64,000 nucleotides of DNA, taken from the sequence record NC_048821.1; one strand, given 5' to 3'. The position numbers and the translations under genes were made by a program. Shown piece by piece: positions 1 to 64,000 of this stretch; within the stretch, counting starts at the first letter, position 1, and each line of letters opens with the position of its first letter. The notes beneath the pieces were generated by a model. That model saw nothing but the letters and a program-made list of their open reading frames with translations. It did no database searches and had not been told where the DNA came from.

Positions 1-21
1 CAGTGATAAAGAGTAATCTCC

Positions 22-70
22 CTACCCTACCCTCTATGGGTAGGGTAGTTTCTACCTTCTTATTTTTTTT
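22..70 (+). terminator. Intrinsic terminator of an upstream gene outside the window
   Basis: 11-bp stem CTACCCTACCC/GGGTAGGGTAG (22-48) followed by a T-rich tract ending in T8. Confidence 0.7.
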
Positions 71-78
71 GGTGAATT

Positions 79-516
79 ATGAAAGTTAATCCTGAACAAG
101 AGCTAGCGTACAACGTTGAACAATGTGAGGTCTGGAACGCCCTATATCCAACAGTAAACTTTAAACCTTACACTGGACCATTTAAGCATTTGGATTTAAC
201 CGAGACGTGGTTTTGTCCTCGTTGCAGGGATATCTCCAAACCGTTGGTATTAGGTTCTAGTAAGCTCACTTTATTTTGTCCTTCTAACGCTTATAAGTGT
301 GAGTACAGTTATAGTAACTTTGAGGAACGTAAGAAAAGAAAATCGTTTTTATCGGAAGGTTATTCACTACCAATGAGTTTGAATGATGTGACAAAACACA
401 CCATCACTCAACTCCAAAAAGAGAAAGAAAGTAACCTTAAAAAGAAGCAAGACCTGGAAACCCGGAATGATGAAATTCATAACCATATTATAAAGTTAAC
501 CAAAACCTTGGTGTAA
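79..516 (+). CDS. Hypothetical protein with a possible Zn ribbon and C-terminal coiled coil
   Basis: 145-aa ORF; CPRC...CPSNAYKC Cys cluster; K/E-rich heptad-like C-terminus. Confidence 0.6.
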   Translation: MKVNPEQELAYNVEQCEVWNALYPTVNFKPYTGPFKHLDLTETWFCPRCRDISKPLVLGSSKLTLFCPSNAYKCEYSYSNFEERKKRKSFLSEGYSLPMSLNDVTKHTITQLQKEKESNLKKKQDLETRNDEIHNHIIKLTKTLV

Positions 517-576
517 GTCTCAACTCCGAGGTAAATGATCTAGCACAATTAAAATATTTTACTTTGGAGTGATACA

Positions 577-2649
577 ATGATACAACCGATGTTGTCTCCT
601 TTTGTGGATCCGGATTATCATTCTGATAGAAACATCGTGAAGCATTACCACGATCAGATGATCACCTACGTACAGAAACGTTTTAAGGTGACCGTTGAGC
701 AAGCAGAAAAAATTATAAAGAAACACTTTCGCCCGAATAAAGGTGAGTACCAAGATCGTAAGTTTAAGGTTTTGGAGAAAAACAAATTTGGTGACCGTGA
801 ACTCAAAGTCATGACCGCCAGTGAGTTCTTTAAAAACGTACACAGCAATAACTACCACTTAAGTCCATCATTGGTTGGTTACAAGAACTCAGAAGAAGAA
901 CAATCTGTTAACTCTATTGGTACAGAGCGTTTCCTTAAACTTCGTAAGCTTTACAAAAACAAACGACAGGACGCCAAAGACAGTGGTGATAAGTGGGCGG
1001 AGAAAACCTACGACGTTATCCAGAACGCACTGAAGATATTTAACAACGCCCAGTCTGGTGCGATGTCATCTAACGGCACACCTTTGGTTAACAAATCAGG
1101 TCACACTTCCATGACCTCCACGTGTCGTGGACTTACATCCACCGCGAACATTTGTAACGAGAAATTTCTAGCGGGTAACCGACTCTATAACACTTTCGAG
1201 AACACCTTACAAAACATCATAGCGACTGTTCAGTATACTGACTTAAAACGCATGCAAGAAGTGATGGATAAGTTGGGGATGCGTCACGCTACCGTAGATG
1301 AAGTCATGAACATGATTCGTCACTCTACAGGTCGATACTGGCGTAACGCCATTCGTATGCAAACCATCGAAGAGTTAATCAACACATTTCGTCCTGTGGA
1401 ACTGACTGCGGTTCTTTGTGTGTTGGACTTGGAAGGTCTTCGTGTTACGAACCAGAAAACGTTATATGAGCTACTCGATGATTTCTCTAAGGTTCCAGAG
1501 ATACCAGAGGGTGCTAAAGCGGAAGATTATCCTAAACCGGATACTGGTGACCGATACATCCTTTGTGTTTCAAAGATTGTTGGTAAAGCGAGTAAACTTC
1601 AAATCAACCACCTTAACGCTTGGCATTTAGAGTGTGAGAAAAAATGGTTTGATTTCATTGAAATCTTCCTTAAACAAGAAATCCCACCATCTGGTGTTTA
1701 CAACATCAAAGATATGATTCGTGAAGTGGTATTGACTTCCGATACAGACTCTTCCATCTACACTGTAGATACTGTTGTGGACCAGTACACCAAAGACCGA
1801 GCGACGTCGTTAAGAACCAATGGGGTACTCACTTACTTCATCCGTATGATAGCGGTACACCAGCACGCTCAGTTCTCAGAAAACATGAACGTAGCGAAAC
1901 GCTTCTTATATCGTTTGAATATGAAGAATGAGTATTTATTTGGTGCTTACGTTACAACGACTATGTCAAAACACTACTACGCTACCCAGTTGATGGTAGA
2001 GGGTGTGATGAACAAAGAAGTTGAAATGGAGATCAAAGGTGTACACCTACGTTCTGCTAAGATAGCCGCGAACATTAAGTCCTTCGCACACAAATTAATG
2101 CGGGAGGTATTGGACGCTATCCATGAACACCGTCAACTCGACGCCGCAGATGTTCTTTATCGAGCCGCTGAGCTAGAGCGAGAAATCATCAAAGACATCG
2201 AAGCTGGCGACTGGACTTGGTTAACCAAATCCACTATTAAGGATGCGGAAATCTATTCTAAACCCGAGTCGTCTGTTTACCAATACCATGTGTTGTGGGA
2301 AAAACTCTTTGCTAAGAAGTATGGTCGAGCACCAGAACTTCCATATACTGCGATCAAAGTAAACGCTAAAACGCTGAACAAGGCGGGCATTACAGATTGG
2401 ATAGAAACACTTGAACCTGAAATGAGAACAGCAGCGGAAGACCACCTTAAAGATACCACTAAGTTAACCACCATTTACGTCCCAGAAGAATGTTTAGGTG
2501 CACAAGGTATCCCTAAGGAAATCATTCAAGCAGCTGATATTCGTTCTATCATCAAACAAAACTTGAAGTGTGTTTATGCAGTACTTGAGTCTTTAGGTCT
2601 CTTTATTGTTAACGAAAAAATCACTCGATTAATCAGTGATGAACACTAA
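577..2649 (+). CDS. Family B DNA polymerase, C-terminal (motif B/C) subunit of a split polymerase (phiKZ gp50-like)
   Basis: 690 aa; motif B-like LKIFNNAQSGAM and motif C-like TSDTDS; GGAGT RBS; no exonuclease or motif A region. Confidence 0.85.
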   Translation: MIQPMLSPFVDPDYHSDRNIVKHYHDQMITYVQKRFKVTVEQAEKIIKKHFRPNKGEYQDRKFKVLEKNKFGDRELKVMTASEFFKNVHSNNYHLSPSLVGYKNSEEEQSVNSIGTERFLKLRKLYKNKRQDAKDSGDKWAEKTYDVIQNALKIFNNAQSGAMSSNGTPLVNKSGHTSMTSTCRGLTSTANICNEKFLAGNRLYNTFENTLQNIIATVQYTDLKRMQEVMDKLGMRHATVDEVMNMIRHSTGRYWRNAIRMQTIEELINTFRPVELTAVLCVLDLEGLRVTNQKTLYELLDDFSKVPEIPEGAKAEDYPKPDTGDRYILCVSKIVGKASKLQINHLNAWHLECEKKWFDFIEIFLKQEIPPSGVYNIKDMIREVVLTSDTDSSIYTVDTVVDQYTKDRATSLRTNGVLTYFIRMIAVHQHAQFSENMNVAKRFLYRLNMKNEYLFGAYVTTTMSKHYYATQLMVEGVMNKEVEMEIKGVHLRSAKIAANIKSFAHKLMREVLDAIHEHRQLDAADVLYRAAELEREIIKDIEAGDWTWLTKSTIKDAEIYSKPESSVYQYHVLWEKLFAKKYGRAPELPYTAIKVNAKTLNKAGITDWIETLEPEMRTAAEDHLKDTTKLTTIYVPEECLGAQGIPKEIIQAADIRSIIKQNLKCVYAVLESLGLFIVNEKITRLISDEH

Positions 2650-2681
2650 TAACTCCGTACGGGAAATCCCGTACGGAGTTA
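2650..2681. terminator. Bidirectional terminator between convergent genes
   Basis: TAACTCCGTACGGG-AAAT-CCCGTACGGAGTTA 14-bp perfect stem, T-rich on the right side. Confidence 0.8.
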
Positions 2682-2688
2682 CTTTTCT

Positions 2689-3792
2689 TTATACTCTTTT
2701 TTCAAGTTCGGTTCTCATCGCTAAGAAACGTTTTTCCAATAATGGATTTTTTATCTGCTGAGTAGTGAGACGAGTATCTTGTTGTAACCAGCGTTTGACA
2801 TGACTCTGTAAATAACCGTTATTAGTGTTAGTCACACGGTTATAATGAAATAAAACCGTAAGGACTTTCATATACGAGAAATTCCAAACCCAGCGAGATT
2901 TCAAATAAAGTTCGTACTGTCCTGGATTTTTCCATACCACGGGATTATCCAACGGGGTAGGTAATGTATCGAAGACCTCCAGGTCGTAAACTAAAGCATC
3001 CAGATTACGTATAGGTTTACGATTTAAGAGTTCGTCGTATTTCTCTATAGTTCGTTCTAATAAACGCTCTACGGAATTGATAGCGTAAGTAGTGCGAGGC
3101 ACACTTACTAAATCCTTAAACTCTTTACCAGTCACTATGTGTTCATAGAGACTATTGAGTACTACCAGTCGGTTGCCGAGTAACTGGGCGTTCATCAACG
3201 GAAACTTAGGTAACCATAAATGCGGCTTTGGATCAAACCCGTAGGTATTAGCATCTTTGAGGTAACGCCAATAAGCTACAGCTAAGGCACAGAAATCTAT
3301 CCCAATGATAGCAAACTTACCATCTGGGTCGTTAGTCAGTTTATCTTTAACCGGGCGGAAGTCTAGCTCAGTTGAGTCACTGTACACCGGAATAAAGGGA
3401 CACAAGTCCTCGGTGTTTGTAGCGAGGTAATCAGTAAAAGAGAACTGCGGTGGCAAAGATATTAGTAGCTCACGAAAGCCTTGCATATATAGTGCATTTT
3501 GGTGAAGTCGACCTGACCCGTAAACACCTACAGCTTTTGTTGAGCTAGCCCAACGTTCCCTTTTAAGACCAATAACTTGCTCTAATTCTTCGGAAGTCCA
3601 AGACGGGTCTATTTGCATAAACTCAACGAGTTGGACTAATGGATGTTCATTCGGTAAACGGTAACTGGTGTCTAACACCCGTTCCTTAAATTGTTCTTGG
3701 TTGAATCGACACATGCGAATTAAGTTACTTATATTAGTGTAGCTATAAGACGCATTACTCATCGAACTCAATCCCGTGAATAATGTTTGCAT
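2689..3792 (-). CDS. Conserved phiKZ-like hypothetical protein, probably virion-associated
   Basis: 367-aa ORF between the PolB half and chimallin (phiKZ-type synteny); TTTTATG late-type motif upstream. Confidence 0.6.
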   Translation of the reverse strand: MQTLFTGLSSMSNASYSYTNISNLIRMCRFNQEQFKERVLDTSYRLPNEHPLVQLVEFMQIDPSWTSEELEQVIGLKRERWASSTKAVGVYGSGRLHQNALYMQGFRELLISLPPQFSFTDYLATNTEDLCPFIPVYSDSTELDFRPVKDKLTNDPDGKFAIIGIDFCALAVAYWRYLKDANTYGFDPKPHLWLPKFPLMNAQLLGNRLVVLNSLYEHIVTGKEFKDLVSVPRTTYAINSVERLLERTIEKYDELLNRKPIRNLDALVYDLEVFDTLPTPLDNPVVWKNPGQYELYLKSRWVWNFSYMKVLTVLFHYNRVTNTNNGYLQSHVKRWLQQDTRLTTQQIKNPLLEKRFLAMRTELEKRV

Positions 3793-3876
3793 AAACTGAA
3801 TACCTATTATATGTAAATAAAACTTTCTCCGACCTTGCGGTTGGAGTGGATAGGACCGGTATTGAAATATTTAAGA

Positions 3877-3887
3877 CATAAAATCGA
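3877..3887 (-). promoter_or_regulatory. Putative late promoter (TCGATTTTATG)
   Basis: Identical 11-mer at 55821-55831 upstream of a virion operon; phiKZ nvRNAP late promoters use a TATG core. Confidence 0.45.
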
Positions 3888-3910
3888 GAGGTTTTCTGCT
3901 TTCCTAAATA

Positions 3911-3936
3911 TTTTCAGTCCTATATAACCTAGGTGT
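3911..3936 (+). promoter_or_regulatory. Putative early (vRNAP-type) promoter of chimallin
   Basis: TTTTCAGTCCTATATAACCTAGGTGT; one of 7 intergenic copies of the same motif. Confidence 0.7.
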
Positions 3937-4014
3937 TAAGCAAGTGGTATTAACCAAATACCTAGATGTTTAATAACGTTATTAAATATTGAAACCCGTA
4001 ATAAAGGATCGAAT

Positions 4015-6081
4015 ATGATCTCTGGTAAAAATGACTGGGATAACGTAGGCGACAATGATCAATCACCTGCAAACCCACAATCGCAAAATCCAACCAATCA
4101 CAAAGCTGCACAACAAGGAGCAGAAAAAATGTCATCAAACAAAAACCAATCTCTACTAGACTTCGCTAACGTTCTTGGTATGAACTCAATGATGGCCGGC
4201 GGTCGTAGCGTTCCTGTTGTGAACGATATCGTTAAGAAGTTGAATGACTTCCGAGAAGAGAAAGATAAGTCATCTATCAACCCTGCACTACAGCAAATCA
4301 TCCCGCAAGAAATCATTTCAATGGACACTAACTTGTCTCCAGTATTGCCGGGTATCATTCTTGCACGTCGTGTAGGTAACACACTGATCATCGCACCAGT
4401 GTTGTTCTCTAACCGTGAAATCGCTATCCAGCTGGAAGAGATTCACACTAACGGCACTATGGGTCAAAACGTACCTAGCAAAGTGCAAATCAAACAAGCA
4501 CCTAACCGTTACATGAGTAAAGAAGTGGTTCGTAACATCATCGAATCAATGAAGCTTCGTTACGCTAATGAAGGTGTGAACGACGTACAACTAATCACGT
4601 CTCGCGTTATCGACCTAGAATCTTACCAAACTCCTGAAAACAAAGAGATTGGTATGGCAGATCTTCTATCTAACGTTATCCTAGAAGAGTGGGAACGTGG
4701 CATGAAGACTACTCTAGCGAAGACTATGGTTAAGACTGGTACGGAACTGAAAACTCCGTTCATCGACAACAAAGGTCAAATCGATAAAAACGCTTACGGT
4801 CCAACTAAGTGTGCGACTGCTCGTATCGAGTCTATCAAAACTCAATCTGGCGCTCCAATCACTATCGACGGTGTACCATCTGGTGCTAACATGTTGGTTC
4901 AGCTACAAACTGCACCAAAAGAAGGTCAACAGTACAACGCAGATGCAGCTCGCGGTATCGTGAATGCTTACTCTAACGTTCTACTAGTTGGTGTTCCTTT
5001 TGCAGTTTACACTGCCCAACTACAAAACCGCCAAGTTCAACCGTTGTTCAACCCAATGATGAACGCCAACGACGCGTACCCTCACGGTTACCACCCACTG
5101 CAAGCAGTTGTAGTAATGGAAACTTCTCGTGCTCAAGCACAGATGGGTAACAACTCTGGTATCGCATCTTGGTTGATGGCGCTATACGCTAACATGACAG
5201 TGAACCACAACCACTTGTTCACTGAACCTCTACGTATGGCTAAGATTGGTGCTCGTGGTAACCTGTCTCACATCGAACGTCGTATCGATGACATGATCGC
5301 AGGCGCTCTACCTAAACGTGACGATAAACTGAAGATCAACGAAGCTCGTCTAAAAGACATGGACTTCACTTCATCTTGGATTCGTCGTAACATCGCTGAG
5401 CGTGCATCGTACGCTATCGACCTAGTAGAGTTTGGTAACGAAGCTGCACTACACAACTTCCTACTAAACCTAAGCGGTAACAACGAAGCTGCGACTGAAA
5501 ACAAACTGGTTATCGTTAAGATGATCGATGCAATCACTGGCGGTGAAGCGACTCGTCGCATTGCAGAGAACAAGCAATCTGGTAAAGGTTGGACTCCAGA
5601 GAAACAAGTTCTATGTCCATCTGCCATCATCAGCCCAGTTGGTACATTCAAGCACAACGGTCACCTACACTCTCTACAAGAAGTAGACGAGATGTTCCTA
5701 AGCCGTCTATGTCCAACTGACACTACCCCAATGGTTCAGTACCTACAAGCGGTATACGGTGACGGTGGTCAAACACCAGAAGCTGTACGTCGCTACCGCA
5801 TGACTACCATGCTTCCTACACTTATCAACGATGATGTAAACATCACTGGTACTTCACGTCGTCACTACGTGTCTCCAGAGTTTGCAGTATTCCTAGGTCA
5901 ATGTATGGATAAACTTGGTAACCTTAATGCATCTGGTACTATGGGTACGTTTGCTTCTAACGTTGCAATCTACGCTCCATCAGTTGAGTTTGCTGTACAA
6001 GCAGCAGCTGGCGCTTCTGGTGCGTACATGACCAACTCTGGTGGCATTGTAGGTAATAGCTCAGGCATTACTTACGCGTAA
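4015..6081 (+). CDS. chmA: Chimallin, the phage nuclear shell protein (phiKZ gp54 / 201phi2-1 gp105-like)
   Basis: 688 aa directly upstream of the nvRNAP beta-prime N-terminal subunit (diagnostic synteny); strong high-expression codon bias; own promoter and terminator; extended N- and C-terminal tails. Confidence 0.8.
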   Translation: MISGKNDWDNVGDNDQSPANPQSQNPTNHKAAQQGAEKMSSNKNQSLLDFANVLGMNSMMAGGRSVPVVNDIVKKLNDFREEKDKSSINPALQQIIPQEIISMDTNLSPVLPGIILARRVGNTLIIAPVLFSNREIAIQLEEIHTNGTMGQNVPSKVQIKQAPNRYMSKEVVRNIIESMKLRYANEGVNDVQLITSRVIDLESYQTPENKEIGMADLLSNVILEEWERGMKTTLAKTMVKTGTELKTPFIDNKGQIDKNAYGPTKCATARIESIKTQSGAPITIDGVPSGANMLVQLQTAPKEGQQYNADAARGIVNAYSNVLLVGVPFAVYTAQLQNRQVQPLFNPMMNANDAYPHGYHPLQAVVVMETSRAQAQMGNNSGIASWLMALYANMTVNHNHLFTEPLRMAKIGARGNLSHIERRIDDMIAGALPKRDDKLKINEARLKDMDFTSSWIRRNIAERASYAIDLVEFGNEAALHNFLLNLSGNNEAATENKLVIVKMIDAITGGEATRRIAENKQSGKGWTPEKQVLCPSAIISPVGTFKHNGHLHSLQEVDEMFLSRLCPTDTTPMVQYLQAVYGDGGQTPEAVRRYRMTTMLPTLINDDVNITGTSRRHYVSPEFAVFLGQCMDKLGNLNASGTMGTFASNVAIYAPSVEFAVQAAAGASGAYMTNSGGIVGNSSGITYA

Positions 6082-6104
6082 TCTACCTCGGTAGTGAGTT
6101 CTAA

Positions 6105-6136
6105 GGGTGAGGGGCTACGGCTCCTCACTCCTTTAT
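6105..6136 (+). terminator. Intrinsic terminator after chimallin
   Basis: GTGAGGGGC-TACG-GCTCCTCAC hairpin with UNCG loop, then CTTTAT. Confidence 0.65.
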
Positions 6137-6176
6137 ATCGTTTTTTAATTTTTTATTAAAGTAAGGAGTTTCTGTA

Positions 6177-7589
6177 ATGTCGACCCCTGAACGTGATGTT
6201 GCAGTAGAGGCACTAGCCGCTGAGTCTTTTGAAGACCTTCTACCTATCAAGCAGTTCGAGCGTTATCAAGAACAGCTAGGGCAAAAAGTCTACGATGATC
6301 AGAGCTACTACGCTCCGCTATATCCCGATTTCCGAGATTTCAACTTTGCACATGATACTTCGAAATCACAACCTATTTACCTGAACGACTTTGACTTCTG
6401 TCTAGAAGAAGATCGAGAACGTTTAGAGAAACTCATCCGTATGGACTTTGATGCGGATACTTTTGAAACCATCGCTAGTTGTGGTTGTGACAAACCACTG
6501 AAAGGTAACCACTTAATTGGTTCAGGAAGAGTGTGTCGTAATTGTGGTAACCAAGTCGAACGCATAGTAGATACCGAGTTATCCACTAAGGTGTGGTTGC
6601 GATTACCCACTGGTGTACATTCATTTATTAACCCGGCCTTCTACAGAACCTTTTTGCAGAAGATCGCCACCGCTTCCCCAAAGATCGAAATCATTACTTA
6701 CATCATTGATCCTGGGTATCGTCGTAAAATCAATTCAAATAGTTCTGAGAAACTGCGAGAGTTACAAAGTCACTTAAAACGCTTAATCACTCGTTTGGAC
6801 CTAAACGAGTTTGTTGTTCACGCCGACACTATCATGGATCACTTCCTATTAGGTGAAGGTCGTACACTGACTGCTTTAAAGAATGCGGATGCCAAAGAAA
6901 TCATGTTAGGTTATATGGATTTCAAAGAAACGGTATTCACCAACTACTTACCGGTCCCTAACAAACTTTCGACCGTAATCGAGAAGTCTGGTAAGGAACG
7001 TTACGCGTCGAGCAGTCAGTTAAAAATGGACTCTACGTACATGTCTATCGCAGACACCAAAGACAATACAGATTTGTATCAGGTGAATGAGTTCGACATA
7101 CATGAATCCGTGGCAAGGGTAGGTAAAGGTATTGTTGCCTTAGCATCTCAAAACTCGCAACACCTAAAGGACTTTTTGTTCCCTAAGCCTGGTGCTGCGC
7201 GTAAGCTGGTTGCTTCTGGTTCTCTACCTATGACGGGTCGTTCAGTTATTACCTCTAAAACAGGTATCCATAACCCGGGGATGATCGAAGTTCCGTGGAT
7301 TATGGCGTTGTCTCAATTAGAGAAACAAATCTTATCTCATCTGTATCGCAAGGGATATTCCCCAATGGCAGCACTGACTAAGATTTCTAAAGCTGCGCAC
7401 TACCTCGATCCAGAGATCGATGAGTTCTTCCGTTATCATGAAGAACGAAACGACATAGTCTGTAAAGCCGGTCGTATGCCATCGATCCAGTACCTATCAC
7501 GACGTACGTTCTTTGCCCGTATTAAAAGGGATCTAGGAGATCAATCTATTGGTCTACCGATACTGTCTGTGTCCAATTTTAATGCCGAT
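6177..7589 (+). CDS. nvRNAP beta-prime N-terminal subunit (phiKZ gp55-like), exon 1
   Basis: Zn motif CGCD...CRNCG, GRSVIT, GRMPSI, ends at NFNAD; joined to 7982-8170 it restores NADFDGD (533 aa spliced). Confidence 0.9.
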
Positions 7590-7981
7590 AGCACTAACTT
7601 TAACGCTTACCCGTCATTAAAGTTAAAGATACTGTCCCATTAGGCGAGAAATCCCTAATGTGTATTTCCCTGAATTGCTGGAACACCCACAAAAGTTCAC
7701 AACCTGTATGGTGAGGAAACTCAGAAACAATAGTGAACCTGTCCTAAGCTAACCAATAACGCTAAGGGATATTAACAAGGGGTAATCAGCAGCCAAGTCC
7801 TGCTTAAGTGGGAAAAGGTTCAACGACTATCCGGTAGCGCGGAGTACCTTAGGTAGAGATATCTAGGGGAAGTGGGGAAACTCCTAAGTCTGAGAAGATA
7901 TGGAGATGATATAGTCTATCTACAGTGTGAGGGTCATCAAACTCACATGGGAGTTAATCGCTCCCCCCTTTGGTGTAGATG
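7590..7981 (+). mobile_element. Group I self-splicing intron (IA-like), no homing endonuclease ORF
   Basis: P AATTGCTGGAAC (7673-7684), Q AATCAGCAGC (7784-7793), R GTTCAACGACTA (7818-7829), S ATGATATAGTCT (7906-7917); 5-prime exon ends in T and intron ends in G; P7.1/P7.2, P8 (GAGA loop) and P9 stems visible. Confidence 0.92.
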
Positions 7982-8170
7982 TTCGATGGTGACCAGATGA
8001 CACTATTCTTCTTACCTGACTTAAGATCTAAGGCAGTAAGTTATGGTGCATTCGGTCACCAATCGGTATTTGATGAAAACAAACCGTTCTCAATCAGTCG
8101 ACACTATAAACAACCGTCGACCAACTTGATGAACATCAACAACGTAATGCGTAAACTGGAGTTCAAATAA
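7982..8170 (+). CDS. nvRNAP beta-prime N-terminal subunit, exon 2
   Basis: Begins FDGDQMT, completing the catalytic NADFDGD motif. Confidence 0.9.
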   Translation, partial: FDGDQMTLFFLPDLRSKAVSYGAFGHQSVFDENKPFSISRHYKQPSTNLMNINNVMRKLEFK

Positions 8171-8829
8171 TGAATGCATGTCAAGCTTTCTCTATCGGTA
8201 CATCAGGGACTGTGCATGACAACCAGATACAGTCTTATGCGAACATGGTCCAGATGAACTTTGAACAAGTTCAAAACGTAGGAGGTTGGTTAGGTCAAGG
8301 AGCCGACAACTTCATGAACTCGTTTAAGAACTTTGTTAACTCGAGAGCTTGGGACTTAGCAAGTCGTATTCGTGGTGGCGCTGAAGATCACTATATCGGT
8401 TACTACGATATTGGTATCGCGACATCCATGGAATCACTGCAAGCTTCTCAAGGCTTTATGCGTGACTACATCATGGCTATGCCTAATGTGATGGAGTTGT
8501 ATGACGAGGGAGAACTTAGTGGTTGGGAAGGTCAGTTTAGCGACTGGTGTTCCGGTACTGGTGAAGATAACATTTACTACCGTCGACAAATGCACGGTCT
8601 ATTACAACTAGATCAAGTCGATGAGCGTAATGTTGCACGAACCAAACACTATTACGATTCGGTTGCGGGTACAGGTCTGAGCGTTCGTGAACGTTATGAC
8701 TTAGCAACTACTCGTACCGCCGTTAACCACCATCTAGCAAACAGTCTGTTTGACTTCACTAGCAGTGATGGTTCTCTTCGTAAATCAGCGCAGGAAGAAG
8801 AAGACGCTAAAAAGGCAGGAGGGGAGTAA
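8170..8829 (+). CDS. Conserved phiKZ-like hypothetical protein
   Basis: 219 aa; TAATG stop/start overlap with the RNAP exon 2. Confidence 0.7.
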   Translation: MNACQAFSIGTSGTVHDNQIQSYANMVQMNFEQVQNVGGWLGQGADNFMNSFKNFVNSRAWDLASRIRGGAEDHYIGYYDIGIATSMESLQASQGFMRDYIMAMPNVMELYDEGELSGWEGQFSDWCSGTGEDNIYYRRQMHGLLQLDQVDERNVARTKHYYDSVAGTGLSVRERYDLATTRTAVNHHLANSLFDFTSSDGSLRKSAQEEEDAKKAGGE

Positions 8830-8845
8830 TCCCCTCTTTTTCTTC
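8812..8845 (+). terminator. Probable intrinsic terminator overlapping the stop codon
   Basis: GAGGGGA-GTAA-TCCCCTC hairpin followed by T6. Confidence 0.55.
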
Positions 8846-8856
8846 TCAGGAGTATT

Positions 8857-9333
8857 ATGAATTCTGTACGTATAGTTAATAGAAGACGTTTGGTTGTCTT
8901 TAGAAAAGATGAAATAGATCTGTCTGTGATAAAACTTCTCCGCAGTTTAAAGAAGCGCCCTGAAAAGAAGCGTTTCTTATTAGCGGAATTTGGTGAACCT
9001 TTGGACGACCATATTAACCCAAAACACGCGGTTCTCAAACTAACTAACTTTAGTTACGATAAGGAGGGAAATCTCACTTCCTTAATTTACCCGGCTGACA
9101 CGGATAATCCCACCATCACTTTGGGTGGTTGTACAAAACGCATCAGCATAGGTCAACTATTGTTAACTTCTAAAATTCCCACGTTTGAATTTAAGTTTAA
9201 GCGAGTTAAACGACCTGTGTTAAATGACGGCAAGCAAGTGTTAGACGAGCACGGTCGTAAACAGTATTTCATGAACTGTTGTATTTATGTGGAATCTAAA
9301 GAAAGTCCAATTTTATCAGTAGGTAAGAATTAA
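8857..9333 (+). CDS. Hypothetical basic protein
   Basis: 158-aa ORF with AGGAG RBS. Confidence 0.65.
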   Translation: MNSVRIVNRRRLVVFRKDEIDLSVIKLLRSLKKRPEKKRFLLAEFGEPLDDHINPKHAVLKLTNFSYDKEGNLTSLIYPADTDNPTITLGGCTKRISIGQLLLTSKIPTFEFKFKRVKRPVLNDGKQVLDEHGRKQYFMNCCIYVESKESPILSVGKN

Positions 9334-9342
9334 CATACAGTC

Positions 9343-9369
9343 TTTTACAGGTCTATATAGTCTAAGTGT
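9343..9369 (+). promoter_or_regulatory. Putative early promoter
   Basis: TTTTACAGGTCTATATAGTCTAAGTGT; also shares upstream TAACATACAGT with the 32780 copy. Confidence 0.7.
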
Positions 9370-9405
9370 AAAATGAATTAATAAATTTATATCGAGGACT
9401 CTCTG

Positions 9406-9534
9406 ATGAAAGATTACGTAAACGTTCAACCTAAAAACATTGAAACTAAAGCACCTTGGTACCGTAGCAATGGCGTATTCACCATCTTAATGTTGGTGAG
9501 TGCTTACGTCAGTCTGACTTACGGCAACTGGTGA
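9406..9534 (+). CDS. 42-aa membrane microprotein (missed by the ORF track)
   Basis: GAGGA RBS; MKDYVNVQPKNIETKAPWYRSNGVFTILMLVSAYVSLTYGNW; C-terminal hydrophobic helix; flanked by a promoter and a terminator. Confidence 0.7.
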   Translation: MKDYVNVQPKNIETKAPWYRSNGVFTILMLVSAYVSLTYGNW

Positions 9535-9540
9535 TTTCCC

Positions 9541-9587
9541 CCTCCTACCTTCGGGTAGGAGGAACTCCAACGCTCTTTATTTTTTTA
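9541..9587 (+). terminator. Intrinsic terminator
   Basis: CCTCCTACC-TTCG-GGTAGGAGG hairpin with a downstream T tract. Confidence 0.7.
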
Positions 9588-9596
9588 GGTTTTATT

Positions 9597-10019
9597 ATGG
9601 CTAAAGACTATATCGTAGGAACGATGTCCACACTAGGACATATTACAGAAGCTCCAGAGATTGCTATGGATCGTCATATCACCTATTGGTTTGCAGCACG
9701 CCGCAGTCAAGGGATGACGATTCTCCACACTAATTCTTTCGAATGGATTCTTAAAGAAGCACAAGGTAACCAACAACGAGTTGCGGATGATGTCCAAGCG
9801 GCATTAAAGAACCATTTTGAAGAACTCTTTCAGCGTGTTGAAGTCCAAACTTCCACCAAAGGGTTTACAAACGATCGTGACGGTCGTTTCCATCTTTATG
9901 TGCAAGTTTCTGTTCACCATGAAGGACAGTGGTACGATCTAGGTACTTCCGTCCAAGTATCAGGTGAAACCTTTAAACTTATTAATGAAGGACGCTTAAA
10001 TGCAAGAGCAAGAAATTAA
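9597..10019 (+). CDS. Conserved hypothetical protein, possibly gp25/baseplate-wedge-like fold
   Basis: ORF track start 9531 overlaps the terminator, so ATG 9597 is preferred (140 aa); fold guess is from size and helix-strand pattern only. Confidence 0.55.
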   Translation: MAKDYIVGTMSTLGHITEAPEIAMDRHITYWFAARRSQGMTILHTNSFEWILKEAQGNQQRVADDVQAALKNHFEELFQRVEVQTSTKGFTNDRDGRFHLYVQVSVHHEGQWYDLGTSVQVSGETFKLINEGRLNARARN

Positions 10020-10950
10020 AAAAGAAAATGAACCTGTTGCTGAAAACGTGGAACAGGTTGAAAGTACCGTAGTGGAAACGGATCAAACTTCTAGTGAAGT
10101 TGAAGAACTGGAAGACGACATCGTAGAGATCGCTGAGAATGACGAGTATCGTTATATTGAGCGTGTCGAAGTCAGCAACGATAAGCACAAAGCTCGTCTA
10201 AAAGAAGACTTCGGTTGGATCGGTGAACTTAAACTCATTAACATCGATGGTCAGATGACTCTCCAAGATCCTAACGGAAGTTACATTATCTCGGATACTC
10301 GTATCAAAGAGAGTGCTTTTGTACACCGTTGGTTGGATCAGTTTGCCTTAGGTTATGTGGGTAAAACTAACTATTTCGATGCCAGCGCTTGGGGTAAGAT
10401 CACACACGGACATCAACGTGGTGTAGTGGTCACTGACGACGAAGGCGAACCTATCTTCGTCATCCCACCTCTGTCACGCGCCCAATTCACCGCAGAAGAA
10501 CAGTACGTGTTAGACTTGGCACATAAGTCTTACACAAACGCGTCTTCGGCAGAGGAAACTGGTGATTCACACCGTGCGCAAGAAATCATCACTAATACGT
10601 CTAAGTTGATTAAAGACTACGTATCGGAAGATTCGATTACTCTGACAGATCTAATCCCTGAATGGTTCTACGCTAAGTACGGAGTTATCCCTTACGTAAA
10701 ACGTTCTATGGTTTATTGTCGTGACGTTTACGGACTCAACCCAGCCATTAAACTTGACTGGGAGATGGCCGAAAGCATCTTCACTGCTATCCATAACAAG
10801 CACAAGTTGACCGACCATCAGTTGACATTCATGGAAATTCTTACCGATGGTGAGTTCACCCCACCAGAGTACGAGCCGGTTGAAGACACAGGTAAACCGT
10901 CACTAGAGGGACCATCTAACAGCGAGGACTTTGATCCGTTTGAAAACTAA
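10000..10950 (+). CDS. Conserved hypothetical protein with acidic termini
   Basis: 316 aa; overlaps the upstream stop; ends EDFDPFEN. Confidence 0.7.
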   Translation: MQEQEIKKENEPVAENVEQVESTVVETDQTSSEVEELEDDIVEIAENDEYRYIERVEVSNDKHKARLKEDFGWIGELKLINIDGQMTLQDPNGSYIISDTRIKESAFVHRWLDQFALGYVGKTNYFDASAWGKITHGHQRGVVVTDDEGEPIFVIPPLSRAQFTAEEQYVLDLAHKSYTNASSAEETGDSHRAQEIITNTSKLIKDYVSEDSITLTDLIPEWFYAKYGVIPYVKRSMVYCRDVYGLNPAIKLDWEMAESIFTAIHNKHKLTDHQLTFMEILTDGEFTPPEYEPVEDTGKPSLEGPSNSEDFDPFEN

Positions 10951-10970
10951 TTACCTGGACTATTAATATC

Positions 10971-12095
10971 ATGCAAAATAACCACTTATTCGGGTTATGG
11001 TTTAGTGATCAACACACTTTACATAGTAAAACCCCGACCAACCATATACTGTACAACGCCTCTCAATTTTTGACGCGGAGTCATAATTTAGAAGAAGTGG
11101 ATATCGTTGTATTCGGTGGAGACTTTTATGAGCGTTTGGTCGACGCTTCTCACCCAGACATGCGCTTAACCCAACATTGGATACGGAACTTCTTATTGGA
11201 CTGTTTGAAGCACAACGTGATTGTGAGGGTGCTTGAAGGTACATCTTCCCATGACCGTGAACAGCCTGAGAACTTCGTTGTACAATGCCCTGATGGTTTG
11301 GACTTGAAATGGGTGAAAGAACTCTCTTACGAATACATCGAAGCATTAGGTATTGACGTCTTTTATGTTCCAGACAATATGGGTAGTTTATCCCCTGATG
11401 TTATCTGGGATAAGACCTTGGAGATTCTGAGTGCCAATGGAAAGAAAGAAGTGGATTACGTCTTCTTCCACGGTGCTTTTGAATACCAAATTCCCCTTAA
11501 GTTTAGTAAACACTCACATTCCGAAACCCGGTGGCAGTCTATCGTGAGGCGTCATTTGTTTGCGGGGCACGTTCATAAACCTTCCGAATACGGAAAGATT
11601 CGAGTCAGTGGTTCTTTTGACCGACTCAATCATGGTGAGGAGCATGCCAAAGGCGGTTACGAATTCTGGTGGGATCCGGAAAGTGATTGGTGTGAAACTA
11701 AGTTTTGGGAGAATAAAAACGCCCTACCTTACTATCGTGTGTTACAGCATCCGGATGACACTAACGAAGATTTGTTGGATAAAGTCAATCGCTTGATAAA
11801 GTTGAAGAATCCCATCCCTAAAAGTAGGATTCAAATACGTGGTAAGAATGGGGCGTTAATCAAAGGTGTGGCAGAGTACCTCAAAGGCACCTATGCAGAT
11901 TACTTCTTTGACGTTGATACGTCATCACAAATGGAGAAAATGATTTCTCCTGATACTGTGAACGATTTAACCTACGAAGGGGTATCCTTAACTAAAGATA
12001 ACTTCTCCGAACACCTCCGTCAGTACATGATCGAAGAAATGACCGATCAAAACCTAATAGAGGGTTCGTTGGAATTATTGGAGGAATTCTTATGA
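10971..12095 (+). CDS. sbcD: Mre11/SbcD-type metallophosphoesterase nuclease
   Basis: Motifs FSDQH, GGDFYE, GTSSHD, FHG, GHVH, GSFDR. Confidence 0.85.
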   Translation: MQNNHLFGLWFSDQHTLHSKTPTNHILYNASQFLTRSHNLEEVDIVVFGGDFYERLVDASHPDMRLTQHWIRNFLLDCLKHNVIVRVLEGTSSHDREQPENFVVQCPDGLDLKWVKELSYEYIEALGIDVFYVPDNMGSLSPDVIWDKTLEILSANGKKEVDYVFFHGAFEYQIPLKFSKHSHSETRWQSIVRRHLFAGHVHKPSEYGKIRVSGSFDRLNHGEEHAKGGYEFWWDPESDWCETKFWENKNALPYYRVLQHPDDTNEDLLDKVNRLIKLKNPIPKSRIQIRGKNGALIKGVAEYLKGTYADYFFDVDTSSQMEKMISPDTVNDLTYEGVSLTKDNFSEHLRQYMIEEMTDQNLIEGSLELLEEFL

Positions 12096-12889
12096 GAGAT
12101 TTAGGTGAAGTGTATGCGATGTCGATAGGCACCGCACAAGCCTTTGAGGGTGAGGAGGGTAAACACGCCATTCCCAACGCTGACTCATTTTTGATTAACT
12201 TACGTACCTTAGTTCGGAATGCTCATGGTGCGTATAGTAAAGACGACCCACAAATCAATGATGTGGATGCATTAAAGAAAGCGGTACTGGAGGACATCAA
12301 AGAGATCGCGAGAGCGCTTACGGTGATCTCCCCGCGTTCTACAATGAACATAGAAATTTATTACCCGACGTATAAGTCATTGGGACAAAAGTTTCCTAAA
12401 GCGTCCATTTGGGAACCTAAGACTGAGAAACAAAAAGCTCTACATGGTCTGCATGAAAAAGTGGCAAAAGCTTTTATTAAAGACCATAAAGAGTTGGTTA
12501 CCAACACCGACTGTGGGATGCCTGCCTTTAAAGGTAAGGGTTTGGTTATCACACACCACCCGGTGGATTTGACTTTAACGGATGGTTGGGGGCGTTTATC
12601 TTTATTGGAGACCCACTCAGGGGTAGTGAAACCATATCTGTTATGGAACACAAAACTCACTGGTGGTGAAACCGCTAATTACAACATCCCCCTTAACCGA
12701 ATGACTATACAAGTCTTCGGAGATAAATCAGTCAACTTCCTAGGACAAAACCAAGCGATTAAGAAGTTGGTTCGTGATCTTGCTGTCAAAGCAGGATGGA
12801 CATCAGCGACCACCCCTCAACGATGTCGTAGTTCTATCAATACTTATTTAACGGGTGTTGATAAAGACGGACTGTTACTTTTCTGGTAA
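12092..12889 (+). CDS. Conserved protein, possibly a divergent PIN/FEN-like 5-prime nuclease
   Basis: 265 aa; ATGA overlap with sbcD; DSFLINLRTLVRN, YYPTY, THHPVDL and FGD pattern resembles the FEN/RNase H fold (inference). Confidence 0.45.
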   Translation: MRDLGEVYAMSIGTAQAFEGEEGKHAIPNADSFLINLRTLVRNAHGAYSKDDPQINDVDALKKAVLEDIKEIARALTVISPRSTMNIEIYYPTYKSLGQKFPKASIWEPKTEKQKALHGLHEKVAKAFIKDHKELVTNTDCGMPAFKGKGLVITHHPVDLTLTDGWGRLSLLETHSGVVKPYLLWNTKLTGGETANYNIPLNRMTIQVFGDKSVNFLGQNQAIKKLVRDLAVKAGWTSATTPQRCRSSINTYLTGVDKDGLLLFW

Positions 12890-12965
12890 GTCCTAACCTT
12901 GGTGTACTATTATTAGTACAAAAGACACTTTTTAACTAATTCAAATTTTTAAGGCAGGAACCTTT

Positions 12966-13688
12966 ATGTCTCAATCAAACGGCAACGCACGTGTAAAAAC
13001 TCCACTGAACGATTTCTACGCAGTACATCCAACAACAGCACAACCAGTGGAAGGTGCGAAGTTCCCAGGTCAAATGCTTTGGGAAATTGCTAACAACGGC
13101 AAGATTCTTTTTAAAGCGGATGATAAACGTTACAACCCTAACGATCAGCAAGCGTACAAAAAGAAAGAATGTGAAATGGATCCTTCTGACCGTAACATGA
13201 TCTTCGAATTGCTACTAGAAGCAGCTAACGACGAGAACTTCACTAAAGGTCAGTACGCGGTTAAGAAGTACGCCTTCGTTCGTCAAAACGGTCAGTCTAA
13301 GCTTTCAGACCAACCTATCACTCAAGGTCAGTTCACAGTTATTCGTGATCAGAACGGTGTTATCTCGATGGGTTACACTCGTGGCGACTACAAAGTTCTA
13401 TTTACGTTTACTGCTCCGGGTCACTCTGAACTACGTTTCTTTGAAAACGGTGAGTGGGTAACTCGTGAAGGCAAGATGTCTCAAATGTGGGTTCGTTCTT
13501 ACGTGAAGCGTATGGGTGGTATTCTTAACACCAAAGATATGGAAGTATATCAGCCACCTAAACCTAAGAACGGCGGTAGCTGGAACAACAACGGCGGTGG
13601 TAACAAAGGCGGTAACGGCGGCGGTAACGGCGGTTGGGGTGACAACAACTCTGGCGGCGGCGATAACTTTGACGACATCGAATTCTAA
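12966..13688 (+). CDS. chmC: ChmC-like nucleic-acid-binding protein with G/N-rich tail and SSB-like acidic tip
   Basis: 240 aa immediately upstream of the gp68-like subunit (ChmC synteny); C-terminal GGSWNNNGGGNKGGNGGGNGGWGDNNSGGGDNFDDIEF; high-expression codons. Confidence 0.6.
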   Translation: MSQSNGNARVKTPLNDFYAVHPTTAQPVEGAKFPGQMLWEIANNGKILFKADDKRYNPNDQQAYKKKECEMDPSDRNMIFELLLEAANDENFTKGQYAVKKYAFVRQNGQSKLSDQPITQGQFTVIRDQNGVISMGYTRGDYKVLFTFTAPGHSELRFFENGEWVTREGKMSQMWVRSYVKRMGGILNTKDMEVYQPPKPKNGGSWNNNGGGNKGGNGGGNGGWGDNNSGGGDNFDDIEF

Positions 13689-13699
13689 TAAGTAATTCC

Positions 13700-13728
13700 G
13701 AAGAGGGGCTTCGGCTCCTCTTCCTCTT
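13700..13728 (+). terminator. Intrinsic terminator
   Basis: GAAGAGGGGC-TTCG-GCTCCTCTTC hairpin. Confidence 0.65.
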
Positions 13729-13744
13729 ATGCTGCCGTTAAATT

Positions 13745-13770
13745 ATTTCAAACCTACATTATCTTAGGGT
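13745..13770 (+). promoter_or_regulatory. Putative early promoter
   Basis: ATTTCAAACCTACATTATCTTAGGGT, a degenerate match to the motif. Confidence 0.55.
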
Positions 13771-13789
13771 AATCCATAGGAGATAAATC

Positions 13790-15364
13790 ATGGAATTCCA
13801 CATTACCAATAAGACCCGTTCCCAGTTTAAAGGGATTGCGGTAATCCATAAAGGGGAGACGATTAATTTCGCAGCCCACAGTAAGATCCATTGCGGTGAT
13901 TCTGAAGGTGACCTCTTTATTCATGTGAATGAATATTTCCAGTCGGTACCTGAATCACGTCTGGATAAGATATTTGATGTATTCAAGCGTGCCAAAGCAA
14001 TATTGGAACCAGATTACGGAGAAACTCTAGGAAAAGATGATGAACTGTTACGTAACCATCGAGACTATCGTTACATAGTAGATCGTTTGATTCCTTTGGT
14101 GCGTGAATTATACAAACATGTCGACTTGCGTAACTACACTTACTACTTGAAGCAGTCTGGTGTTTGCGCTCCACCTCCAGGTTTACGAGAAACCGTAGCT
14201 CGTGGTGAGTATCACGCTGAGCAAACCATTAACCCTACCGAGTATGAACAAGTCGCCGAGCTCGCTTTATTAATGCGTCCTAGTTTTCCGATCATTTCGG
14301 GCATGATGCAAAAAGCCAAAGAGATCACAGGTGATGAGTACAAAGAAGTAGTGACTTCTGGTTTGTTTAAGGACTTCGACGTGTTCACCAACCATCACGG
14401 TTGGATTAAGATTCGTAATTACATGAATTACTTCTATTCAACAAATGGTGTGAACTCGCTCCAGTTGTCGTTGATCTCAGAAGACTCATATGTGAACCAC
14501 GCGTTTTATTCAGCACTGTTCAGTCGCTTGGGGTCTACCCACATCCCTTCACTGGACAATAGTAAGAACATCGCCAAATCGCTGTATTCGGTGGCTAAGC
14601 AGTTCTCCGCACCTTCGTCTCGTATTCGTGAGAAGAAACTCACTACAAAAGACGAGATGAATGAAAAGCGCAGTCTTTACGAAATCTACTTCCTAAAAGA
14701 AGAAGTCAGTTCTGCGGATGAAGAAGCGCACGCTGAATTTTTCTCAATGGGATTATTTGATTGCCAAGATAACCCTAAAACTAAAGATCGTTTTGACTGT
14801 CCTTGTTTAGGTCTTCGTATCCAACGTCCTGATTTAGTAGAATGGGTGTATGACCAAATTCCAAGTAACTGGGAGTTTGAGTTACAACCACACATCTATA
14901 CACTACTTCAGCTTACGTTCCAAGAAGATATTTCTTACAACATCTATTTGTCACTGGACCACTATCAATTGATGGCGGCAATGTCACTAGCCACAGTAAA
15001 ACTCCACGAGATGGGGTATTCTAAGTTAGCAACTTTGGTTTGTACAGTTTACGACGAGTCACAACCTCGTAGTTTAACTGATGAGATCTTCTCATTAGAC
15101 ACCAGTGAAAAAGAAATGTTGGAATCGATTTGTGCAGTCTACCGTGGTCAGTCAGGTCTAAGCACTGATAACGAAGCGGTAATCGCTGCTAACGACTTCT
15201 TACGTGGGCTCGGTAATGGGCAATGGTCTTCTATCATTGAACCGGGTATGTTGGGGGATCCAGAAATCATGCGTAACGCTGACCAAGGTGACCTATTTGA
15301 AGTCGAATTGGATCGCAGTCTCAAGACTGAGTTCCTCAACCTAGTTAAAGAAGTGAGTTCTTAA
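13790..15364 (+). CDS. nvRNAP sigma-like promoter-specificity subunit (phiKZ gp68-like)
   Basis: 524 aa; position between the ChmC-like and PicA-like genes and size match gp68; GGAG RBS. Confidence 0.7.
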   Translation: MEFHITNKTRSQFKGIAVIHKGETINFAAHSKIHCGDSEGDLFIHVNEYFQSVPESRLDKIFDVFKRAKAILEPDYGETLGKDDELLRNHRDYRYIVDRLIPLVRELYKHVDLRNYTYYLKQSGVCAPPPGLRETVARGEYHAEQTINPTEYEQVAELALLMRPSFPIISGMMQKAKEITGDEYKEVVTSGLFKDFDVFTNHHGWIKIRNYMNYFYSTNGVNSLQLSLISEDSYVNHAFYSALFSRLGSTHIPSLDNSKNIAKSLYSVAKQFSAPSSRIREKKLTTKDEMNEKRSLYEIYFLKEEVSSADEEAHAEFFSMGLFDCQDNPKTKDRFDCPCLGLRIQRPDLVEWVYDQIPSNWEFELQPHIYTLLQLTFQEDISYNIYLSLDHYQLMAAMSLATVKLHEMGYSKLATLVCTVYDESQPRSLTDEIFSLDTSEKEMLESICAVYRGQSGLSTDNEAVIAANDFLRGLGNGQWSSIIEPGMLGDPEIMRNADQGDLFEVELDRSLKTEFLNLVKEVSS

Positions 15365-15420
15365 TCACTTCACCTTTTTTATTATCATTAAACGTTTAAA
15401 CGAATTAAGGAAACCCATCC

Positions 15421-16902
15421 ATGGCTACACTAACTCTTACTCAAGCAACTATCGGTCTTTCCAGCATGTACCAAGACCACTACTTGCGTGCTCACTCTTT
15501 GAACCTATCGGCTGGTGATGCAAACCAATTACTTGCTGGTCGTCTAGGTAACACTAACCGTGTTGCACCAACTGATTTGCATGACATTGCGTCTCGCTCT
15601 GGCGGCGTTGCAACCCAAGCCGGAGGTGTGGCTAACGTTGAAGATGGTTGGGCTACAGCACGTGGACTAGCGAGCCTAGAGTTTGCTATTGAAGGAGCTT
15701 CACCAATCATGCAACAAAGCCTCACCGTCTACGGTTACATGTACGGTGGCTCACCTGCGCACACTGGCGGAGCTTTACCAGAAGACGCGATGTTTGTCCC
15801 TGTTCGCATGTGGATGGTAGAAACAAGCATCGCAACAGATCACACCGGCTTCCCAATGGAGACTCGTCAAATGAGTCAATCCGGCACTTACTTGATGAAC
15901 GATCCTAACTCTGTCGGTGGTGTTGACGGACTACACACCATTCGACCAATGGACGTAATCAACTCGGCGTCAGCTCTAGCTGCGTTTGACGAAGATGATC
16001 AACCTGCGGGTATGCTTGATGGTTTCGGTGGTTCTTCTGGTGGCATGCTAGCAACAGCGGGCATGAACATCTCTAAAGCGAATAACTCCTCTACTGTGGA
16101 TTACGCGGCTAAGATTCTGGGTGCAGCTACCATGGCTTCATTTGAGAATGAAATGCGTGGTGACCGATTTGAAGCTATCTCATCTGCCACCGGCATGAGT
16201 ACTATCAAAGAAGTATCTCTAGAAGACAACCCATTCATCCGTGTAATGCGTCGTCAACTAGGTCACGTAAACATGTGTAACTTCCGTGGCTTCACTATGA
16301 CTGAAATCGCGACAGTGTTTGAAAACTTCGGGCAAGTAACAAACGTTACTTTGACAGACCAAAGTGCGTTCAACGTAGTTGACCACCGTTATGACAAAGA
16401 CACGATGGGTGGTGCTAACTTCCAAACACTTATCGCGTCTGAACTAAACAACATCGGTAACGCGGTGATGGATGCTCATCGTCTTTCTTACATCCACATT
16501 CGTGCAACCAATGACGTTCAACAAAACGGCGGTCAAGTGTTAGTTAATGACTTACCGGTTATGTACCAATTAGGTCAGTCAGCACCATTGGTTAACAAAG
16601 ACCCAGATTGGCAGTACAATGCTACCGCAGCAGTAGAGAACCTTATTTACCAATTCTACTCTAAGTACAACGCACCAGTTATCCATGACCGCATGATTGT
16701 GGATATTGAACTACAACTGTCACTGTTTGGTGAATCACATGTCACAGTAACCATCAATGGTGAACGTGATAAACCACACTCAGAAGTGTTCGGTACTATG
16801 GCGGGTAACCGCTTTGACCCTACGCTAGTAAGCAACCAAGGACTGAATCAATCCGTTACCGGTTTCTACAGCAACTTGAAAGAATACATGAACTTCCAAT
16901 AA
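15421..16902 (+). CDS. picA: PicA/Imp1-like nuclear import factor (phiKZ gp69-like)
   Basis: 493 aa directly after the gp68-like gene, matching conserved Chimalliviridae order; assignment is by synteny and size. Confidence 0.65.
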   Translation: MATLTLTQATIGLSSMYQDHYLRAHSLNLSAGDANQLLAGRLGNTNRVAPTDLHDIASRSGGVATQAGGVANVEDGWATARGLASLEFAIEGASPIMQQSLTVYGYMYGGSPAHTGGALPEDAMFVPVRMWMVETSIATDHTGFPMETRQMSQSGTYLMNDPNSVGGVDGLHTIRPMDVINSASALAAFDEDDQPAGMLDGFGGSSGGMLATAGMNISKANNSSTVDYAAKILGAATMASFENEMRGDRFEAISSATGMSTIKEVSLEDNPFIRVMRRQLGHVNMCNFRGFTMTEIATVFENFGQVTNVTLTDQSAFNVVDHRYDKDTMGGANFQTLIASELNNIGNAVMDAHRLSYIHIRATNDVQQNGGQVLVNDLPVMYQLGQSAPLVNKDPDWQYNATAAVENLIYQFYSKYNAPVIHDRMIVDIELQLSLFGESHVTVTINGERDKPHSEVFGTMAGNRFDPTLVSNQGLNQSVTGFYSNLKEYMNFQ

Positions 16903-16987
16903 ACTCCGTACCGTGGGGGAGAAGTGCACGTCAAACCCACGGTTAAACTCACTATCAATATTGATCAATATTAAAGGAAATTTCCTG

Positions 16988-18403
16988 ATGAATGAATTAA
17001 ATAAATTGTACGTAGCTATCACTCGTACTTGGAATGCAAACCATGATGACATGGGTAAGTTGCAACTGGAACTTGACGGTAACTCGTACCCTATCACTTT
17101 GGACGGAATGGATGTTTACCTGCCATTCAACGAAGCACTAGAAGGCGATACTTCCGATAAAGTGTTCTTCCACCCTGGTTGTGAATCAATCATTTCTAAA
17201 GAAACGGAAATCTTCCGTATCATTCGTAAACTTGCAGGTCTCCAACTGCTGACTCACTTTAAGAAGTTTGCACCAGTGTTGTTCGACATTGCAAACAAGA
17301 AAGCTAAACGCGGTCTACGTAATGATTTGTTAGAACGCATTGAAGTGATTAAAGCAGCTAAAGCAGCCCACCGCAAAGAAGTAGCGGTACTGTTTGATCA
17401 CATGGCTGTGGAGATGGAAGACGATAACTTAGATCGTCGCTTTGTACACTTCGACATCAAACGCGGTGGTCGTAGTAAGTTGACAGGTGACAAGATCTAT
17501 TACAGCTGTAAACCTATCTTCCCGTTCTACAATGAGTTGGTGCGTCGTCTAACTCGTACTGAAGGTGAAGCGGCTAATAAACCAGTTAAGATTCTTGGTA
17601 AAGAGTTTTCTCGTGGTGCGTTAGTAGTGGCTGAAGAAATCTTCCGCTTCGTGCTTCCTGGTGTAGAAGACCCGTTGGCGTATGAGCAAGAGCAAACATC
17701 AGCAGAAGCTGCTCGTTTCTCTGTATTGGTGAATACTTACGTGTCAATGATCAGTGACATGAACAACCTACAAAACACGTTCCGTGCGGAGTTTGATAAA
17801 GTAGGGGTTTATGAGATCGATACATCATTCACTACTATGTTGGAAGACATTGATGTTATCTATAAGCAAGTTCCTCCAATGCCATACAACTCTCAATCTA
17901 GTGGTTCAGAAACAGTTAAAGCAGAGATTCAAAATCAACAGATGGTTAGCGGCCTAATGAACCAAACGTCAACCACAACCGGAACTACTGCAAACGTTAA
18001 CCCTACTAACCACGTAGGTGCGACCACAACCGAGCAAACCATGGGTGATGTAAGCAACGGTTACGCGGCGTTGGTGCAAGCTTCCCTATTACCGGGTGAA
18101 ACTTGGGTAGGTGTAACACAGGACCCAGCTACTGGTCATTATGTTCACACCATTCAATCCCCTAATGGACCAGCTCAAATCCGTTACACGCGCCAAGGTA
18201 ACTTCTTGAGCCGAGAGTCAAGCATGGCACCTAACATGGGTATGATGAACGGCATGATGAACTACGGCTACGGCATGAACCAAGCACAATACGCAGCGAT
18301 GCTAAGTGGTCATATGAACCCTGCTATTCAACAACAACCTACTAGCTACGACACAGTTACTCCTAGCTACCACCCAGTAACTGAATCAGCAACAACTTGG
18401 TAA
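16988..18403 (+). CDS. Conserved nucleus-associated protein (phiKZ gp70-like) with low-complexity C-terminus
   Basis: ATG 16988 with AAAGGAAA RBS (471 aa); T/N/Q/M/G-rich tail. Confidence 0.6.
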   Translation: MNELNKLYVAITRTWNANHDDMGKLQLELDGNSYPITLDGMDVYLPFNEALEGDTSDKVFFHPGCESIISKETEIFRIIRKLAGLQLLTHFKKFAPVLFDIANKKAKRGLRNDLLERIEVIKAAKAAHRKEVAVLFDHMAVEMEDDNLDRRFVHFDIKRGGRSKLTGDKIYYSCKPIFPFYNELVRRLTRTEGEAANKPVKILGKEFSRGALVVAEEIFRFVLPGVEDPLAYEQEQTSAEAARFSVLVNTYVSMISDMNNLQNTFRAEFDKVGVYEIDTSFTTMLEDIDVIYKQVPPMPYNSQSSGSETVKAEIQNQQMVSGLMNQTSTTTGTTANVNPTNHVGATTTEQTMGDVSNGYAALVQASLLPGETWVGVTQDPATGHYVHTIQSPNGPAQIRYTRQGNFLSRESSMAPNMGMMNGMMNYGYGMNQAQYAAMLSGHMNPAIQQQPTSYDTVTPSYHPVTESATTW

Positions 18404-18408
18404 ACATT

Positions 18409-18442
18409 ATCCGGGGGTCTTAGGGCTCCCGGACTTTTATTT
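18409..18442 (+). terminator. Intrinsic terminator
   Basis: TCCGGGGGTC-TTAG-GGCTCCCGGA hairpin followed by CTTTTATTT. Confidence 0.7.
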
Positions 18443-18466
18443 AATTAACTTTTCGGAGATCAAAAC

Positions 18467-19090
18467 ATGTTTAGAAAGCTGAGTTCAGAAGAACTGCAAC
18501 ATATGAGTCCCAAGGACTTAGAGCGATACCAACTGGAATTAATGAAACACGAGAAATTCGATGTTGGTGAATATTTGGAACGCAACAAAGCTACCGACCG
18601 CACTCCTACCAAACCTCTTTATAGACCGTCTTTAGTCGATGAAGAAGTCCCAGAAAAAGGTTGGACAACATATGGCGTCGTGGCGTCTGAATTTACCAGC
18701 TTCAAAGATGTGACCATCGACGAAATAGTTAGTAAGGTAAAGGAGGAGTTAGCTCAAGGCGAGGTCTTAGGTGAAGTGGGTGCGAGACCTCCTTTAGAGT
18801 TCCACATGTATAAAGCGACACTCGAAGGTGTAAAGGGATACAAACAACTTATCCGTGGTCACTTCTCTTTAAAAGAGTCTCGTATCGGTTTCCGCATCAC
18901 TAATGTTAGACTAGGCCGCTCTGGAATTCACGTTGACTTTGTACCTCATGGACCACAAGCCGAACTCGTCCAACGTTGGATTGACGACCCTAAGGTTTCT
19001 TTCCGCTTTTATCCACGCCTGGGTTACAACACAGAACTTAAAGAAACGTTCATCTGTTTCGATTTGGATAAAGAAAACCTGATGCCTTAA
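18467..19090 (+). CDS. Hypothetical protein resembling a degenerate prohead-protease (T4 gp21 / phiKZ gp175) fold
   Basis: LGEVGARP...RITNVRL...FVPHGP...VSFRFYPR parallels LGELxHP...HxI...xxPxGP...FSxRS but lacks the His and Ser. Confidence 0.45.
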   Translation: MFRKLSSEELQHMSPKDLERYQLELMKHEKFDVGEYLERNKATDRTPTKPLYRPSLVDEEVPEKGWTTYGVVASEFTSFKDVTIDEIVSKVKEELAQGEVLGEVGARPPLEFHMYKATLEGVKGYKQLIRGHFSLKESRIGFRITNVRLGRSGIHVDFVPHGPQAELVQRWIDDPKVSFRFYPRLGYNTELKETFICFDLDKENLMP

Positions 19091-19097
19091 TAAACGC

Positions 19098-19123
19098 ACC
19101 CACTCCCAATTAAGGGAGTGGGT
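19098..19123. terminator. Bidirectional terminator between convergent genes
   Basis: ACCCACTCCC-AATTAA-GGGAGTGGGT. Confidence 0.7.
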
Positions 19124-19142
19124 ACGAATTACTTTTTAATTT

Positions 19143-19463
19143 TTAACGTTTAATGTTCATGCGTTGCACTAACTTATTCACCACGGCGGTGTCAATAATT
19201 AGTACCTCCTTCATGTCGCCTACAAACTGTGACGGATCCTCTACGTCATTAAGGAACGCCACAGTCCAGTGCAGATGTTGTGGGACATTGAAACTCTCCC
19301 ATAACACGCGATAGAAATCATAACGATGAGCGTGAAGGAAGCTTAGATCTTGAATAGGGTACTTGCCTGCTATCGATAACAAGTACTCTTTATTGGAACG
19401 GATCATTGTTTTATATTCGTCAGTAAAAAACTGATCCATAGCCGGTGGTAGATCAATCGCCAT
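19143..19463 (-). CDS. Small conserved phiKZ-like protein
   Basis: 106 aa, divergent from the nvRNAP beta gene; ATAGGA RBS on the minus strand. Confidence 0.65.
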   Translation of the reverse strand: MAIDLPPAMDQFFTDEYKTMIRSNKEYLLSIAGKYPIQDLSFLHAHRYDFYRVLWESFNVPQHLHWTVAFLNDVEDPSQFVGDMKEVLIIDTAVVNKLVQRMNIKR

Positions 19464-19474
19464 TTGTCTATCCT

Positions 19475-19500
19475 AATTGAGTTCTATATTACCTGAGTGT
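19475..19500 (+). promoter_or_regulatory. Putative early promoter of the nvRNAP beta/beta-prime/helicase operon
   Basis: AATTGAGTTCTATATTACCTGAGTGT; contains TATATTAC, the phiKZ early consensus. Confidence 0.65.
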
Positions 19501-19532
19501 GAACCAACCTAAGTGACATCAAAGGTAGTCCA

Positions 19533-21635
19533 ATGAAAATCCATAAAATTGATAACCAAATTTTACCAGAAGTGGGATCCATAGCCATCAACCTAGGTGT
19601 GGGTACCCATAACGTGTCGGCTGCACGTAAGTATATGTCTGGTAACATGATTCCTAAGTCATGTCGTGCTAAGGGAATTACCAACCGTCGCATCACATCT
19701 GGTTTCGAGCGCCAGTATGGAGAGCATGCTCGAAAAATCGTTGCGCCTTGTAACATGGAAGTGGAGTTGGTTGTTTATCGTAAGTCCATTAATTCCAATG
19801 ACGCCAAGACGGATGATTGGGGAACAATCCACGTCGTTTATTTTGATGCGGACATGCAGCGTTACGACGTACTCCATTTACCTAAATATCACACCCATAA
19901 CTTCTATGTGGGTTTTGAGTACACCTACGATAAACAAATGCTAAATCGTTTACGTAAAGGTGCGACTTACGCTAAAGGTGAGGTCTTTGCCAAATCCCCG
20001 GGGATCAGTGAAACTGGTGAGTGGAAGTTTGGTTTAGAAACCATGGTCGCAGGTATGACATTACCAGCAACCGAAGAAGATGGCATCATGGTGCGTGAAG
20101 ATTACCTAGAGCGACTCATGGTGATGTTCGAACACGTTCGTAAATTCAGTTGGAATGAAGCGGAATACATTCCTGTGAACCTCTACGGGACTTTAGACAA
20201 CCCTAAAGCGTTCCCAGAAAATGGTGAACAAGTTCGTGAAGACGGTCTTGTAATGGCGTTCCGTCGTCGAGATGGTAATTCTGCACTTTCTTCTTTAACT
20301 AAGAAAGCGTTGATGAAACCAGACCTACTTTACGATGTGAAGTTCTACGCGCCACCTGGTTCTGTCGTTAAGAACATTGAGGTGCGCTCAGAGCGTCTTA
20401 AAGACCGCTCCAACAATCGTCGTGTGGAAAAGCCTAGCTATGCTCATACCAAGCTCCTAGAGCGTTATGAGACCGAAGATAACAACATGTGGTATTCCTT
20501 GAAGATCTGGTACTTCCAACAAGTCAAGAAATACAACAGCGAAGAAAAACTTCCGTTTACTCGTGAGTTGTTAGCCTTCATCTATCAAGCCTTCGGCAAC
20601 GTTACTAAAGATTACGCGGTTAATAAACCTAACTTCACTAAACGCACACACCGTAATAAGTCTTTATTGGACTGGAACGTGAAAGTGACATTAAAAGAAG
20701 ATGTCCCTGGTAAAGTCCGCTTTAAGTTGTCAGACTTGAATGGTGGTAAGTCAGTAATCGTTAAAACGTTTAAATTGGAAGATGCACCGGTGGATGAATA
20801 CGGTCGTAAAGCCGAGATCATCATTAACAACACACCTGCGTTCCGTCGTCAAATTTACGCGTCTTTAATGGAAGCCTCTATTAACTTCATTAACTTGAAC
20901 GTTTACGATAAAGTAATGGCTCTTCGCGAGCAAGGCGATTATCGTCAGGCTTACAAAGAATTACTGAACTTCTATGAAACAACGTCACCAGAATTCCACA
21001 AAATTGTAGAACGTGTAGGTAAAACTGATGACCAGTTTATCTTTGAACACGTAGACTACATTAAGAAAGAAGGAATGATTTCCATCCAACGTCGAAGTGA
21101 TTCGGAAGTTGTGGGTGTGGAGGTAATCCGTCGTCTTTCTGAGAAGTATGGTGATTGGAAACCAACTCGTGTCACTTACACTAATGAATTGGGTGAACGT
21201 GAGACAACATTGGAACCAGTGATCATCAGTAGCATGTATTATCTGTTGTTGGATAAGTTCGGTACAGAGATGTCCTCTGAGTCTTTCCCTAAACGTAACT
21301 TATATGGTTTACCTGCTAAGCTTAATGCTAACGATAAGTACAACAAATACTATCGCAGTAAGGTGGACCGTAACACGGGTGAAACTGAAGGACGTATCGC
21401 AGTATCCCATGAGGGTGGTGAAGAAACTGCTCGCATGCTGGCTTTAGCTAACTCACCAGAAGCTTCCCGTATGGCTATCAAACGTATCATTCGAAGTGAT
21501 GATCCATTTGGTGTACCTGAAGTGATAAAACGTGAAGAGTATAAAGCTAACCGTGCACTCCAACTAAGTATGAACATGTTAACTGACGCTGGTTATGAAT
21601 TAAGGGCTGAAAATGAAAACGATCTCTCTTCGTGA
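19533..21635 (+). CDS. nvRNAP beta subunit (phiKZ gp71-73-like), uninterrupted
   Basis: 700 aa; NVSAARKYM, EEDGI, KLSDLNGGKSVI (cf. GDKxxGRHGNKG), NNTPAFRRQ, RNTGETEGR (cf. RFGEME). Confidence 0.9.
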   Translation: MKIHKIDNQILPEVGSIAINLGVGTHNVSAARKYMSGNMIPKSCRAKGITNRRITSGFERQYGEHARKIVAPCNMEVELVVYRKSINSNDAKTDDWGTIHVVYFDADMQRYDVLHLPKYHTHNFYVGFEYTYDKQMLNRLRKGATYAKGEVFAKSPGISETGEWKFGLETMVAGMTLPATEEDGIMVREDYLERLMVMFEHVRKFSWNEAEYIPVNLYGTLDNPKAFPENGEQVREDGLVMAFRRRDGNSALSSLTKKALMKPDLLYDVKFYAPPGSVVKNIEVRSERLKDRSNNRRVEKPSYAHTKLLERYETEDNNMWYSLKIWYFQQVKKYNSEEKLPFTRELLAFIYQAFGNVTKDYAVNKPNFTKRTHRNKSLLDWNVKVTLKEDVPGKVRFKLSDLNGGKSVIVKTFKLEDAPVDEYGRKAEIIINNTPAFRRQIYASLMEASINFINLNVYDKVMALREQGDYRQAYKELLNFYETTSPEFHKIVERVGKTDDQFIFEHVDYIKKEGMISIQRRSDSEVVGVEVIRRLSEKYGDWKPTRVTYTNELGERETTLEPVIISSMYYLLLDKFGTEMSSESFPKRNLYGLPAKLNANDKYNKYYRSKVDRNTGETEGRIAVSHEGGEETARMLALANSPEASRMAIKRIIRSDDPFGVPEVIKREEYKANRALQLSMNMLTDAGYELRAENENDLSS

Positions 21636-23598
21636 ATTCGCTAATTTATCGGAACACCAAGTTATCGGATGGCGCAAAGATCTCAGTAAAGTCACTGTGA
21701 CTGATGATAATGGTGAGACTCTAGTTAGTAATACCTACGATCTCATCATGACTTGGTATGGTCTGGAATTACATCGTCGATACGAGCATTTGAACATCCC
21801 TTACACTACTAAGGAGATCATTCATTGTAAAGTTTATAATGATGCGACATTGCAACGCCCGTTGCAGTATATGTTAGACATTTTGATGTCCCATGTTAAC
21901 GATCCCGTGGAAGCGGACCTAATCAAACAAATCGTTTATGTGTGGCATTTTAAGATTAATAACATCCTAGTTTACCTCGGTTCCCCCGGGGTAATCTCTG
22001 CTACCGCAGAAGACGTTATGGAAGTCTTCAATCACCCTAAGATCGCTGATATTCGTAAGCGACTAAGGGCTGGTGAATTGACTTACGATGAGGCTGAAGA
22101 AGAATTCAAGCAAACGGTATTGCGTGAATCGACTTTGGACTTCTCAACGTTCATTATGCAGGCTCGAACGGGCGCAGTGTCAATTAACCAGGGTTTCCAG
22201 ACCTTCATTTCACGTGGTGCGTGTTTTGACTTGAACAACCGTATCATGCCAAACCCTATCGAACCATCGTTTGCTGAAGGCATTACCAATTTGGCAGACA
22301 TCTTAGCGGAGTCCCGTTCAGCGGGCAAGGCGTTGGTATCTAACGGTAAGGCGCTGGAAGATTCGGAATGGTTCCACCGTAAACTGCACTTAACCACATC
22401 CCCAGTAAAAGACATTGATCATTACACCGACTGTGGTACCAACACAGTAATTCCTATTGAGTTAAAGTCTAAGGAATTGATCAATTCCCTTCAAGGTAAA
22501 TACTATCATGATGAGGATGGTAGTGTTCACCTTATCACAAGGGAACGTGTCAAAAAGCTAAAGGTAGGTGAAACCATTCACGTGCGTTCAATTCAATTCT
22601 GTCGTAACGAGAAAGCACCATGTGCGGTGTGTTACGGTCAAATGCGAATGTCCGTTCCTTATAACGTGATCATGCGTAAATCAGCCAACCCAGGGATGTT
22701 AAGTGGAACGGCGGTAGCGGAACCTATCGGTCAGGGGATGTTGTCGACTAAACACTTTATGCGACATGTGCAAGCGGTGCCGTTTACGGTAATGGCGGGT
22801 GACCACGAATACATTACCACCAACGGTGATGATATTTTCTTGAAACCCGAGATGGTTAAATGTTCTACTCGTATCCAACTCCCTGTTTCTATGGTGAGTG
22901 AGTTAACTGACTTACGTTCTATGGAAAACTTGGATGAGGTGCAAGATGATCAATTAACTTGTTTCCCAACATTAACCTTGACGTATGAAATGGAAGACCC
23001 TATGTTACCGGGTACCAAGACGGAAACCACCGTCCACTTGGATACACAGGTCAGCTCTAGACAAGCTCGTATGTCCAAAGAGTTCATTGAATACACCATG
23101 ATCAAGGGTTGGGAAAAGACCAAGAAGTACATCGAAATAGATGTCACAGACTTTGATCCAGATTACCCACTACTTAGCCTGCCTTACGTTTATGAGGACT
23201 TGGATAAGTACCGTAGTGAAATCGAGTCTTTCTTGGCTCTGTCTCGTCGTAATAAAGCTTGGCGTGATACTCAGGTAACACCAGAGTTCTTTGGTCAGGT
23301 TATGGTCGACTTTTGGTTGCTCATTAACCGTAAGTTCAAAAACATCAACATGGTCCACATTGAAACCCTACTGCACAGCACCACCGCAGTGGCTCCTAAC
23401 GAGGGATTGTATAGGTTGCCGGTGGGGGATGAACCTCGTTACTTTATTCCGTTTAAGAACGCAATAGAGAATCGTGGTTTCGGTTCTTTGTTGATCTACC
23501 AAGGTCAAAACAAAGTGATTGAGTCCCCGTCTACGTTCTATGTGAAAGAACGTCAGGCAACGGCAATGGAGTGTTTCTTTACTAATTCTGTTAACTAG
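21613..23598 (+). CDS. nvRNAP beta-prime C-terminal subunit (phiKZ gp74-like)
   Basis: 661 aa; SEWFHRKL, DCGT, CRNEKAPCAVCYG Zn site, AEPIGQGMLSTKH trigger-loop-like motif. Confidence 0.9.
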   Translation: MKTISLREFANLSEHQVIGWRKDLSKVTVTDDNGETLVSNTYDLIMTWYGLELHRRYEHLNIPYTTKEIIHCKVYNDATLQRPLQYMLDILMSHVNDPVEADLIKQIVYVWHFKINNILVYLGSPGVISATAEDVMEVFNHPKIADIRKRLRAGELTYDEAEEEFKQTVLRESTLDFSTFIMQARTGAVSINQGFQTFISRGACFDLNNRIMPNPIEPSFAEGITNLADILAESRSAGKALVSNGKALEDSEWFHRKLHLTTSPVKDIDHYTDCGTNTVIPIELKSKELINSLQGKYYHDEDGSVHLITRERVKKLKVGETIHVRSIQFCRNEKAPCAVCYGQMRMSVPYNVIMRKSANPGMLSGTAVAEPIGQGMLSTKHFMRHVQAVPFTVMAGDHEYITTNGDDIFLKPEMVKCSTRIQLPVSMVSELTDLRSMENLDEVQDDQLTCFPTLTLTYEMEDPMLPGTKTETTVHLDTQVSSRQARMSKEFIEYTMIKGWEKTKKYIEIDVTDFDPDYPLLSLPYVYEDLDKYRSEIESFLALSRRNKAWRDTQVTPEFFGQVMVDFWLLINRKFKNINMVHIETLLHSTTAVAPNEGLYRLPVGDEPRYFIPFKNAIENRGFGSLLIYQGQNKVIESPSTFYVKERQATAMECFFTNSVN

Positions 23599-23606
23599 GA
23601 GGTAAC

Positions 23607-25139
23607 ATGCGCTCTACTGTGACAGTGTGGAAGGGCGGGACTTACCTAAGAATAACAGACTACAAAGCGCCGTTCGTGCAAGACGTCATCATGCCGTTTT
23701 GTCGTCGGCGTTTATATCGTTTAGGTCAAGTACCCATTCCGGGGACAAGACAAAAGCGAACTGTAGTTACTCATTCTTTTGCTCGTTTGAATAATGACCG
23801 TAGTGAGTTTCGTATCTCCGCGGGTTTGCTTGATGACTTCATCCAGTTTATGGAAGGGGTTGGATATAAGCAGTCTCGTGTTAAGATTAAAGACGAACCG
23901 GTCATAAAAGGAAAGGACGTTGGGTTTAAATGGAAAGAGGGATGGGGAGCTCCTAGAGCGCATCAGGAAGACTGGTGTGAGTATCAGCTAGCCGAAGGTC
24001 CAGTAAAGGTTAACAACGCCCAAACAGGTGATGGGAAAACGTTTATGGCGACCCACACCATGGTGAACACCGGTAAGCGGACACTCATTACGTGTCTGCC
24101 TCGCTACGTGTCCATTTGGTTTGAGTCGTTAGGTAACTCGGTGGAGTTGAACCCTGAGGATATCATGTTGGTGGGTAATGGTAAGATCGAAGAAGCTGCC
24201 GAGACTATTAAAGAAGGTCGAGCGGATCCAAAGATCGTTATTCTTCCACTAACCCGTTATGATACCTACCTCAAGCGTGAGCGTGAAGAAGATATCCCGT
24301 GTTTAGATGAAGTTTTCTCTGACATGGAGATTGGCCTTCGTATCATGGATGAAGCACACGAAGATATTTATCGTGTCTATATGTCCATGTTGTTCGGTAA
24401 CTTCGAGAAAACCATCGCGCTTTCTGCGACATTAAAGGCAGACGATCCATTCGTTAACGATATCTATCGTTACGTTTATCCGCCCGCTATGCGACTCAAA
24501 GAACCTGAGTACAAAAAGTTCATCGACGTAATTGCTTACCATCATTACATCGACATGCAGAAATACCGTATCAACACCAAAGGTTTTGGTGGGTACTCTC
24601 ATGTTAAGTATGAACAAGCCATACTCAAATCACCTAAGTTGTATTCCCAGTACTTAGACTTGTGTAAACAAGCCTTTGAAGAATTCTACGTGAATGATCA
24701 TAAAGAAGGTCAGAAGTGTTTGTGGTTCTTTAGTACTGTGGAAATGGCAACTCGGATGAAGGAAGACTTTGAGGAAGCGTACCCAGATATGGATATCTGG
24801 AAGTTCACTAACACGGAGTCTAAGAACAAAGAAACGGAAATGTCCTACATGGAACACCAAGTTGTCTTTACTACACCTCAGTCTTGTGGTACCGGTAAGG
24901 ATATACCAGACTTGGCAGTAGCGTTCAGTCCGTATGCTTGCTCGTCTAGACAACGTAATGACCAGATGTTAGGTCGTACACGTCCGTTGAAGAACTACCC
25001 GGGCGATAATCCTAAATTTGTGTACTTTGTGTGCAGCTCTATTCCTAAACAAAAAGAGTACCACCAAAAACGCAAACAGTTATTTGCTGTGAAATCCAAA
25101 TCTCACCGCAACATCAATTCCTTCCACCACATTACTTAG
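23607..25139 (+). CDS. SF2 DNA helicase (UvsW-like, phiKZ gp75-like)
   Basis: Walker A QTGDGKT, DEAH, LSAT, GTGKDIPDL, QMLGRTR; GGAGG RBS. Confidence 0.88.
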   Translation: MRSTVTVWKGGTYLRITDYKAPFVQDVIMPFCRRRLYRLGQVPIPGTRQKRTVVTHSFARLNNDRSEFRISAGLLDDFIQFMEGVGYKQSRVKIKDEPVIKGKDVGFKWKEGWGAPRAHQEDWCEYQLAEGPVKVNNAQTGDGKTFMATHTMVNTGKRTLITCLPRYVSIWFESLGNSVELNPEDIMLVGNGKIEEAAETIKEGRADPKIVILPLTRYDTYLKREREEDIPCLDEVFSDMEIGLRIMDEAHEDIYRVYMSMLFGNFEKTIALSATLKADDPFVNDIYRYVYPPAMRLKEPEYKKFIDVIAYHHYIDMQKYRINTKGFGGYSHVKYEQAILKSPKLYSQYLDLCKQAFEEFYVNDHKEGQKCLWFFSTVEMATRMKEDFEEAYPDMDIWKFTNTESKNKETEMSYMEHQVVFTTPQSCGTGKDIPDLAVAFSPYACSSRQRNDQMLGRTRPLKNYPGDNPKFVYFVCSSIPKQKEYHQKRKQLFAVKSKSHRNINSFHHIT

Positions 25140-25144
25140 ACTAC

Positions 25145-25188
25145 TAATATCGACCTGAAATTACTTCAGGTCGATATTATCTAAGTGT
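25145..25188 (+). promoter_or_regulatory. 15-bp perfect inverted repeat overlapping a putative early promoter
   Basis: TAATATCGACCTGAA-ATTAC-TTCAGGTCGATATTA; the right arm begins the motif TTCAGGTCGATATTATCTAAGTGT. Confidence 0.6.
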
Positions 25189-25204
25189 TTACAGGAGAAT
25201 AGAC

Positions 25205-25528
25205 ATGTCAGAACAGAATAGAAACATTAACTTAAACCTTTCAATCAACGTAACGTATTATTCGTTATTCAAGGAAGATAACTCATTAAAGCTTCTTGCT
25301 AACTTATTCCTTGAAGATCATCCAAACGCGGTAGAACCTAAAATCGTACATGATGTAGTTCCTGACTGGAAAGCAGAGTTATTGGAAAGTCTCCATACTT
25401 TGCTTAAGACTGAAGAAGAAGGTCGTTTGTTTGGAGAACAATTAATTCGTAACTATTCGGAAGGTTACGTGCTAAATAACGTAAAGGTCGCTAAGCAATA
25501 CGTCATGTTAACCTTTCAACCTCAATAG
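25205..25528 (+). CDS. Hypothetical protein
   Basis: 107 aa; AGGAG RBS. Confidence 0.65.
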   Translation: MSEQNRNINLNLSINVTYYSLFKEDNSLKLLANLFLEDHPNAVEPKIVHDVVPDWKAELLESLHTLLKTEEEGRLFGEQLIRNYSEGYVLNNVKVAKQYVMLTFQPQ

Positions 25529-25537
25529 GAAACCTCA

Positions 25538-25981
25538 ATGACGTCCAAGGATAATACCACCAAAAGTATTTTTGTAAACATTGATAATCAATGGGGTTAC
25601 CCCGACGATGCTTTCGATGCTGTTTTAGATCATCTTTGTTCGTTATTAATTTCCACCAAAATGAACCCGGAAGAGATCCATGAAGATCTAGGAATAGCAG
25701 TGGATTCGGTCTTGGAACTCTACGACCCAAGATATCACGAGGACATAAGTGATTATGCCGTCTTAGCAGATATAGAGAATCGATATTTTGAAACCCTAGA
25801 TAACGCTAAGAATCTACTTGACATCGTGTTGGGGGACCATCAAGAACTTCGCTCTGTTTATATGTGTAATATAAAGGATGTTGAAGTCGTAAAAATTTCA
25901 GATCAATGGGGGTTGGTAAGAATTGTGATCAACCCGCCTGGAGCTGCCCTATGGAATCAACCAACAACCCAAGGTACTTAA
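25538..25981 (+). CDS. Hypothetical acidic protein
   Basis: 147 aa; AGGA RBS. Confidence 0.6.
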   Translation: MTSKDNTTKSIFVNIDNQWGYPDDAFDAVLDHLCSLLISTKMNPEEIHEDLGIAVDSVLELYDPRYHEDISDYAVLADIENRYFETLDNAKNLLDIVLGDHQELRSVYMCNIKDVEVVKISDQWGLVRIVINPPGAALWNQPTTQGT

Positions 25982-26361
25982 CGGTACCTTTCTTTTATTT
26001 GTTACCCAATAACGAACACATCTCACATGAGTGTTATCTGCGAGCGATAGAAGTTGCTTTACATGATATCTTTGTGTTCGGTTCATACCAACCAACCATT
26101 TTATCCGGTGTTGTCAGTACCGTGATGGACGAATACGAAGGCATGCACGGACCTGTGTCCTACAGCAATGCTTTTGATGAAACCTACGGTGGGTTAAATG
26201 CTTTCTTGGAGGACTTCATCACCAGTCCCCAGAACTATGACTCTATCAACACTTTAACTACTTTACACGGTATGGGGGAAATCCACACCATCCAAACTTC
26301 GCAAAACTACGCTAACATTATATTGTTAGTAAATTCCCCACTATCGTTAATCAACTCATAA
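25951..26361 (+). CDS. Hypothetical protein
   Basis: ATG 25951 with GGAG RBS preferred over 25906 (136 aa). Confidence 0.55.
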   Translation: MESTNNPRYLTVPFFYLLPNNEHISHECYLRAIEVALHDIFVFGSYQPTILSGVVSTVMDEYEGMHGPVSYSNAFDETYGGLNAFLEDFITSPQNYDSINTLTTLHGMGEIHTIQTSQNYANIILLVNSPLSLINS

Positions 26362-26380
26362 TTAAAAAAGGAACCATCCC

Positions 26381-26821
26381 ATGCAATACAACCTAATGGG
26401 CGAACCATCAGCACTAGCTAAAGTTAACGAAATTCTAACTTACGACACTCAAACTGCTTTCTTCCTTATGGTGTTAGAAGAGCTGGCTAACAAACATCGT
26501 ACTGATCTAGCTGGTCCACCGCCTATTGAAGAAGGTGAAGATTACGACCCAGAGCAAGACAATGAAACTCGAATTGAAGAGTTCGCTGAACGTGTGCTGG
26601 GCGAGTGTCCGGAAGATCGTACTGAAGAAGAACATCAGTCAATGTTAAAGTCACTGACAGCAGACATTCTAGACTTGTTCGAATTAGTTACGGATGCTTT
26701 CCTAAGCAACCCGGATAACTCAGATCAGATCAACGTTCTAGCTAACCAAGACTTTGCAGTGCCTCGTGACTTCACTTGGACTACTGGTCAGAATGGTGGC
26801 TTCGTGTTTATCTTTAAATAA
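26381..26821 (+). CDS. Highly acidic hypothetical protein
   Basis: 146 aa; AAAGGA RBS; D/E-rich. Confidence 0.7.
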   Translation: MQYNLMGEPSALAKVNEILTYDTQTAFFLMVLEELANKHRTDLAGPPPIEEGEDYDPEQDNETRIEEFAERVLGECPEDRTEEEHQSMLKSLTADILDLFELVTDAFLSNPDNSDQINVLANQDFAVPRDFTWTTGQNGGFVFIFK

Positions 26822-26831
26822 CGAACGCATA

Positions 26832-26867
26832 TATAACTCCGTACTCCCTAGGGAGTACGGAGTTATA
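26832..26867. repeat. 36-bp perfect palindrome, probable terminator of the plus-strand operon
   Basis: TATAACTCCGTACTCCCTAGGGAGTACGGAGTTATA followed by a T-rich tract. Confidence 0.8.
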
Positions 26868-26892
26868 ACTGTTCTTGTTTTTTTTTCTATCT

Positions 26893-26919
26893 AAAAAAGA
26901 GGGGGCGCTGCCTGCCCCC
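26893..26919 (-). terminator. Intrinsic terminator for the vRNAP beta-prime gene
   Basis: Minus strand GGGGGC-AGGCAGC-GCCCCC then TCTTTTTT. Confidence 0.55.
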
Positions 26920-26998
26920 AAACATCCCTACCAAACATTAGGTTAAGGAACCATCAGAAAGAAAAAGACACCAAAGTGCCATATAATCGTTATCTGGT

Positions 26999-28300
26999 TT
27001 ATTCAAAGAGTTCTTGGAGAGTATATGTCTTGACAGACATCGAACTCGTATGCATGCCTTTCATTCTTTGTAGCATGAAACCTGTAGCAATGTCCGAACA
27101 TTCCATTGATAGTGCGTCAGCTGCGTCTGAGAGTGCGTCACCCACACATACCTTACAGTAGTTACCTTCTGGTGTTACACAGGTGTTAGGGGTTCGGAAC
27201 TTAATGTCACGACCAATTAAGTTTTTCTCCGTACCAGTCCAACGTTTCAACGAACCACCTTCTCCTAATATGTAGTAAGAACCTGTCCACATTTTAACCT
27301 GATCTTCGGTAATGTGAACTGACTCATAAACCTTAGACTTACAATCATCTTCAGGAATAGTAATACGGGATGTCAAACGTTGGATGTCCTTAACCGCTGC
27401 ACCACCTTCACCAGTTGCTTTACCGCGGTCATAAGAACCCGCAATCGCTGTGTTGATGTATTGGTGTAGGTGATCCATATCCCAACCATCATCGAGCGAT
27501 TTATGCAAGAATGTCCATTCACCAGTGTTCCAGTCTTGTTCAGCACCGAAAGCAATGAACATACGTTTACGGGCGTTATCAATAAACTTCTTATTGATAA
27601 AGAAGTCTTTAGAATCACCCTTGAGCTGGATCTCCATGTCCTTAGCAACCAGCTGGTCGATAATCCACGCTGCTTTAATCGGGTCATGAATAGCGTCAGG
27701 GTTCTCTTTAAGGAGTTTGGCTTTCAGTTCCAACAGTTCTTTATCAACAGTCAATGCTTGGATAGATGCCGCTTTACAGAAGACGTTGTTTAAACCCATC
27801 AGGTAATTGAACTGCTTAGTCACCTTATGACAATCATCAACACTACACTTACCCGGAGGAACTGTTTCACCTTCTTCAGGGTTATCTACCATCACCTCAC
27901 TAATGATGCGCTTAACGTCACCCGCATTCATTACTTTATTGTGGTAAGGTACAGTATCCTTTAATGCCTCATAAAACACCACACGGTTTACCAACAACAA
28001 CCCCATGGTGGTTTCTAGCTCTCCTTCGACTCTAGGATCAAAGTTAGAGTCTATGGTGATGCGTTCGTCCTTATAACAAAAAGGTGCGCTTAAATCGCCT
28101 TCTACGCGCTCTGTCGTGCCATCGTCTTTATAGAAGTAAAACCCTTCCCCGTCTCGGTAAAGTGCGTACTTGATCTTACTCAGAATACGGGCAGTTTCCT
28201 CGTCATCTGATAACTTCGTAAAGACGCTAAGCAACCATGCTTTTTTCTGATAACAGCGAGATTGAAAACAGAGTTTAAGGTACTCATGCTTCGTAATCAT
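26999..28300 (-). CDS. Virion RNAP beta-prime middle subunit (phiKZ gp80-like)
   Basis: 433 aa; NARKRMFIAFG, GSYDRGKATGEGG, PEDDC, CVTPEGNYCKVCVG Zn site. Confidence 0.85.
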   Translation of the reverse strand: MITKHEYLKLCFQSRCYQKKAWLLSVFTKLSDDEETARILSKIKYALYRDGEGFYFYKDDGTTERVEGDLSAPFCYKDERITIDSNFDPRVEGELETTMGLLLVNRVVFYEALKDTVPYHNKVMNAGDVKRIISEVMVDNPEEGETVPPGKCSVDDCHKVTKQFNYLMGLNNVFCKAASIQALTVDKELLELKAKLLKENPDAIHDPIKAAWIIDQLVAKDMEIQLKGDSKDFFINKKFIDNARKRMFIAFGAEQDWNTGEWTFLHKSLDDGWDMDHLHQYINTAIAGSYDRGKATGEGGAAVKDIQRLTSRITIPEDDCKSKVYESVHITEDQVKMWTGSYYILGEGGSLKRWTGTEKNLIGRDIKFRTPNTCVTPEGNYCKVCVGDALSDAADALSMECSDIATGFMLQRMKGMHTSSMSVKTYTLQELFE

Positions 28301-29201
28301 CTTTCACTCCTTCGGGTAACATGATTTCTTCCGCTAAACGTTCCGCTCGGTAAAGTAATGTGACTTCCTCTACGTTTTCTTCGATCACTTGTTTGATCTG
28401 GTCCCAGAACTTATCATTAGGAGTTTCACTGATCAAAGAGAAACCAAACAGTTCTTTAATGTAATGTTCTGGAGAAGTCTTCATAGCCGCGTCTAATTCC
28501 AAAGCATAGAAGCCCAGGAGTGTTAAGAACCCCATTCCTAGTTGACCGTTGTTACGAACGTGTTTAGCTGCGACAGTCCCTTCTAGGAACGCTACGTTGG
28601 TCTTAATGCGTAGCTTAACGAATTCAGGAACATCCGGAACACCATCTGACACAATTAAACTAATGCGTAAGGTTTCCATCAAATACTCACTGCATTCTAA
28701 AATTAAGTATTCCAGGTCCTCAATAATAGGGGTAGTCGGTTCGTAATCGTAAAGCTTGCGGAAGACTTCAATGAAACGATCTTTAGGAGAAAGATCTCGT
28801 TGTTCCAAAATCTCACTTAAGCTTTGCAAATCTTCGTAACCGTTAAGTAAGTAAATCACATCTGTAATTTGATACAGCGTGTCCAACTTATTAGCTTCAA
28901 CGTATTCTAAATCGATCGTGATGCCAAACTTAACCAGTTGTTCAATTATATTGTTTAACAGGAGCTCAAGTATGACTGCTTTTTGTTCAACGACTGCTGA
29001 GTCGTCATCACTCAAAATGTTGGCAATGGTTGAGACTAATACGTTCTCTTCATCAGCCAAAACCAGCAGAGTGTAGACTCGTTGAATAAGCTCCGCGTTT
29101 TCTGGGGTAATCGCTTTAGTGAAATTGATCCATGGTTCACCCAGATCTTTAGTTAGTAAATCCACGTTGGTTAAGTCCACCGCAGGGATAGTATCGTTCA
29201 T
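28284..29201 (-). CDS. Conserved acidic hypothetical protein, probably virion-associated
   Basis: 305 aa; GAGG RBS; overlaps the vRNAP gene start. Confidence 0.65.
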   Translation of the reverse strand: MNDTIPAVDLTNVDLLTKDLGEPWINFTKAITPENAELIQRVYTLLVLADEENVLVSTIANILSDDDSAVVEQKAVILELLLNNIIEQLVKFGITIDLEYVEANKLDTLYQITDVIYLLNGYEDLQSLSEILEQRDLSPKDRFIEVFRKLYDYEPTTPIIEDLEYLILECSEYLMETLRISLIVSDGVPDVPEFVKLRIKTNVAFLEGTVAAKHVRNNGQLGMGFLTLLGFYALELDAAMKTSPEHYIKELFGFSLISETPNDKFWDQIKQVIEENVEEVTLLYRAERLAEEIMLPEGVKDDYEA

Positions 29202-29230
29202 AATAACCTCTTAATCAGAAGGAACATAAA

Positions 29231-29995
29231 ATGCCAAAAATTAGTAAGCATAAGCAGGCAAAACGTAAACAACGTCAACGTAATGTGCAGGCTTCTAAAT
29301 CTAAACAACGCTTACAAGAAGCAAGAGAAAAACGTCAGTCAAAGGACCGACAACTTCTACAACAGCTCAATGACACTCTTGGTGGCGAACACGCCATGAG
29401 TGATGAAATGAAGAAAGAAGCAAAAGAAAAATTCTGGAAAGTGTTCAGTACATTACCTCCTCAGTTACAAAAAGACGCTATGGAGTCTTTTGAAAAAGAA
29501 GGCGGTACAGTAACACCAATGGACTTGGATGGTATGACTAACCTGCTTTGTGAAGGTCTGAACCACTACATCCGTCCACACGCTCTCGTTGCGACCCTAC
29601 ACTCTTTGGTAGATCAAGAGAAACTTGTATTAACTGAAGAGCTTACTGCTAAGATGGATGCGCTAGACGCAGCCGTACTAAAATACATTGGTAACGCGAC
29701 GGCTATACTGGAAGCTTTCGATACCATCCGCGGGCTCGACGAAGAGTTACAACACCAAGCTATTCTGGATAACGAAGTCCTGGGCGAACTGTTAATCCCG
29801 ACTCTGTTAAGTTATCAAGAAGACAGCGAAGAGATCATCTCTCCGTTGATTGAGTTGTCAGAACCACACACAGAACTTATCAACGACGATATCAAGTTCG
29901 TCGGTGAAATCCTAGGTAAAACTAACCTCTATGAAGTTTCTCGTGAAATCCACTTGGAGCGTGTAGAAGAACTGGTGAAAGTAAAAGGTGAATAA
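29231..29995 (+). CDS. Hypothetical protein with a strongly basic N-terminal arm
   Basis: 254 aa; MPKISKHKQAKRKQRQR...; acidic remainder. Confidence 0.7.
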   Translation: MPKISKHKQAKRKQRQRNVQASKSKQRLQEAREKRQSKDRQLLQQLNDTLGGEHAMSDEMKKEAKEKFWKVFSTLPPQLQKDAMESFEKEGGTVTPMDLDGMTNLLCEGLNHYIRPHALVATLHSLVDQEKLVLTEELTAKMDALDAAVLKYIGNATAILEAFDTIRGLDEELQHQAILDNEVLGELLIPTLLSYQEDSEEIISPLIELSEPHTELINDDIKFVGEILGKTNLYEVSREIHLERVEELVKVKGE

Positions 29996-31613
29996 GATGA
30001 CTGAAGAGTCAAAAGAAATTAAACGCCCTTCTTTGCGTGAAAAGCATACAGCAGAGAACACCACTATGAAGGAGTCGGTAAATCCGGCTCTTCCAAAGAC
30101 CGTGGAATTAGAAGAAGGCGACGTTACTTTCAACATTTTGTTGGGTACGAGTAAAGCTAACTTCGAACCTACTATGCGTCTTGCATTATCTTGGGCGCGC
30201 TACCAGTCTGCGTTAACTGAAGGTAAAGCGACTAAAGCTGAAATCACTCGTTATAAGAATCAGTACGAGGAATTAGCCAAGGAACAACACCCTGGTAAAA
30301 CGGAAGAAGAATTAGAAGTGATGATGTCTAACTTCTTAAGTTTCCACCGTAACCTAGTGGAGCTACCTTACTTCCGAAACCCGATGTTGAAAGATCGTCC
30401 GTGGGAGAACCTTTCTATCTTTGCAGATGGTAAAGAGGAAGGTGACATTGTACCACGTTTCCCTGGGGCTAAAAACGAAGCCACAGCGCTAGCTGAACGC
30501 ATGCAACGCTCTTCACAACGCAAAAGTCGTACACCAAATGGTTATGACGTACTCATGCGTGATTCGTTTATCCAAATCCGTTTAGAACCTAGCTCCATTA
30601 TCGAACTAGGTCAGGTGATTGACAAAATCAACAAAGAAATCCACGGTTACGTTTCTAGCTTCAATGGTAACTCCATGACCTTGATTCGTGCTTCGATTTA
30701 TCGTGTGTTCTGGAATTACATCAGTGAGAAAATCACGAGTCATTCCGTGTCGGATGTCGACGACCCACGTGACTTGACCCGCTTAGTAAAACTATCTGAC
30801 ATTCGTTCGCTGTTTGTTGACATGATGGCGGAACTAGCAGAAGATGGTTTACCTATTCAACTCTACTGCAATCAAAATGGTTGTGACTGGGTTGATTACG
30901 TTAAAGCGGATCCTGTCACTATGCTTTGGCATGACAAAACGTTGCTCAGCGACGAGCAAGCCGCGGCACTAGGTAGTCTAAAGAACTTTGCTGTGAAACA
31001 CACTTTTGAAGAAGTGTTGGCTTTACAAGACCAGTCCAAGTTCGTCGAAAAAGATCACATTGATTTCTATGAAGACACACACCGCTTAGAATTCGCCCAG
31101 CCTTCACTGAGTGAGTATTTCTGTGCTTTTGACGTGTTCATGGATTACATCCAACCAACGCTTCGTGAGATCCGTACGGACACCATGAACGATCAAGAGT
31201 ACGAAAAGAAACTAACCGTACTGATTGATACGGTCCGTGGTCTGGAATACATGCACTGGGCTTCGAAACTCACTATCTTCCCTGAAGCAGGTTCAGATGA
31301 AGAACCTGAGGTCTTTACTCGACGTGAAGACCCGGTTGGATTCTTTAATGGGTTATTACCTATCATTGATGAGTCAGACGATGTAACTCGTAAGTTGATT
31401 CATTGGTGTGTAGAACATGGTCCAGAGATGAGTTCCACTGTAGTGGGTATGAGTAACTCTGTGTGTCCTAAGTGTGGTAAAGACACTCATGGTGGATTGA
31501 CGTCACATGGCATCACTCCTATTGACCCATTCATGAGTTTTTTCATCCTGACCCGCCAAACGATTTCCGACCGAGCGGTGAGCCGCGGGATAATCGCACC
31601 AGACACCCTTTAA
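29988..31613 (+). CDS. Putative tail/baseplate assembly chaperone, short (0-frame) product
   Basis: 541 aa (alternative ATG 29997); CNQNGC and CPKCG Cys pairs reminiscent of T4 gp26-type chaperones; slippery site near the 3-prime end. Confidence 0.55.
   Translation: MNKMTEESKEIKRPSLREKHTAENTTMKESVNPALPKTVELEEGDVTFNILLGTSKANFEPTMRLALSWARYQSALTEGKATKAEITRYKNQYEELAKEQHPGKTEEELEVMMSNFLSFHRNLVELPYFRNPMLKDRPWENLSIFADGKEEGDIVPRFPGAKNEATALAERMQRSSQRKSRTPNGYDVLMRDSFIQIRLEPSSIIELGQVIDKINKEIHGYVSSFNGNSMTLIRASIYRVFWNYISEKITSHSVSDVDDPRDLTRLVKLSDIRSLFVDMMAELAEDGLPIQLYCNQNGCDWVDYVKADPVTMLWHDKTLLSDEQAAALGSLKNFAVKHTFEEVLALQDQSKFVEKDHIDFYEDTHRLEFAQPSLSEYFCAFDVFMDYIQPTLREIRTDTMNDQEYEKKLTVLIDTVRGLEYMHWASKLTIFPEAGSDEEPEVFTRREDPVGFFNGLLPIIDESDDVTRKLIHWCVEHGPEMSSTVVGMSNSVCPKCGKDTHGGLTSHGITPIDPFMSFFILTRQTISDRAVSRGIIAPDTL
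31538..31596 (+). promoter_or_regulatory. Putative programmed -1 ribosomal frameshift signal (slippery heptamer plus pseudoknot)
   Basis: T TTT TTC at 31538-31544 in the X XXY YYZ register; CCCGC(31552-56)/GCGGG(31585-89) and CGATT(31561-65)/AATCG(31592-96) form crossing stems. Confidence 0.65.
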
Positions 31614-32062
31614 TACCAGGGGTCTTAACCGACAACTTATATCACCTATACCGTGAACGGATTTCTAACATTGATCCTGATGGCATAGGTGATGTGCAAC
31701 ATCAAACCATAGCACTGATGTTGTACCGTGCAGGCTACGGACAGTTGTCAAAAGTTCCAGAGCCAGGAGACGATATCAAGCTCTATGACGATAGTTATGA
31801 ATTTGAACATCCATGGTCAATTCAAGCTAGAGCGAGAACCTATGCGTTTTACGAGTTAAAGGAAATCTTTGGCGATCTTAATACGTATTTGAACATGTCC
31901 CCTAAAGTTGCTTCAGAGATTGTTAAGGGTATGAGAAAAGGCGCTGAGGAGTTAAACCAACTCAGACAGCGACAAGCCAAAGCTCAACCTAAGTCTGGAG
32001 AACAATACGATTTGGAACAACAATTAGCTGAACTCGGAAGAGTAGATCTATCCAGCGGGTAA
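31544..32062 (+). CDS. -1 frame extension of the 541-aa protein (gpGT-like); annotated alone as a 122-aa ORF from GTG 31694
   Basis: Frame is open from 31526 with no stop; GTG 31694 has no properly spaced RBS; fusion would be about 691 aa. Confidence 0.6.
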   Translation, partial: HPDPPNDFRPSGEPRDNRTRHPLIPGVLTDNLYHLYRERISNIDPDGIGDVQHQTIALMLYRAGYGQLSKVPEPGDDIKLYDDSYEFEHPWSIQARARTYAFYELKEIFGDLNTYLNMSPKVASEIVKGMRKGAEELNQLRQRQAKAQPKSGEQYDLEQQLAELGRVDLSSG

Positions 32063-32067
32063 TAAGA

Positions 32068-32100
32068 ATAACGTCTGTCCTACGGGGCAGGCGTTATTTC
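32068..32100 (+). terminator. Intrinsic terminator
   Basis: ATAACGTCTGTCC-TACG-GGGCAGGCGTTAT hairpin with G-U pairs. Confidence 0.65.
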
Positions 32101-32141
32101 CACAATTCTATGCTAATCGTAAACAACCACGAGGTATTATC

Positions 32142-32702
32142 ATGGGTAAGTACACACCCCCAGTAGAAGAACAGGTTTTCGAAGAAGTTGAAAAAGAAGA
32201 AGTTACTACTGTTGAAGAAGAGCTTCCTAAAGCAACGGAATCCGAGAAGTTTAAATCGGTTGAAGAACCAGGCACTAAAATCCTACTAGAGAAAGTAGAT
32301 AAGTTTATCACTTTACTAGCAGGTCGTCGTAACGTACCTTCTGAGAAGTACGGTGAAGAACAACTTAACTTCATGCAAGCCTTAGACGATACGTTAAAAG
32401 AAGACTATGGTGTCTTTACCGCGGTAATGGACTACATGGTTAACTCAGTTCGTCGTGAACCTAAAGCGTTTGCTATGGATCGTTTGTTTGTCCATACCCA
32501 ACACCCAGAAGTGAAACGTGCTAAGAAAGAACAATACCTTCAAAAACACATGGCCCTACTTTCTGCCATTGTTACATTAGGTCGTAACTTAAAAGATCGT
32601 CATCGTGTGGGGCGTCAAGTAGATATCGTCATGTTAACCAAGGGTTATCATCCTAAGGTTGCACAAAACCTACAAAACTACTTTACTCGCACGTACAGTT
32701 AA
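32142..32702 (+). CDS. Conserved hypothetical protein with E-rich N-terminus
   Basis: 186 aa; GAGG RBS; TATG late-type motif at 32109-32112. Confidence 0.7.
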   Translation: MGKYTPPVEEQVFEEVEKEEVTTVEEELPKATESEKFKSVEEPGTKILLEKVDKFITLLAGRRNVPSEKYGEEQLNFMQALDDTLKEDYGVFTAVMDYMVNSVRREPKAFAMDRLFVHTQHPEVKRAKKEQYLQKHMALLSAIVTLGRNLKDRHRVGRQVDIVMLTKGYHPKVAQNLQNYFTRTYS

Positions 32703-32719
32703 TAACAGCGTCAGTAAGC

Positions 32720-32767
32720 TAAACTCCATCACCCGTTAAGGTGATGGAGTTTATTTGTCTATTTTTT
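32720..32767 (+). terminator. Intrinsic terminator
   Basis: TAAACTCCATCACC-CGTTAA-GGTGATGGAGTTTA 14-bp stem plus T tract. Confidence 0.75.
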
Positions 32768-32779
32768 AACATACAGTTA

Positions 32780-32805
32780 TTTTCAGATCTATATAGTCTA
32801 GGTGT
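32780..32805 (+). promoter_or_regulatory. Putative early promoter
   Basis: TTTTCAGATCTATATAGTCTAGGTGT, the best match to the motif consensus. Confidence 0.7.
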
Positions 32806-32864
32806 ATAAGCATAGGTATATACATTGCACTTAATTTAATTAACCTTTAATAAGGAACACTATC

Positions 32865-33212
32865 ATGGAAATTTCTAAAACTAACAAAGCACGTATCGCA
32901 TCTGGTCTAGCTACAGTAGCTAACACAGTTATCGCTGAGAAAGTATTTGACTCTCACGCTATTGCTGGTTACCACGCAGTAACAGGTGGTCTACATACTG
33001 CTACAGTACAAGTTGATGAAGAACAAGATTTCAGCACTACTGATGCTGTTATCTACGGTGCGGGAATGGTCGCAGGTGGTACAATCGCATCTGCTGTATT
33101 TAAAGGTATTGGCCGTTTGTTCTCAGGTGATTCAACAGAATCAGAAGAAGACACTGACGAGATCAACCAAGTGATCACTGAAGTAACTGGCCTACAAAAC
33201 CCAGACGCATAA
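32865..33212 (+). CDS. Small Gly/Ala-rich, possibly membrane-inserting early protein
   Basis: 115 aa; AAGGA RBS; hydrophobic segment VIYGAGMVAGGTIASAVFKGIGRLF; acidic tail; high-expression codons. Confidence 0.65.
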   Translation: MEISKTNKARIASGLATVANTVIAEKVFDSHAIAGYHAVTGGLHTATVQVDEEQDFSTTDAVIYGAGMVAGGTIASAVFKGIGRLFSGDSTESEEDTDEINQVITEVTGLQNPDA

Positions 33213-33216
33213 TAAT

Positions 33217-33250
33217 TAGTACCTACCTCCCACTTGGGAGGTAGGTACTA
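33217..33250. terminator. Bidirectional terminator
   Basis: TAGTACCTACCTCCCA-CT-TGGGAGGTAGGTACTA 16-bp inverted repeat between convergent genes. Confidence 0.8.
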
Positions 33251-33270
33251 AACTCTCTTTATTTTTTTGT

Positions 33271-35028
33271 TTAAGCAGCAAGTGGGAGTGGTTCACCATA
33301 CTCCGCTTCATATAGCTCAGGGAAGATCTCATCCATTTCCTCGTAACCAGGGAAACGATGTATAGTCGCACATAGAGACACAGCATTAGCTTTAGGAGAA
33401 GAAGCATAGTTAACGCCAACTTCACGGAATTGAATTGGATTCAATCCTTGTATCGCACAAGCTTCTATCTTAGTCGTCTTATTAGAGATGTTCAATGCTA
33501 CGGTCGCTGTCGGGTACGCCCCCTCCACGTCAATGTCATCCGTGAGACCACGACCTCGAGATCGTATCCCCGGCATCCCGATAAAGACTGCTTTACCATT
33601 GTCTGCGTTTTTCTCTGTTTCTAATAACGCAATCCAATCTCCTAAGGTCGGTTTGTGTTGGTCTAATTCATCTTTCTTACCACCACGTCCTTTGGTTCCC
33701 CAAATGTAACCATGTTCTTCCGCAATAAACGAAAGTTCATTAGAAATACATTTAGGTTGAGATGGGTAATCAAAGAACTCTGTTGACTTCAACAGCAAAG
33801 GTAGGTTCAGTGCGATGTCGTTAGTTTTCTCATCCATTTCCTCAATAACCAAGTTATCGGAAATGTTGTACATACAGTATTCGAACTTAGCGTAACGCTG
33901 CATCCATCGGTGCCACGCTCCCTTACCCTGTGTTAAGTGAGAACCTTTGTCTGTGTAGAGCTTACCCTCGATACCGTTGTCTTGTGCGGTGAACTCCAAT
34001 GAGTAAGATTCTTTCTTACCTTTAGGAGCGTTTTTAATTGCATAGAAACTCGCACCATCCAACCATTGCCATTTGGCCGCCGCACGAACCGTCGGATAAC
34101 GTTCTTGCCACTCAAGTGGTTGAGAGTCACCGTTTTCTTTACGTTTATGAGTACGCCCTTCGTGGTATTGGTAATAACGGAATTCACGAGGAATAGAAGG
34201 GTCGGTATAGACTTCTTCTAAATCACGTCCACCTACGTTAAGCGCGTGTTCGTTCCTAACCATATCGTAGGAGGCGTTCCAAGATGAAATGAAATCAGGT
34301 TCCCACATGTGCCAAACTTTAATGTTGTTTTCCACACACTGAGTTTGGTTATCCACTATTTCGTAAACAACTGTTGCGTTGCGTTTACGTAGGCGTTCAC
34401 CAATTAATTCTTCTTCTGCTTTCTTAAGTCCGTCCAGGATCTCTTCATCCGACATCCCTTCAAAGAAACTCCGAACGACTGCAAAGTAGATATTCTTTTT
34501 CATGGTAGTCGAAGCCATGATGACGTCTTCACCATCACCGTTAACCATATCAGTTTCAACGTCGTATGCTGCCAACGTAGCTGCTTCGGTTTCTTGGTGT
34601 TCAGGATAACGTTCAAAGTAACGACGCTTAATCAATACGGGAACTGAAGTCTCGCAACCGAAAACATACGGGTTTGCCTTTACAGCCATCAGGTCAGCAT
34701 TACGGTCATTGATTCCGTATAAGACTCGTTTAATGTTCATCGCTAATCTGGCTTGAGTAGACTTATATTGTTTGACCAGTCGCTTATCGATGTAATCTTT
34801 CTTTTGTTCAAATTTACGGTATTTTTCTTTAACGATGTAGAAAGGACGAACGTAGTCTGGGACTTTAAGAAATTGGTTAGTACGGTCACCATTTTCGTGT
34901 ATGGTAGTTTGTTTGATGAACGTCATGTCTTTAAGCTTATCCCGCTTAGACGGAACATACACAGCGTGTTTACACACTTTCCCTACAACTGGGGATTCGC
35001 TCGAAGGCGGCGTGTAACTATAATTCAT
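33271..35028 (-). CDS. Family B DNA polymerase N-terminal subunit: 3-prime-5-prime exonuclease plus motif A (phiKZ gp82-like)
   Basis: ExoI YDVETD, ExoII SWNASYD, ExoIII YNISD, motif A DIDVEGAYP; ATG 35028 with AGGAAGG RBS (585 aa). Confidence 0.85.
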   Translation of the reverse strand: MNYSYTPPSSESPVVGKVCKHAVYVPSKRDKLKDMTFIKQTTIHENGDRTNQFLKVPDYVRPFYIVKEKYRKFEQKKDYIDKRLVKQYKSTQARLAMNIKRVLYGINDRNADLMAVKANPYVFGCETSVPVLIKRRYFERYPEHQETEAATLAAYDVETDMVNGDGEDVIMASTTMKKNIYFAVVRSFFEGMSDEEILDGLKKAEEELIGERLRKRNATVVYEIVDNQTQCVENNIKVWHMWEPDFISSWNASYDMVRNEHALNVGGRDLEEVYTDPSIPREFRYYQYHEGRTHKRKENGDSQPLEWQERYPTVRAAAKWQWLDGASFYAIKNAPKGKKESYSLEFTAQDNGIEGKLYTDKGSHLTQGKGAWHRWMQRYAKFEYCMYNISDNLVIEEMDEKTNDIALNLPLLLKSTEFFDYPSQPKCISNELSFIAEEHGYIWGTKGRGGKKDELDQHKPTLGDWIALLETEKNADNGKAVFIGMPGIRSRGRGLTDDIDVEGAYPTATVALNISNKTTKIEACAIQGLNPIQFREVGVNYASSPKANAVSLCATIHRFPGYEEMDEIFPELYEAEYGEPLPLAA

Positions 35029-35042
35029 TTCAGCCTTCCTCA

Positions 35043-35049
35043 TTTTATG
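35043..35049 (+). promoter_or_regulatory. Putative late promoter (TTTTATG)
   Basis: Upstream of the virion operon; same core as 3877 and 55821. Confidence 0.4.
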
Positions 35050-35109
35050 ACTGGATTTAATTAGGTCTAGTATAATGCGCATTGTAGTAAATTTAAAAAG
35101 GTAATCCAA

Positions 35110-36438
35110 ATGATCAACAACAAATTCCTAAACCCGCAACTAAAGGTGGCGGGACTAGAGTTTATGGATTTCCAATCCCGTGATTTCTTTAATGAAATGG
35201 TGGCTTTATTCAAACCCGTTGTTCAGGATGCTCAATTGACTGAACTTCCTATGGGTGTTCACGAAGTCATTAAAAAGTACACTGGGTTTGAGAACCTCAA
35301 CTTCAACCTTATTGATTACGGTAACTTAGCCATCGACGCAGGTTACGTATCTCCTGGAAACATCTTAAATTCCAAAGACATCGAGTATTTCCTACCTAAA
35401 GGTCAAACTAACCTTTATCGTTGGTTTACTCAAAATCAATCTAACTTGATGCGTGGCAGCATTGATTTCAAAACGGGTAAAGTGGGTGGTGCTTACGCTA
35501 CCATGCCTTTTGAAATTTACATCAACCATGATCTGACTGAATTCATGCCTAAGAAATCAGACTTAGACATGACTGAACAATTAGTTGGGTTCATCACACA
35601 TGAACTGGGTCATGCGTTCTCGGGCATATTCTCCATCCACCGTTTCTTGATGGACTCTTACGCTATTACTTCGGCGGTTCATTTCATGAGTAACCAAAGT
35701 CATGGTCAAACAGAAGTTGCGATCTATAAAGATGCTTTGCGTTTAATGGAGATCGACGAGAAGCAAGTTAAAGATCTGAAGAAAATCGCAGAGTGTGGTG
35801 ATACTGAAGTTATCGTCACGAGCTTAACTAAGTTGTCGCAACAACGTACCCAGATGAACTCCCGCTCCCTTGGCGTGGATCTGATGAACGCTGAAGTTCT
35901 TGCTGACGTATACGCCATCCGGATGGGTTGTGATAAGGCACTGATTGAAGGTACCAAAGGGCTTAACGAAGTCTCTGGGATGGAACTCCTTATGGGTACC
36001 CTCATGGGGGGTGTCATCACGGCGGTAGTAACTGCAAGTTGCATCCCTATTTTGGGTTTTATAGCTGGCGCTTTTGTCATGGGTATGGCGTTCACTAGTT
36101 TAATGTATTTCACCACGACCATGGTGGCGGATATCTATGACACCCCGTACCGTCGAATCCTAAACATGTTCCAAGAACAAATCCAACGTCTTAAGCAAGC
36201 TAAGAACTTGTCTGATAGTGACAAACGTAAAGCAATTCGTGACCTAGAGAAAAACCTCAAAGTTGTTCAAGAAGCTAAGCCGTTCTTTGAAGACACTGGC
36301 ATGCAGCGTTTAATGACTTGGATGTTCAGCGAAGGTTCCCCACGCTACGACGCTTTGGAACACTACACAAAAATCATGTTGAACAATGAGATGTCATTGG
36401 TCAATAGCAAAATTCAACTTTTAGGTAAGGGAGCTTAA
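35110..36438 (+). CDS. Putative virion protein with a zinc-metallopeptidase (M48/M56-like) signature and a hydrophobic hairpin
   Basis: THELGHAF (HExxH), EVLADVYAIRMG (ExxAD), long hydrophobic segment from LLMGTLMGG to FTTTMVA. Confidence 0.6.
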   Translation: MINNKFLNPQLKVAGLEFMDFQSRDFFNEMVALFKPVVQDAQLTELPMGVHEVIKKYTGFENLNFNLIDYGNLAIDAGYVSPGNILNSKDIEYFLPKGQTNLYRWFTQNQSNLMRGSIDFKTGKVGGAYATMPFEIYINHDLTEFMPKKSDLDMTEQLVGFITHELGHAFSGIFSIHRFLMDSYAITSAVHFMSNQSHGQTEVAIYKDALRLMEIDEKQVKDLKKIAECGDTEVIVTSLTKLSQQRTQMNSRSLGVDLMNAEVLADVYAIRMGCDKALIEGTKGLNEVSGMELLMGTLMGGVITAVVTASCIPILGFIAGAFVMGMAFTSLMYFTTTMVADIYDTPYRRILNMFQEQIQRLKQAKNLSDSDKRKAIRDLEKNLKVVQEAKPFFEDTGMQRLMTWMFSEGSPRYDALEHYTKIMLNNEMSLVNSKIQLLGKGA

Positions 36439-36439
36439 A

Positions 36440-36850
36440 ATGTCACACCTAAACCATATCTTAAAACTCAACGCTAAGTTGGTTGAAGATGATATCACAA
36501 CCAACCCTGAACATCAAGCTAAGATTGTAGATTCCGCAATCACTCGTGCGATCATTTCTTACGCATACATCACCGGTGGCGTGGAAGGTCCTAATCTAAC
36601 CGACCATGCTAGCGAAGCCATGCGTAATACAGTGGAATACTGGAATGAAGTTTCTCCTGTTAACCATCGTAAGATTTTTGAAGACGTAAGAGCGATCTTG
36701 CAACGTCTTTACAACCAAGCGGTGGCAGGCGGTAACTTTCAACCTATTGAAGTTGAAATTGAAGGTCTGGAAGTCGACTTATTAAAGATTCCTGAGTTCA
36801 CAGCTCTGCACCGTGCGTTGCTAAACGAAATCATTGCCCATAACAAATAA
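36440..36850 (+). CDS. Putative small virion protein
   Basis: 136 aa, in the virion operon. Confidence 0.6.
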   Translation: MSHLNHILKLNAKLVEDDITTNPEHQAKIVDSAITRAIISYAYITGGVEGPNLTDHASEAMRNTVEYWNEVSPVNHRKIFEDVRAILQRLYNQAVAGGNFQPIEVEIEGLEVDLLKIPEFTALHRALLNEIIAHNK

Positions 36851-36860
36851 GGAGTCGATC

Positions 36861-38324
36861 ATGAGTAAAACTCCTAACTTTGTTTCTATGGGGACAGCTT
36901 CGGGTTCTGGTGTTAAGCTAAGTGATGGTGAACAACTCATTGACTTAGACGAACACTACGACGACAAGACCAGTCATGAAGAAACAGAAGCAATTGCGGA
37001 ATACTTACGCAACGGTAAGTTAAGTAAACGTGCTTTGGAACAACAAAAAGTTTCTGGCACTGAGCGCTTTGAACCAGGTTGTACTGAACTTAATGGCATC
37101 TTGGGTGGTGAGTCTTTCCTAAACAGCATCAAAGAAGGCGCTAAGAAATTTGTAGCTTGGGCGATTAAAATGATTTCGGGAGCACTCAAATGGATTTTGG
37201 TTAAAGCTCGTGAGTTCACTAACTATTTCAGTGACAACCGTGAGATTCAAAAGTCCGAAGAGATGCTTCGTGACATCGAAGGTAAACTGATGGAGTTAGG
37301 TGGTCCATCCTTTAACGTCATTGACGTTAAAGAGTTAACCGAAAGTCACCGTCCAGTAGTACGTCGTCTAGAAATGGTACGATTGCTGAAGGCAAGAAAC
37401 GTTAAAGTTCTGGAAGCGGCTAAACGTCTCACAGAGAACTCTTTCCATATCAAGAAATTGATTTCTGAACTGTCGCGTCACAAAGCAAGCGTTAACAAAA
37501 CCAAAGACACTTTTGATAAGAGTGTTAAACACCTTCGTAAACGCGCTAATGAAAAGTCTTTGACTATGGAAGACTTAGGGCTTTGGGAAGCACAAATCAC
37601 GGACTTAGTTGCCCAGCACTTACAAACGCATACTTTGAAAGCAGCGTATGTTAAGTTGGCGGCGGCAACCACGGTCGATGAGAAAGATCAAAACATCATC
37701 GATGTGGACAAACAATTCCGTGAATTCTCCGATATGATGAAGCGTACCCAGGAAGCCACCAAAGATAATGTTTCGGTAGAAGAGTTCGCTCAATTGTCAG
37801 ACTTCGGTAATCTACTCCGTAAGCAGATCAGTGAGAACCCTGGAGAGTGGGATATCGAAGTTGATATGTCTGATCTTAAAGACTTCGATAAACTGGTATC
37901 TATGAGTGACTTGGAGTTCTTCGAAACACTTGCACAGGAAACTGGTAACCCTCGCCCGGTAGCTGTGTACCGAGAGTTTGTGGCTCGTTGTGCTAACTAC
38001 GCAACTACGTTACAGATGTGTATCGAAGCCTCTGTGCGCTACAGTAACGAAGCACGTTACTTGGCAGAGTGGTCTCAACGTTATGATACTATCTTAGGTA
38101 TCTACTCCTTAGAAACTGTCAAGCAACGTAAAGACGCCCGTCAAGCTCACTATGATGCAACTGGTGAACAAATCGACACGGCTAACTTAAGGGATGTTCC
38201 TGAACATGCTCTTGACCCTGCTGAACGTCAGTGGCGTGCATTGTACGACCGTCTGTTGCCTGGGATGAAGAAGACGATGAACACGTTGTCTCGTAAACTC
38301 AATGCAGGAGTGACCGTAAAATGA
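36861..38324 (+). CDS. Putative internal head protein with propeptide
   Basis: ATG 36861 with AAGGAG RBS (487 aa); SGTE and GGES/F protease-type sites followed by the paralog-family FLNSIKEG..K segment. Confidence 0.6.
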   Translation: MSKTPNFVSMGTASGSGVKLSDGEQLIDLDEHYDDKTSHEETEAIAEYLRNGKLSKRALEQQKVSGTERFEPGCTELNGILGGESFLNSIKEGAKKFVAWAIKMISGALKWILVKAREFTNYFSDNREIQKSEEMLRDIEGKLMELGGPSFNVIDVKELTESHRPVVRRLEMVRLLKARNVKVLEAAKRLTENSFHIKKLISELSRHKASVNKTKDTFDKSVKHLRKRANEKSLTMEDLGLWEAQITDLVAQHLQTHTLKAAYVKLAAATTVDEKDQNIIDVDKQFREFSDMMKRTQEATKDNVSVEEFAQLSDFGNLLRKQISENPGEWDIEVDMSDLKDFDKLVSMSDLEFFETLAQETGNPRPVAVYREFVARCANYATTLQMCIEASVRYSNEARYLAEWSQRYDTILGIYSLETVKQRKDARQAHYDATGEQIDTANLRDVPEHALDPAERQWRALYDRLLPGMKKTMNTLSRKLNAGVTVK

Positions 38325-39043
38325 TTCGTGAGATTAATAACGAATACAAAAGCATTCGTCAAGAAGTTCGTAAGTGGGGAGATAGTGTCGAAGAGTTTAA
38401 CGTGAAAGTCGTGGAACTCAAGGAAGCACTAGACAGACCGTTTGACAAAGCGACCCTAATGGAAATGGCTAAGTTCGCTGAAGCTCTTCCATCTGAGATC
38501 CGTGAGTTACAACTGTACGCCACACACGGTCCTTCACACGTTAACGGGGATGCTTTCCGTCAATGCGTTTGCATTCGTAGTAATAATGGTTATATTGAAT
38601 TAAGTCCTTTAAACAAAGGTCGCGAGTTAATTCACCGTTATTACGAGTTAGCAACAAAAATGATTAAGTACACTTTAGAAGAATTAAACCGAGAAAGAAC
38701 CGAGGTCAATTCTCATAAAGCGGTATGTTTAAGTCGTGACGTTGCTCGCTTCCATGCTTACATTAACCGTGGGATCTATGAGCCAATTGAATGGGCTAAG
38801 TTAGAACCAGAAGGCGATTACCTTACTGACATGTACTCTTTGGAGTCGACTAAAGAAGCGCTGTATAATGTTTCTGCTCGCTCTAGTCAAAAGGGTGTTT
38901 ATTTCTGGAGTCTAAGTTGGGACGCTGAGCGATTGATGTATGCTGTCAACGCACTACAGTCTCTGGTAGAACGAATCACCGAATTTGGTATCGCTCGACT
39001 AGAACTTACGCCAGAACAACTGGATGCTTTAGAAAACAAGTAA
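38321..39043 (+). CDS. Putative virion protein
   Basis: 240 aa; ATGA overlap with the upstream gene. Confidence 0.6.
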   Translation: MIREINNEYKSIRQEVRKWGDSVEEFNVKVVELKEALDRPFDKATLMEMAKFAEALPSEIRELQLYATHGPSHVNGDAFRQCVCIRSNNGYIELSPLNKGRELIHRYYELATKMIKYTLEELNRERTEVNSHKAVCLSRDVARFHAYINRGIYEPIEWAKLEPEGDYLTDMYSLESTKEALYNVSARSSQKGVYFWSLSWDAERLMYAVNALQSLVERITEFGIARLELTPEQLDALENK

Positions 39044-39049
39044 ACAATA

Positions 39050-39084
39050 TATACTCCCTCTCCCGACTAGGGAGAGGGAGTATA
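39050..39084. terminator. Bidirectional terminator
   Basis: TATACTCCCTCTCCC-GACTA-GGGAGAGGGAGTATA 15-bp stem. Confidence 0.8.
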
Positions 39085-39090
39085 GTTACT

Positions 39091-42015
39091 TTATTTATTT
39101 TTGTAGTGTGGAAGGAACGCGAAAGAAATTGCCTCTTTAACACTCGCTACACCATCGCCCGTGTTTTCTAAACGCTTACGAACCGAGAAAGAAGTCGTAG
39201 TGTCCATATTAGATACTACGTCAATTTCTTGATCATCAGCAAGCGCATTGAGTCGAACGTCTACCACGTCGGTAGGTAGTACGTCTTTTAGCGCTCTTAA
39301 GATGTCGTTATTAGAAACTGTGGTGTTCTTTAACGCTTCATTAATAACGTTAGAGGTTAACGTTTTAAGCGCTGGACGGATGGTGTCACTACGCATACCA
39401 GCCGGCGTTAAGTAGTAGACTACGTTGAATGATAAGTCCGCTCGAACTTTAGTCTCAAACTGAGAGTTGATCACTACGTTAATCAAACCAAGTTTCACTT
39501 TAGGTGAGAACATCAATTCAGTTTTGTCACGCATTTGGCTATCAAAGTTAGCCATGTCTTGCATTACCACGTCACTGATATATGCTTTGGTCTGTTTGGC
39601 GAAGTTAAGATCATACTGGTCATTAGAGAACCAGAAGTTACCGTCAAAACAAACGAAGTCCATGTAGTACTTAAGTTCACCACCACCTAACTTCACTGGG
39701 TTACTGTTGTCATCGTAAACCAAAGAGTTTTTGTAATGCAAGATGACCGGCTCACCATTCTCGTTATACATTGGATCTCCGGCTCGATGTTCGATTACCA
39801 TCTTACCATCTTCAAATACGTAACGATTATTTTCGTCTCGTTTGAAAGTGTCTTCAGGCCACACCTCAGGGACATCTTCTGCGTAACGCTGATATTGCTC
39901 TTCACCCAATACTGGATGAGCGCGGTGGTATAGGTTATTTAGTGTCTTACCAAAGATCACATCATAACCTACCTCAATCAAACACGTCATTCCAGAACCA
40001 AATAGAACTGCGTCAATACGTAAATCTTGTTCCGTTGGTTTCTCGCCTTCAGAGGCACCTACTAAGAACATGACTTTAATGTCAGTCTTAAGTTCCGCGT
40101 TAACACTCTTTGCAGGACGACCAAACATATTAAGGTTTGTGAAACTCAACATGTCACGAACGTCAACATCGAAGTTCGTCTCTAGGATGAACTCCCAAAT
40201 ACGGTTGTTGTCTTGATCACGCCCTAATACCTTACCTTTCATAGTGGCGATCTCACTAGAGTCCGCTGGAGTAAAGTAAAGTTGGGCTGCTACTTTGTCG
40301 TCTGGCATCGAGTTGTAAATTTCATCGCCACGAGTACGCATCACAATACGGTAGCCGTTTTCTAAATGCTCGACTAAAATAGACTCAACACTCAACTCTA
40401 CACCCAGAGTTTCTTTCTCGTAAAGGAAGTTTTGGTTGTCGTATTTAGGTACGTCTAACAAATAAGGACGTATCTTAACGGTACCGCTGGTTGTGTCCAA
40501 CACATTATGAAAAGGTGTGTAAACCAACATGCGACCATTTACATAGTCCAGCAACTCATCCGTGGTCATCAAACCAATCGAATCAACTTGGGTCTTAGGT
40601 AATAACCGTGTACCTGTATCCGTAACTTCAAACACAGTGCCTGGTGGTATGGTAACACGTCGGTCATTATCGTAAACCACACCAGAATCACGTAGTTCGT
40701 CTAATGAATACATCACGCTAGCAATATAAGCATTAACTGACACTGAACGTTTCTCGGCGTCAGAGTACGTTGGCAGGTCCCGAGTTAATTGATACAATCG
40801 ATTAGTGTACATGTCAATCAACTTAGTCGCACTGTAACCGTAAGCATTAAGGTAATTACTTATCTGGTTTTCCGAAATAGGAATGGATTGACGACGACTG
40901 TTGTTGATCGCTTCATGCTTCATTTGCAAGAAGTTACGAGGGTTGGCACCACCGCTTACTTCAGCTTGGATTTCCCACGCTGAGTTGTTAACTTCCCGCA
41001 TTGGCGCTTCGTAACGACCCAACTGGTTGGTACCGTAATCGAAGTCTAAGTACGTTGCGGTGTGGGTCTGAGTACGTAAAGTTTTCAAATCCTGTTCGTA
41101 CGCACCTTTGGTCGTATAAACAACTAAAGTAAGAGTACCAACGCCACGTTTGTTGTTGATATAGACTTCAGGGATGGCGTAAACGAATTGTTGATTGTTT
41201 TGATCAACATCCACGGTTAGCGTTACTTCGTTTTGATTGAAGACTTGGTTGTTGTAAGCGATACGAATTTCACGTGTCGGTTCACCATTAGCCGGACTTA
41301 AGAAAGCACGCACACCAAAAAGCTTGTCTTTGAAATCGTAAGTCTCACGGAGACCTGCTGTCGGAGTAATAGCGATCTTACGTTTGGTCTCACCCTTAAG
41401 TTGCTTGACTGGAATATCGACGTAAAGATATTCTTCACCCAGCATGTTAACTGTACGACGATCTAAGGAGTTAGTCGTGATGTTGTAAAAAGGATGATTG
41501 CTCTTACTATCGTAAACTACCTGCACGTGACCCGCTTCCATTAAACGGAACTCGATGGCATGTACGATGCTAAAGGGAACTCCGTAAACTTCCACGATGG
41601 TGTCTTTTGGCATGACTAACTTACGGTAGTTATTGATCACGGTACCTGACTGTTCTTCGTAAGGCACTGCTAAGCGACGTATCTCATTCATAGGAAGGGA
41701 GAAACGCATTGTGGTTTCACTAGGATACCCAAACAGACCAAAGAACTCATAATCACTCATGTGGCGGAATAAGTCCGATGGCTTACGAGCATGTTCACGG
41801 TAGAGACGAGACTCCACATCCCCTATGCGGTTAATTAGACCCGCTGACTCAGAAACGATCGTATCTAAGGCACGGACAAAAGGATGACTTGTGCTTTCGA
41901 AGGCTACCCGTTTACCTTCAAAGGCTTCTGCTGTTCGGTCAAGTACCAAAGAGATAGCGCGACCCGGGTTGTTAGCGATGCGGTTTAGTTCATCGAAGGT
42001 TAATTCACCACTCAT
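39091..42015 (-). CDS. Baseplate wedge protein (T4 gp6 / Baseplate-J-like, phiKZ gp87-like)
   Basis: SGGANPRNFLQMKHEAI...RRQ..ISENQ resembles the baseplate-J GGxxxE motif; TAATG coupling gives start 42015 (974 aa). Confidence 0.65.
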   Translation of the reverse strand: MSGELTFDELNRIANNPGRAISLVLDRTAEAFEGKRVAFESTSHPFVRALDTIVSESAGLINRIGDVESRLYREHARKPSDLFRHMSDYEFFGLFGYPSETTMRFSLPMNEIRRLAVPYEEQSGTVINNYRKLVMPKDTIVEVYGVPFSIVHAIEFRLMEAGHVQVVYDSKSNHPFYNITTNSLDRRTVNMLGEEYLYVDIPVKQLKGETKRKIAITPTAGLRETYDFKDKLFGVRAFLSPANGEPTREIRIAYNNQVFNQNEVTLTVDVDQNNQQFVYAIPEVYINNKRGVGTLTLVVYTTKGAYEQDLKTLRTQTHTATYLDFDYGTNQLGRYEAPMREVNNSAWEIQAEVSGGANPRNFLQMKHEAINNSRRQSIPISENQISNYLNAYGYSATKLIDMYTNRLYQLTRDLPTYSDAEKRSVSVNAYIASVMYSLDELRDSGVVYDNDRRVTIPPGTVFEVTDTGTRLLPKTQVDSIGLMTTDELLDYVNGRMLVYTPFHNVLDTTSGTVKIRPYLLDVPKYDNQNFLYEKETLGVELSVESILVEHLENGYRIVMRTRGDEIYNSMPDDKVAAQLYFTPADSSEIATMKGKVLGRDQDNNRIWEFILETNFDVDVRDMLSFTNLNMFGRPAKSVNAELKTDIKVMFLVGASEGEKPTEQDLRIDAVLFGSGMTCLIEVGYDVIFGKTLNNLYHRAHPVLGEEQYQRYAEDVPEVWPEDTFKRDENNRYVFEDGKMVIEHRAGDPMYNENGEPVILHYKNSLVYDDNSNPVKLGGGELKYYMDFVCFDGNFWFSNDQYDLNFAKQTKAYISDVVMQDMANFDSQMRDKTELMFSPKVKLGLINVVINSQFETKVRADLSFNVVYYLTPAGMRSDTIRPALKTLTSNVINEALKNTTVSNNDILRALKDVLPTDVVDVRLNALADDQEIDVVSNMDTTTSFSVRKRLENTGDGVASVKEAISFAFLPHYKNK

Positions 42016-43058
42016 TATTTCGTTACCCACCATTCTAGTTCCATGGTATTAATGTTAATCCACGGATAAGCTTTAAAGTTATGATCTAGGAATTCTGACG
42101 GATCTAGTCTACGGTAGACTTTCTCGCGACGACCGTCTTTCATGTCAGAATTAAAGAACGTAGTAGAGCCATTGAAGGCATCGATGCATTCAAAGGTATC
42201 GGCACGAGCACCAATTGATTTGAACTGAATATCGTATGTGTCCTGCCCCGGTCCGCGTCGACTATTTTGTTCATAGTCGATAGAAGCCAAACTACCCTGA
42301 GGGTGCGTGGAAGGAACAGATTGAATCGTCATGTAGATAGATTCAATGTTTACCATATTTGGGTTCATGAACAGATGGAAAATACGAGTGTCGAAATCCC
42401 AATAATTCTGGTACTGGGCTTCGAAGTAAGGTTCCATGCCATGGTCACCCAAACGGACCTCGGGAATGTAATGTTCCCAAACCGAAAATAAATAAGGGAG
42501 GATACCACCCTTAACATTTTTATAGGTTTGGTTAATGGTCAGTAGTCCGTTGGTTTCCAACAAACCTTCTATCCATTGGTACGTTTCTTGACGGATACCA
42601 GGTTGACCGGCAACAGATTCTAATTCTAGATCCGGGAACCCGTCTGATTTTCTTAGTAAGTTGGTTAGCAAAGGTAGCCATGCATTTTTGTTGTCCAATG
42701 CAGGATGTGAGTAAGTTCTTCCTACTCGATAATCCAATAGCCCACGAATGTATCCACCTAACGTGTTGGCGTCTGCTTTAAACAGTTTAGCGAAACGAGG
42801 TGACTTCGACACGTTCTCGTCGCTGAGGTTCAGTACCGGTCGAGTTATGAACATTAATCCTATGGTGTCATCAGCCAAAGGTGCTAGTTGTATACCGTTA
42901 CCCAATATTTTTATGCCATGAAGAATATTACCTAACGGGCTAAGGTAACTACCGCCACCATTTTCTTTAAAAATGTCATTCAACCAAACCTTCAAATTTG
43001 GATCGACTTCCCCAGTAAATGGGTTGAGCGGCTTTTGCTGTTTGTCAATTTCATCCAT
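42015..43058 (-). CDS. Tail-tube-like baseplate protein (T4 gp48/gp54-like, phiKZ gp88-like)
   Basis: 347 aa upstream of the wedge gene; assignment by synteny and a tube-fold-like pattern. Confidence 0.5.
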   Translation of the reverse strand: MDEIDKQQKPLNPFTGEVDPNLKVWLNDIFKENGGGSYLSPLGNILHGIKILGNGIQLAPLADDTIGLMFITRPVLNLSDENVSKSPRFAKLFKADANTLGGYIRGLLDYRVGRTYSHPALDNKNAWLPLLTNLLRKSDGFPDLELESVAGQPGIRQETYQWIEGLLETNGLLTINQTYKNVKGGILPYLFSVWEHYIPEVRLGDHGMEPYFEAQYQNYWDFDTRIFHLFMNPNMVNIESIYMTIQSVPSTHPQGSLASIDYEQNSRRGPGQDTYDIQFKSIGARADTFECIDAFNGSTTFFNSDMKDGRREKVYRRLDPSEFLDHNFKAYPWININTMELEWWVTK

Positions 43059-43097
43059 TTTTTATTTCCTAATAACTTAACTTGAAGAGAATTTATT

Positions 43098-44207
43098 ATG
43101 AGCACAATGATCAATCTTGGCTCTGCCCTTCTGAACGCACTTAGTCCAGAATGGGTTGCCAATTTGACAGAGACTGTCACTACGCAGGGTGGTGCGGTAT
43201 ACGATACCCATAAGGGCAACAGTCTGGTTGCTTCAGCACAAAAAACGATGATCCGACCTATGGTCGTCATCGAACAATCTGTAGTGCATCAGGACTACGC
43301 GACTGACCTGATGACGATCATACAATTGCGAGATATTCAGGCAACTTTAAGTCATTTACGCCTCCAAGGTACGATCGGTGGTGTACAGATTGACAAGTAC
43401 ATTGACCCTATTCGTCCTACCCGTAACATGGGTCGTCGACTAGGTAGTTTTGGTGGACTGGAGTCATTCGGTGGCACCGATATCATGAAGCCGGTCGAAG
43501 GTGAAGTAGCGGGTCAGGAATCACATTCAGTATCAGTAGACAGCAAGTCTGCACAAACTGTGTTAACCGAGTACGCTCCATTGGCACTAGGTCGTACAGT
43601 AGAAGCACAAGTCAATATTGACGATAAGCCGGTCAACTTCCCTCTAACGTTCCGTCAGATTCCTGTTCCTATGGACGTGAAAGACTTGGAGCGTGTATTT
43701 AGCAATGCTAAAGGTGATGATACTTGGAAGACACGTTTTGATAAACTAAGCGTGAACATGATCACGGTACCTGAACTACTGACCGGCAGTGATGTTGTTA
43801 AGGAGAAGTTCCGTGTTCGTTTGGACGACCTTAAGTCTAAAACGAAATACATCAACGACTCTATCGCTAACCAACGCAACCATATCAAGAAAGCGTTTGC
43901 GACTGGTGAGATGTCCATGAACAACATGGCGAATACGTTCGTTATTACTGACAGCACAGCGCGTCAGATCGAACTAGTTACAGGTAAGCGTTTTGATAAT
44001 GTAAGTCAACGTGAATCTTTGTGGCAAGGTCTTAAAGCTAACACTATCGTGATTTGTAATGAATCTCGCGGTCTGTTCACTTTCTACACTATGGGTGAGA
44101 AACTCCCTGAACAGTACACTCGTAACGACATCAAGCAAAAAGCGGCTAAAGAGTCTAGTGTGGGTTCTTTAACAGATATCATGAAACTTCTTAATGGCGG
44201 TATGTAA
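43098..44207 (+). CDS. Internal head protein (phiKZ gp89-like)
   Basis: 369 aa; GGLES and AGQES maturation-type sites; synteny. Confidence 0.6.
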   Translation: MSTMINLGSALLNALSPEWVANLTETVTTQGGAVYDTHKGNSLVASAQKTMIRPMVVIEQSVVHQDYATDLMTIIQLRDIQATLSHLRLQGTIGGVQIDKYIDPIRPTRNMGRRLGSFGGLESFGGTDIMKPVEGEVAGQESHSVSVDSKSAQTVLTEYAPLALGRTVEAQVNIDDKPVNFPLTFRQIPVPMDVKDLERVFSNAKGDDTWKTRFDKLSVNMITVPELLTGSDVVKEKFRVRLDDLKSKTKYINDSIANQRNHIKKAFATGEMSMNNMANTFVITDSTARQIELVTGKRFDNVSQRESLWQGLKANTIVICNESRGLFTFYTMGEKLPEQYTRNDIKQKAAKESSVGSLTDIMKLLNGGM

Positions 44208-45088
44208 TGGAAATCTTAGAATTTAAAAATAACCTAAAGCCGGTAAAGAAAGCCGACATTGTTAAGGTAATTAAAGGTCACCGTGATTACATCGAAGGTG
44301 CACACGACAACCTGCGCTTACTACAAAGTGAAGGCATTCCCTTGAGTAAAGCAATGGAAGGATGGAAACTGGCTCCTGCTCTTTTCAAAGAAATGCGTGG
44401 ATCAGTTAACAAGTCGATCTCCATGGAGAGTATTGTAGAAGGCGCTATCCGTAACGCACTGTCTATTCTTGAAACATTGGAAAAAGACTTCAATGCAGGT
44501 CCTGGGGTGATTGGTAAAGAGACGGCGACTATTCGTGAACTCAATGCCTTGATGTTAGATACTTACATCGCTTTCTGGGTGGACTACTTGTCTCGTCTGA
44601 TGAACATGTTCACTTCAATGATGGTTAAAGGTAAGACGGCAGAACAAGTCACTCAAAAACCTGATCTGAAGTTCTTGATCGACAACATGGCGAAGTTCGG
44701 TGAGTTAACTTACTTGTTGTTTGAACGTGGTGGCATCATTCATAAACGTTACCGTTCGGCTCCAAAGATTGTTGCGGACGAACAGACGGTTGACGTGCTA
44801 ACTGAAACTAAGGGTAAAGATTCAGTCCTAGTTTTACAAACACGTAACTTTGGCCCTCACTCACTTAACCCAGGTTACTGGTACTCGCTACTAAAAATGG
44901 AATTTGCTTTGGTTCAATACGAATCTCAGCAAAACTCTATCGAGTCGAATGCCCAGAAGATCAGCTACTATCAAGATCTTCAAAACCAAGAGCCTTCTCC
45001 TGCTAACGAGAAAATGATCGAGTTGCTTGAAGAACGCATCATCAAGGCGCAAGCTAAGATGGAAGAAATCGAACAACGCTACGCTTAA
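44207..45088 (+). CDS. Internal head/inner body protein (phiKZ gp90-like)
   Basis: 293 aa; TAATG coupling; C-terminal coiled coil. Confidence 0.6.
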   Translation: MEILEFKNNLKPVKKADIVKVIKGHRDYIEGAHDNLRLLQSEGIPLSKAMEGWKLAPALFKEMRGSVNKSISMESIVEGAIRNALSILETLEKDFNAGPGVIGKETATIRELNALMLDTYIAFWVDYLSRLMNMFTSMMVKGKTAEQVTQKPDLKFLIDNMAKFGELTYLLFERGGIIHKRYRSAPKIVADEQTVDVLTETKGKDSVLVLQTRNFGPHSLNPGYWYSLLKMEFALVQYESQQNSIESNAQKISYYQDLQNQEPSPANEKMIELLEERIIKAQAKMEEIEQRYA

Positions 45089-45098
45089 GGGGTAAGTA

Positions 45099-45608
45099 AT
45101 GAGTGACTTTCGTAAAGTTGCATACGGTTATGTAGATAGCCGTTTACTGGACCCGACGCTAACAGTGATTAACGGTATTCTTCGTGCTTACGTACACAGT
45201 TCGCAAGACATGGAGATGATGATTGATCCGGCGTCGATCCAAGAAGTCTTAGAGATGGGTGATAAGGTCACCGGCAAAGACTTCAAACATTGGGTGATGG
45301 CTAACTACGAGCGCGGCGCGGGTCGTCGTGCTAAGTTGATGCGCAATATCGTGTTCTTCCTCAATGGTAAGATTTCAGCTCGTACTTTAGAACAAGCGAT
45401 TACTGCTGACGAACAACTGGTAACGACCACGGAACTAAAATACATCAAAGCTGCCATCCCTAATGTGGATCGTCGCAACTTGGATGAAATAGAAGACGTG
45501 ATTCGTTATTTGAAACACGAAGATATTTATCGTTTAATCGAAGGTATCGGTCCTCAAATGTTCGCTCGCATGTTGATCACCTTTAATGGAGAATCAGCGT
45601 ATGCCTAG
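45099..45608 (+). CDS. Putative virion protein
   Basis: 169 aa within the head operon. Confidence 0.6.
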   Translation: MSDFRKVAYGYVDSRLLDPTLTVINGILRAYVHSSQDMEMMIDPASIQEVLEMGDKVTGKDFKHWVMANYERGAGRRAKLMRNIVFFLNGKISARTLEQAITADEQLVTTTELKYIKAAIPNVDRRNLDEIEDVIRYLKHEDIYRLIEGIGPQMFARMLITFNGESAYA

Positions 45609-46872
45609 TGGAGATGTAAACAACGAATTAGCGGCACTAAGTGTAGTTAGTTCATCTGAGTTAGCTGAACAAGCTCGTGAAGGTCGTGACCTAGTTAAAC
45701 TCCAAGACGAGATTACGAATGCGATTGATCGTGTAGAAGCTGTTAAGACGGTATTGGGTGAAACTGAACCTAAAGACGTGACACAGTTGTTTGGTAACGT
45801 TATTGACCGTCAGCTGGAACGTGTAGGTGTTCGTAGCTTTGGTGATAAAGATGAAGTAGCAGGTGTTGAGTCACTGGGCTTAGGGTTAACTCCTAGTCGT
45901 TATTTAGAAACTCGTATTGCTGCGTGTGAGTCTTTCCTGACTGAATTTATGGACTGGAGCCGTAACATCACTAAACGTTTCTATAACGAAGTGTTGGAAC
46001 AGCTCGTTCTAATGAAGGACGGTCACGACACACTCACTAAGCGTGCCAAACTGTTACAAACTTTGATGAACGATAACAAGACCGTTTTCAAAGAAGGTGA
46101 CATTACGTTAGGTGGCGCTAATCGAGTTCTGTTGTTAAACAACAAAGTCCCGGAAGATCTTCAAAACCAGATCACACGTTTTGTTGCTACTACTCGTGCT
46201 ATTACCAGTAACTTCTATCGAGCTAACCAAGCTAACACCAACGAGATGATTTCTTACTTTGGTGGATTTGCAGGGCTGGATGAAGAAGCAGCAATTAAAC
46301 GCCTCCTGAAGCTCCCTGGTGCGTTATCTAAGTATCAGTTTAAAGAAGCTATGTTCAACATCCGTGAGCAGTCTAACGACGTCTACCAGACTCGTGGGAG
46401 CGTTAAGCTATTAGGTGACCGCCAGTACATCAATACTTTCTTAGTAGATCGTAAAGTCCGCATTGATTTAGAAGGTGTTAAGTCATGGATCGAACTCTAT
46501 CGTAAACACGAAAGCGTCAAGTTGGAAATCCAAACTCGACAAGACGGTGACGTGACTTTACCGGCATTCGATCAAGCACAAACCGATAAAGCCATCCGTA
46601 GTGTGTTCTCTACATTGAAGGACGTGGAAGGTTTATTCAAAGAAGGTGATCGCTACTTAGTGGACGGCAATGAGTACAAGAAAATGCTCGCTATGCTAAG
46701 TGACGTCACTTGGTCTGAATCGGTGAAAGCCTCGGTCGGTGATGCATTCATCGCTTTGATTCTGACACGCAATAATGAACAGGTTCGTATGCGTTCAGAT
46801 GTGGTAAAATACACTACGCTGGTAATGAACGCCATCTTGAACGTTTGTGAGCAATCGATGGAGCGACCATAA
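45601..46872 (+). CDS. Internal head protein with propeptide (phiKZ gp92-like)
   Basis: ATG 45601 with GGAGA RBS (423 aa); AGVES and ACESF sites. Confidence 0.6.
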   Translation: MPSGDVNNELAALSVVSSSELAEQAREGRDLVKLQDEITNAIDRVEAVKTVLGETEPKDVTQLFGNVIDRQLERVGVRSFGDKDEVAGVESLGLGLTPSRYLETRIAACESFLTEFMDWSRNITKRFYNEVLEQLVLMKDGHDTLTKRAKLLQTLMNDNKTVFKEGDITLGGANRVLLLNNKVPEDLQNQITRFVATTRAITSNFYRANQANTNEMISYFGGFAGLDEEAAIKRLLKLPGALSKYQFKEAMFNIREQSNDVYQTRGSVKLLGDRQYINTFLVDRKVRIDLEGVKSWIELYRKHESVKLEIQTRQDGDVTLPAFDQAQTDKAIRSVFSTLKDVEGLFKEGDRYLVDGNEYKKMLAMLSDVTWSESVKASVGDAFIALILTRNNEQVRMRSDVVKYTTLVMNAILNVCEQSMERP

Positions 46873-47825
46873 TGGATGAAGCTGAGTACACACCAGAACA
46901 ACTGCAATTAGCGTTTCGCGGACTAGCAGGTGAAGAGTCGTTATTCAGTGACATCCGAGACGCCATTGGTTTGGGTGGTTCTAAAGCAGAACAAGTAAAC
47001 GAACTATCTGACGGTAAACTCGCCAACCGTTTCATGTTGGGCGCTAATACCGTGGCACGCTTAACGGCTAAAGCCTTGGGATCTAACGACGGGGTGATCA
47101 GCTCACTTATGTCTCGCGCTAAGTCAGTTGAACTCCATGAGGTTAAAGTCTCGGGAAAACTGATTGCAGACCTTACTATTGACAACGAGCTCTCTCATCT
47201 GCTGAGTGATCAAAAAACACTGAGTGATACAATCTCGACGGTCATGCGTTATCAAAGCGAACTGGAAAGTTACGGGGGTGAAATCAATACCCTTTTGAAG
47301 GCTGCTAAGTCCGCTAAGGATAATGCGAAGTTAACTGAGATCACAACTAAACTTGGGATGGTTAAATTCCCCGTTTTAAAACTCCAAGCTAAAGACGAGG
47401 ACGGTTACCATTCTGAACTACTCCCGGGTGGTAAACGTATTCGCTGCACTGAGGACCCGGTAAAGTTCATCTTGGATGGAACGGGTGACTCCGGAGCCGA
47501 ACAAACCTTTGAGTTTAGTAAAGACCAGCTGAACAAATTCTTGACTCAAATGCGCTGGGTGAATACTCAGCAGAAATCATTGAGCGAGATGATCAACCGT
47601 TACGCTAAGTTCTTGAAAGAATGGAGTGCGACGGTAAAAGATGTTCAAGGTCATCTGGACAAAACCGAGGGCGTGAGTAAATCGGTTAACAACCAATTAG
47701 TGAGTCATATGGCACTCAATTCATCTCAGGTGGAATTTTATACGACGTTCCTTCCTCGACTGATTGCCTATTTAAATCATTACGTAAATCAAGGTAACGA
47801 TTTAGTGACCGTTGTCCTGAAATAA
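46872..47825 (+). CDS. Internal head protein paralog
   Basis: 317 aa; AGEES site near the N-terminus; TAATG coupling. Confidence 0.6.
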   Translation: MDEAEYTPEQLQLAFRGLAGEESLFSDIRDAIGLGGSKAEQVNELSDGKLANRFMLGANTVARLTAKALGSNDGVISSLMSRAKSVELHEVKVSGKLIADLTIDNELSHLLSDQKTLSDTISTVMRYQSELESYGGEINTLLKAAKSAKDNAKLTEITTKLGMVKFPVLKLQAKDEDGYHSELLPGGKRIRCTEDPVKFILDGTGDSGAEQTFEFSKDQLNKFLTQMRWVNTQQKSLSEMINRYAKFLKEWSATVKDVQGHLDKTEGVSKSVNNQLVSHMALNSSQVEFYTTFLPRLIAYLNHYVNQGNDLVTVVLK

Positions 47826-47883
47826 ATTTAATATTAGGGAGTCAACCGACTCCCCTACTTTCATAAATAAAGGAAACATTAGT

Positions 47884-49143
47884 ATGTCTCTTCGAATCAA
47901 AGAAATGTTAGCGCTTCAAGCGGGAATGGAAACCCTAGGTACGCCGACTCCAGTTGAAATGACTGCGGAAGAAGCTCACGAGCTAGCTAACGAAATCGCA
48001 CACAAGCAGATGGAAGCAGAGATCAATGAAAACTCGAAAGAGATCAATGAGATCGCTGAAGTCGTTGAAGATGTTCAAGACGAAGTTGAAGAACTGGAAG
48101 AAGTAGTAGAAGGTCTAGAAGCGCTTGCTAAACTACCTGAACTAAACCGTCCTACTATCAACGTTCTTTACCGCCGTGCACAACGTCTGAACGCCGGTCT
48201 TGGTGGTAATGAACCTGAGCAAGTTGCAGGTAACGAAAGCCTTAGCGATGACGCGTACCGTGCGGCTGTTGTTACAGGCTGTGAAGGTTTCATGGAAACC
48301 ATGAAGAAAGCTTACGAGTCAACTTCATCTTTCATCAAGAACATTTTCTATGCGCTAGTTGACGCAGTGAAGAAACTCTTCAGTTTTGCAACGGATCAAT
48401 CTGAAAAAGCCAAGAAACTTAAAGCCGAAGTGGATGGTAAAGAACTTCGCACACCAATCAAACTAGGTGGTTGGAACCGTTGGTTCAATGGTAAGGTCGA
48501 TAGCATGGATAAGGTAATCGCTGATGTCAGTGGTGTTATCCCTGAGTTTGGTAACTTACTAAAAGAAATGACAGACGTCACATCTGTTTCGGCTGAAGAT
48601 AACGATAAACTACTTGGTAAAGTAACGAGTCTAGCAGACAAATTCGAAGCAGCTATCAAGAAGTCTGGCTCCCCTTGGACTGCTGGTAAGGGTCGTACTA
48701 CAAACGGTACTAACTTCGTTCAGTGGATTGTACCTAATAAAGATGACTTCAAAGGCGAGACTGTTGATAAAGCAATCGCAGCGTTCCAATTTAACGTGGA
48801 AGCAGGTTCTCACATGAACACCCTTGAAGGCACTAAGTTATCAGGTGAAGCTCCCGCTATGTTCTCTAAATCTGACGTAGGTGGCATTCTTGATACAGTG
48901 ACTAAGAACGCTGAAACTATCAAGAAAATGAAAGCTGACGTCGACGGTCTTAAGTCTACTGTTGATGAAGTGATCAACAAGCTTAAGAAAGGTCCTAAAG
49001 GTGATGACGACAAAGCAGCGAAAGTTCGCATTGCTGCACTAAAACGTTTCATCGGTAAATACAGTCAGCTAGTTAACAACTACTGTCGTATCGTTTCTAA
49101 TATCGACAACGGCAAGCTAGCAGCAGTTAAAGCTCACTTCTAA
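47884..49143 (+). CDS. Internal head/ejection protein, gp93/95/97-type paralog
   Basis: 419 aa; AGMET, E-rich propeptide, EGLEA, AGNES, TGCEG/FMETMKK; ends KLAAVKAHF. Confidence 0.7.
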   Translation: MSLRIKEMLALQAGMETLGTPTPVEMTAEEAHELANEIAHKQMEAEINENSKEINEIAEVVEDVQDEVEELEEVVEGLEALAKLPELNRPTINVLYRRAQRLNAGLGGNEPEQVAGNESLSDDAYRAAVVTGCEGFMETMKKAYESTSSFIKNIFYALVDAVKKLFSFATDQSEKAKKLKAEVDGKELRTPIKLGGWNRWFNGKVDSMDKVIADVSGVIPEFGNLLKEMTDVTSVSAEDNDKLLGKVTSLADKFEAAIKKSGSPWTAGKGRTTNGTNFVQWIVPNKDDFKGETVDKAIAAFQFNVEAGSHMNTLEGTKLSGEAPAMFSKSDVGGILDTVTKNAETIKKMKADVDGLKSTVDEVINKLKKGPKGDDDKAAKVRIAALKRFIGKYSQLVNNYCRIVSNIDNGKLAAVKAHF

Positions 49144-49152
49144 TCTCTTCTA

Positions 49153-49189
49153 TTAAACTGTGGTTCCTAGAACCACAGTTTATTTTTTA
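49153..49189 (+). terminator. Intrinsic terminator
   Basis: TAAACTGTGGTTC-CTA-GAACCACAGTTTA followed by T6. Confidence 0.7.
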
Positions 49190-49214
49190 TTTGTAAAGTC
49201 ATTAAGGTTTGATA

Positions 49215-50384
49215 ATGAAATTTGATAAGGCGGCTCGCCTAAGAGCACAAGTAATGGGTACTGAAGCACTGGACATGACTAAAGAAGAGATTGTCGATCT
49301 GGTTGAAGAAGTGGCGGAACAAACCGTTGAAAACGAAACTAAAGAAATCGTAAAAGACATCGAAGAGATGGGAGAGCGCGCGATAGTTGAAGATGAACTT
49401 CGTCAAGAACTCTCAGAGCACGTTGAAGGTTTGGAGTTCCTTAAACAACACCCGAACCCTCAAGCTATGGTCTTACTCTACAATCTTGCGGACCGCATTC
49501 ATGTTAAGTTAGGCGGGACATCTACCCAACCTCGAGCAGGAATGGAGTCAGTGGACGCTCGCACTTTAGAAGCCCACATGATCGTTGGATGTGAATCATT
49601 CATGGACACCTTAAAGAAAGGTGCGGATGATACTTGGAAATTTTTAAAGGCTTTGTGGGAGCGTCTGGTTGCTTTCTTTATTGAGAAGACTAACTCAGCT
49701 AAACGACTAAGCACTCGCATGGATAAATTGGTTAGAAAGCTAGAGGCTGACGAAACTGAAATCAAAGAAGAAGTTAAATACGGTTCGTGGACAGGTTACA
49801 TGACTATGTTCTCTAATGGTCGCACCACTCCTATTCAAGAAATCAGTAAAAGGCTGGTTTCTTCCATCGTCCCAAAAGAAACAGAGGACGGTCTAGTCGC
49901 AAACGCCAAACACATTCATGATACTCTTACGAGTTTCACTTCTAAACTGTCCGAAACCACCAAGACTGAAAAAGGTAAGATGGTTCGTGTCTTCTCTAAA
50001 GAAGGTTTGGATTTGGAGTACCTAAGCGCAAGACCAGAGACCGTAAAGGAAGCCCTGGAATTCTACCGTAGCTTCCGAAAACACGACTTCAAAGTGGACT
50101 ACGCTTCTAACCAAGAAACGTTCCGCCCGGCCATGCCAAAATCAGGTTTCTTATCGCTAGCCAAACATGTTAAAAGCATCACTGAAGAGGTTTTCGAGCA
50201 AGAGTCTATTGCTAAAAAAGGTGAACGTGAAGTTGCTAAGACTTCAAAAGACCTAGAACCTAACATACGTGATCTTTTGCGAGCACAGTCAAGATTTGTG
50301 ACAACCATTCTGACTTACGTTACCGGTCAGCGTTTAAAATACGCCAAAGCGGCGGCGGACTACATTTCCGCTTGCATTAAGTAA
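49215..50384 (+). CDS. Internal head/ejection protein paralog
   Basis: 389 aa from ATG 49215; MGTEA, EGLEF, AGMES, VGCES/FMDTLKK. Confidence 0.7.
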   Translation: MKFDKAARLRAQVMGTEALDMTKEEIVDLVEEVAEQTVENETKEIVKDIEEMGERAIVEDELRQELSEHVEGLEFLKQHPNPQAMVLLYNLADRIHVKLGGTSTQPRAGMESVDARTLEAHMIVGCESFMDTLKKGADDTWKFLKALWERLVAFFIEKTNSAKRLSTRMDKLVRKLEADETEIKEEVKYGSWTGYMTMFSNGRTTPIQEISKRLVSSIVPKETEDGLVANAKHIHDTLTSFTSKLSETTKTEKGKMVRVFSKEGLDLEYLSARPETVKEALEFYRSFRKHDFKVDYASNQETFRPAMPKSGFLSLAKHVKSITEEVFEQESIAKKGEREVAKTSKDLEPNIRDLLRAQSRFVTTILTYVTGQRLKYAKAAADYISACIK

Positions 50385-50392
50385 GTGTACTC

Positions 50393-50467
50393 TAAGGTAG
50401 GTGTTCTCACCTACCTTATCTTAGGATGTTTACGAATGTTCTAAGATAAGGTCAGACGTGATCTTAG
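50393..50467 (+). promoter_or_regulatory. Overlapping alternative hairpins in a head-gene intergenic region
   Basis: Stem A 50393-50403/50408-50418; stem B 50413-50424/50441-50452; stem C 50441-50447/50461-50467. Confidence 0.45.
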
Positions 50468-50490
50468 TAAACTTCATGAAGGAAACTATA

Positions 50491-51759
50491 ATGAACACAC
50501 GTTTTAAATTAGCAGCTCTGGCTGGACTAGAATCCATGTCTGCTGAGGAGATGACCACTGATCTCCAAAACCACATCATTGAAAACGTCTTTACTGGTGA
50601 CTCTGAATTAACTCCAGATGAAGCAGTCGTTGGACAAAAAATTAATCAAGCATTAGCTGAAGCAACCAGTGATGTTGAAGAGTCTTCTAAACTCGCTGAA
50701 ACTTACATCGAGCAAGAAGAAAAGCAAGAACAAGCGTTAACCGACCTAGGTGAAGCTGTGGCGGGTGTTGAAGCTTTATTCGAAGGTGAGTTCTCTCAAA
50801 CTGCTTATAACCACCTCATGCGTCATGCAGAGCGTTGTGCAAAACGTGCGGGCGTTGAGTTGCCGGTTAAGCTCGATGGTATGGAATCGATGACTACAGC
50901 GTCGATCTACCTCGAGACTCGTAATGGTCTAGAAGGTTTCATGGATTCTGTGAAAGAAGCCAGTACCAAAGCCAAGGATGTGGTTATCTCTGTCTTCCGT
51001 TACCTGATGGAGTTGGTAACAGGTTGGATTGGTCAGTTCAGTAGCCTGTCAGAAAAAATCAAACACGCTATCGTTAAAGCTGATAAAGCAACTGATCTTA
51101 AAGATGAGATTAAGTTGGGTAAATGGGACCGTTGGTTAGACGTTGCTAACAAACCGGTTTTTGATACGGTGTCGTTATTCCGTCTGTTGGGTGTGGCATT
51201 AAATGTTGCACCTGTCTCACTTGTTGATGTTGTAATGGAACAAGACCCTAACGCTAAAACCATCGACCTAGGCAGTGTTAAAGCGTTAACTGAGGCAATC
51301 ACTCAATTACCTATGAAGAAGCTTAGTCCTGATGCATCTAAACAGATCGAATCTTACCAGTTTGATATTGCTAACGTCAAAGTGACTTACACAGTCCCTC
51401 ATGCTCAGAATGAATCGTTAGATGTCTTCAAAGCCTTTGGTATGTACTCTGAACAAAATGCCGACGGTAAAGAAACTACGACTAAAGCGATTTACAAAGA
51501 TCCTCGTAATTTGGTCACCGAATTACGCTCCCTTCTTAAGTTTGTTGAAAACACCAAAAACAATTTCGAGAAAATGCATTCCGGCCTACGCAGTGAACGT
51601 GACCGTTTAATCGGTGTCATTAACTCGGGCACAGGTGGTATGAACAAAACTAAGTTAACGAGTGCACTTTCTACGAAGCGTAAAATCATCACTCATACAG
51701 AGCGTTTAATTTTCAATTTAGTTGAAGCTAAGTGTGATTTATTGAAAGCGCATATCTAA
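50491..51759 (+). CDS. Internal head/ejection protein paralog
   Basis: ATG 50491 with AAGGA RBS (422 aa); AGLES, AGVEA, DGMES, NGLEG/FMDSVKE; ends LLKAHI. Confidence 0.7.
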   Translation: MNTRFKLAALAGLESMSAEEMTTDLQNHIIENVFTGDSELTPDEAVVGQKINQALAEATSDVEESSKLAETYIEQEEKQEQALTDLGEAVAGVEALFEGEFSQTAYNHLMRHAERCAKRAGVELPVKLDGMESMTTASIYLETRNGLEGFMDSVKEASTKAKDVVISVFRYLMELVTGWIGQFSSLSEKIKHAIVKADKATDLKDEIKLGKWDRWLDVANKPVFDTVSLFRLLGVALNVAPVSLVDVVMEQDPNAKTIDLGSVKALTEAITQLPMKKLSPDASKQIESYQFDIANVKVTYTVPHAQNESLDVFKAFGMYSEQNADGKETTTKAIYKDPRNLVTELRSLLKFVENTKNNFEKMHSGLRSERDRLIGVINSGTGGMNKTKLTSALSTKRKIITHTERLIFNLVEAKCDLLKAHI

Positions 51760-51927
51760 GTATTGTATGTGAGCTCGTCTCTTCTAACGTGGTATTGCCG
51801 TAATTATATGTAGAATACTATAGTACTGTAGTGCTACACCTTTCGGGATTGCATGCTGCGGTCCCGTTTAGAAAATTTAATTAAATCTTCTAGTCAAAAC
51901 GACTAAATATATTAAAGGAACATTGTT

Positions 51928-53166
51928 ATGTCTCACATTCGTAATATGCTTATGTCTCAAGTAGCTGGCATGGAATCTCTTAGCGCAGCTGACGCGTCAC
52001 AGGTTGAAGAAATCGCTGAAAAGACAGCAGAAGAAGTTGCTGAACTGGTCGCGGACAAAGCAGCGGAAGAAGTAAAAGAAGAAGTCAACGATCTAGCTGA
52101 CGAAGTTGAAGAAGTGTCTGAAGCGGTTGAAGAAATCGAAGAAGACGTTGAAGAACTAGAAGAGTGCGTTGAAGGTCTTGAATCTCTACTTCAAGCTGGT
52201 GCTTACAACGCAGCAGCGTTCGGTATCCTTTACCACCGTGCTGAAAAGCTTCACACTAAACTTGGTGGCGCAGACACTGGTGCGGTAGTTGGTGCTGAAG
52301 CTCTAGGCGATGCAACGTCAGCAGGTCTTGCAGCTCGTTCAGGTCTTGAAGGCTTCGCAGAAACAATGAAGCAATACAAAGACTCAGCAGTTAAGTTCAT
52401 CATGAGTATGTACGAAGCAGCTAAGAACTTTGTTAAAGGTCTACTCGACAAATCTGTAGCGATCAACAACCAAGTTAAAGCGACTCGTGCTCGTCTACAG
52501 AAAGCAGACGAACTGAAGAAAGACGTGAAACCTGGCAAGTGGGCTTCTCTAGCTAAGATTCACGATACTTCTAAGATCGAACGCCTAATCACTTCAGCTG
52601 ACGCAGTAGTGAGTGCGGCTCAGAAACTGTCTACTAACGACGTTGCTGGCTACGCTTCAGCTTACGGTAACCTTAAGTCAGCAGTTGAAGGTCTAGCTTC
52701 TACAGGCGATTCTACTAAAGCTAAATCTGGTGACAAAGAAACTCACCAAATCAAAGTTGGCGCAGTGATGATTACTGCTAGCGTTTACACTGGCGATATC
52801 AAAGAACAAGCTGACGTATCTAAAGCAGCTAAAGCTACATCACTAAGCTTCTCTGCTGATAAATCTGGTGACGTTAAGTTTGAAGCTCTAGACAAGTCTA
52901 AAGCAGGCAACTACCTAACTGATGCTGAGAAAGCGGCTAAACGTCTATCAGAACTTAAAGAATCTAAGTCTGGTAACGAGAAAGGTCGTGACGAGCTAGT
53001 TGCGGCTATTAAGAAACTTGACGGTAAAGAAGAAGAGTGGGTGAAACCTGCGATCTCTGCTGTTAAAGCTTCTACAGCGATGACTAACAAGATCTTCACA
53101 GTTGGTGCTCGCATCCTAGGTAACGTAGCTGACGCTAAACTAGCAGCAGTTAAAGCTTACCTATAA
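51928..53166 (+). CDS. Abundant internal head/ejection protein paralog
   Basis: 412 aa; AGMES, E-rich propeptide, EGLES, VGAEA, SGLEG/FAETMK; very strong codon bias; ends KLAAVKAYL. Confidence 0.7.
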   Translation: MSHIRNMLMSQVAGMESLSAADASQVEEIAEKTAEEVAELVADKAAEEVKEEVNDLADEVEEVSEAVEEIEEDVEELEECVEGLESLLQAGAYNAAAFGILYHRAEKLHTKLGGADTGAVVGAEALGDATSAGLAARSGLEGFAETMKQYKDSAVKFIMSMYEAAKNFVKGLLDKSVAINNQVKATRARLQKADELKKDVKPGKWASLAKIHDTSKIERLITSADAVVSAAQKLSTNDVAGYASAYGNLKSAVEGLASTGDSTKAKSGDKETHQIKVGAVMITASVYTGDIKEQADVSKAAKATSLSFSADKSGDVKFEALDKSKAGNYLTDAEKAAKRLSELKESKSGNEKGRDELVAAIKKLDGKEEEWVKPAISAVKASTAMTNKIFTVGARILGNVADAKLAAVKAYL

Positions 53167-53195
53167 TCCAACTCCCGAGTGGGTTAGATACTGAT

Positions 53196-53227
53196 AATCG
53201 GGGAGGGCTTAGGCTCTCCCCGATTAC
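53196..53227 (+). terminator. Probable terminator hairpin
   Basis: TAATCGGGGAGGGC-TTAG-GCTCTCCCCGATTA. Confidence 0.6.
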
Positions 53228-53259
53228 TTCACGTTCCCCTTAATTTAGAGGTTAACATA

Positions 53260-54354
53260 ATGAACAAAACCAGTGAAGCTCCAGCCCAGTTATCCACAGT
53301 CAAATCTAAATATGATGAGACCAAGAGTGGTACGGATGCAGCTTTAAGGGAAGCGGACAAACCGTTGGATCCTAAAGACCAAGGTACTTTAGAACCAGAT
53401 CTTCCAGTAAGTGGGGAGGACCTAGAGAAAAGTCTAAACAAAGTAAAGGCTTTTCATACTTTATCTGGCATGAATAGTTTCGAACTTCCTATGGAAGGTC
53501 TAGAGAACTTCATGGATTCTGTAAAGGCTGGTGTCCAGTGGTTACTTCGTAAAGCCATGGATATATTTAACTGGATTGCAGACTACGTCTTTAACCGAGT
53601 AACTACGCTCCGACGTCGAATCACCAGAATGAAGTATTCCTTCAATGACAACGGAATTAAACTGAAGGACTGTCGTTACCCACGCAGTGTGGTGAGACTC
53701 GCCACGAGACCTAATATTCCAAGTTCTCCGGATTTCGCAGTTAAGTCAGTAGAAGCGGCACAGAAGTTTTATAACTCTATGATGTCTCAACAGACTCAAA
53801 TTGCCAGCTTAACCCGTGCTTTCCCATCGGACGTTACTCGAGCCCAGCTGTTAAACTTCTCTGATTCTTTAGTGACCAGTTACGTGTCAGGCATGGGTGG
53901 TAAGCGTGTAAAGGATAATGTTTACGAAATTGCTTTCCCATCAGGTTTCCAAACTATGAAAGCAGTGAGTAATCCTGCTCGCGGGTTTAATGGATTTACT
54001 TTAACGGAATACTTCCAAACTAAAGTCAATCCAATCATTCCGGAATCGTTTGTTCCTAGTGCGGATACCGTGCAGCGACTCATCCTCAAAATGGATGTGT
54101 GTTTAATGGACGTTGAGAAAGCACATAAGTCACAGCGAAGCTTTGCTAATAACTTTAAACGTTCTATCCAGCCTTTGGCGGACGGCGTAAAGTTATACCC
54201 AGAGAAGTCTAAGGAAGAAATTCTGAAGTACTATCGTTGGTTAGTGAACTATCAACACAAGTCAGTCACTATTCCGCTGAACTATTATCTGAGTGTACTA
54301 TCAGCGGCTGTGGATTTGGTAGGTTCACAGATCCACCCTGCTACTAACAAATAA
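53260..54354 (+). CDS. Internal head protein paralog
   Basis: 364 aa; EGLEN/FMDSVKAG matches the paralog junction. Confidence 0.65.
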   Translation: MNKTSEAPAQLSTVKSKYDETKSGTDAALREADKPLDPKDQGTLEPDLPVSGEDLEKSLNKVKAFHTLSGMNSFELPMEGLENFMDSVKAGVQWLLRKAMDIFNWIADYVFNRVTTLRRRITRMKYSFNDNGIKLKDCRYPRSVVRLATRPNIPSSPDFAVKSVEAAQKFYNSMMSQQTQIASLTRAFPSDVTRAQLLNFSDSLVTSYVSGMGGKRVKDNVYEIAFPSGFQTMKAVSNPARGFNGFTLTEYFQTKVNPIIPESFVPSADTVQRLILKMDVCLMDVEKAHKSQRSFANNFKRSIQPLADGVKLYPEKSKEEILKYYRWLVNYQHKSVTIPLNYYLSVLSAAVDLVGSQIHPATNK

Positions 54355-54364
54355 GGGATAAGTA

Positions 54365-55783
54365 ATGATTACTCCTTTGAAACACATGTTGTTCCTAGTC
54401 CGTGCTTACCGAGTTGTGGAAAAGGACTCAATGATTAAAGATCACCGTGACGTGATCATGCTGGAAAAGGTTGCTAAAGACCTTGGCATCGATAAAGATG
54501 TCGTTTCTGCTTTCACCATCAATGAACCTTGGGGATTGCTCGGTGCCATTCGTCAGGAACTAATCCAAAAAGTTCATGAACTACACGCTTTCATGGATGG
54601 GGTGGACACTCTGGTCCCTGAGAAGTTCGAAGCTCTGTTGAACGACTTCAACTATCACGACATGCGTGACTACTGCCCAGATGCTAAGTTTGATCACGCA
54701 GGTTTCTTACATCGCATTACTCCAAAGGAACCAAGTGATAACTTGGTGGACTCAGGGATGATGAAACTCCACCTTGCTAACTTCCAGATCAACTTGGAAG
54801 TATTGGAAGAGGAGATCAGCAAAGAGTACTCTAAAGACTTTGATTTGATCGAACGCTGTACTCGTGAGATGATGTTTGTATTTGCCATCTTTGAACACGT
54901 TCAAAGTAAAGGGTTGGATTTATTCTTAGAAGACAAAACGCCTGAAGACATCTGGTACAAAAAGTTCCGCGATGGCGTTAGCGCGATGGACCAAGTCCTT
55001 GACAGTGATCTGTTGGAGTCTCCTGAGTCGATGACTAAAGAACAGCGTGAATCTGTGGATAAAAACATGGAGACGTTGGAAGTGGACGGCATGGAAGGTT
55101 TCTGGAAGGAACTGGATCAATCTCAATCACTTCTCTTACTTAAGTTAACTGGCAATGAAGACTTTAAAGAAGACGTAAAACGCATGGCAGGTAAAGCGGC
55201 AGAAATGTTAACCGCTGCTATGAAGTCTTTGAAGGCTCGTTTTGAAGAACGTAAGAAAGAAGGTTCTAAGGAAGCTGAGACCGTCAAGAAAGCTATCGAT
55301 GAATCTATTGATAAGCTAAAAGGTATGGCGGGTGAACCTGATTCAGGTCATGTTAAGCAATTGCAACAACGTTTAGAGAAAGCTGGGTTTAAAGACCAAG
55401 CAAGTAAACTGAACGGTGTTACGACTTACACTCAGTTGAGTCAAGCATTGTCTACCATCTCAGGTGAATTCGGTTCCATGATTTCAGAGATGAAAGAAGC
55501 GGAAGCCAAACTGCGTGAAGCAGAAGCAAAAGTTAAAGAAGCTTCTACTCCTCCAGCCGGTACAAGTGACGATGCCGATGAGAACACTAAGGGTCAAATT
55601 AAGACTCAAATGTCCGAAGCTCAGAAAACCGCTAAAGAGCTAATGAAAGCAGCGTCTGACTCGATCGGTGAATCCATGAAGTCGATGGCAATGCTACGTG
55701 GGATCAAAGCAACACTTGATCGTGTTACCGAATCCAACAAAGAAAAAGAAAAAGTCGACGGTCAAGAATCGTGGATGCTCTAA
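54365..55783 (+). CDS. Putative head protein with helical K/E/A-rich C-terminal half
   Basis: 472 aa; internal DGMEG and TGNED/F sites and a terminal DGQES-WML. Confidence 0.6.
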   Translation: MITPLKHMLFLVRAYRVVEKDSMIKDHRDVIMLEKVAKDLGIDKDVVSAFTINEPWGLLGAIRQELIQKVHELHAFMDGVDTLVPEKFEALLNDFNYHDMRDYCPDAKFDHAGFLHRITPKEPSDNLVDSGMMKLHLANFQINLEVLEEEISKEYSKDFDLIERCTREMMFVFAIFEHVQSKGLDLFLEDKTPEDIWYKKFRDGVSAMDQVLDSDLLESPESMTKEQRESVDKNMETLEVDGMEGFWKELDQSQSLLLLKLTGNEDFKEDVKRMAGKAAEMLTAAMKSLKARFEERKKEGSKEAETVKKAIDESIDKLKGMAGEPDSGHVKQLQQRLEKAGFKDQASKLNGVTTYTQLSQALSTISGEFGSMISEMKEAEAKLREAEAKVKEASTPPAGTSDDADENTKGQIKTQMSEAQKTAKELMKAASDSIGESMKSMAMLRGIKATLDRVTESNKEKEKVDGQESWML

Positions 55784-55787
55784 ACTG

Positions 55788-55820
55788 AACGGGTGGGTCC
55801 TTCGGGATCCACCTCTTTAT
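55788..55820 (+). terminator. Intrinsic terminator
   Basis: GGGTGGGTCC-TTCG-GGATCCACCT then CTTTATT. Confidence 0.65.
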
Positions 55821-55831
55821 TCGATTTTATG
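55821..55831 (+). promoter_or_regulatory. Putative late promoter (TCGATTTTATG)
   Basis: Identical to the minus-strand copy at 3877-3887. Confidence 0.45.
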
Positions 55832-55854
55832 ATTATTCACTGAAGGGGGAGTTT

Positions 55855-57453
55855 ATGCTCACTGCTCTTTTTGATGCAGGTGAGACGTATCGTAATGCGA
55901 CACGTCCCGCTATTCTCGACAGCATCTACTCTGTATTGGAGTACTACCAAGTTCGAGAAAAAGACCTGACGGTGTACCTGAATGGCGAAGCACAAGACGC
56001 TCGACCTATGTACTCCAGCCCGGAAGACGGACCAAGGTCAGGTCAGTACACTGATTTCATATTTCGTAATAAACTGTTTGCCGTAGCAGAAGTGGTCACC
56101 ACGGAGTTCAACTCAGGTTACGGTAACATGGGGAGACAACTAAACAACTTCCCGTTATGGTACAATTCTTTTGTTCGTACTAATATGGTTCCTATCTTTG
56201 AGGGTCGTAAAGTGAACGTCGATTGTAACGTTCATTTCAATACCCGACAACAAGCTAAGAACTTCCGCAACCGACTTCAACGTATCTACGACTTACAAGG
56301 AGCACAACCTTGGTTCCGTGCTCATATTCATTACCCTGTCCCTTACGAGTTCATGTTACTAACCAGTCACTTGAAACAACTTAGTGAAGCGGCAGGACTT
56401 AGTTCTACAGAAGAAGAGTACCCAGATTGGTTTATTCGTCACTGTACAGCACCCACAAGCATTTTAACTAACGCAGCGGGCGAACATCCTATCTTTGGGA
56501 TTAAACGTCGTATAGAGAACTCTGAGTTGATATTAGAAGAGCCTACGATTGCATTGGTACAACGTAACCAAGAAGTCTTAGGTAAATACGAAGTCAGCTT
56601 CCGCTACTCTTTCTATTGGCAAGAACTCACTAACTGGAAGGTCACTTATCCATTGATGGTTAATCAGCTTCCGATTAGTTCGGACTTCGTTAATTCCCCA
56701 TTAGTTGAACCAGGGAATCCGCACAGTCCATTTAAGTTCTTTGAATTGCAGGCTGGTGATTCTATCAAAGGCTTTGACGGGACTAAGCATTACTACCATG
56801 CTCGCTATCCGTTGTATGACCCTTGGTTCCCACCACCGAACTATGATCGTGTAGAACCTAAGGTTATCGTTAACTTTACAGTTAAGAATGAAACAGACAA
56901 GCAGTTCTTGTTCAACATCAAAGAAATCCCAGGCATGCAATGGAATCCCATCATTCTCCAGTTTATCCTGAAGTACCATGATTTGATTACCGTTAGAAAC
57001 AATCTAGTCCTTTGGATACAGCTTTATTCTGATGACCTCCCAGTACTACAGGAAGACATCGAACTGGATGAAGAAGGTAACCTGTTTTTATTGAGAGATC
57101 CGGTAATAGAGAACAACTACCGCTTTGTACTGAACATCGATGGTATGTTAGGTCTACTTACTGATCAAGGTAAACGTCTCATTATCGAAGATGACAACTA
57201 CCGCCTCAAAGTACTTCCTGAAGTGTTCCCTTGGTGGAACTGGAACACGCTTAAAGAAGTAGAAGAAGCAGGACCGTGGGGATCGACCGGAACACCCGTC
57301 CCCGGGTGGGAGACAGGTGGTAAGGATTATTACGACGATCACGTTGTGGTGACCTTGGAAGAATTGGAAAAGGCAATCGATATGATCGCGGCTTTACCAG
57401 AGTTCCCTGACACTCCTTCATTCATGCTAGACATGTCCTTAGTAGTGAGGTGA
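55855..57453 (+). CDS. Virion structural protein (phiKZ gp98-region)
   Basis: 532 aa; GGGGGAG RBS; first gene of the structural operon. Confidence 0.55.
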   Translation: MLTALFDAGETYRNATRPAILDSIYSVLEYYQVREKDLTVYLNGEAQDARPMYSSPEDGPRSGQYTDFIFRNKLFAVAEVVTTEFNSGYGNMGRQLNNFPLWYNSFVRTNMVPIFEGRKVNVDCNVHFNTRQQAKNFRNRLQRIYDLQGAQPWFRAHIHYPVPYEFMLLTSHLKQLSEAAGLSSTEEEYPDWFIRHCTAPTSILTNAAGEHPIFGIKRRIENSELILEEPTIALVQRNQEVLGKYEVSFRYSFYWQELTNWKVTYPLMVNQLPISSDFVNSPLVEPGNPHSPFKFFELQAGDSIKGFDGTKHYYHARYPLYDPWFPPPNYDRVEPKVIVNFTVKNETDKQFLFNIKEIPGMQWNPIILQFILKYHDLITVRNNLVLWIQLYSDDLPVLQEDIELDEEGNLFLLRDPVIENNYRFVLNIDGMLGLLTDQGKRLIIEDDNYRLKVLPEVFPWWNWNTLKEVEEAGPWGSTGTPVPGWETGGKDYYDDHVVVTLEELEKAIDMIAALPEFPDTPSFMLDMSLVVR

Positions 57454-57457
57454 CAAA

Positions 57458-58747
57458 ATGTCTTTTTTAGAACAAGCTCCGGGAATCAATGATAAACCGG
57501 ATTTAAATAAACCTACGGTATATGCTAAAGAGTACCGTCACTCTATTGTGGACTCTGAGTACATTCCACACACGAGTTTGTTACACAACGTTAGTGGTCA
57601 ACCTATTCGTTGCGATTACTACCGTCAGTACTTAGGGCAAGACGAAGAAGTCGTCGGTTTACAGTTAAACGATATCGTAACGTATCAGTCGTACACCGAG
57701 ATCAAGAGTCTGGTCTACAAGCGAGATGGTGACCCTTCTCGTAACTGGAATGAGGAACGCTACGAAGTTAACCAAACTTGGGTAGGGTATTTTGTCTTTG
57801 ACCTACAGCCTTTGAAAGCGGACATCTTTGTTCAAGATATAGGTGATGGACGCGCAGGTTTAATCCAGCTCACTAAAACTCCAGAGCCTATGTCGATTGC
57901 CAAAGACAAAGTTTACATGTGTGAGTGCACTTTGTTGGCGGAGATGAATGAAACGATCGAAGCGAACATTCGCAGTAAGGTGGTGGAAACTTCATGGTTC
58001 TCGGCAGAATCAGCACTTAAGGGTGGTCAAGCGATCATCACTGAGGAAAACCGTCAGCTAAACCAAAAACTAGATCGTTGGGCTTACATGATCTCACAAC
58101 ACCTGTTGACGAATCATTACTGGAACCCAGAACGTACAATCGCTATTGTGGAAGATGATAAGTTGTATTATTACGACGCCTTCTTGGTCCGTTACTTACA
58201 ACGTGTTATCCCCCACAAATACATCCCGGGTGCGTCTCCGATCGAATCGCTTAACTTTAAGGTGGGTCGTAATTTCAATTACGATAAAGAGCTCACCATT
58301 TGGGATTGTTTCATTCAAGGTTCGTTTGACTTCTTACCAATGGTGAGTAAAGAACTCTATAAGTATAACCGGACTTCGATGATGTCGTCCCGAGGCTATA
58401 CTGGTTTCCTTGCCACCAAGTTTGACTACATCTTGCTCCCTAGTAAACTGGAGTTCAATGAACTCAACTCTCTTTACATTTCAAGAGACAACGGGTTTGC
58501 TCCTCGCCCTCCTATGGAAGAAGGTGTCAAGGTCCCTAACTATTTCTCCGAAGAGTTTTACAACGGGGGATACAAAGGTGAGTTTGAGCAATGGTGTAAG
58601 GAGTTCTTTGGTGATCGCACGGTCGATCGAGAGAAGATTTTAAAATTCTGTGAAGCGTATAACACGTGGTCGCCGAAAGATCAAATCTACCGAGCAGGTA
58701 TATTGGTCTCAGCGATCATGACATCTAAACGCGTATTTGGAGGTTAA
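57458..58747 (+). CDS. Virion structural protein (putative neck/tail)
   Basis: 429 aa; GAGG RBS; operon context. Confidence 0.55.
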   Translation: MSFLEQAPGINDKPDLNKPTVYAKEYRHSIVDSEYIPHTSLLHNVSGQPIRCDYYRQYLGQDEEVVGLQLNDIVTYQSYTEIKSLVYKRDGDPSRNWNEERYEVNQTWVGYFVFDLQPLKADIFVQDIGDGRAGLIQLTKTPEPMSIAKDKVYMCECTLLAEMNETIEANIRSKVVETSWFSAESALKGGQAIITEENRQLNQKLDRWAYMISQHLLTNHYWNPERTIAIVEDDKLYYYDAFLVRYLQRVIPHKYIPGASPIESLNFKVGRNFNYDKELTIWDCFIQGSFDFLPMVSKELYKYNRTSMMSSRGYTGFLATKFDYILLPSKLEFNELNSLYISRDNGFAPRPPMEEGVKVPNYFSEEFYNGGYKGEFEQWCKEFFGDRTVDREKILKFCEAYNTWSPKDQIYRAGILVSAIMTSKRVFGG

Positions 58748-59441
58748 TGTGGACATCGTCCGTTACACTTATGTTCGTAAACGTTTGATTGATTTATGGC
58801 GAGAACTTTCTTATGAAGGATTCCGCATGTTTGTTCCAGCTCAAATGTTCATGACAAAAGATCAAATACAAAACCACGAACACGTCAGCTACCAAGATTC
58901 CTTTGGCTGGGGAGATAGCATTCGTACCCATCAACCGTTCTTGATTACGGTCCCAATGCTTAAGGACTTAATCAAAGGTATTAACAAAGAGTCAAGTATT
59001 GGGTTTTATGACGCGGACGATTCCATAAGACTTTTCACTCACATCACTGAATACTTAGACTTGTGGATGGAAATTGCAAATGACGCCCCTCAATACTACA
59101 TTCCGCATGTGCCGGAGCTTTATGAGTTAGAAGACGTCGCCTTGTGGGTGTTCCACACTTATCGTCCCGTCATGATCCATAGAGCTAATATGAAGCTCGC
59201 TAAGCGCCGTGCAGAAGGGGAAGACCTAACTATGAATCCATTCTTGCTCTTATTGAGAATGGGTGCTTCTGAGTCCGTAGACGAGATTCCAGAAGAAGTT
59301 AGCTTCAGCAGTATACTTGATGATCGCCTCCCTGCTCGATTGAGAGACTACTACACTCAAAGTAAACGTGCGGCAGCTTCAATGGACGTGGAAGAAGAAT
59401 GGCGTATTAACATGGCTGATATCGCCGACCTCATTGCTTAG
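58737..59441 (+). CDS. Conserved hypothetical/virion protein
   Basis: 234 aa; overlaps the upstream gene; alternative starts possible. Confidence 0.55.
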   Translation: MEVNVDIVRYTYVRKRLIDLWRELSYEGFRMFVPAQMFMTKDQIQNHEHVSYQDSFGWGDSIRTHQPFLITVPMLKDLIKGINKESSIGFYDADDSIRLFTHITEYLDLWMEIANDAPQYYIPHVPELYELEDVALWVFHTYRPVMIHRANMKLAKRRAEGEDLTMNPFLLLLRMGASESVDEIPEEVSFSSILDDRLPARLRDYYTQSKRAAASMDVEEEWRINMADIADLIA

Positions 59442-59449
59442 GAGTTACT

Positions 59450-60781
59450 ATGATACCTTTAGAACTCAGTAACCTCATGGAACAAGCTCAGCTCAACGCA
59501 ACCAAACCTGCTCCGATTGTTTACGAGTTGGAAGGGATGTTTGTGCTTCCGGAAGGTTACGTGAGCATTATTGGTGTGGAGCGCATCACTGGTTTAGCCA
59601 ATTACGTTGGCGCAAGGAGTGACGACATCCGGGTGAGGGTTCGCATTCAACCCGGTGTTTATCAGCGTGAAGTATTGCCCTACAAAGACGATCTACAATT
59701 CGAACTTATTACGACCACTGATGCTGGTTCTGAAGTTCGTTATTATCGTTGCATTCCATTATCGGTGAACGATACGGAATCCTTAGGCAATACGACTAAG
59801 GAAATGGACCTCGGCCTTTACGATGACCAAAACTTTATTAGTCTAGACTTCCAGCTAATGGACTTAGGGTTTTCTAAACTGCGGACCATACCTTACTCCG
59901 ACGTGTTCTTATCAGCAAATGTAAAAGATGTTATCCACTACGCATTAAGTTCTGAAACGATCGACCTTGGGTTAAGCGGTCAAGATAAATTCAAAGGTGT
60001 CTTTATAGAAGAACCTGTGGACAACACGGTAGTCTACCGACAAATCACTTTCCCTCAAGGTAAGACAAACTTAATCAACGTCGTACAGTTCCTGCAAGAA
60101 ACCGACTACGGGGTTTACTCTCGAGGAGTAGGTTCGTACTACGCTAAAGGAGAGTGGCGTGTCTACACGTTATGGGATACTGTAAAATATGACCGCAGTG
60201 ACTATACGTTGGATATTATCCGTGTGCCTGAAGATGTCATGCCGACCATTGAAGCTTCCTACTACCTGAACGACACTAACTTAAGTATCGTTTCCAGTGG
60301 ACGTGGTGAGTTGCGTAACTCTGTCGATATACAACTTCAGAACAAAGGCACTGGTCAACAGATCATCTCGAGTAAAACCGCTAACGGCATGGTAGGTAGT
60401 CACTATGAGAAAGGGCAAGTCTTGCTGACACGTCAAGACTCATTAACTCAATACCGTACCGTAGAGCGTAAGTCTGGAGAAGAGCGCATTAACGTTAATC
60501 CCGTTCCCACCAACAACGTCGCCCGTGAACTGTCTAAGTCTCGAGTGAACAATGGTGAGATTCTCACTATTCCTTGGAAGAACGCGGACCCTCGTTTGGT
60601 GCGCCCTGGTATGCCTTTCCGTTATTACTACTTAACGTCGGAAGGTTTGGTGAAACAACGTACGGGAACCGTCATTGGTATGGCGTTCGATTACGTGCCT
60701 AAAGACGCGTCTCCTCAGTACATGTTTTATTGCAACGTAAACTTAACTCTGTTTATGGGTCTGGAAGAACAATACGTTTAA
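59450..60781 (+). CDS. Virion structural protein, putative baseplate hub (phiKZ gp101-like)
   Basis: 443 aa; AGGAG RBS; ends ...LVRPGMPFRYYY...GTVIG pattern typical of hub-like proteins (inference). Confidence 0.5.
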   Translation: MIPLELSNLMEQAQLNATKPAPIVYELEGMFVLPEGYVSIIGVERITGLANYVGARSDDIRVRVRIQPGVYQREVLPYKDDLQFELITTTDAGSEVRYYRCIPLSVNDTESLGNTTKEMDLGLYDDQNFISLDFQLMDLGFSKLRTIPYSDVFLSANVKDVIHYALSSETIDLGLSGQDKFKGVFIEEPVDNTVVYRQITFPQGKTNLINVVQFLQETDYGVYSRGVGSYYAKGEWRVYTLWDTVKYDRSDYTLDIIRVPEDVMPTIEASYYLNDTNLSIVSSGRGELRNSVDIQLQNKGTGQQIISSKTANGMVGSHYEKGQVLLTRQDSLTQYRTVERKSGEERINVNPVPTNNVARELSKSRVNNGEILTIPWKNADPRLVRPGMPFRYYYLTSEGLVKQRTGTVIGMAFDYVPKDASPQYMFYCNVNLTLFMGLEEQYV

Positions 60782-60817
60782 TAACTACGGTGGACAGAGT
60801 CCACCGTAGTTACTTTT
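60782..60817 (+). terminator. Intrinsic terminator
   Basis: TAACTACGGTGGAC-AGA-GTCCACCGTAGTTA then CTTTT. Confidence 0.75.
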
Positions 60818-60828
60818 GCATTCATATT

Positions 60829-60853
60829 TTTTCAAATCTATATCACCTACATG
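60829..60853 (+). promoter_or_regulatory. Putative early promoter
   Basis: TTTTCAAATCTATATCACCTACATG, a partial match to the motif. Confidence 0.55.
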
Positions 60854-60900
60854 AAACTAAGAACAGTTTCATTTTCATTAACCTTAATAGGAAACCAACT

Positions 60901-62328
60901 ATGTCTGATAATAACGAATACCAAACACGTAAAAATGCAATGTTAGGTCTTATTGAAGAAAACCAACATGACGCTTTGAAATCCCTGGTGGTGACAGTTC
61001 ACAAACCTTGTCCAGAAGGTCAAGGAGAAGTCCGACTTACTTCTCCTATCGAGATCCAACCCTTCATCAAAGATAAGGATCCTGAAAACATTTATTGTCT
61101 CATCGATGGTCGTCCCACCACCCCTGAAACACTAAAAGAAATGAGTATGCCGGGGGACTTACTTCGAGTGGATTTAAAAGAAGATTCGGTCACAATGGAG
61201 TTGATCAAATGCTTAGGTCGCTGCAACTACGCCATAGTTGGTGATCCGACCGGACTGATAGAAACCCTGAGAACTCAATTAAAACCCAAAGAAGTGCGCT
61301 TCTATCAAGGCAACCATGAAACGGACTTAATTACTATTTCTGAACAAATAGAAGTAGAAGATAGCTTCATGGTGGAAGTGTTTGGTGGACGCATTAACAT
61401 CACATTACTGGATGGTGAGAAACAACCTAAGCTAAATCCTCACATGCAGTCGGATGCATTCGTTTGTTTAAAATCTTTGTGGTTAGGAACCATAAAAGAT
61501 ATCGACGAAACTAAGCCGGATTTTTCTATACGGAGAATGGGTTTACATGGTCGCAGTGATACGCAGTTTCTATCAAGACAAGTGATTCATCGACCTCACA
61601 TCGAGTTCTCCACTCGTATTGTGGAAGGATTCATGACCGAGGAGCGAGCCGATCAACTTCGTGAACTGGCTGAAAGTCTAGAGTGTTACGTTGGGAACAC
61701 TAAGTGTGACGTGGAAGAGTTTCTTCACATCATGGACCCAGATGATATTTTACTGTTACAGATCTTCAGTGATAAGCTTCGTCTGGTCGTTAACCAAGCG
61801 GTTGGGGTCTTTCAGCATCAAATTAAAGACAGCACGGACGGAACCAAATTAGCTGTACTGAAGCGAGCAAAGTCTATGTTGACTAATTCGACATTTGGTG
61901 CTTACGGAACTCCGTACACACTAAGTGCTCCTAAGACCTACCTTGGTCCCAAAGCTGTGCCACCTTCTGTGTTCATTAACTACTTAAAGAAAGGCGACAC
62001 CCTAGTTTCACATTCACTGGGAGTGTCGTCGGCAATAAGTTGTGAACGCGCAGACAAACAAGATTACTCGGAATCTAAATTGTTTGTAGATTGTACGATT
62101 CACTCTCCTCAGTTGGATGGTGAGGGATCCACATTATTAGAAGACGGGTTTGTTAAAGAAATAACAGACGCGTTAGTGGATCAAGATCTGATTCTACCTA
62201 ATTGGGAGTCAAAAGCAACTTTAGTATGTCCTACGGCGTTTTCTAAACTACCTGTCAAAGGTGTGAAACTTAAACAGTCTCGTAAAGAGATGTCGCCATT
62301 AATGAAGCGCATGATGAAGCGCCTTTAA
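60901..62328 (+). CDS. Hypothetical accessory protein
   Basis: ATG 60901 with AGGAAA RBS (475 aa); ORF-track start 60730 runs through a terminator and promoter. Confidence 0.7.
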   Translation: MSDNNEYQTRKNAMLGLIEENQHDALKSLVVTVHKPCPEGQGEVRLTSPIEIQPFIKDKDPENIYCLIDGRPTTPETLKEMSMPGDLLRVDLKEDSVTMELIKCLGRCNYAIVGDPTGLIETLRTQLKPKEVRFYQGNHETDLITISEQIEVEDSFMVEVFGGRINITLLDGEKQPKLNPHMQSDAFVCLKSLWLGTIKDIDETKPDFSIRRMGLHGRSDTQFLSRQVIHRPHIEFSTRIVEGFMTEERADQLRELAESLECYVGNTKCDVEEFLHIMDPDDILLLQIFSDKLRLVVNQAVGVFQHQIKDSTDGTKLAVLKRAKSMLTNSTFGAYGTPYTLSAPKTYLGPKAVPPSVFINYLKKGDTLVSHSLGVSSAISCERADKQDYSESKLFVDCTIHSPQLDGEGSTLLEDGFVKEITDALVDQDLILPNWESKATLVCPTAFSKLPVKGVKLKQSRKEMSPLMKRMMKRL

Positions 62329-62382
62329 TTCATCAACCGATAACAACTGATTTTACCAATGCATCAATTAAGGATTTATACC

Positions 62383-62781
62383 ATGACTATCAAGAAAGAC
62401 GGCTCACTAAACCAAATTCGTATCTTCGCACTAGTTCAGCTAAGCAGCTGGATTTATCGTCACCATAAAGTGAAGAGTATCAAAGCGATGGCGGAGGTGG
62501 CTGAAGTGAGTCCTTCAACGTTGAGCTCCATTAAGAACGGTAGCGTTAAAAGCATCTCACTTAATCGCATCTTTGCTATTATGGATAACTTGAACATCAA
62601 CTACACTTTTCAAATGGTACGTCGTAGAGGGATCACCAGCTATTCGTTCCAGATGGACGTGTATAACGTTCGTAAGTCCGATACAAGAGAACTAGAAGTT
62701 AGCTACCAAGAAGAGTACAACCAACTTCGTAGTCACCATCAGTTAAACGAAACTAGTTTCAATAACGTCGTACACCTTTAA
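62383..62781 (+). CDS. XRE-family helix-turn-helix DNA-binding protein
   Basis: SIKAMAEVAEVSPSTLSSIKNGSVKSISLNRIFAIMDNLN; ATG 62383 with AAGGA RBS (132 aa). Confidence 0.75.
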   Translation: MTIKKDGSLNQIRIFALVQLSSWIYRHHKVKSIKAMAEVAEVSPSTLSSIKNGSVKSISLNRIFAIMDNLNINYTFQMVRRRGITSYSFQMDVYNVRKSDTRELEVSYQEEYNQLRSHHQLNETSFNNVVHL

Positions 62782-62791
62782 TCCACCTAAA

Positions 62792-62822
62792 TACTCAGGG
62801 GTCCTTCGGGGTCCCTGAGTAT
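62792..62822 (+). terminator. Stable hairpin after the HTH gene (terminator or processing site)
   Basis: ATACTCAGGGGTCC-TTCG-GGGTCCCTGAGTAT; no clear U tract. Confidence 0.45.
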
Positions 62823-62833
62823 AGGAGTTTATT

Positions 62834-62995
62834 ATGTTTTTAAAAGTTAATCCTATCTCACCTTATTTTGGTCATCACTCTAAACCAATCATCCAGAGTC
62901 AAACAAAACGCCGTAAAACGAACAGAGACAGCGATAAAGACTTTCAGGCTGTATTGGTCCGAGAATTAAACAAAACGGTAAACAGAGGGCGTTGA
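62834..62995 (+). CDS. 53-aa basic microprotein (missed by the ORF track)
   Basis: AGGAG RBS; MFLKVNPISPYFGHHSKPIIQSQTKRRKTNRDSDKDFQAVLVRELNKTVNRGR; abuts the next ATG. Confidence 0.6.
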   Translation: MFLKVNPISPYFGHHSKPIIQSQTKRRKTNRDSDKDFQAVLVRELNKTVNRGR

Positions 62996-62996
62996 G

Positions 62997-63308
62997 ATGC
63001 GTTTATTTAACTGTTTCAAAAAGAAACCCAAAGACTTTCCTTATGAGAATGTCGCAAGACTGTTAATAAGAACCAGTCCAGAAGAAGAACTCACTTTGAG
63101 AGTGACTCGATACAAGGACTTGTATTTCGTTAACGCTTACGATATTTTCCGATGGAGTAATGGGACTTGGTATAATCAGTACGTTGATCAAGCATCGGAC
63201 GAATTCCTGATCTCTGCTCTAAGGTCATTAAAGTGTGAGTTCGTAGTATCTGAATTTAATAACTTAATTCACGGAACTCTATTACTTGATCATTTCGAAT
63301 CTAAGTAA
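62997..63308 (+). CDS. Hypothetical protein
   Basis: 103 aa; GAGGG RBS. Confidence 0.6.
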   Translation: MRLFNCFKKKPKDFPYENVARLLIRTSPEEELTLRVTRYKDLYFVNAYDIFRWSNGTWYNQYVDQASDEFLISALRSLKCEFVVSEFNNLIHGTLLLDHFESK

Positions 63309-63408
63309 AATATTTTCTTACTGTGAAAGTTATCCTAATGGGGGAGGGGGCAAAGACTTGAAAACATCGAAGATAATTTAATTAATATATTAAGTTAAAT
63401 ATACCTTA

Positions 63409-63468
63409 GAGTATATACGACATTACGAAGTGATGGGAGTATATACGGTGAGTATTACGAAGTAATAC
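63409..63468. repeat. Tandem GAGTATATACG + C(GAA)G-hairpin units
   Basis: GAGTATATACG at 63409-63419 and 63437-63447; hairpins CATTAC-GAA-GTGATG (63421-63435) and GTATTAC-GAA-GTAATAC (63452-63468). Confidence 0.6.
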
Positions 63469-63545
63469 GGATAAAGGTTATTTAACGTATACTGCATTAA
63501 AGACCGTTAGGTCACGATAACAATTGATAACAAAGAGAATACATT

Positions 63546-64000
63546 ATGACTAAGCTAACTTACACTCAGCGTTTCGCTACTCGTTTTGAAAAGAAAATCA
63601 TGTCTCAACAGCCTGAACTGTTAAAGCTATACCAGCGTATTTGTGGTCACGACTACTGGTATGATTTTTGTGACGCGTTACCGGGCTGGCGTGCAGGTCT
63701 AGAGAGTGAACGAGATATCATTCGACAGTTAGATGAAAATAAAGAACACAAATACTATCCTATCTTGCAATGCCTCTGGAGTAACAAAGGGGATAAGGAA
63801 TCGATCGATAGTGGGAACGTGTTCGAGGAGTGGTTAGAAAAATACCGAGATGAGTCCATGGATATGTATCGTTTCTTAGAGACACTAGATCGTCTTCAAA
63901 TGGATGATGAGAAAATTGCTAGAGCGGTTAGAGCAATGCGTCAAGTAAGTAAGTTCTTGATTGAAGAATCCGAGGTAGAATCTAAAGTCGTTGACTACTT
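63546..64000 (+). CDS. Hypothetical protein, 3-prime truncated by the window end
   Basis: Open from ATG 63546 to the end: MTKLTYTQRFATRFEKK...GHDYWYDFCD...W; AGAG RBS. Confidence 0.7.
   Translation, partial: MTKLTYTQRFATRFEKKIMSQQPELLKLYQRICGHDYWYDFCDALPGWRAGLESERDIIRQLDENKEHKYYPILQCLWSNKGDKESIDSGNVFEEWLEKYRDESMDMYRFLETLDRLQMDDEKIARAVRAMRQVSKFLIEESEVESKVVDY

Follow-up and report, generated by a model that had tools for sequence, protein, structure and literature searches.

A probable ORF-less, IA-like group I intron within the NADFDGD motif of the nvRNAP beta-prime gene of Photobacterium phage PDCC-1

In the GenBank record of Photobacterium phage PDCC-1 (NC_048821 / MN562221), a nucleus-forming jumbo phage of the Gorgonvirinae, the gene for the N-terminal beta-prime subunit of the non-virion RNA polymerase (nvRNAP) appears as two separate CDSs, and the break falls within NADFDGD, the magnesium-binding motif that forms the three-Asp metal-binding loop of this subunit. 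This raises the question of what separates the two halves of the motif and how an intact subunit could be made from them. We addressed it by computational analysis of the first 64 kb of the genome, hereafter referred to as the window. The 392 nt at 7590-7981 very probably represent a self-splicing, IA-like group I intron that has lost its homing-endonuclease gene, occupies the NADFDGD loop at a late stage of the homing cycle and arrived there recently by lateral transfer.

The interrupted gene is a homolog of phiKZ gp55. When an uninterrupted ortholog was used as the query, the best PDB match was 7OGP chain A (E=5.7e-36), with NADFDGD included in the match, and the PDCC-1 gene itself matched phrog_2987 ('RNA polymerase beta subunit') at E=3e-143. 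It lies directly downstream of the gene for chimallin, the order seen in phiKZ gp54-gp55, and in-silico splicing restores its NADFDGD motif, all of which bears out the nvRNAP beta-prime identity put forward in the original prediction. Uninterrupted homologs match PF00623; neither PDCC-1 exon by itself reaches any Pfam family, and no second nvRNAP-type beta-prime N copy was seen within the window. Annotations of this gene (6177-8170) and of its homologous loci (L002-L009) disagree, with either 'putative DNA helicase' or 'RNA polymerase beta subunit' plus 'hypothetical protein' being given, and the chimallin of several relatives is annotated as 'diguanylate cyclase/phosphodiesterase'.

Exon 1 ends with ...AAT GCC GAT at 7589, past which the ORF that starts at 6177 runs on from ...NFNAD for 17 codons of unrelated sequence until it meets a stop at 7643. 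Exon 2 starts at 7982 with TTC GAT GGT GAC CAG ATG; the annotated ATG at 7979, which is followed by FDGDQM, consists of the last three bases of the intron. The insertion is therefore in phase 0, between the Asp and Phe codons (NAD|FDGD), and the two flanking ORFs are as first described. In three related phages, phiKT1019, pTD1 and phiKT1028, the gene is an uninterrupted CDS of 1602 bp (533 aa), exactly 392 bp shorter. Joining 6177-7589 to 7982-8170 in silico yields the 533 aa that had been predicted, with zero internal stops, and this product aligns to the three uninterrupted proteins with zero gaps at 88-94% identity. Across the join the protein reads ...SNFNADFDGDQM... and the nucleotide junction ...AATGCCGAT|TTCGATGGT..., while the phrog_2987 profile continues over it from position 418 in exon 1 to 419 in exon 2. 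As the bases flanking the two intron boundaries differ, the junction cannot slide and only 7589/7982 restores the motif; the proposed junction agrees in this with the intron-minus alleles.

A cmscan search of the whole window returned RF00028 (Intron_gpI) as the sole Rfam family at the gathering threshold, which is 50 bits for this family. The match, on the + strand at 7615-7930, spans model positions 1-253 of 253 (66.5 bits, E=1.1e-14) and confirms the group I assignment that had been made by eye from the letters. The same threshold misses one of the related introns in the Logan contigs (L098), one of the HNH-bearing introns at the same site (L100) and a second PDCC-1 intron, though all three are homologous by alignment or BLAST. 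Inside 7590-7981 there is no ORF longer than 42 aa on either strand, so that the intron encodes no endonuclease of its own, as had been noted. None of the public RNA runs searched for the locus contains more than 5% of the sampled words, and the contig from one RNA candidate run spans only 7782-7941 of a relative. By its sequence, 7590-7981 is a complete group I intron, and we infer its splicing and exact junction from these comparisons.

To obtain the fold, the PDCC-1 intron was aligned with its counterparts in the Logan contigs L097 and L098 (approximately 90% identical pairwise), and an RNAalifold consensus was combined with the P7 pseudoknot (Table 1). Over the three copies, 11 base pairs carry compensatory double changes against a single non-pairing cell, and because of these pairs the ribozyme would appear to be under selection for structure. 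The conserved core helices P3, P4, P5, P6, P7 and P8 were all recovered, with P7.1/P7.2 lying between P7 and the 3' strand of P3, the arrangement that marks subgroup IA; the predicted architecture is accordingly termed IA-like. The P7.1/P7.2 pair, the GAGA-capped P8 and the P9 stem closed immediately before the terminal G had all been pointed out earlier, and each reappears in the comparative fold. Rfam's own alignment places P3' and P8 differently; this placement was rejected, since the covariation in P3 fits the comparative fold only. In P6a, the substitutions found in L097/L098 and in a contig from run X3 (7800-7807 in X3) preserve the pairing and make the loop UUCG. A terminal G likewise ends the introns of L097, L098, L100 and L102.

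Table 1. Coordinates of the genes, exons, intron and predicted helices in the window
Feature	Position	Strand	Remarks
Chimallin (nuclear shell protein) gene	4015..6081	+	phrog_4795 E=2e-184; PF25677
Exon 1, nvRNAP beta-prime N-terminal subunit	6177..7589	+	471 codons, ends ...SNFNAD; phrog_2987 profile 2-418
ORF-less group I intron, 392 nt, IA-like (predicted)	7590..7981	+	RF00028 66.5 bits; missing exactly in phiKT1019, pTD1 and phiKT1028; 11 compensatory pairs
Exon 2, nvRNAP beta-prime N-terminal subunit	7982..8170	+	62 codons + stop, begins FDGDQM; phrog_2987 profile 419-476
P1	7587..7636	+	Predicted; GAU|AG 7587-7591 with CUGUC 7632-7636; U7589-G7634 wobble at 5' splice site
P1a extension, enclosed by P1	7598-7604 / 7622-7628	+	Predicted; intron-internal helix
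In-frame degenerate duplicate of exon-1 tail	7590..7610 (21 nt)	+	AGCACTAACTTTAACGCTTAC against pTD1 exon AGCAACTTTAACGCTGAC; read directly from the sequences
P2 hairpin	7638-47 / 7652-60	+	Comparative fold
P3	7665-72 / 7873-80	+	Two compensatory pairs in L097
P4	7676-81 / 7786-91	+	Comparative fold
P5	7685-88 / 7780-83, extensions to 7771	+	Comparative fold
P6/P6a	7792-7819	+	Comparative fold; domain of P4, P5, P5 extensions and P6/P6a is 7676..7819
P7, guanosine-binding helix	7825-29 (GACUA) / 7912-16 (UAGUC)	+	No variation in any copy
P7.1	7830-33 / 7840-43	+	RNAalifold consensus; invariant, without covariation support of its own
P7.2, GAGA loop	7847-55 / 7860-68	+	RNAalifold consensus; invariant, without covariation support of its own
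P8, GAGA cap 7892-7895	7881-84 / 7902-05 and 7888-91 / 7896-99	+	One compensatory pair; loop GAAA in relatives
P9	7918-24 (ATCTACA) / 7974-80 (TGTAGAT), then G7981	+	Two independent compensatory double changes in relatives
P9.1 within P9	7925-32 / 7941-48	+	P9 domain (7918..7981) totals five compensatory pairs
P9.2 within P9	7949-54 / 7960-66	+	Comparative fold

Interruption at this place is common. Among 40 homolog clusters surveyed at E<=1e-50, half (20) have the motif uninterrupted and the other 20 have it broken: one after the first residue, five after NA, five after NAD and nine after NADFDG. All four insertion sites are in phase 0 and each follows a U-ending codon (AAU, GCU, GAU or GGU), and the nucleases of the hotspot introns are all of the I-HmuI-like HNH/NUMOD type. 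The phiKZ gene is broken at N|ADFDGD by an intron with the HNH gene gp56 and that of EL at NA|DFDGD. The NADFDGD motif is an insertion hotspot for introns.

Four Vibrio phages, Aphrodite1, VP4B, USC-1 and 5 TSL-2019, carry an intron of another kind (type B, the PDCC-1 kind being type A) 9 nt downstream, at NADFDG|DQM. The copies of Aphrodite1 and VP4B have no ORF, those of USC-1 and 5 TSL-2019 hold a 323-aa HNH ORF, and the P1 of this intron has six obvious pairs (exon GACGGU with GCCGUC). The two types share the host gene, the subfamily Gorgonvirinae and a related IA-like ribozyme with common P4-P6 extension sequences, and both exist in ORF-less and HNH-bearing forms; they differ in the place of the ORF, in the 3' (P9) region in type B but in the 5' loop in type A, and the type B core is only about 53% identical to that of PDCC-1. 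No allele with both introns was found among those compared. Type B introns are unannotated in the four records concerned (L003, L007, L008 and L009, for Aphrodite1, USC-1, VP4B and 5 TSL-2019). Comparison of Aphrodite1 with USC-1 gives 94-99% identity in the exons but only 88% in the type B intron, the opposite of the type A pattern.

The type A pattern is seen between PDCC-1, from Photobacterium in Mexico, and Vibrio phage 2 TSL-2019, from Australia, which show 0/392 differences in the intron vs 73/789 in the flanking exon bases (P about 3e-17). The closest differences lie at 7586, 4 nt upstream, and at 8002, 21 nt downstream. More generally, any two copies of the type A ribozyme are about 90% identical, while exon 1 identity is 62-76%. 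The type A intron appears to have moved laterally, and since the intron of PDCC-1 and 2 TSL-2019 is 100% identical while its flanks differ by 9%, this copy would have moved recently.

The comparison with relatives that had been recommended turned up both intron-minus alleles and alleles with an endonuclease gene. At the PDCC-1 site, L100 and L102 have HNH_3+NUMOD1 ORFs of 335 and 320 aa, and cores 68% and 59% identical to that of PDCC-1. L098 has the same ribozyme as PDCC-1, and its ORF aligns to the HNH profile in the C-terminal part only, from the distal HNH motif on and without the region of the first catalytic His. Contigs from runs X1 and X2 retain the 7589 junction and have 1082 nt in place of 7590-7633. 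Next to these forms, the PDCC-1 intron looks like the ORF-less stage of a homing cycle, and the type A history read from the comparison would run through the same ribozyme with its 5' loop holding an insert of ~1.1 kb or an HNH ORF in decay. DNA run X1, compared with 7300-8300, contains at least three alleles together (a diverged ORF-less type A, type A with the 1082-nt insert and the 3' end of type B), so competing alleles co-occur in one sample.

How an intron without a nuclease gene could spread is then to be asked. The simplest idea is that it was mobilised by a nuclease supplied in trans from a co-infecting relative. The co-conversion tracts implied by the PDCC-1/2 TSL-2019 comparison, less than 4 nt upstream and at most 20 nt downstream, are very short, which is unusual for endonuclease-driven homing and counts against our main reading. 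The L100-type HNH has no close homolog from Vibrio or Photobacterium among the top phage matches. Exact look-up of the exon-2 mini-ORF returned PDCC-1 and 2 TSL-2019 only and a homology search with it gave zero matches; in IMG/VR, an exact 23-mer from the core was found in these two isolates only, and the protein scan added no further close relatives. A JGI metagenome contig (L094; Ga0172371_10323859, 1-1200) has the 23-nt P4'/P6 core word and was set aside as an unrelated group I intron with tRNA-gene-like flanks.

Occupancy of the site could plausibly, if not assuredly, confer immunity to a cognate nuclease, as the original prediction suggested. A wider form of this idea, which would add to the view of the intron as a selfish remnant, is that it is kept for the benefit of the phage, either by shielding the nvRNAP gene from the HNH enzymes of co-infecting relatives, those of the HNH-bearing type A form and of type B, or by gating the nvRNAP through splicing efficiency; we consider this possible but improbable. 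An intron HNH does confer a competitive advantage on PhiPA3 against phiKZ (PMC11620839). Sister phages carry the other intron 9 nt downstream, two of them with its HNH gene, the two introns have not been met in one allele, run X1 shows several alleles side by side, and the identical intron has spread recently with no nuclease of its own. However, the contacts of I-HmuI-type HNH enzymes lie mostly in downstream-exon DNA, and alleles with an intron can be nicked by them too, so that an intron 9 bp upstream may not protect, and the lethality of imprecise loss explains persistence well enough.

The selfish, ORF-less intron that we favour needs a P1 helix, and here the original prediction had failed to identify a canonical U-G pair at the 5' splice site. 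There is in fact a short P1, with a predicted U7589-G7634 wobble, in which exon GAU pairs with GUC at 7634-7636; only these three exon nucleotides pair, which counts against our reading. The evidence comes largely from the relatives. The first ~45 nt of the intron are a variable cassette (44 nt in PDCC-1, 47 nt in L097, 870 nt with an ORF in L098) with nothing in common, and the three sequences become identical again at GTCCCATTAGG, window position 7634. In L100 and L102, a perfect helix of 11 and 14 bp, respectively, joins the bases just past the 5' splice site to those that immediately precede the GUC abutting P2, by which the ORF comes to lie in the P1a loop and the GUC is brought opposite the exon GAU. 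This GUC guide is conserved in five introns at the site (PDCC-1, L097, L098, L100 and L102), beside a P1a of 7-14 bp, and the P1a of L097 differs from that of PDCC-1 by a compensatory change from U-A to A-U. The Asp codon at the site is GAT in 6/6 intron-bearing alleles and GAC in 3/3 intron-less alleles. No convincing P10 could be drawn with the bases at the start of exon 2. A pairing of three exon nucleotides can suffice, given that the Azoarcus pre-tRNA-Ile intron functions with a three-nucleotide internal guide sequence; that intron, of about 200 nt in a tRNA anticodon loop, belongs to subgroup IC3 and is unrelated in sequence to the one in PDCC-1.

The minimum free energy (MFE) structure favours the G7634 P1 for the identical intron in the exon context of 2 TSL-2019, and for L097. 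In the exon context of PDCC-1, the unconstrained MFE structure instead pairs exon 7575-7584 with 7615-7624 in a competing helix, and the same intron and junction could be served by a P1 built on it: a U7589-G7613 wobble, GAU paired with GUC at 7613-7615, and an extension made up of a 3-nt bulge (GCC) and 9 bp, 7575-7583/7616-7624. L097 and L098 also allow pairings of this kind, and yet we regard this alternative as unlikely. The exon of 2 TSL-2019 introduces two mismatches into its helix, upon which the MFE moves to the G7634 model; a variant in run X1 carries G7613T; and L100 and L102 are without such an element but have clear long-range P1a helices beside the conserved GUC. We rank it below the G7634 P1 because of the G7613T variant and its absence from L100/L102.

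With P1 predicted at G7634, the 5' strand of P1a is provided by a duplicate of the exon tail. The first 21 nt of the intron, AGCACTAACTTTAACGCTTAC, match the pTD1 exon sequence AGCAACTTTAACGCTGAC at 17/18 positions with a 3-nt insert, and the sequence after them, CCGTCATT, is similar to the live junction of L097 (GAT|CGTCATT). On one reading of these sequences, the ORF and the original 3' strand of P1a would have been lost together; a second copy of the exon tail would then have made up for the loss, and a change of GAT to TAC would have silenced the former splice site. Loizos et al. are said to have described in 1994 that the td intron holds an exon-like pseudo-homing site beside its ORF. A bolder proposal, for which we would claim little likelihood, combines these points. 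The seven-codon NADFDGD stretch would be an arena of staggered introns that exclude one another, and the PDCC-1 intron a nuclease-free 'vaccine' allele that spreads between Vibrio/Photobacterium phages with almost no flanking conversion and blocks both the HNH form of the same site and type B; the 21-nt duplicate would have been left behind by a repair that re-created P1a after loss of the nuclease gene.

The route from gene to subunit can be outlined from the chemistry of group I introns. The pre-mRNA would fold so that the exon bases G-A-U7589 pair with G7634-U-C beside P2, stabilised by P1a; an exogenous guanosine bound in P7 would attack after U7589; and G7981, presented by the P9 stem, would next occupy the same P7 site, so that the exons are ligated and encode the 533-aa subunit. 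Left unspliced, the transcript would give a truncated protein with NAD plus 17 residues at its end. Since an unspliced gene gives such a product, the production of active nvRNAP should depend on splicing, and the dependence of middle/late transcription that the original prediction had claimed would follow logically. The intron would persist because only its precise deletion leaves the catalytic loop intact.

It is exceedingly improbable that the insertion goes unspliced, with the gene dead or two polypeptides (NAD... and MFDGD...) reassembling, even though GenBank lists two CDSs and chimallivirus RNAP subunits are naturally split elsewhere (PMC7598289), for the break would cut the three-Asp loop, the known natural split site falls after the DPBB domain and not within it (PMC7598289), PDCC-1 and 2 TSL-2019 are viable isolates, the window holds no second beta-prime N copy and the 11 compensatory pairs point to selection for ribozyme structure. 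One observation on the homologous phiKZ intron counts against splicing here: a long-read transcriptome study saw no spliced reads (PMC10914365).

The kind of element is already known from phiKZ, and its PDCC-1 representative had been unannotated until now. A passage of PMC11512511 cites Mesyanzhinov 2002 and Ceyssens 2014 for the phiKZ gp55 and gp180 introns and the endonucleases gp56, gp72 and gp179. In phiKZ, gp55, gp56 (HNH) and gp56.1 form the orthologous gene after chimallin, with the same motif and a group I intron (RF00028, 75.6 bits) that is likewise in phase 0 after a U-ending codon and ends in G. The nvRNAP structure puts 417-DFDGD-421 in gp55 (PMC8287921); annotated PHIKZ055 stops at N415, and the solved chain therefore spans the homologous junction and joins both exons. 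The phiKZ intron differs in lying 6 nt upstream (N|ADFDGD), in its 334-aa HNH+NUMOD1 ORF in the 5' part, compared with the ORF-less PDCC-1 intron at NAD|FDGD, and in a ribozyme only ~52% identical.

PhiPA3 gp210 offers a second parallel: a group I intron in a multisubunit RNAP gene of a chimallivirus, beside conserved catalytic aspartates, whose HNH nicking endonuclease is of the I-HmuI type, as in the relatives of PDCC-1. There the host gene encodes a virion RNAP beta-type subunit (a homolog of phiKZ gp178) and not the nvRNAP beta-prime, the nuclease is active, and its competitive role has been shown experimentally (Birkholz et al. 2024, Science; PMC11620839; reviewed in PMC12908238). Within the collection of papers searched, none was found that connects introns with PDCC-1 or Aphrodite1, or phage introns with NADFDGD.

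Further afield, the T-even td, nrdB and sunY introns and those of the SPO1/SP82 DNA polymerase genes are of the IA type with P7.1/P7.2 and sit in conserved motifs of essential enzymes. They too occur naturally in ORF-less and ORF-bearing versions, with HNH nicking enzymes (I-HmuI/II) and competition between the introns of related phages. Their host genes are different ones, and the PDCC-1 guide is distinguished by its pairing with only three exon nucleotides.

Similar elements may lie elsewhere in the PDCC-1 genome, outside the window. A second interrupted RNAP gene at genome positions 158924-162239 (L106, 44924-48239) comprises gp149 (477 aa), gp150 (416 aa, HNH_3 E=8e-12), a gap of ~390 nt and gp151 (59 aa). 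The gap matches the intron of the window (blastn, genome 161677-161868, 75-79%) and contains GATATAGTC, and is below the Rfam gathering threshold. At 222925-224161 (L108, 8925-10161), 450 nt of non-coding sequence separate gp196, annotated as an HNH endonuclease, from gp197; either a further intron or a free-standing homing endonuclease may be present here.

On every point that could be checked, the original prediction was right both in what it described and in how it read it. The element itself is of an expected kind at an expected kind of place, and the locus is moderately interesting as an experimental system. Beyond the intron as such, the analysis offers a solution for P1, a staggered hotspot, an allele series and an identical copy in diverged flanks. 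One practical consequence is that in PDCC-1, 2 TSL-2019, Aphrodite1, VP4B, USC-1 and 5 TSL-2019, the catalytic subunit of the main transcription enzyme is listed as a truncated ORF and a small hypothetical protein. A further point concerns folding. In PDCC-1 the gene is transcribed within a phage nucleus or vesicle, where there are no ribosomes that could aid folding, and a ribozyme that pairs with three exon nucleotides would have to fold where ribosomes are excluded. Finally, the close relatives provide an allele series, from the empty site through ORF-less type A, type A forms that hold an insert or an HNH gene in decay, and ORF-less type B to type B with HNH, as material for tests of intron competition and immunity in nucleus-forming phages, a question opened by the work on PhiPA3 and phiKZ.

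Follow-up and report, generated by a model that had tools for sequence, protein, structure and literature searches.

A putative −1 recoding site on a conserved T-run in core gene cg18 of Photobacterium phage PDCC-1 and other Chimalliviridae

The core gene cg18 of Photobacterium phage PDCC-1 (Chimalliviridae) very likely gives rise to two isoforms, of 538 and ~688 amino acids, by −1 recoding on a run of six thymines near its 3' end. Two isoforms are considered very likely because the T-run, its register, the open −1 frame and the −1 peptide are conserved among relatives, while neither a conserved start codon for the downstream part nor fused homologs were found. The shift is most likely ribosomal frameshifting. 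To the full account, in which cg18 is decoded in two ways by a ribosomal −1 slip at positions 31538-31544, a probability of roughly 0.6 is assigned from the comparison of sequences. The majority of ribosomes would read through Phe515-Phe516 and terminate 22 codons further on, yielding the 538-aa protein. A fraction would slip back by one base on U_UUU_UUC, with both Phe-tRNAs re-pairing, and would then read 172 more codons in the −1 frame, to position 32062, resulting in a product of ~688 aa and about 78 kDa.

Gene context and reading frames in PDCC-1

The window, i.e. the whole stretch of DNA analysed, comprises 64 kb of the PDCC-1 genome. The features referred to below are the following.

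29231..29995, + strand: upstream same-strand gene, 254 aa, phiKZ gp78 homolog (phrog_26494), no assigned function
29997..31613, + strand: 0-frame ORF, 538 aa, Chimalliviridae core gene cg18 (phrog_4585)
31538..31544, + strand: putative slip site T_TTT_TTC (T6 run), in 0-frame register, on a conserved Phe-Phe (residues 515-516)
31544..32062, + strand: −1 frame extension, 172 codons plus stop, predicted to be read only after the slip
31545..31569, + strand: 25 nt adjoining the heptamer on its 3' side, unchanged in the six closest relatives, coding in both frames
31552..31596, + strand: proposed H-type pseudoknot with two 5-bp stems; pairing coordinates right, no support as a conserved structure
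31611..31613, + strand: 0-frame stop TAA, 22 codons past the second Phe codon, ending the short isoform
31694..31720, + strand: candidate independent starts GTG 31694 and ATG 31718, neither conserved in relatives; conserved residues lie upstream of both
32068..32100, + strand: GC-rich hairpin just 3' of the −1 ORF stop, a possible transcription-unit end with a weak T tail; absent from the output of the terminator scan

The 0-frame protein matched phrog_4585 with E = 5e-157, and homology together with a conserved neighbourhood (gp80, gp79 / gp78, gp77) places the gene in the cg18 / phiKZ gp077 family. Record notes connect phiKZ gp077, 201phi2-1 gp136, PhiPA3 gp074 and EL gp47 with one another, and cg18 corresponds to these and to Goslar gp081. 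The gene is entered in the Chimalliviridae core-genome table (PMC10299810). The length of 541 aa reported in the first-pass annotation of the window is obtained when the ORF is read from GTG 29988. The GenBank start, ATG 29997, lies in the same frame and gives 538 aa and, unlike GTG 29988, is preceded by a well-spaced AAGGTGA.

The phiKZ gp78 homolog invariably precedes the frameshift gene in relatives. In PDCC-1, the neighbours of cg18 are the gp78 homolog, two small genes without assigned function and a DNA polymerase gene; in relatives, virion RNA polymerase and helicase genes are found nearby. The pair of ORFs was earlier described as lying away from the tail tube and tape-measure genes, and indeed the annotated tape-measure gene of PDCC-1 starts at 36861, 4.8 kb off and past the DNA polymerase gene. 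Pfam searches with both the 0-frame and the −1 pieces and with the neighbour genes returned nothing above noise, and PHROGs searches with the same proteins returned unnamed families alone. With a word-indexed protein search only close relatives were recovered, even when the diverse alignment was used as the query. No frameshift, slippery site or function was found in the literature for phiKZ gp77, cg18 or Goslar gp81, in agreement with the initial remark that such a pair had not been described in Chimalliviridae; several of the literature matches to 'gp77' and 'gp136' referred to same-numbered genes of other phages.

The two Phe codons fall at 31539-41 and 31542-44, and the heptamer is therefore in the X_XXY_YYZ register of the upstream frame, as had been claimed. 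The reported extent of the −1 frame was likewise reproduced: a TGA is present at 31523-25, after which the frame is stop-free from 31526 to 32062, and it contains no ATG, GTG or TTG ahead of GTG 31694. This GTG was rightly said to be devoid of a properly spaced ribosome-binding site, as AGGTGAT directly abuts it. GenBank annotates just 31718-32062 of the −1 frame, as a separate 114-aa protein (phrog_24181), and no Shine-Dalgarno-like motif was found before its ATG. The 46 long ORFs of the window contain 58 in-register heptamers, of which only the one at 31538 is followed by at least 100 open −1 codons (172, compared to a median of 7). Elsewhere in PDCC-1, Phe-Phe is mostly encoded by TTC TTT (19/26) and only once by T_TTT_TTY (1/26). 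A chance origin of the heptamer together with the open −1 frame can be excluded. The 25 nt at 31545-31569 are invariant in the six closest relatives, whereas the DNA identity of the whole gene in these phages is just 73-87%.

Conservation of the T-run and the origin of the shift

The comparison set consisted of 48 homologous loci, equal to 17 clusters below 40% identity, and included phiKZ, 201phi2-1, PhiPA3, EL, OBP, SPN3US, Goslar and PCH45 as well as metagenomic contigs. Within the final 220 nt of the ORF, all 48 loci had exactly one T6-T9 run. The T_TTT_TTY register was kept in 46 of them, and the codon before Phe-Phe ended in T in 47 despite encoding nine different amino acids. The T-run was retained also in the two non-canonical loci, which read GTG TTT TTT (PhiPA3) and GTT TTT TCA (one metagenomic contig). 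The determined run lengths were T6 in 19 loci, T7 in 23, T8 in five and T9 in one; the loci with only T6 include two large clades.

Neither a hairpin or pseudoknot 5-9 nt downstream of the heptamer nor an upstream Shine-Dalgarno-like element was detected, the pseudoknot analysis covering the one structure proposed in the first-pass annotation. The complementary pentamers of that H-type pseudoknot do exist, but the downstream fold of PDCC-1 was no better than those of shuffled sequences (z = −0.82). The consensus structure of the relatives reached −1.7 kcal/mol, with no conserved element. Compensatory changes were observed in none of the proposed pairs, and pairs were broken in 2-3 of seven close relatives. 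Over 32 diverse sequences the mean z of the downstream fold was +0.25 and none fell below −2. Rfam contained no frameshift element at the site, and no Shine-Dalgarno-like motif was evident by eye just 5' of the T-run. How efficiently the slip occurs may depend on the U-run as such or on a signal that has escaped recognition.

These results bear on transcriptional slippage, a possible though less likely source of the same products. The phage or host RNA polymerase would stutter on T6-T9 and add one U to some transcripts, from which the long isoform would be translated, the unedited transcripts yielding the short one; a one-base insertion leads exactly to the −1 frame. What all 48 loci share is a T-run of at least six, not the heptamer: T6 is kept even in the two loci where the canonical heptamer is missing, and the runs reach T8 (five loci) and T9 (one locus) by extending into the preceding codon. 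The lack of an RNA structure like those that commonly assist ribosomal −1 frameshifting points in the same direction. However, efficient bacterial slippage, as in Thermus dnaX and Shigella mxiE, uses runs of about 8-10, and 19 of the 48 loci have T6 only and 23 have T7. The X_XXY_YYZ register, which a polymerase does not require, is kept in 46/48 loci, although this is partly accounted for by the conserved Phe-Phe. No in-frame extension was present among the 150 listed representatives of 318 clusters, which is weak evidence against slippage because assemblies give the majority sequence. Ribosomal −1 frameshifting is preferred as the probable mechanism of the shift.

The −1 frame was open back to the T-run in all 48 loci and remained open for 143-206 codons after it in 46/46 complete loci, the +1 frame closing after a median of 6 codons. 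The tblastn search with the −1 piece gave an alignment in Miami-like phages that began at residue 1, overlapped the upstream ORF at its end and had 31% identity. In 32 sequences, Pro2 and Leu23 of the −1 piece were at least 90% conserved, and the alignment followed the motif [YHR]-P-x-P ... R-x-[SH]-[PF]-L. In a sliding codon-position test of Aphroditevirus, the variation in −1 codons 20-50 was mainly in the third position (0.54-0.65 vs 0.24-0.41). Codons 50-58, upstream of the only semi-conserved ATG, were 90% identical. The downstream (−1) part is, judged from its alignments, under purifying selection. It is open from the heptamer, has no start codon of its own and is conserved as a protein. 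The check suggested at the outset, namely whether orthologs share the slip site and the open −1 frame and are conserved as proteins already ahead of the GTG, was passed by relatives across Chimalliviridae.

Independent translation of the small ORF, from GTG 31694, ATG 31718 or a non-canonical start and perhaps by re-initiation, is very unlikely in the face of this conservation. Two genes are annotated in every GenBank record inspected, PHROGs holds separate families for the small ORF, and AGGTGAT stands just ahead of GTG 31694; the T-run would then merely encode Phe-Phe. In contrast, the first ATG, GTG or TTG after the slip is 12-66 codons away at a position that is not conserved among relatives, the annotated gaps between the two ORFs range from −31 to +236 nt, and in the window both candidate starts lack a ribosome-binding site at the proper distance. 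Ahead of any shared start, the −1 frame is already open, conserved as protein and marked by third-position variation. An independent gene would also leave the T before the Phe codons in 47/48 loci, whatever the amino acid, and the use of TTT TTY at a Phe-Phe, otherwise avoided by PDCC-1, without a reason.

In-frame fused homologs were absent among the 150 listed representatives of the 318 clusters, drawn from a 15-billion-protein collection, and in all 150 the protein ended within ~45 residues of the Phe-Phe position. A sequencing or assembly error in a true single 688-aa ORF, or a decaying gene with a dead downstream remnant, is hardly credible: indel errors are typical of homopolymers and the split lies exactly on one, but 48 loci from isolates and metagenomes, each sequenced independently, have the same split with the same frame relation, no representative is fused and the downstream part is under purifying selection.

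Predicted isoforms and comparison with known systems

The AlphaFold model of the 0-frame protein was confident (pLDDT 90.7) and had no relative in the PDB. On this model, the protein is a new fold with a 4-Cys site, formed by the invariant Cys291, Cys296, Cys490 and Cys493. Both the slip site and the 0-frame tail fall within the last modelled helix (511-537). The short form looks functional too, because its 0-frame tail, contained in the C-terminal helix, sits in this confidently modelled element. In the long isoform, a proline-rich linker would take the place of the helix end and lead into a helical C-terminal domain of ~125 aa. The first ~27 residues of the −1 extension are predicted to be unstructured and Pro-rich, with helices following. 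The model of the −1 domain, obtained from a shallow alignment, was poor (pLDDT 52).

No match to a solved structure was obtained by sequence profile or by fold, the fold search covering the 0-frame protein, and therefore neither piece is contained in a deposited virion structure. From the virion proteins modelled for Goslar, gp81 is missing, and in the 201phi2-1 record a mass-spectrometry note is attached to gp138 and gp139 but not to gp136. Such an absence would agree with a role as assembly factor. Both isoforms would probably be needed. They may form a pair of assembly factors that stay out of the virion, the long one contributing a binding domain in the manner of lambda gpGT versus gpG.

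The Foldseek search against BFVD matched proteins auto-named 'Baseplate hub assembly protein, T4-like' with a probability of 0.99-1.0 but with weak E values (0.0026-0.01) and TM scores of 0.26-0.27 (query) and 0.42 (target); the names originate from automatic pipelines. A 687-aa cg18-family member from a virome, auto-named 'Baseplate protein', was matched with E = 8e-18, and one GenBank homolog is named 'putative baseplate protein'. Ranks 13-18 of the Foldseek list were relatives outside Chimalliviridae. Pfam and PHROG searches with 60 members of the cg18 family matched none of them to the T4 gp26-type family (InterPro/Pfam T4_baseplate). The modelled fold offers a weak hint of a link to T4-like baseplate-hub assembly proteins, and the resemblance to T4 gp26/gp51 suggested in the first-pass annotation is a lead at most. 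We know of no frameshift in T4 gene 26.

Conserved phage frameshifts are textbook knowledge for tail assembly chaperones. In lambda gpG/gpGT and P2 gpE/gpE+E', as proposed for cg18, a −1 slip takes place on a slippery heptamer close to where the upstream ORF ends, and the 0-frame stop follows soon after. In lambda the shifted product likewise consists of the whole N-terminal body with an added C-terminal domain, the arrangement is kept far more widely than the sequences, and neither product has been found in the virion. In contrast, the body of lambda-type chaperones is ~100-140 aa long, compared to 516-538 aa in cg18, and their genes lie between the tail tube and tape-measure genes, which is not the case with cg18. 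There is no similarity in sequence or fold, and any role of cg18 in tail assembly is putative. No Pfam, PHROG or fold match of cg18 to tail assembly chaperones was obtained, the sole chaperone in the Foldseek list having E = 1.9.

The initial description of the two ORFs as a gpG/gpGT-style pair is thus retained for the probable −1 recoding, the C-terminally extended product and the layout. Membership in the lambda gpG/gpGT family is not supported, as size, position, sequence and fold all disagree and the layout alone agrees.

Two further systems resemble cg18 in part. E. coli dnaX, a conserved gene, also produces two isoforms, tau and gamma, through −1 shifting at a homopolymeric heptamer, and Thermus dnaX reaches the same outcome via transcriptional slippage, which is the same ambiguity as that of cg18. 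In dnaX, however, it is the short isoform that results from the shift, which is accompanied by an upstream Shine-Dalgarno-like element and a strong hairpin, whereas the shifted cg18 product would be longer and neither stimulator was found. In the IS3 family (OrfA/OrfAB), a −1 shift on a homopolymeric heptamer joins a downstream ORF without its own start, as in cg18. Unlike cg18, these elements have A_AAA_AAG-type heptamers with a pseudoknot or hairpin, and the proteins are unrelated.

Implications for Chimalliviridae

Homologs of cg18 are present in more than 200 deposited jumbo-phage genomes, and in every record inspected the downstream part is entered on its own as a 'hypothetical protein' whose start is arbitrary. 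The true product probably has ~690 aa and was not found in the databases (150 listed representatives of 318 clusters). The slip site would be a useful natural case for shifting on a bare U-run, because no stimulator is detectable. The two isoforms, the confidently modelled new fold with its 4-Cys site and the absence from solved virions provide a handle for proteomics and structural studies of cg18.

A wider interpretation, which we regard as doubtful, is that a family-wide, ancient recoding switch operates in this core gene of nucleus-forming phages without the usual RNA stimulators. It would produce a large zinc-binding virion assembly-chaperone pair, possibly for the baseplate hub, as an independent functional analogue of gpG/gpGT. 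The switch might then be driven by the conserved nascent peptide …T-P-I-D-P-F-M-x-F-F or by the unusual RNA polymerase of the phage slipping on six U's.

If two-way decoding of cg18 by −1 frameshifting is true, it represents a second, unrelated gene family in which a frameshift split is kept across a whole virus family, which would imply that the ratio of the isoforms matters for an essential step.

Probable slip site and reading frames in PDCC-1

The region was 100% identical to Photobacterium phage PDCC-1 (MN562221; Aphroditevirus, Gorgonvirinae, Chimalliviridae) with coinciding coordinates. The genes of interest are annotated in GenBank as follows:

29997-31613, + strand: hypothetical protein, 538 aa
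31718-32062, + strand: hypothetical protein, 114 aa

According to the record notes, the large ORF is a homolog of phiKZ gp077, 201phi2-1 gp136, PhiPA3 gp074 and EL gp47. It corresponds to core gene cg18, 'hypothetical protein' (Goslar gp081, RAY gp267), of the Chimalliviridae core-genome study (PMC10299810 supplement), and was found by tblastn in 127 and 211 records with the PDCC-1 and PhiPA3 queries, respectively.

The heptamer T TTT TTC is located at 31538-31544, and both Phe codons are read in phase with the large ORF, which terminates at 31611-31613. After a stop at 31523-25, the −1 frame runs uninterrupted up to 32062. Both the in-register heptamer and the stop-free −1 frame had been proposed in the first-pass annotation, and the sequence agrees. 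The first ATG/GTG/TTG of the open −1 frame is GTG 31694, which is abutted by AGGTGAT with zero spacing, bearing out the earlier remark that this start has no properly spaced RBS. The annotated ATG 31718 has no Shine-Dalgarno-like motif; the neighbouring genes carry one at −11 to −13. ATG 29997 is preceded by AAGGTGA at −12 to −6, and GTG 29988, the mechanical ORF start used in the first-pass annotation, falls within the 3' end of gene 29231-29995 upstream. The likelier start is ATG 29997, and therefore the products would be 538 and about 688 aa; the two-product layout was retained, whereas the earlier sizes of 541 and about 691 aa were corrected.

Among the window's 46 ORFs of at least 150 aa, 58 in-register X_XXY_YYZ heptamers were detected, and only the 31538 site was followed by at least 100 open −1 codons (172; median 7). 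Elsewhere in the window ORFs, Phe-Phe is encoded by TTC TTT in 19/26 cases and by T_TTT_TTY once.

Regarding the neighbourhood, the terminase large subunit gene (23607-25139) contains an intein according to the GenBank record. Directly 3' of the −1 ORF stop there is a GC-rich hairpin (32068-32100) containing two G-U pairs; on the minus strand it weakly matches an sRNA's terminal hairpin in Rfam, and it was missed by the terminator scan, its T tail being too weak. The perfect 16-bp palindromic hairpin at 33216-33251, separating the convergent genes 32865-33212 (+) and 33271-35028 (−, DNA polymerase), is probably a bidirectional terminator since the scan reported it on both strands. In PDCC-1 the ORF pair is followed by a 186-aa gene (32142-32702, phrog_14374). 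As the same gene trails the pair in many relatives (Miami, EL, RisingSun, OBP, N1M2, pEt-SU and others), a conserved four-gene module is suggested; in the phiKZ/PhiPA3/201phi2-1 group it is not behind the pair. In a distant relative (L056, GCA_043956595.1, contig JBINOD010002905.1), a Cpn60/GroEL-type chaperonin gene (PF00118, 3263-4062) stands immediately after the small −1 ORF.

Conservation of the site and of the −1 frame

The comparison set comprised 48 loci (17 clusters at 40% identity) from isolates and IMG/VR contigs, with distant representatives drawn from metagenomic or Logan contigs. In 48/48 loci, the final 220 nt of the large ORF contained exactly one T-run of at least 5, the lengths being T6 (n=19), T7 (n=23), T8 (n=5) and T9 (n=1). 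T_TTT_TTY was in the 0-frame register in 46/48 loci. The other two, PhiPA3 (L011 3542-3547, GTG TTT TTT) and Logan contig SRR32496736_10961 (L055 2912-2917, GTT TTT TCA; local coordinates), lack the canonical heptamer and keep T6 and the open −1 frame. In 47/48 loci a T immediately precedes the first Phe codon, although the codon it closes specifies nine different amino acids. The 0-frame stop occurs 9-52 codons past the run in the 48 loci. All 46 complete loci have a −1 frame free of stops over 143-206 codons; the +1 frame is open for a median of 6. The slippery site and open −1 frame expected of orthologs were thus present. An exhaustive profile search resulted in 318 cluster representatives; in all of the 150 listed, no more than about 45 residues separated the Phe-Phe position from the C-terminus, and none of these 150 had the frames fused.

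With the −1 extension alone, from the codon after the heptamer, as the tblastn query, Miami-like phages aligned from residue 1 (31% identity) and RisingSun from residue 11, both matches lying in the −1 frame and overlapping the 3' end of the upstream ORF. In the alignment of 32 −1 pieces, Pro2 and Leu23 were at least 90% conserved. The pattern [YHR]-P-x-P … R-x-[SH]-[PF]-L could be seen. The earliest possible start codons lie 12-66 codons past the slip at non-homologous positions, and annotators place the small-ORF start between 31 nt ahead of the upstream stop and 236 nt beyond it. In Aphroditevirus, codons 20-50 of the −1 piece, which follow the 0-frame stop and precede all shared starts, vary mostly at third positions (0.54-0.65 vs 0.24-0.41). 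Codons 50-58 are 90% identical, yet upstream of the one ATG that is semi-conserved (5/7 members). Protein conservation accordingly begins before GTG 31694, a test that the first reading had proposed. The overlap region is constrained at all three codon positions, as dual coding would predict. Six relatives have exactly the same 25 nt behind the heptamer; the rest of their gene is 73-87% identical.

Ribosomal or transcriptional slippage

The stems of the H-type pseudoknot proposed earlier are present as sequence, but the structure was not upheld: the downstream region folded no better than shuffles (z = −0.82), the Aphroditevirus consensus fold was −1.7 kcal/mol, and the proposed pairs had no compensatory change and were broken in 2-3 of 7 relatives. 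For the 70 nt downstream in 32 diverse sequences, the mean z was +0.25 with none below −2. No Rfam element was detected at the slip-site region, and no Shine-Dalgarno-like motif was seen by eye upstream of it.

Judging by the 0-frame register and the run lengths of T6/T7, a ribosomal −1 shift is the more likely mechanism. Transcriptional slippage on the T-run, which would yield an identical protein, is kept as the alternative in view of the T8-T9 variants, the two loci without the canonical heptamer and the absent RNA structure. PhiPA3 and SRR32496736_10961 are natural cases for separating the two.

The two proteins and their possible role

The AlphaFold model of the 538-aa form (60-sequence alignment) was confident, with pLDDT 90.7 and pTM 0.89. 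Since its final helix, 511-537, holds Phe515-Phe516 and the entire 0-frame tail, the frameshift would replace the end of the last helix. The −1 domain was modelled poorly (pLDDT 52), the first ~27 residues being predicted as unstructured and followed by helices. Cys291, Cys296 and Cys490 were invariant and Cys493 at least 90% conserved in the 60-sequence alignment, and all four were invariant in a 9-sequence alignment; this conservation suggests a putative zinc site. Together with the four Cys, the pre-slip peptide G-[IF]-T-P-[IV]-D-[PA]-[FL]-M-x-F-F (residues ~502-516, 31499-31544) is the most conserved stretch of the 0-frame protein family-wide.

No PDB neighbour of the 538-aa model was found (best E = 0.95), and profile searches of PDB sequences gave no match for either the 0-frame or the −1 piece. 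Among predicted viral structures, the model matched family members, a 687-aa 'Baseplate protein' (E = 8e-18) and, more weakly, 284-285-aa proteins (E = 0.0026-0.01, probability 0.99-1.0, TM 0.26-0.27 on the query and 0.42 on the target), one of them named 'Baseplate hub assembly protein, bacteriophage T4-like'. The baseplate link found no support in Pfam or PHROG models. The main text of the Goslar virion study (composite model, 28 different proteins) does not mention gp81, and in the 201phi2-1 record 'identified using mass spectrometry' stands on gp138 and gp139 and is absent on gp135-137. It may reasonably be guessed that the gene encodes a non-virion assembly factor, possibly kin to hub assembly proteins of the T4 type.

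The likeness to gpG/gpGT proposed in the first-pass annotation holds for the layout, one body shared by both products, of which the minor one gains a C-terminal domain. In contrast, membership of that family was rejected: neither position nor size, sequence or fold fits.

Full-text searches and targeted reading, which covered the core-genome paper, a 2025 review, the Goslar structure and a Tn-seq study, turned up no description of a frameshift or a function for this gene. The probable novelty is programmed −1 recoding in a new gene shared across the family.
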